A stretch of DNA of 10,885 bases, from positions 1 through 10,885 of IMG/VR virus record IMGVR_UViG_2541047699_000009; one strand, written 5' to 3'. The notes beneath the pieces are model-generated. The model had not been told where the DNA came from and ran no database searches. It saw only the letters and a list, made by a program, of their open reading frames with translations. Positions 1 through 10,885 of this stretch are shown piece by piece. The position numbers were made by a program, and so were the translations under genes. How positions within the stretch are numbered: position 1 is the first letter of the stretch; each line of letters opens with the position of its first letter. Origin of the DNA: a virus (Duplodnaviria > Heunggongvirae > Uroviricota > Caudoviricetes).

Positions 1-705
<705 letters not shown>

Positions 706-937
706 TATGGCACCTGTGTTGTTCTGAGGTGAGCATATCACCTCTGTTCAGGTGGCCAAATTCAGTAAACCACTTCAGAACTCGAGAGCATAAAAGTGGA
801 TGCCCGACGCGCGGCAAAATGGTAAAAAACAGCATCAGTAGTAAGAAAAATTGAGCGAGAGAAAGGAATTTTAATGCAGGGATTTATGCATGACAAAATC
901 AAAAATGCTTTGTAAGTGATTGATTTTGTTGAATGAT

Positions 938-999
938 TGGCGGAGAGAGGGGGATTTGAACCCCCGGTAGAGTTGCCCCTACTCCGGTTTTCGAGACCG
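938..999 (-). tRNA. Partial tRNA-Ser(CGA) gene, 3' 62 nt only (serU-like); probable prophage attR core
   Basis: Minus-strand reading CGGTCTCGAAAACCGGAGTAGGGGCAACTCTACCGGGGGTTCAAATCCCCCTCTCTCCGCCA contains an anticodon loop CUCGAAA (anticodon CGA), a long class-II variable arm, a T arm GGGGG-TTCAAAT-CCCCC, the 3' acceptor strand and CCA. The D arm and 5' acceptor strand are absent; sequence diverges at 1000. Confidence 0.8.
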
Positions 1000-1299
1000 A
1001 TGATACAGAGTCGAAAAATCAAAGAGTTAAAAACTTTTCTTGGAATAAATGTCTTAAAATCGTACACGAAAAATCAATAAATTACATAACATTAAAGAAG
1101 AATATTCCAAGCCTTCTTGAGGCCACCACCTGTTTTCAGGTGTCATTCAGACGTGATTTACCCCAGATTGGGTAAGCACGCTTTTTTTCTCAGCTTATTC
1201 CGTTTTGCCTGTGTGTTGAATAATTCCACTGCAGTTATATAAAATCGGTAACGGCTGGAAATCATTCAATACTAGCACTATCGAAAGTTAACCAGCCAA

Positions 1300-1340
1300 C
1301 CGCAGTATCCTGTCATGACAAGTTACTGCGGCTTTTTACT
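1300..1340 (+). terminator. Long imperfect palindrome followed by T-run; candidate plus-strand intrinsic terminator or protein-binding site in the att arm
   Basis: CCGCAGTATCCTGTCA / TGACAAGTTACTGCGG forms a roughly 16-bp stem with two mismatches, followed on the plus strand by CTTTTTACTTTTT. On the minus strand it is not followed by a U-run. Confidence 0.45.
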
Positions 1341-1348
1341 TTTTATAT

Positions 1349-1636
1349 TTAACGGATCAACATCCAGATCAGCAGACACGCCACCACCGGCACAGCAAAA
1401 TCCATCAGGCTTGCCACATCCCACGCGCGTGGATCAAAACCGCCCCACCACGGCATGTTAATCCGCTTGCCATGCCCGAACATTTCAATCCAGCGATATT
1501 CTGCCTGGGTGTGTTCACGCGCAATGAAGAACGTACAACCGGCTATCGCCCCGTAAGCCCAGTTTCCGGTAAAAAGACCAGCCAGTACCTGTACCGCTAC
1601 GGCACAAATTGCATGAAGTATCGGCGTGATATCCAT
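1349..1636 (-). CDS. Hypothetical small integral membrane protein (95 aa), terminal moron position of the prophage
   Basis: ATG at 1634-1636, 9 nt after the upstream ORF stop, with AAGGGGAG just upstream. The translation has three hydrophobic segments (ILHAICAVAVQVLAGLF, AYGAIAGCTFFI, FAVPVVACLLIWMLI). I do not recognise the family. Confidence 0.55.
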   Translation of the reverse strand: MDITPILHAICAVAVQVLAGLFTGNWAYGAIAGCTFFIAREHTQAEYRWIEMFGHGKRINMPWWGGFDPRAWDVASLMDFAVPVVACLLIWMLIR

Positions 1637-1645
1637 CTGCTCCCC

Positions 1646-1924
1646 TTAAAACCACTCCCTGAGCGGGCGCTCTGGTGTAACCACCCACTCACGGAACACG
1701 GATTCATCAAAGCCATCGTCAAGAAGACGAATATTAACAAAGTACCCTTCGTCTCGCGTGTATTCAGGCTCCCCGTCAGCAGAAACACCTGACTCACTGA
1801 ACGTAAAACCAATCTCATCAACCAGAACGGCATTCTGCAGCTCTTCGTCCTCTTCCCAGTTAAGTTTCCTGAGAAATGCCCTGAAATCTGCTTTATCACT
1901 GAAACGCAACGTGAAATCTCTCAC
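1646..1924 (-). CDS. Hypothetical small acidic protein (92 aa), translationally coupled to stf; possible tail-fibre assembly or chaperone-like protein
   Basis: GTG start at 1922-1924 overlaps the stf TGA stop in a GTGA arrangement, with GGGGAGG about 7 nt upstream. There is no internal Met. It is much shorter than lambda Tfa and I see no similarity to it. Confidence 0.55.
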   Translation of the reverse strand: MRDFTLRFSDKADFRAFLRKLNWEEDEELQNAVLVDEIGFTFSESGVSADGEPEYTRDEGYFVNIRLLDDGFDESVFREWVVTPERPLREWF

Positions 1925-3984
1925 TCCACAACCTCCCCAAGCTGCGCATCTGTTAGCTCTTTATGCCAGAGACGAAAATTCCTCACATGCCCAAATAAAT
2001 GGCGTAATCCTGCTGTAGTTTGTCCACCAATGCGAATGGTTGCTGTACTCCGGATATATTCCCATTTGGTTTTAGTTTCGCTGCTTAACTTACCGTTACT
2101 GACTAAACATGTGGACCGTTCGGACTTTACCCGCATACCAATAAGCATTTTTTTCAGCCCGGCATTTTCATTTATTCGTCGGTTTGAACCACCTATATCA
2201 CAATACGGAAAACCGTCGTACCCACCTGATGAACCAAACCCCATTACGATCCCCGCATCTGCCTGATGCCGGTATGTGTCAAAAACACGCGGTGCTGCAT
2301 TTGGCGTTTTATACCAGTTCTTATGTACCTCACAAAGAACCGTAAAAGGAAGATTATAAAGATTATTCTTAATCGGAACTGTAACCATATCGCTTGCCCG
2401 CGTTACCGGTGCCGTCCCCGTAACAATAAAAGATGATGCGCCTGTACCAGCCTCAATCTGTGGAGTGGTTACATCGAGATAATCCCCTGATGCAACCATC
2501 TGCCCTGTATCCGGAGAATACTGGACAAAACCACCAACCGTATTTTCTGTTGTATCTGCTTTTAATGTAGCCTCAAAAAATATCCAGCCAGTTGCATCAT
2601 CCTTAACAGACCTTGCTGTAACACGGCTTGTCTGACCTGTCTTGCTAATTATGCGGGTGGTAAGGTTCAGGTTTGCTGCTCCTATTGATGTCCTTACCTC
2701 CCCATCATAATGTTCAAATAAAATACGAACGGCGATATTATCAACTTCACTTTTTACCCGACAGGATATAGTTACATGCTTTTCGTCCCCTGAAGTATCA
2801 ACCCCTCCGGTACTCGAATACAGTCCGATAATGGTATGCGCTTTACTTGTACCAACAATCGAATCCTGTACGACAAACCGGCCATAATTAAACCCGAAAC
2901 TATCTGTGCCTGTTTCTGTAACGTCCAGTGAAGTTGACTTATTCCACTTCGAAGGGTCTGTACTGTTCGGGAAGAAGTTCGTTCTTTGCCCCTCAATAAG
3001 CAGGCCATCACACTCAAATCGTGGCTCATTAATTTCCGCCGTTTTCAGTTCGCCAGATTTGTTGATATATGTTGCCGTTGATGCGCGACTGAAATTAACC
3101 TGTTTATCACTGGCAACCTGAACCACATTATCACCAATCTTCACTTTTTTATAACCCGGAGAATAGCCCGTAATCATATCCAGCGAATCATTAAAGGGTA
3201 TCCACACATCCGGCAGCGGCTGTAAAACATATCTGTACGGCTCTGCTGTCTGGTTTGCGTATTCTCTGGCAGCATCTTCACTTGCTTTTGCTGCCGTCTG
3301 GCTTGCTGCCGATGCTTTCGCCGAGTTCGCCGCCGCTGTTTCGCTCACCTTTGCGTTGGCTTCACTGTCTTTGGCATTCGTCTCACTGGTTTTCGCTGCC
3401 GTCTGGCTGGATTTTGCGTTTTTTTCGCTGGCCTTTGTGGCTGTCTCGCTATTTTTCGCGTTGGTTTCTGATTTTTTGGCTGCTGTCGCGGAGTTTGCCG
3501 ATGCAGTCTGCGAGGCCGCTGCCGCCTGTGCGCTGTTAGCTGCATTCGTTTCTGAGGTTTTCGCCGCGTTCTTCGATGAGGCCGCTGCCGTTTCGGATTT
3601 CTTTGCCGCCGCTGCACTCTGTGATGACGCTCCGGCATGACGTGCCACTTCATTCACCATCAGCTCAAAACGGCGCAGTGCCTCCGGACGGGCATCATCC
3701 TCCGTCATGGCACCGAGAAAATCATTCAGCGTACCTGGTCTGGAACCTTCATAGACGGTAATGGTCCCGGCATGTGAAGGTGGAAAACCTTCAACCAGCA
3801 GGGTGACGCTGTACTGGCCATACTCAACATCCATGCTGTAACGCCCGGCTTCATCCGGATTTTCAGAGGCCACCGTGTTCACCACCACCGTGCTGCTGGT
3901 CCGTCTGGCCTTCAGCACAATGGTGCAGTTCTGTACTGGTTTTCCTGTGCCATCTTTAAGCACGCCAGAAATTTTTACTGTCAT
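1921..3984 (-). CDS. stf: Side tail fibre protein (Stf-like), 687 aa, mosaic with divergent C-terminal half
   Basis: N-terminus MTVKISGVLKDGTGKPVQNCTIVLKARR...RYSMDVEYGQYSV...FPPSHAGTITVYE matches the lambda Stf N-terminal domain from memory, followed by an Ala/Ser/Lys/Thr-rich repeat. The C-terminal half is of lower GC and ends ...GHVRNFRLWHKELTDAQLGEVVE. Confidence 0.85.
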   Translation of the reverse strand: MTVKISGVLKDGTGKPVQNCTIVLKARRTSSTVVVNTVASENPDEAGRYSMDVEYGQYSVTLLVEGFPPSHAGTITVYEGSRPGTLNDFLGAMTEDDARPEALRRFELMVNEVARHAGASSQSAAAAKKSETAAASSKNAAKTSETNAANSAQAAAASQTASANSATAAKKSETNAKNSETATKASEKNAKSSQTAAKTSETNAKDSEANAKVSETAAANSAKASAASQTAAKASEDAAREYANQTAEPYRYVLQPLPDVWIPFNDSLDMITGYSPGYKKVKIGDNVVQVASDKQVNFSRASTATYINKSGELKTAEINEPRFECDGLLIEGQRTNFFPNSTDPSKWNKSTSLDVTETGTDSFGFNYGRFVVQDSIVGTSKAHTIIGLYSSTGGVDTSGDEKHVTISCRVKSEVDNIAVRILFEHYDGEVRTSIGAANLNLTTRIISKTGQTSRVTARSVKDDATGWIFFEATLKADTTENTVGGFVQYSPDTGQMVASGDYLDVTTPQIEAGTGASSFIVTGTAPVTRASDMVTVPIKNNLYNLPFTVLCEVHKNWYKTPNAAPRVFDTYRHQADAGIVMGFGSSGGYDGFPYCDIGGSNRRINENAGLKKMLIGMRVKSERSTCLVSNGKLSSETKTKWEYIRSTATIRIGGQTTAGLRHLFGHVRNFRLWHKELTDAQLGEVVE
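3265..3635. repeat. Imperfect tandem 21-nt (7-codon) repeats encoding the K-x-S-E-T/N-x-A low-complexity segment of Stf
   Basis: Protein segment KKSETAAASSKNAAKTSETNAANSA...KKSETNAKNSETATKASEKNAKSSQTAAKTSETNAKDSEANAKVSETAAANSAKAS. The DNA shows recurring units such as TTTCGCTGCCGTCTGGCT, and the repeat generates spurious ORFs on other frames (3345..3653, 3356..3640). Confidence 0.7.
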
Positions 3985-3995
3985 ACTTTTCCACC

Positions 3996-4029
3996 AATAA
4001 AAAAAGCCCGCAGCAGTGACGCCACGGGC
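3996..4029 (-). terminator. Candidate rho-independent terminator downstream of lom, about 20 nt upstream of the stf start
   Basis: Minus-strand RNA GCCCGUGGCGUCACUGCUGCGGGC can form a roughly 10-bp stem including G-U wobbles, followed by UUUUUUUAUU. The plus-strand equivalent would have A-C mismatches, so the structure is strand-specific. Confidence 0.5.
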
Positions 4030-4135
4030 TTCAGGACAGTGTAACTTTACGTTTCCTCAAACGCAGTTCACCCCATAAGGCGGATGAACCTGCGTATCAT
4101 AACAATATTTACAGAAGATAAATCGGCGTCTGTTG

Positions 4136-4735
4136 TCAGAAACGGTATCCGATACCAACAATAAATGCATCCGTTCGCCAGTCGCCACTGCCGGAGCCTT
4201 CATAAGCAATATCAATGGCCACGGATTCGGTCGGGTTAAACTGCACGCCAGCTCCCCACGCCAGAGAGGTATTGCTGTGGCGACCGTCATCACTTCCGGT
4301 CAGCACGTCGTGCGTTTTCCCCTTGTTGTCAGTTACGCGGAGATAATCCCCGGAGAAAGTCGACACACGGCTGTAAGCCACACCCGCGATCGCATACGCG
4401 CTGAACCATTCATTCACGCGCACAGACGGCCCCGCCATCACGCTGAACCAGCGGTTACGCACGGAATCTTCATGCCAGCGGGTATCGCTGTAATGCGTTT
4501 TTTGCTCATCTTTGGCATTGGCATAACTGAATGACGTCACCAGCCCCAGCGTGTCCGTAAATTCATAACGGTATTTCACGTTAATGCCCTTCAGGTCATC
4601 GCTGCCTGGCATATCAGTATGGGTCTGAAGATACCCGGCGCTTAGTGTGGACTGATGCTCTGCTGCGCTCGCTGGCGTACCAGCGGCAACCAGCCAGACT
4701 ACTGCGGACAGAATAACAGCACATAATTTACGCAT
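4136..4735 (-). CDS. lom: Lom-like outer-membrane beta-barrel protein (Ail/OmpX/PagC family), 199 aa
   Basis: Signal peptide MRKLCAVILSAVVWLVAAGTPASA, alternating beta-strand pattern and C-terminal GIGYRF aromatic terminus. Position between J and stf is the same as lambda lom. AGAGG lies upstream of the ATG. Confidence 0.9.
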   Translation of the reverse strand: MRKLCAVILSAVVWLVAAGTPASAAEHQSTLSAGYLQTHTDMPGSDDLKGINVKYRYEFTDTLGLVTSFSYANAKDEQKTHYSDTRWHEDSVRNRWFSVMAGPSVRVNEWFSAYAIAGVAYSRVSTFSGDYLRVTDNKGKTHDVLTGSDDGRHSNTSLAWGAGVQFNPTESVAIDIAYEGSGSGDWRTDAFIVGIGYRF

Positions 4736-4755
4736 AATTACCTCTCGCTTTTCTG

Positions 4756-4783
4756 CAATAAAAAAGGCGCCATTTCTGGCGCC
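4756..4783 (-). terminator. Rho-independent terminator between J and lom
   Basis: Minus-strand GGCGCCAGAAAUGGCGCC is a perfect 6-bp GC stem with a 6-nt loop, followed by UUUUUUAUU. It is not a terminator on the plus strand. Confidence 0.7.
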
Positions 4784-4802
4784 CGTATTGGGGTTATAAA
4801 AT

Positions 4803-7800
4803 TCAGCTAATCGTGATGCCTGCAGTGGCTTTCTTCATCACAACAACCAGCAAATCGCTGATACTTGCTGTGGGATACCAGCCATTTACCCACCATGCTG
4901 ATACAGAAAACTCCAGCGTCATGTCGCCGCGACCAGCAGGCATATCAATAACACCACTGTAAACCAGCGTATTATCCATCGCGGTACGGTTATAAATTTC
5001 AGCACCGTTTTTCTTCACTATCAGGCGGCATGACGAATAAGTATCGCTGTTCTCCCGCTCATGTCTGGCACCGCTGAAAGCCACCGCCGGAATAACAATC
5101 TGCCGGTTAAACGGCTGATCGTCATAAACCCTGACGGTAATGGTTCCTGATGGCCAACGCTTCGGTGCACGGGAGTCACGAGGGAAAGCCTTACCCACTG
5201 TTTTAACGAGATCGCCTTCAATCTGGTTTGCAGACAGTTTCCCTCTGATGACACAGTTCTCGTTAATGGTGACATTATTGAGCGTGCCGGTATTCGCCGT
5301 GATGGCTCCACTGATATCCGCATTGCGGGCTGTCAGCCTGCCATCCGGCGTCAGGGAAAACGTCGGAGGATTGCCGGATGACGTGATGCTCACCGCAAAC
5401 AGTCGCTTCAGGAACACGTCGTTCATGAACAGCTGATTCCCCTGCGCCACAAACAGCGGCGTGGTGTTGCCGTTCTCCGGGGTAATCATCGCAATGCGAT
5501 CGGCCTGCAGCAGAATGTTACTCAGGGTCTGACCATCAACATCCTCAATCCCCGCACCAATCCCGGCCACATAGGGAATACCGTTTTTTGTTTTCTGCAC
5601 CTTCAGCATATACATGGCATTCAGCTCATTGCGCGTGTCTGACTGAACCCGCTGGATTTGCTGTATGGTCACGGCCTGGTCACCCAGCTTTTTATCCGTG
5701 GTCGAGGTAATTTCACTCCCTTTTTTATCCACGTACTGGCGGACCTGTGCTATCTGTCGGGCGTTTTCTGACTGCCCCTGGCTGACAGTCTGTGAGATTT
5801 CACTGCTCACCCGGTCCACTTTCTGGCTCACCTGCGCGATGGCCAGTGTCTGGTCCTCATTCTTTTTCGCAACCAGCTGCGTGAGGCTGTTTTCCGCCTT
5901 CCCGATTTTCCGGGTCACTTCTGCGATATCCGTGTCCATCCGCTGACGGATGTCTTCTTCCAGTTGCGTGACCTCCGTACGCAGCGCTGAAGCATCAATG
6001 CGCTCTTTCAGTGCCTGGCCCAGAAGCGTCTCATCTATCAGCCCCCGGAAAATTTCCAGATACCCTTCACCATCATTGCTGGGCTGCCCGCTGGCTTCCA
6101 CAAAAGCAGATTTTCCCACCAGGTTGACGCTTCGCACGTAAAACCAGAAATCCGTCCCCGGCTTAATCCGGCTCCCCTGGACAGTCCACTGACTGCCGGT
6201 CCCCAGATAACGGGCAGATTTTTCCACCTGTGCTGTGTTCGTGATGCGTTTTTCTGAGAACCAGAATTCAAACTGCACCGTCGGGTCATACACCGCAAGA
6301 CGCGGGACCGCCGTTATCTGAAAATACCCCGGCGTCAGCTCAATGGTGGCGGGTTTTGCAGGTGCGTTAATCCTGAACGTGGTGGTGGCCGGTTCGCCCT
6401 GCTGGCCATAACTGTTAATCGCCCTGACCGTCAGGGTGTATTCCCCCAGTGGCAGGCCGCTGAAACGGTGCTCCGTGTCTGCGGTGCTGGCGGTGCTCAC
6501 CAGACGGCTGTCTTCTCCGCTTCCGCTGGTCAGACGCAGACTGAAGCGCACACCCTTCACCACCCGCGGCGTGTCCCATTTCGCCTGTGCCAGATACTGA
6601 CCGTCAGCTGCACTCACCTCCACCGTCAGGTGCTGCACTGCCGGTGGGATAACGCTGTTCAGGGTGCCTGACTGCGGCTCAAAGCGGGCCCCGTTATCCA
6701 CGATGGCTTCTTTTTCAGGTACGTGCTGCACCGCCGTGATGGCAAAGGTGCCGTCCGTGTTTTCCCGGATGGAGACACAGCGGAACAGGCGACGACGCAG
6801 TGACGGCAGGGAGAGTCCCCACACACCGTATGTCTCCACACCATCCGGCAGGGTGCTGACCTGTATCCGGTCAGGCGCGGGGTGTGCGGTGATGGCCACG
6901 CTCGCCGGCTTACCGCTGCCGTTAATCAGATTAACAGTGGCCGTGCCGGTCTCCGGCAGTGTCACCTCCCGGTCCAGCGTCAGGGTACGGCTGGCGGCAT
7001 CGATGGACAGGACACGTCCGCCGGTCATGGTCCCGGCATAGTCGTTATCACAGATTTCAATGATGTCACCGGGTGTGTGACGCAGCCCCTGTGACCCGAG
7101 CGTGAAATCCACCGTCTGCGTTTCCAGCAGTTCGGTCTTTATCACCCACAGCCCGGCACGGTGGGCCTGACCGCGGCTGGTACAGCCGAACGCGTCCATC
7201 TTCAGCAGGTTGCGTCCGTAGCGCAGTATGGCTTCCGGGTCTTCCACCAGTTCCGTGGAGGTCTGCCAGCCGTTCTGCGGGTCGGTGTAATTCACCTCCA
7301 CCGCCGTGTGCCGGTCCTTCAGGGCACTGAAGCTGTAGCGGAAACCCACGCCGTTATCATCCACCACCACATCGCTGCTGGTGTACGGCCACACCACATC
7401 CGACGGGCGGTCCTGAACGAACGTCAGCGTCTGACCGTTCCATACCGGCATACAGCGCATCGCAGAGCAGAAATCACTGAGAACGTCCCACGCCTTACGC
7501 TGTTGTGCCAGGTACGCATTAAAGGTCATCCGCGGCTCGGTCCCCCCGAAACCATCCGGGACCGTCTGGTCGCAGTACTGCCCGATGGCATACAGCGCCC
7601 ACTTGTCCACATCCGCCGCCCCCAGACGTTTTCCCATGCCGTAGCGCGGGTGAGTCAGCATGTCCCACAGACACCAGGCCGGGTTGTTGCTGTATGCCGG
7701 TTTCAGGCTGCCGTCCCAGATACCACTGTACGTGCGTTTTTCCGGGTCATAGTTTGACGGCACCTGGATGATGCGACCGCGGATATGGTAGTTCACCGTC

Positions 7801-8495
7801 ATCTGCTGGCCGCCGAACTGCTCCGCATCCACCTGCAGCCCCACAATGGCCGTGTTCGGGTAGCACTGTTTCACATCGATGATTTCGGTGTATGACGACC
7901 ACAGCGTCTTATTCTGCAGCTGGTCCGTGGTGCTGTCCGCCGTCTCCCTGACCATCCGGATGTTAAAGGGCCGGGGAGGCAGATTATCCAGAATCACCGA
8001 GGCCAGGAACTGCGAGGTGGTCTTGCCGTTAATGGTGACATCCTTTTCCGTCACCCAGCGGCCATTACGCTGTAACTGAATCAGAATCCGGACAGAGGAA
8101 GGATTACGGTCGCCCTTTGACGTGGTCTGCACCAGTGACTGCACCCCGAAGGTAACCCGCAGGCGGTCAATGTTCGCGGACGTAATGGTGCGCGTCACCG
8201 GTTTTGCCTTCGTCACTTCCACGCCCAGTCCGGTTTCAGCTCCGGAGGACTCAAAGCCTTCCGGTGGTGTCTGCTCCTGCTCCCCGGCACGCCAGACCGC
8301 AGTCACACCGTGTATCACGGGATTACCGTCCGTGTCCGTCAGCGGGGTTTTGTTCACCAGAATACTCTGCAGTCCCTTCACCGGACCTTCTATCGGTCCC
8401 TCACCAATCGCATCAATCACACTCATCATCTGCGTGGATTTGAGATTATCCTTCGCCTCACGAGGCGTGTGTGCCTTACCGCCACCTTTTCCCAT
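4803..8495 (-). CDS. J: Tail tip / host-specificity protein J (central tail fibre), 1230 aa
   Basis: N-terminus [22 protein letters not shown] and long internal stretches ([90 protein letters not shown]) match lambda gpJ from memory. It is about 100 aa longer than lambda J and the C-terminal roughly 130 aa are divergent. Confidence 0.95.
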
Positions 8496-8597
8496 ACAGC
8501 CTTCCCCTGAATAAATTAACCGCCACTTGCCATTCCGTACAGAAGTCGGATATCCTTCGCCCGAAAAGCATGAAACACATTTCTGCCATGCTAAAGA

Positions 8598-8633
8598 GAA
8601 ACCCCGGTATCAGCAGATACCGGGGTTTTCTTT
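8598..8633. terminator. Bidirectional hairpin terminator in the I-J intergenic insertion
   Basis: ACCCCGGTATC-AGCA-GATACCGGGGT is an 11-bp perfect stem with a 4-nt loop. It is followed by TTTTCTTT on the plus strand and UUCUCUUU on the minus strand. Confidence 0.6.
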
Positions 8634-8700
8634 CATGCCCACCGATAATCCTGTTGGTTAAAACCGGTAATGGCATAAAAATTCTGAATATCTTCACATT

Positions 8701-8728
8701 TTCACAAACTGACTGTGGCGCGTATAAT
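8701..8728 (+). promoter_or_regulatory. Sigma70-like promoter candidate (TTCACA, 16-nt spacer, TATAAT) on the plus strand
   Basis: Consensus -10 TATAAT at 8723-8728 and TTCACA at 8701-8706 with a 16-nt spacer. No ORF follows; a terminator lies about 70-100 nt downstream. Confidence 0.45.
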
Positions 8729-8734
8729 TTCTCT

Positions 8735-8831
8735 GCGTTAATTTTTTTGTCGTGATATAAGAATAATTCCTTACACTTAATCTTCGTAACTCTCCCGCAG
8801 TTCCTGTCCGCGATCACTGCGGGATTTTTTT
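8735..8831 (+). ncRNA. Candidate small non-coding RNA, about 95 nt, between the promoter candidate and the plus-strand terminator
   Basis: Defined only by a promoter-like element upstream and an intrinsic terminator downstream, with no coding potential in between (GTG followed by a stop after two codons). I do not recognise it as a known sRNA. Confidence 0.3.
8795..8831 (+). terminator. Plus-strand rho-independent terminator abutting the I stop codon
   Basis: CCCGCAGT ... ACTGCGGG is an 8-bp stem with a roughly 13-nt loop, followed by ATTTTTTTATTCTTTTT. On the minus strand the hairpin is followed by AGAGUUACG, so it is plus-strand specific. Confidence 0.6.
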
Positions 8832-8838
8832 ATTCTTT

Positions 8839-9519
8839 TTACCCCTGCCGCCCGATAACCACGACCTTTCCGCCCCCGCCTTCATCACGGGTGCTGATGT
8901 CCTGGGATATACGGCGGGAGCCAACCAGCATTTCCCCGTAAGGCACCGGCATCGGGTTCCCCTGGGCAATCATGTTATCCAGTGAGGAAAAGTACGTGTT
9001 CTGTCTGCCGTTATCCGTTGCGCGGTAATCCGGTGTTTTTGCCTTCGGGGCCAGCATCTGGGCCACACCGCCCAGTATCATGCTGGCCCCCAGTGAAAAC
9101 AGCATCGTGGTGGCAGAAAAACCGCCGGCACTCAGGGCTGTACCCCATAACGCCATCGAGGCACCGGCCGTGAAGAAAGAGCCCACGATGGCTGCCGCCC
9201 CCAGCACAATCTGCAGTCCACCCTTTCCGGCCCCGGCCAGTCGCGGCACAATGTGGATGACCGTTCCCTCACCCAGCTGTTCGTGAAGACGGGCGTACAC
9301 CGCCTCCGGTGCCGTGTCATCACCGGCAATACGTATCTGGTACCAGCCTTCGTTCATCTGACGGCGAAAGCCCGGCATCTGCATCGACAGGGCGCGAATG
9401 GCTTCCGCTGCCGTGTTCACATACAGGCTGAGGCGGCGGCCAAATCGTTGTAAATCCCCGTAAAGGCGGATGCGTGCCAGTGGCGGTGACGCCAGACTGA
9501 ATGCGTTCGTCGTTGCCAT
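8839..9519 (-). CDS. I: Tail tip assembly protein I, 226 aa
   Basis: MATTNAFSLASPPLARIRLYGDLQRFGRR..., AVIHIVPR-type motif, Gly/Ala-rich hydrophobic segment and C-terminal TDNGRQNTYFSSLDNMIAQGNPMPVPYGEM match lambda gpI from memory. ATG confirmed at 9517-9519. Confidence 0.9.
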   Translation of the reverse strand: MATTNAFSLASPPLARIRLYGDLQRFGRRLSLYVNTAAEAIRALSMQMPGFRRQMNEGWYQIRIAGDDTAPEAVYARLHEQLGEGTVIHIVPRLAGAGKGGLQIVLGAAAIVGSFFTAGASMALWGTALSAGGFSATTMLFSLGASMILGGVAQMLAPKAKTPDYRATDNGRQNTYFSSLDNMIAQGNPMPVPYGEMLVGSRRISQDISTRDEGGGGKVVVIGRQG

Positions 9520-10160
9520 TTTTCGGAATACCTCTCCCGTTTACTCAGTTGTTCAGGAATATGGTGCAGCAGCTCGCCGTCACCACAGTAAACGGCGGCA
9601 TGATTCGGCACCGATGAACCAAAGCAGCACAGCAGCACATCGCCTGCCTGTGCAGAGGACGGAGACACCCGGCAAAAGCCGTTTTCCGCCAGGTTGTCCA
9701 GGTACAGGTTCTGGCCGTTGCGCCACCAGTCATCCTCGCGATGAAAATCCGGCATTTCAGTCCCCGCCAGATGATAAGCATCCCGGAACAGCGTGTAACA
9801 GTCCGTCACCCCGTGCTCAAAGCGCCGTCCCGTCAGATGTGGCACACAGCGGAATTTGTGAATGTCACCCCGGCAGACCAGCCACCAGGGCAGTGCGCTT
9901 TTTATCTGCAGCCGCCGGTCAGCCTCGCTCAGCCAGGGCAGCCCACCGGGATGACTGTGGACCAGTGCCACAATCTCCCCCTGCATCTCTGCCCGCAGCC
10001 AGTCTTCCGGTGCGATACGAAAATACGCCTCCGGCTCCGCGGAAATATTCACACAAGGGATATACCGCTCCCCCTCCGGCGTGCTTATCACGAAGCCGCA
10101 CGACTCCGCAGGCGCACACCGCCGGGCATGCGCCAGAATCGCTGATTCAGTCTGTGTCAT
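9417..10160 (-). CDS. K: Tail tip assembly protein K (JAB/MPN metalloprotease-like plus NlpC/P60-like domains), 247 aa from the MTQTES start
   Basis: Begins MTQTESAILAHARRCAPAESCGF and contains the JAMM motif HSHPGGLPWLSEAD (H-x-H-x7-S-x2-D). ATG at 10158-10160 is 10 nt after the L stop. The 3' end overlaps the start of I by 103 nt. The track ORF to 10421 is an upstream extension into L and was not used. Confidence 0.88.
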   Translation of the reverse strand: MTQTESAILAHARRCAPAESCGFVISTPEGERYIPCVNISAEPEAYFRIAPEDWLRAEMQGEIVALVHSHPGGLPWLSEADRRLQIKSALPWWLVCRGDIHKFRCVPHLTGRRFEHGVTDCYTLFRDAYHLAGTEMPDFHREDDWWRNGQNLYLDNLAENGFCRVSPSSAQAGDVLLCCFGSSVPNHAAVYCGDGELLHHIPEQLSKRERYSEKWQRRTHSVWRHRHWHASAFTGIYNDLAAASACM

Positions 10161-10170
10161 AAACCGGGAT

Positions 10171-10869
10171 TTACTGCGAAAGTTTATTAATGGAAAGGAA
10201 ACCGCCAAAATTGCCGACATTCCTGCGCAGTTCACACCCGCGCATGCACTTGCTGCATCTGTCCTTACGGATATCCGTGGTGGGTTTATCGAACTCATCC
10301 GCCACAGCCCCGCCCGTGTAACCACACTCATCAGAGCGGTAGGTCCACATACAGGTGTTCGCCAGCATGATACGACCGGGAAACAGCGCCCCGTCCGTCT
10401 CGGTCGGTGTGGCCAGCACAAACGAGGCCGTCATGGCTGTCAGCTGCGACATCTGCTCCACCACCCAGCGGTCACTCAGCTCCTGCTCCGGGTCCGCCTC
10501 CGGATTGCCCGCAACGAAATTCACCGCATCCAGAAAACGGGCATACACCCGGCGGCGGACCACCGTGGCCCCCACCAGACTCTGCAGGTCTTCCGCCATC
10601 CCGGTGACCAGACCAAACAGATTGGACACCGTCAGCGATGGTCTGGCACTGCTGCCCTTCCCGTTCATCTCAAAGCCACTCCCCTCAATCGGGTACGCCT
10701 GATATTCACGCCCCTGCCAGGTGACCGGCTCCCCTTTTTCATTCAGCTCATTGCAGAAAAAATACCGCTCACCGCCCTGCACCGTCAGGTCGATTTCCCA
10801 GAGTACCACCCGCGGTGACTGCTCTGACTTAACCGACTCGTTCAGACTTTCTTCGTGAATATCCTGCAT
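10171..10869 (-). CDS. L: Minor tail protein L, 232 aa
   Basis: MQDIHEESLNE...RVVLWEIDLT...GERYFFCNE...GEPVTWQGREYQ...FGGFLSINKLSQ matches lambda gpL from memory. The C-terminal cysteine cluster (CMWTYRSDECGYTG ... CSKCMRGC) fits the Fe-S-binding region of gpL. Confidence 0.93.
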   Translation of the reverse strand: MQDIHEESLNESVKSEQSPRVVLWEIDLTVQGGERYFFCNELNEKGEPVTWQGREYQAYPIEGSGFEMNGKGSSARPSLTVSNLFGLVTGMAEDLQSLVGATVVRRRVYARFLDAVNFVAGNPEADPEQELSDRWVVEQMSQLTAMTASFVLATPTETDGALFPGRIMLANTCMWTYRSDECGYTGGAVADEFDKPTTDIRKDRCSKCMRGCELRRNVGNFGGFLSINKLSQ

Positions 10870-10885
10870 CAGTTCACCACCTGCT
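10869..10885 (-). CDS. M: 3' end of the upstream tail gene (minor tail protein M by synteny), partial at the window edge
   Basis: A minus-strand frame ends with TGA at 10869-10871, overlapping the L ATG (ATGA). Only about 5 codons are in the window, so identity rests on lambda gene order alone. Confidence 0.4.

Follow-up and report, generated by a model that had tools for sequence, protein, structure and literature searches.

The stretch of DNA analysed here (the window, 10,885 nucleotides) carries a lambda-like tail end on its minus strand. Its genes and signals are listed below in the order in which they are met along that strand. The 95-aa gene under study is referred to as X throughout.

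4803-8495, minus strand: gpJ (open reading frame and Pfam).
4136-4735, minus strand: Lom (Ail_Lom, E = 6e-128).
4003-4032, minus strand: strong intrinsic terminator between lom and stf, with a 13-bp stem, 7 GC pairs and a T-run (sequence scan).
1921-3984, minus strand: side tail fibre stf, with a phage_tail_N N-terminus (PF08400, E = 4e-68) and a PHROG 1419/5939-type C-terminal receptor-binding domain.
1646-1924, minus strand: 92-aa open reading frame of PHROG 1361, its ATG overlapping the stf stop (ORF call and PHROG match).
1640-1645, minus strand: Shine-Dalgarno sequence GGGGAG of X, 3 nt ahead of the ATG (read from the sequence).
1349-1636, minus strand: X, 95 aa, ATG start (intact in the ORF call; exact match to WP_021517464.1).
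1298-1333: strong stem-loop directly after the X stop (an 83-nt stretch folds at -27.7 kcal/mol, z = -4.7).
About 938-998, minus strand: tRNA-Ser-like 3' fragment of about 60 nt (T-arm, acceptor end and part of the anticodon arm) that forms the att core (cmscan T-arm 941-992).

The fibre's C-terminal domain was labelled PHROG 1419/5939 by way of the Escherichia ruysiae homologue L090 (54% identity with the window fibre), and a jackhmmer search ties this domain to the fibres found upstream of X in other genera. The 92-aa gene goes with this fibre type in both temperate and virulent E. coli phages. Its product is probably a fibre-associated or assembly protein and a better candidate for a fibre role than X. 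Only 24 clusters of the 92-aa family were found, and no fold was assigned to it, because the AlphaFold2 model (pLDDT 62) was too poor for a fold search.

X lies on the same strand as J, lom, stf and the 92-aa open reading frame, and the co-orientation with the fibre genes that the first-pass annotation had pointed out is thus correct. The entire intergenic gap between the stop of the 92-aa gene and the start of X is 9 nt. Consensus scans for a promoter of X found no sigma-70-like site on the minus strand at 9/12, nor at 8/12 within 764 nt upstream. The short gap and the missing promoter match make X most simply the last cistron of a late operon, and late co-transcription with the fibre genes would be expected. 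Due to the terminator between lom and stf, transcripts for stf, the 92-aa gene and X would need read-through, e.g. by Q-antiterminated late transcription; the analogy with lambda biology suggests that late transcription does pass this site. The GC content of X (about 0.52) lies between that of the C-terminal part of the fibre (0.42-0.47) and that of its N-terminal repeats (0.55-0.57), with no clear break.

These features bear on the earlier description of X as a moron. In the sense of Hendrix, a moron is an independent transcription unit that has been added to a phage genome. In this strict sense the term does not fit, given the 9-nt gap, the lack of a sigma-70-like site and the start/stop overlaps seen in several lineages. 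As for dispensability, which also belongs to the definition, X is present in some and absent from other phages that share the fibre and the 92-aa gene. Expression of X in the lysogen, which prophage exclusion would need, is unsupported because of the missing promoter, the close coupling to the upstream gene and the upstream terminator. This is the weakest point of all readings in which X benefits the lysogen.

The stem-loop behind X is followed by a T-run (1332-1350) on the plus strand. It would therefore act as a convergent intrinsic terminator, and it resembles a lambda tI/sib element in position and orientation. As a terminator of X itself it is bidirectional at best, since the T-run is on the opposite strand. 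The 66 nt that adjoin the stem-loop (1240-1305) have 97% identity to HK97 DNA beside an annotated sib site. ARAGORN found no complete tRNA downstream of X; the tRNA-Ser-like fragment at 938-998 is presumably derived from serU, the gene for tRNA-Ser(CGA). In local BLAST comparisons, the similarity to other prophage ends breaks off exactly at 938, which makes X the last gene before the att junction. Between the two there is only the hairpin and the tRNA-Ser-like fragment and no further gene, in agreement with the place ahead of the att arm that X had been given. An IS3-family element comes after the tRNA-Ser-like fragment.

X had been described as a small membrane protein with three transmembrane segments. 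In its hydropathy profile, residues 4-39 form a long hydrophobic block and residues 74-94 a second one. The AlphaFold2 model, which was built from an alignment of 46 sequences and has a mean pLDDT of 91.3, contains helices at residues 4-23, 26-53 and 74-94. The GenBank note on the phage 21 homologue gives just two transmembrane domains (TMHMM). Hydropathy and structure prediction agree with the description, and three segments is the better supported of the two readings. X is thus predicted to be a small integral inner-membrane protein. Its helices contain GxxxG motifs, and the conserved residues H8, Q16 and D79 lie inside them.

Topology was predicted from the distribution of positive charges. 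Among 202 X proteins, the average number of K and R residues is 5.4 in the loop at residues 40-73, 0.05 in the turn between the first two helices and 0.55 in the C-terminal tail, which has a mean length of 3 residues. This bias predicts an N-in/C-out arrangement in which the conserved loop would be cytoplasmic and few residues would be exposed to the periplasm.

It had also been stated that X could not be assigned to a family. This has to be revised: an hmmscan against PHROGs gives a full-length match to phrog_1443 (E = 3.6e-57, residues 1-95 on positions 1-95 of the 97-position profile), although PHROG 1443 itself carries a function-unknown label. At E ≤ 0.1 just three PHROG families are hit, all of them of unknown function. 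PHROG 34165 is the C-terminal fragment family of PHROG 1443. X has no match in Pfam (E ≤ 0.1) or NCBIfam, which includes the models for GtrA-like proteins, Oac, PAP2 and other serotype-conversion proteins in Pfam, and none of the PADLOC-DB defence models is hit at E ≤ 1. It has no sequence relative in the PDB, and a fold search with the model returned generic helical bundles only. For 36 remote members of the family, Pfam at E ≤ 5 gave no common family. Three of the 36 matched the PhoR N-terminus, which we regard as noise among scattered matches that reflect hydrophobic bias only.

The lack of a recognisable structural role that had been noted for X is borne out, as the family searches gave no signature of a structural protein. 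The sequence itself is already known: it is part of PHROG 1443, occurs in phage 21 and is found under thousands of “hypothetical” annotations. A literature search with accessions, PHROG ids and topics found no function, structure or paper for the family. It is not named in the paper by Tai (PMC11364771) or in the moron survey by Mathieu 2020 (PMC6969025).

Relatives of X fall into 565 clusters when grouped at 90% identity and into 334 when grouped at 50%. All of them are stand-alone proteins of 90-146 aa, and no gene fusions were found. The 43 distinct E. coli alleles give a dN/dS of 0.18, and no disruption was seen in any of the 81 E. coli copies. R40, E41, Q44, E46, W72 and P83 are invariant in the 36 remote members, which are 31-56% identical, and H8 and A45 are nearly so in the same set. 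In the closer set, the stretch AREHTQAEYRWI..FG.GKR.NMPWWGGFD.R.W is near-fixed. The E. coli protein shares 56-63% identity with its counterparts in Aeromonas, Leclercia and Comamonas. The fibre that adjoins X across those genera is merely 25-37% identical, in partial alignments, and the 92-aa gene is undetectable outside Escherichia. X is thus a real, slow-evolving gene, far beyond what is expected of a chance open reading frame. Slow evolution together with an invariant cluster of charged and aromatic residues at one membrane face suggests a conserved partner or substrate in the inner membrane of the host.

X DNA was found in 2068 of 5426 complete E. coli genomes (~38%), with a median of 2 and a maximum of 8 copies per carrier. 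It is present in 75 of 50,697 phage records, 61 of which are from Escherichia. Among the matches listed, all Escherichia phages with X are of a temperate type (lambdoids including phage 21, Uetakevirus and an Stx phage). In the E. coli loci from IMG/VR, a fibre C-terminal domain of the same type lies upstream in 80/80 cases; the 92-aa gene is present in 72 of these 80, and in 34 the 92-aa gene and X are separated by an extra distal-fibre gene. The classic lambdoid phage 21 has the same module as the window, followed by sitABCD on the other strand. In prophage contexts the gap between the upstream gene and X ranges from -1 to about 60 nt, and start and stop overlap in several lineages. Outside the lambdoids, the following gene orders were found:

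E. coli Uetakevirus podophages: fibre, X, membrane protein, holin, endolysin.
Comamonas prophages: giant gpJ, 72-aa gene, X.
Two DGR-bearing prophages: variable fibre, X, Avd.
Pantoea, Leclercia, Acidovorax and Chelativorans prophages: X following fibre genes.
Short MAG contig (labelled Dehalococcoidia): X, then two pectate-lyase-type spikes.
Metagenomic phage: X amid five paralogous fibres.
Virulent Cobetia phage Carin-5: tailspike, X, fibre, tailspike (hhalign 98.9%).

A second small gene of Cobetia Carin-5 (00153) was considered and is no paralogue of X. In phiHAP-1, X lies between tfa and the sheath gene, which corresponds to the Z/fun position of P2. X is thus found on the same strand in or after the receptor-binding gene clusters of sipho-, myo- and podophages. 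Exceptions include a Mu-like Desulfovibrio prophage with X between terminase and portal and an Aeromonas jumbo phage with X between terminase and a fibre. The neighbouring families PHROG 3108 and 1544 gave no match in the PDB.

The stf-type fibre C-terminal domain occurs in 217 phage records, many of them of virulent phages (T1-like, Seuratvirus, T5-like, rV5-like). The virulent phages that were examined (Seuratvirus, T5-like and Dhillonvirus) have the fibre, the 92-aa gene and the distal fibre without X. X is therefore accessory and dispensable for the fibre. Intact copies are also found in some virulent phages, i.e. Cobetia Carin-5 and Aeromonas jumbo phages, and the tailspike cluster of a virulent Kuttervirus has a decayed X, of which only a 41-codon N-terminal remnant is left.

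Orphan copies are found in bacterial chromosomes. Several Aeromonas species carry X at a fixed site between the genes for Pirin and RIO1, Leclercia has another fixed site, and in alphaproteobacteria X lies beside ligA, amn, the CFA synthase gene or herA. No conserved partner gene was found next to orphan X; the neighbours include genes for a MetE-like protein, an ABC transporter and a porin. The genes for CFA synthase, HerA, Amn, LigA and Pirin are further neighbours. Intact orphans without a fixed partner fit a stand-alone function that benefits the host. Finally, X occupies recognised accessory slots, namely the end of the lambda b-region beside att, the counterpart of the P2 Z/fun position and the epsilon15 serotype-conversion slot after the tailspike. 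The temperate Escherichia carriers, these slots, the decay in Kuttervirus and the chromosomal orphans all indicate that X is accessory cargo. A small phage membrane protein near receptor-binding genes is of a familiar kind. X stands out in that it is extremely conserved, occurs irrespective of fibre type and tail morphology, and has been domesticated in bacterial chromosomes.

The first-pass annotation had put forward, as a hypothesis, an exclusion factor of the Cor type that acts on the receptor or the DNA injection used by its own phage. A blocker matched to that receptor does not agree with the near-invariance of X beside unrelated fibres, tailspikes and a DGR-diversified fibre, nor with the predicted cytoplasmic location of its conserved loop or the copy number of its carriers (median 2, up to 8). 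From the presence of several copies per genome it also follows that X does not keep out other prophages that carry it.

As a working explanation, we propose that X is an accessory protein of the inner membrane which, through a conserved target in the host envelope, excludes phages independently of their receptor. We assign this reading a probability of about 0.3, and it is accordingly offered as a tentative one. In this scheme, temperate phages would bear X at the distal end of their fibre or spike cassette. The protein would form a tight hairpin of the first two transmembrane helices with GxxxG, to which a third helix is added, as in the structure model. The 34-residue, near-invariant Arg/Trp-rich loop would pack at one face of the membrane, according to the prediction the cytoplasmic face. 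This module might bind a highly conserved inner-membrane component of the host, which could be a protein, an anionic lipid or a lipid carrier. Binding would alter the envelope such that incoming phage genomes fail to start an infection, whichever receptor the phage has used; the X phage's own kind would not be the target.

Several observations argue against exclusion. Known exclusion proteins evolve fast, whereas X evolves slowly, and it has no likeness to characterised exclusion or defence proteins. No promoter was found, and there are multiple copies per genome. Intact X occurs in some virulent phages, and in some lineages the gene abuts lysis genes.

A wider version of this proposal, which we consider doubtful, would make PHROG 1443 a new class of phage accessory effectors. 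Their Arg/Glu/Trp loop would act on a universally conserved envelope component (anionic lipid, lipid carrier or core inner-membrane machine), with X perhaps being a minimal intramembrane enzyme or ion channel. Such effectors would be shipped with the receptor-binding cassettes by temperate phages of all tail types and would have been domesticated by Aeromonas, Leclercia and alphaproteobacteria.

Among the alternatives, the one that survives best, although still unlikely, is that X modifies the envelope, as a minimal enzyme or as a protein that inhibits or regulates a conserved step in the synthesis of surface glycans or lipids. An example of a target would be the undecaprenyl-phosphate carrier or an initiating transferase at the cytoplasmic leaflet, with consequences for LPS, O-antigen, ECA or capsule. 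The polar residues conserved at one membrane face (H8, R40, E41, Q44, E46, D79) resemble those of an enzyme, and slow evolution across alpha-, beta- and gamma-proteobacteria is consistent with such a role. So are the position beside glycan-binding fibres and tailspikes, the use of the slot of epsilon15 gp21/gp22 and the orphan chromosomal copies. However, 95 aa and three helices are very small for an enzyme, there are no partner genes, and GtrA, Oac, PAP2 and other Pfam families gave no match. As with the exclusion reading, a promoter for expression in the lysogen was not found. Targets of the Wzy type are, moreover, too variable to account for the conservation of X.

It is quite unlikely that X is a late lytic membrane protein for lysis or its timing, whether holin-like, antiholin-like or acting on the membrane potential as a small ion channel. 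X has the size of a class I holin, its three helices contain GxxxG as well as the polar residues H, Q and D, and it is apparently co-transcribed with late genes. Lysis-type genes are its direct neighbours in E. coli Uetakeviruses (X, membrane protein, holin, endolysin), in a Pantoea prophage (X, 132-aa TM protein, endolysin), in Comamonas prophages and in Aeromonas phage 62AhydR11PP. In lambdoids, however, X is located about 20 kb from S/R/Rz, and the lysis cassettes there are already complete. The protein lacks a charged C-terminal tail, its predicted topology is opposite to that of class I holins, and its conservation pattern is unlike theirs. Chromosomal orphans and up to 8 copies per genome would also fit a lethal membrane protein poorly.

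Very unlikely, in our judgement, is host-benefit cargo apart from phage resistance. Here X would confer immunity to a bacteriocin or toxin, or act as a stress-related small membrane regulator, and would hitch-hike in a recombination-prone accessory slot. Immunity proteins against pore-formers are typically three-TM inner-membrane proteins, and the form of X agrees with this. Orphans in varied chromosomal contexts and repeated capture in accessory slots are also what one would expect of such cargo, but there is no toxin partner nearby, no homology that supports the idea, and immunity proteins mostly evolve fast.

A factor for assembly, maturation or attachment of the side tail fibre, or a component of the virion, is highly improbable and largely refuted by the distribution, because for all the tight synteny of X with fibre or fibre-chaperone genes, which it nearly overlaps in many lineages, and the same fibre type upstream in 80/80 IMG/VR E. 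coli loci, the virulent Seuratvirus, T5-like and Dhillonvirus phages have the same fibre and the 92-aa gene without X, X accompanies unrelated fibre folds, it is predicted to be an integral membrane protein, and orphan copies exist.

Although X is common in E. coli genomes and present in phage 21, its annotation has not gone beyond “hypothetical”. If the exclusion reading holds, a common receptor-independent prophage defence would be added to those known, which would bear on the prediction of host range for phage therapy in E. coli. An envelope-modifying X would be a new small membrane enzyme or regulator. If PHROG 1443 is an effector class as outlined above, ~38% of E. coli strains would carry a receptor-independent change of their surface or phage-entry properties. 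Even if X is merely a minor late gene, its assignment is still useful for the annotation of thousands of prophages.

Comparison with known systems helps to place X. Cor (of phi80, N15, HK022 and T1) and Llp of T5 are outer-membrane lipoproteins that block receptors and are matched to FhuA. Like them, X is small, non-structural and located beside the receptor-binding genes of a temperate siphophage. Unlike them, X has no lipobox (L-[ASTVI]-[GAS]-C): C11 is preceded by H-A-I, and its column is poorly conserved, the commonest residue being I at 28%. It is thus not a lipoprotein of the Cor/Llp type. It is predicted to be an integral inner-membrane protein. Comparative evidence also speaks against a tie to one receptor, X being 40-63% identical behind unrelated fibres, tailspikes and a DGR-variable fibre in various morphotypes. 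No annotated exclusion family was found among the PHROG matches of X, and a tblastn search of the 50,697 phage records did not have phi80, N15, HK022, T1 or T5 among the matches listed.

Class I holins such as lambda S105 share with X a size of about 100 aa, three hydrophobic helices, apparently late expression and, in some relatives, the vicinity of lysis genes. A position next to an endolysin cassette is found in the Uetakevirus, Pantoea, Comamonas and Aeromonas relatives and not in the window or in lambdoids, where X is far from the lysis cassette. Class I holins are N-out/C-in with a charged C-terminal tail, whereas X is predicted to be N-in/C-out and has no such tail. It differs from them further in its long conserved polar loop and its stable chromosomal orphans.

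The epsilon15 cassette consists of the O-antigen polymerase gp21 and of gp22, a 66-aa inhibitor of the alpha-polymerase with two TM segments; Iap of phage D3 is comparable. X takes up the same slot in E. coli Uetakeviruses, directly behind the tailspike and ahead of gp23, holin and endolysin, and the idea of a small hydrophobic protein that acts on envelope glycan synthesis could be carried over from gp22. The epsilon15 genes form an independent unit on the opposite strand, whereas X is on the fibre strand and has no sequence similarity to them. It is also conserved across hosts with unrelated O-antigen polymerases.

T4 Imm, HK97 gp15 and P22 SieA block the entry of phage genomes at the inner membrane. 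X has no detectable homology to them (hhalign probability with the family profile 0.15% for Imm and 0.17% for gp15; no match of X to a SieA-type PHROG), and it is far more conserved and more widely spread. In contrast to X, with its coupling to the fibre genes, HK97 gp15 has a terminator of its own and is a true moron. What X may have in common with these three is the proposed mode of action, that of a small phage protein acting alone in the inner membrane.

Homologues of X, the 95-aa predicted three-helix membrane protein (PHROG 1443) encoded at 1349-1636 on the minus strand, were found in several other kinds of receptor-binding cassette. In Comamonas nitrativorans and Pigmentiphaga humi (comparison loci L119 and L120), the homologue lies within a diversity-generating retroelement cassette (~4785-8054), where it is found between the gene for a putative variable fibre (PHROG 2889) and avd. 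On a metagenomic phage contig (L009, ERR11010941), the same fibre C-domain occurs in five paralogues arranged in tandem, the fourth of which is followed by X. In the virulent Ackermannviridae phage Salmonella Kuttervirus KFSST3 (L148), two tailspike-like genes flank an unannotated 41-codon remnant of X at 5980-6105, of which only the N-terminal half is left. This arrangement suggests that the spike cassette was gained along with X and that X decayed afterwards. The X protein of the window has an exact match in E. coli HVH 26, and the IMG/VR locus L015, whose X allele is only 97% identical to that of the window, is apparently a different sequence.

Within the window, X is the last gene of a minus-strand series that runs from gpJ through lom, the side tail fibre gene stf and a 92-aa ORF, and this series is interrupted by one strong signal:

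4003-4032, minus strand: very strong intrinsic terminator between lom and the side-fibre gene (13-bp stem and T-run)

Given this terminator, lom looks like a self-contained unit, and transcription of the fibre gene, the 92-aa ORF and X would need read-through past it. The N-terminal third of stf (3250-3700, minus strand) encodes Ala/Ser/Thr/Lys-rich repeats (…AAKKSETAAASSKNAAKTSETNAANSAQ…), and it is this repeat coding that gives the region its extreme AT skew of -0.72 and the long spurious ORFs in other frames. A 4-nt overlap with the stop of this type of fibre is a constant feature of the 92-aa gene (PHROG 1361, 1646-1924), both in temperate phages and in virulent ones (Seuratvirus, T5-like and Dhillonvirus; L149, L150, L151). 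The gene evolves fast, with just 24 clusters found in all, and the AF2 model of its product reaches a pLDDT of 62 at best; the protein is likely a fibre chaperone or adaptor.

Two further kinds of protein recur beside X in unrelated phages (Comamonas L007 and L111, Aeromonas phage 62AhydR11PP, L005), namely holin-like multi-TM proteins and PHROG 3108 proteins (~165-183 aa, motif GLQESR). The latter, for which no sequence relative was found in the PDB, are possibly transglycosylase-type endolysins. Directly beyond X, on the opposite strand, phage 21 (L142), Lambda_ev203 (L001) and many infant-gut lambdoid phages carry the sitABCD manganese/iron transporter operon, a placement which shows that an active cargo site lies between X and attP.

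At the att junction itself, the window contains a mobile element:

within 1-760: truncated IS3-family element, ISEc52-like, with orfA at 403-741 on the minus strand; abuts the tRNA-Ser 3' fragment (938-998)

In strain M1/5 the same tRNA-Ser junction adjoins a tcpC/TIR-gene island, and the prophage is thus located at a hotspot that is also used by a pathogenicity island.

A second signal lies between the junction and X:

1298-1333, T-run up to 1350 on the plus strand: stem-loop directly after X

With the T-run on this strand, transcripts arriving from the att side would be the ones terminated; in the circular phage these would be int transcripts crossing attP. The adjoining 66 nt (1240-1305), which begin at a mosaic boundary at ~1240, are common to many lambdoid prophages with differing int/att modules and are 97% identical to HK97 DNA beside the annotated HK97 sib site. 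The stem-loop fits a retroregulation element like lambda tI/sib, parted from int in the prophage.

What the first reader, a model, noticed from the sequence alone, without database searches (positions are those of the whole stretch)
8496..8838. 343-bp non-coding insertion between tail genes I and J with promoter and terminators: candidate prophage small RNA
In lambda, as I recall it, I and J are nearly contiguous. Here the gap holds an 11-bp-stem bidirectional terminator (8601-8626), a near-consensus sigma70 promoter on the plus strand (TTCACA, 16-nt spacer, TATAAT, 8701-8728), and a plus-strand terminator about 100 nt downstream (8795-8831). Together these delimit a roughly 95-nt transcript with no coding potential, oriented opposite to the late operon. 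The bidirectional hairpin also sits on the late mRNA just upstream of J and could attenuate or time J expression. This is the least expected structure in the window.
Basis: partly seen in the sequence, partly recalled or inferred. Interest (0 to 1): 0.62.

Follow-up and report, generated by a model that had tools for sequence, protein, structure and literature searches.

The report
Divergent PasB-family prophage small RNA gene
The gap between tail genes I and J holds a self-contained small-RNA gene that is an unstudied, common version of PasB, a prophage regulatory RNA already shown to exist in pathogenic E. coli, so the kind of thing is known.

Summary
Window 8496-8838 is exactly the non-coding gap between J (4803-8495, -) and I (8839-, -). 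It contains an 11-13 bp hairpin, an 11/12 sigma-70 promoter, and a plus-strand terminator with U7.

The promoter-to-terminator unit (8735-8831, +) is not new in kind. It lies at the same place and in the same orientation as PasB. PasB is an 83-nt Hfq-dependent sRNA validated in EPEC E2348/69. The Hfq-bound sRNAs EcOnc22/23/24 of EHEC Sakai also lie in I-J gaps.

Compared with the E2348/69 locus, the promoter block is 92% identical and the terminator 100%. The transcribed body is only about 59% identical. A covariance model built only from published-type members hits 8735-8831 at 53.5 bits. The BLAST criteria of the 2026 PasB survey would miss this allele. The allele occurs in 800 of 5426 complete E. 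coli genomes, including CFT073, and is unannotated where inspected.

Most likely it is a trans-acting Hfq-dependent sRNA expressed from the lysogen. No expression data exist for this allele.

The hairpin at 8601-8626 is probably not part of the sRNA cassette. Lambda and other lambdoid I-J gaps carry an analogous late-strand hairpin just upstream of J.

Verdict: real feature, new member of a known kind, modest interest.

The parts
8496..8838 (.). Non-coding I-J intergenic gap (343 nt; 60 nt in lambda)
   Evidence: ORF list. Pfam confirms J and I. Lambda coordinates. The identical gap is unannotated in CFT073, and none of the 30 best-matching RefSeq records lists a feature under it.
8672..8838 (+). 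pasB-type cassette: the block homologous to the E2348/69, Sakai and Stx-phage I-J gaps (promoter, sRNA, terminator)
   Evidence: Alignments A1, A3 and A4. Identity to E2348/69 by segment: promoter block 92%, body 59%, terminator 100%.
8701..8728 (+). Sigma-70 promoter: TTCACA, 16-nt spacer, TATAAT (11/12)
   Evidence: The same promoter is found at the E2348/69 PasB locus. An exact-pattern scan found it in at least 119 IMG/VR viral contigs.
8735..8831 (+). Predicted sRNA, the 'W-type' PasB allele. 97 nt if transcription starts 7 nt after the -10. About 82 nt if the 5' end matches the 83-nt PasB annotation.
   Evidence: Model R1, built without any W-type sequence, matches 8735-8831 end to end at 53.5 bits, E about 8e-13. 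Single-sequence fold: z = -2.1.
8768..8785 (+). Conserved core UCCUU...AUCUUC, partly to mostly unpaired in predicted folds, just 5' of the terminator. Proposed seed with an anti-Shine-Dalgarno-like UCCUU.
   Evidence: Invariant columns across 7 alleles in A4 and in A2. Mean unpaired probability 0.47-0.85 across alleles. The 2026 preprint places the PasB seed in the same position.
8794..8831 (+). Intrinsic terminator: 7-bp stem CCCGCAG/CTGCGGG plus U7. This is an Hfq-binding type 3' end. It is unidirectional, with no U tail on the - strand.
   Evidence: RNAalifold consensus; the stem is invariant in 12 alleles. Folds. The reverse complement of the PasB Northern probe matches 8807-8826 exactly.
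8599..8628 (.). Strong hairpin of 11-13 bp with T-rich tails on both strands. Interpreted as the I-J intercistronic late-strand hairpin or terminator.
   Evidence: Analogous hairpins in lambda, E2348/69 and Sakai. One compensatory C-G to U-A change among short-arm variants.
8496..8671 (.). 'Long' J-proximal arm: a variable module that also holds the J leader and ribosome-binding site on the - strand
   Evidence: Two arm types, 197 nt and 95 nt measured from the J start to just before TTCACA at 8693-8698, combine freely with the sRNA body types. The long arm is at least 99% identical in 1441 records, occurs 1-4 times per genome, and is not a dispersed repeat.

Best explanation
Window 8735-8831 (+) is a gene for a small regulatory RNA of the PasB/EcOnc22 family. 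It is a 'moron'-type cassette inserted between the lambdoid tail genes I and J and transcribed antisense to them.

Proposed mechanism:
- Its own near-consensus sigma-70 promoter drives transcription in the lysogen, independently of the late operon.
- The 7-bp GC stem plus U7 terminates the transcript and supplies the Hfq-binding 3' end.
- The single-stranded conserved stretch UCCUU...AUCUUC (8768-8785) pairs with target mRNAs in trans, probably at ribosome-binding sites.

The window carries a divergent allele. The promoter and terminator are shared with PasB, but about 40% of the body differs, so its target set probably only partly overlaps that of PasB.

What is shown: the homology, the anatomy and the distribution. 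What is inferred from homologues: expression, Hfq dependence and trans action. What is inferred from conservation only: the seed and the targets.
For: Position and orientation match PasB of E2348/69. PasB lies between I (ends 1466255) and J (starts 1466496), on the strand opposite to them.

The two gaps align. The promoter block is 92% identical, the terminator 25/25, and the body 59%.

A covariance model built only from PasB-type, short-type and Sakai EcOnc22-type sequences finds 8735-8831 end to end at 53.5 bits. The next-best window hit has E = 0.34. The model gives exactly one hit per intact I-J gap in the other loci and none in lambda.

Homologues are experimentally real. PasB was found by RIL-seq with 37 interactions, confirmed by Northern blot, and shows Hfq-dependent stability. 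EcOnc22 gave a Northern band of about 85 nt and was destabilised in a hfq deletion.

The promoter is 11/12 and unique in the window, with P about 0.01 for a random gap of this size.

The gap has no conserved ORF and no protein-family hit.

The allele body occurs in 800 of 5426 complete E. coli genomes, at 99% identity or better in 613 records.

Seven allele classes keep UCC.U and AUCUUC invariant just 5' of the terminator.
Against: There are no expression, Hfq-binding or target data for this allele.

Only the terminator stem is supported as structure, and it is invariant, so there is no covariation. The 5' halves of the alleles fold differently.

The single-sequence fold is only mildly better than shuffles (z = -2.1).

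High identity among copies may reflect recent prophage spread rather than selection.

The annotated PasB 5' end lies 14 nt downstream of the start predicted from the promoter. The mature 5' end here is therefore uncertain.
Confidence: 0.8

Rival explanations
1. The RNA works mainly in cis. It is perfectly complementary to the I-J intercistronic part of the late tail-operon mRNA. After induction it would pair with that mRNA, or its convergent transcription would interfere with the operon, to set the I:J ratio or delay J. This could also act on the late mRNA of a superinfecting related phage.
For: The gene is antisense to the late operon, and its 3' end lies 7 nt from the I stop codon. The cassette is held at this one position in every intact I-J gap locus inspected.
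Against: The complementary stretch (8735-8831) is more than 225 nt from the J ribosome-binding site, so it cannot occlude it directly. PasB forms Hfq-mediated chimeras with many unlinked core and accessory mRNAs in an uninduced lysogen. Lambda itself manages I and J without the cassette. This rival does not exclude trans action.
Confidence: 0.1
2. The window allele is a decaying or neutral copy. It would be a PasB-type cassette whose body has drifted and no longer makes a functional regulator.
For: The body is only 53-59% identical to PasB. The predicted 5' structure is not conserved. A related copy in phage Stx2_EH1846 has lost its promoter to a sodC insertion, so copies do decay.
Against: The promoter is intact at 11/12 and the terminator is perfect. 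The divergence is sharply confined to the body, between conserved flanks, which suggests allele replacement rather than uniform drift. The allele is as common as PasB-type itself, 800 versus 887 genomes. It also occurs in E. albertii. The UCCUU...AUCUUC core is retained.
Confidence: 0.08
3. The gap is a remnant of a protein-coding gene or a recognised repeat element, and the promoter and terminator are coincidental.
For: A 113-aa ORF on the - strand and a 94-aa ORF on the + strand span the gap mechanically. One phage record annotates a hypothetical protein here.
Against: Neither ORF has a Pfam or PHROG match. The ORFs are absent from the homologous E2348/69 gap, whose indels are not multiples of three. 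The long arm occurs 1-4 times per genome at 99% identity or better, so it is not dispersed like REP or ERIC elements. No Rfam family reaches threshold.
Confidence: 0.02
4. The long J-proximal arm (8496-8671) encodes a second plus-strand small RNA of about 70 nt that ends at the 8601-8626 hairpin and its U-rich tail.
For: The hairpin has a T-rich tail on the + strand as well. A weak promoter-like site lies at 8527-8556, 9/12. The arm is more than 99% conserved in about 1440 genomes. The fold has z = -5.7.
Against: Sites matching 9/12 occur at the chance rate across the window, 9 found against 8.7 expected. The short-arm and lambda hairpins have a U tail only on the late strand, which points to a late-strand role. 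There is no sequence variation in the arm with which to test structure.
Confidence: 0.1

Closest known systems
PasB sRNA of EPEC E2348/69 (Pearl Mizrahi et al. 2021, PMC8550237; surveyed by Zhu, Shabalina and Storz 2026, bioRxiv 10.64898/2026.05.13.724894)
   Same: It lies in the same intergenic site (I-J gap of a lambdoid prophage) in the same antisense orientation. It has the same TTCACA-16-TATAAT promoter, with the promoter block 92% identical. The 25-nt terminator is identical. The UCCUU...AUCUUC core just 5' of the terminator is shared, and the size is similar.
   Different: The body is only about 59% identical. BLAST with the 83-nt PasB query finds only the 25-nt terminator, and nothing at all at word size 28, so this allele falls outside the published survey's criteria. 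The J-proximal arm is 197 nt here and 95 nt there, and the two are unrelated in sequence. No experiments exist for this allele.
EcOnc22/23/24, Hfq-bound sRNAs of EHEC O157:H7 Sakai prophages Sp15, Sp14 and Sp11 (Tree et al. 2014, PMC4104026, table S2)
   Same: All lie in I-J gaps, antisense to the tail genes. They share the terminator stem CCCGCAG/CTGCGGG plus a U run and the AUCUUC core. The Northern band is about 85 nt and is Hfq-dependent.
   Different: The promoter and body are more diverged, about 70% identity over the cassette. The arm is the short type. Placing the CRAC peak inside the sRNA relies on a +137 to +146 coordinate offset between genome versions, which I inferred from the position of AgvB. 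Without any offset the peak still lies in the same gap on the same strand.
AgvB / AsxR prophage 'anti-sRNAs' (Rfam RF02702, RF02703)
   Same: They are prophage-borne, Hfq-binding sRNAs kept at a fixed moron site. Family members share a conserved 3' part and differ in the target-pairing part.
   Different: They lie downstream of PR', not in the tail operon. They are 51-60 nt long. There is no sequence relationship and no Rfam hit in the window. My first guess of AgvB was rejected.
Lambdoid 'morons': autonomous promoter-gene-terminator units between late genes, such as lom, or sodC in the I-J gap of phage Stx2_EH1846
   Same: It is extra DNA between two genes that are 60 bp apart in lambda, with its own promoter and terminator. 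The same gap hosts sodC, in the same antisense orientation, in another phage.
   Different: The cargo is a non-coding RNA, and the unit is oriented against the late operon.
Lambda I-J intercistronic hairpin (NC_001416 about 15464-15483, AAACCGCC-UGCG-GGCGGUUU followed by UGUCAUUU)
   Same: It is a GC-rich hairpin with a U-rich tail on the late strand just upstream of J, as at window 8626->8601.
   Different: The sequence is unrelated. The window hairpin is longer, lies 105 nt from the J start rather than about 20 nt, and also has a T-rich tail on the opposite strand.

Membership tests
PasB/EcOnc22 family of I-J gap sRNAs | Located in the gap between tail genes I and J of a lambdoid prophage, on the strand opposite to them, with the 3' end next to the I stop codon | tested here: met
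   Window: J 4803-8495 (-), I 8839- (-), sRNA 8735-8831 (+). PasB: I ends 1466255, PasB 1466343->1466261, J starts 1466496.
PasB/EcOnc22 family of I-J gap sRNAs | Sequence homology of the transcribed region to known members | tested here: met
   Model R1 was built without any window-type sequence. It scores 53.5 bits, E about 8e-13, end to end over 1-98. The terminator is 25/25 identical and the body 59%.
PasB/EcOnc22 family of I-J gap sRNAs | Shared promoter | tested here: met
   TTCACA-16-TATAAT at the homologous position in both loci. 58 of 63 promoter-block positions are identical.
PasB as operationally defined in the 2026 survey (blastn with the 83-nt E2348/69 query, word size 28, query coverage above 75%) | Detectable by those BLAST criteria | tested here: not met
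   There is no hit at word size 28. Default blastn finds only 25 nt, 30% coverage. This is therefore a family relative, not a 'PasB variant' in the survey's sense.
Hfq-dependent trans-acting sRNA | Intrinsic terminator hairpin followed by at least 6 U at the 3' end | tested here: met
   A 7-bp GC-rich stem plus U7 at 8794-8831.
Hfq-dependent trans-acting sRNA | Own promoter and no coding potential | tested here: met
   An 11/12 promoter. No AUG in the 97 nt. Gap ORFs are not conserved and have no family match.
Hfq-dependent trans-acting sRNA | Physical association with Hfq, Hfq-dependent stability, and pairing with target mRNAs | not testable with these tools
   Shown only for homologues: PasB and EcOnc22.
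Hfq-dependent trans-acting sRNA | Conserved, accessible seed | tested here: inconclusive
   UCC.U and AUCUUC are invariant across alleles. Their predicted unpaired probability is 0.47-0.85. No target is known to test the seed against.
Moron (autonomous unit inserted between late genes) | Extra DNA between genes that are adjacent in related phages, carrying its own promoter and terminator | tested here: met
   The lambda gap is 60 bp and the window gap 343 bp. The cassette is absent from lambda. Promoter and terminator as above.
AgvB/AsxR anti-sRNAs | Match to the Rfam models RF02702 or RF02703, and location at the PR' moron site | tested here: not met
   No Rfam hit at the gathering threshold, and neither family appears among the hits at E <= 10. 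The same Rfam search does find AgvB in Sakai Sp10.

The most novel reading that the evidence does not exclude
The I-J gap of lambdoid prophages carries an exchangeable sRNA cassette. Promoter and terminator are fixed, while the target-pairing body comes in at least five to seven alleles that recombine independently of the flanking arms.

The window allele is a distinct regulator with its own host regulon. It was missed by the only survey of the family. It is present in about 15% of complete E. coli genomes, including the reference uropathogen CFT073. That would roughly double the known reach of the family and add an uncharacterised prophage sRNA to ExPEC regulatory networks.
Probability: 0.4. 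Interest if true: 0.45.

Novelty: new member of a known kind. Interest (0 to 1): 0.3.

Why it matters
Prophage-encoded sRNAs link mobile elements to host regulation in pathogenic E. coli. PasB is one of the few validated examples, and its function is still unknown.

This work shows that the same cassette exists in a second, equally common allele with a different pairing region. That allele is unannotated in the records inspected (CFT073 and the 30 best-matching RefSeq records) and invisible to the BLAST criteria of the published survey. It gives a concrete, cheap experiment in well-studied strains such as CFT073, S88 and ATCC 25922. It also suggests that family prevalence has been underestimated.

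It does not reveal a new kind of element.

Tried and rejected
1. My first guess was AgvB/AsxR. This was rejected. They lie at the PR' moron site, and Rfam finds nothing in the window.

2. Rfam at a permissive threshold gave only sub-threshold, terminator-driven matches such as STnc310 (19 bits against a gathering score of 40).

3. Coding remnant. The 113-aa and 94-aa gap ORFs have no Pfam or PHROG hit and are not conserved.

4. Repeat element. The long arm is single-locus, 1-4 copies per genome, all at 99% identity or better. A distant search of phages returned only 13 identical copies.

5. A conserved 5' hairpin in the sRNA. RNAalifold keeps only the terminator, and there is no covariation.

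6. A divergent promoter on the late strand that would explain the late-strand terminator. None reaches 9/12.

7. The variant sequences from the preprint's supplementary figures are held as images, not text. I reproduced the preprint's search criteria instead.

8. I did not extract the list of PasB RIL-seq targets. Conservation of the seed-target pairing in this allele is therefore untested.

9. Literature searches for this allele in uropathogenic strains, and for sRNAs between I and J, found nothing further.

10. Locus L132 was examined as a possible cassette-free ancestor. It is just a deletion into I in a decayed prophage.

Full report
**Observation**

The window is the tail end of a lambdoid prophage. 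The 1230-aa ORF at 4803-8495 (-) carries the full set of GpJ domains. The ORF at 8839-9519 (-) carries Lambda_tail_I. The stretch between them, 8496-8838, is 343 nt. In lambda the same two genes are 60 bp apart (I ends 15444, J starts 15505).

- A hairpin at 8601-8626 of 11 bp, extendable to 13 bp. Predicted dG is about -24 kcal/mol on the + strand and -25 on the - strand, with T-rich tails on both.
- A promoter TTCACA-16-TATAAT at 8701-8728.
- A plus-strand terminator with stem 8794-8800/8817-8823 followed by A and U7 to 8831.

The promoter is the only 11/12 match on either strand of the 10.9-kb window. It would arise in about 1% of random gaps of this size.

The two long mechanical ORFs that cross the gap have no Pfam or PHROG match and are absent from the homologous gap of another strain. 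No Rfam family reaches threshold.

**What it is**

The gap is 100% identical in many complete E. coli genomes, including CFT073, S88 and ATCC 25922. It matches 1662 of 5426 genomes in some form. No feature is annotated under it in CFT073 or in any of the 30 best-matching RefSeq records.

The literature identifies the locus. Pearl Mizrahi et al. 2021 (PMC8550237) found PasB in EPEC E2348/69 by Hfq RIL-seq and confirmed it by Northern blot. Their table S6 places PasB at NC_011601 1466343->1466261 (minus strand, 83 nt, prophage PP6). In that genome the tail assembly gene I ends at 1466255 and J starts at 1466496, both on the plus strand. PasB therefore occupies the same gap, in the same antisense orientation, with its 3' end next to the I stop codon. 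The reverse complement of their Northern probe matches window 8807-8826 exactly.

Aligning the two gaps gives these identities:

| Segment | Window coordinates | Identity to E2348/69 |
|---|---|---|
| Promoter block | 8672-8734 | 92% |
| Transcribed body | 8735-8806 | 59% |
| Terminator | 8807-8831 | 25/25 |
| J-proximal arm | 8496-8671 | unrelated |

**Membership**

I built a covariance model only from PasB-type sequences, a shorter relative, and the EHEC Sakai type. No window-type sequence was included. The model matches window 8735-8831 end to end at 53.5 bits (E about 8e-13; E-values from this model are rough). The next-best hit in the window has E = 0.34. The model gives exactly one hit in every intact I-J gap I fetched and none in lambda.

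The window allele fails the operational definition used in the only survey of the family (Zhu, Shabalina and Storz 2026). That survey used blastn with the 83-nt query, word size 28 and coverage above 75%. The 83-nt query finds nothing at word size 28. Default blastn finds only the 25-nt terminator. That survey describes PasB variants as differing by 'a few nucleotides'. Its PasB-2, with a change at position 27, corresponds to the commonest PasB-type variant in my sample. The window allele is therefore a family member that the survey could not see.

**Earlier sightings**

Tree et al. 2014 (PMC4104026, table S2) list EcOnc22, 23 and 24 in Sakai prophages Sp15, Sp14 and Sp11. They report a Northern band of about 85 nt, 'destabilised' without Hfq, targets unknown. 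Each listed peak falls in the I-J gap of its prophage, on the strand opposite to the tail genes.

The paper's coordinates are 137-146 nt lower than those of NC_002695.2 at AgvB, which I located with Rfam. Applying that offset puts the EcOnc22 peak at 2902851-2902920. This is inside the model hit at 2902836-2902926. The offset step is my inference. Without it the peak still lies in the same gap and on the same strand.

**Allele structure and distribution**

An exact-pattern scan for the promoter returned at least 119 IMG/VR contigs and one E. albertii genome. The region downstream of the promoter falls into several classes: the window type, the PasB type, a shorter type and an intermediate type. 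GenBank phages add further classes: the Sakai type, an Stx1-phage type, and an Stx2c/Stx1a-phage type that is 94.7% identical to the window cassette.

All classes share the terminator stem and U run. All keep UCC.U and AUCUUC invariant just upstream of the terminator. The preprint proposes the PasB seed in this same position.

Body types, the two J-proximal arm types (197 nt and 95 nt) and the two I-side junctions occur in many combinations. The gap is therefore a recombining mosaic.

In complete E. coli genomes the window-type body is found in 800 of 5426 genomes and the PasB-type body in 887.

**Structure**

RNAalifold supports only the terminator stem, which never varies, so there is no covariation evidence. 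The 5' halves of the alleles fold differently, and the conserved core is partly to mostly unpaired, with mean unpaired probability 0.47-0.85. The single-sequence fold of the window RNA is modestly better than shuffles (z = -2.1).

**How it most likely works**

Shown here:
- An intact, strong promoter and an Hfq-type terminator bracket a 97-nt non-coding stretch.
- The stretch is homologous to two experimentally verified Hfq-dependent sRNAs.

Inferred from those homologues:
- The RNA is made in the uninduced lysogen.
- It is bound and stabilised by Hfq.
- It pairs in trans with host and accessory mRNAs. PasB had 37 RIL-seq interactions and was more abundant under the non-activating growth condition.

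Inferred from conservation only:
- Pairing uses 8768-8785. Its UCCUU is complementary to a Shine-Dalgarno sequence, which suggests occlusion of ribosome-binding sites.
- Because about 40% of the body differs from PasB, the regulon probably overlaps only in part.

A cis role on the late mRNA cannot be excluded. It is less likely as the main function, because the complementary stretch lies more than 225 nt from the J ribosome-binding site.

**The hairpin at 8601-8626**

This hairpin lies outside the block that is homologous among cassettes, which starts near 8672. Other I-J gaps have a different hairpin at the equivalent place. E2348/69 and Sakai have CAGGCACC...GGTGCCTG, followed on the late strand by UUGUUUUUG or UUGUUUUCUGG. 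Lambda's own 60-bp gap has AAACCGCC-UGCG-GGCGGUUU followed by UGUCAUUU.

Among the short-arm variants, one stem pair changes from C-G to U-A, with a C.A intermediate in another variant.

The common denominator is a terminator-like hairpin on the late strand just upstream of J. I therefore read it as an ancestral feature of the I-J junction rather than part of the sRNA insertion. It could act as a barrier to unmodified polymerase in the lysogen or as an mRNA 3'-end stabiliser. Its function is not testable here. The plus-strand U tail in the window version could also insulate the sRNA promoter from antisense-J transcription.

A second sRNA in the long arm is possible but unsupported. The only candidate promoter is a 9/12 match, which is at the chance rate.

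**Verdict**

However, the element belongs to a described family. The new points are these:
- The allele is divergent.
- It is as common as PasB itself.
- It is present in reference extraintestinal strains.
- It is unannotated in the records inspected.
- It was missed by the published survey.
- EcOnc22-24, PasB and this allele are one family at one site.

I rate it a new member of a known kind, with interest 0.3.

Noticed in passing
L130 (phage Stx2_EH1846, LC567840.1 38616-39516), locus 1-502: A sodC (Cu/Zn superoxide dismutase) gene sits in the I-J gap in the same antisense orientation. It replaces the sRNA promoter. A window-like sRNA body and terminator remain just downstream of sodC, so the gap is a general moron site. 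In this phage the sRNA may be promoterless or derived from the sodC 3' UTR.
   Followed up: partly
L133 (lambda NC_001416, 15445-15504); L002 5431-5454; L124 2244-2265; window 8599-8628: Lambda and three unrelated lambdoid I-J gaps each carry a GC-rich hairpin with a U-rich tail on the late strand just upstream of J. The short-arm version shows one compensatory C-G to U-A change. I found no description of this conserved junction feature in the papers read.
   Followed up: partly
window 1-777: The left end of the window matches an IS3-like ISEc52 transposase inserted beyond the tail-fibre genes. Only one complete genome (strain M1/5, NZ_CP053296.1) covers window 1-1950 at 99%.
   Followed up: no
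window 4765-4784 (-) and 4003-4032 (-): Strong late-strand intrinsic terminators flank the Ail/Lom gene (4136-4735, -). One lies directly after J and one after lom. This is the classic lom moron arrangement.
   Followed up: no
L045 (IMG/VR contig), J-proximal arm: One locus has a clean 47-nt deletion that removes exactly the long-arm hairpin, between two TTTCT direct repeats. This natural hairpin-less variant could serve as a control.
   Followed up: no
NC_002695.2 versus the coordinates in Tree et al. 2014 table S2: The published EcOnc coordinates are about 137-146 nt lower than those of the current RefSeq Sakai record at 1.94 Mb, judged from AgvB. Anyone mapping EcOnc features onto NC_002695.2 needs this offset.
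   Followed up: partly
L122 (Escherichia albertii NBRC 107761, NZ_BBMY01000220.1) 33-129 (-): The window-type allele, with the same model score of 53.5 bits, is also present in E. albertii. It is therefore not confined to E. coli.
   Followed up: no
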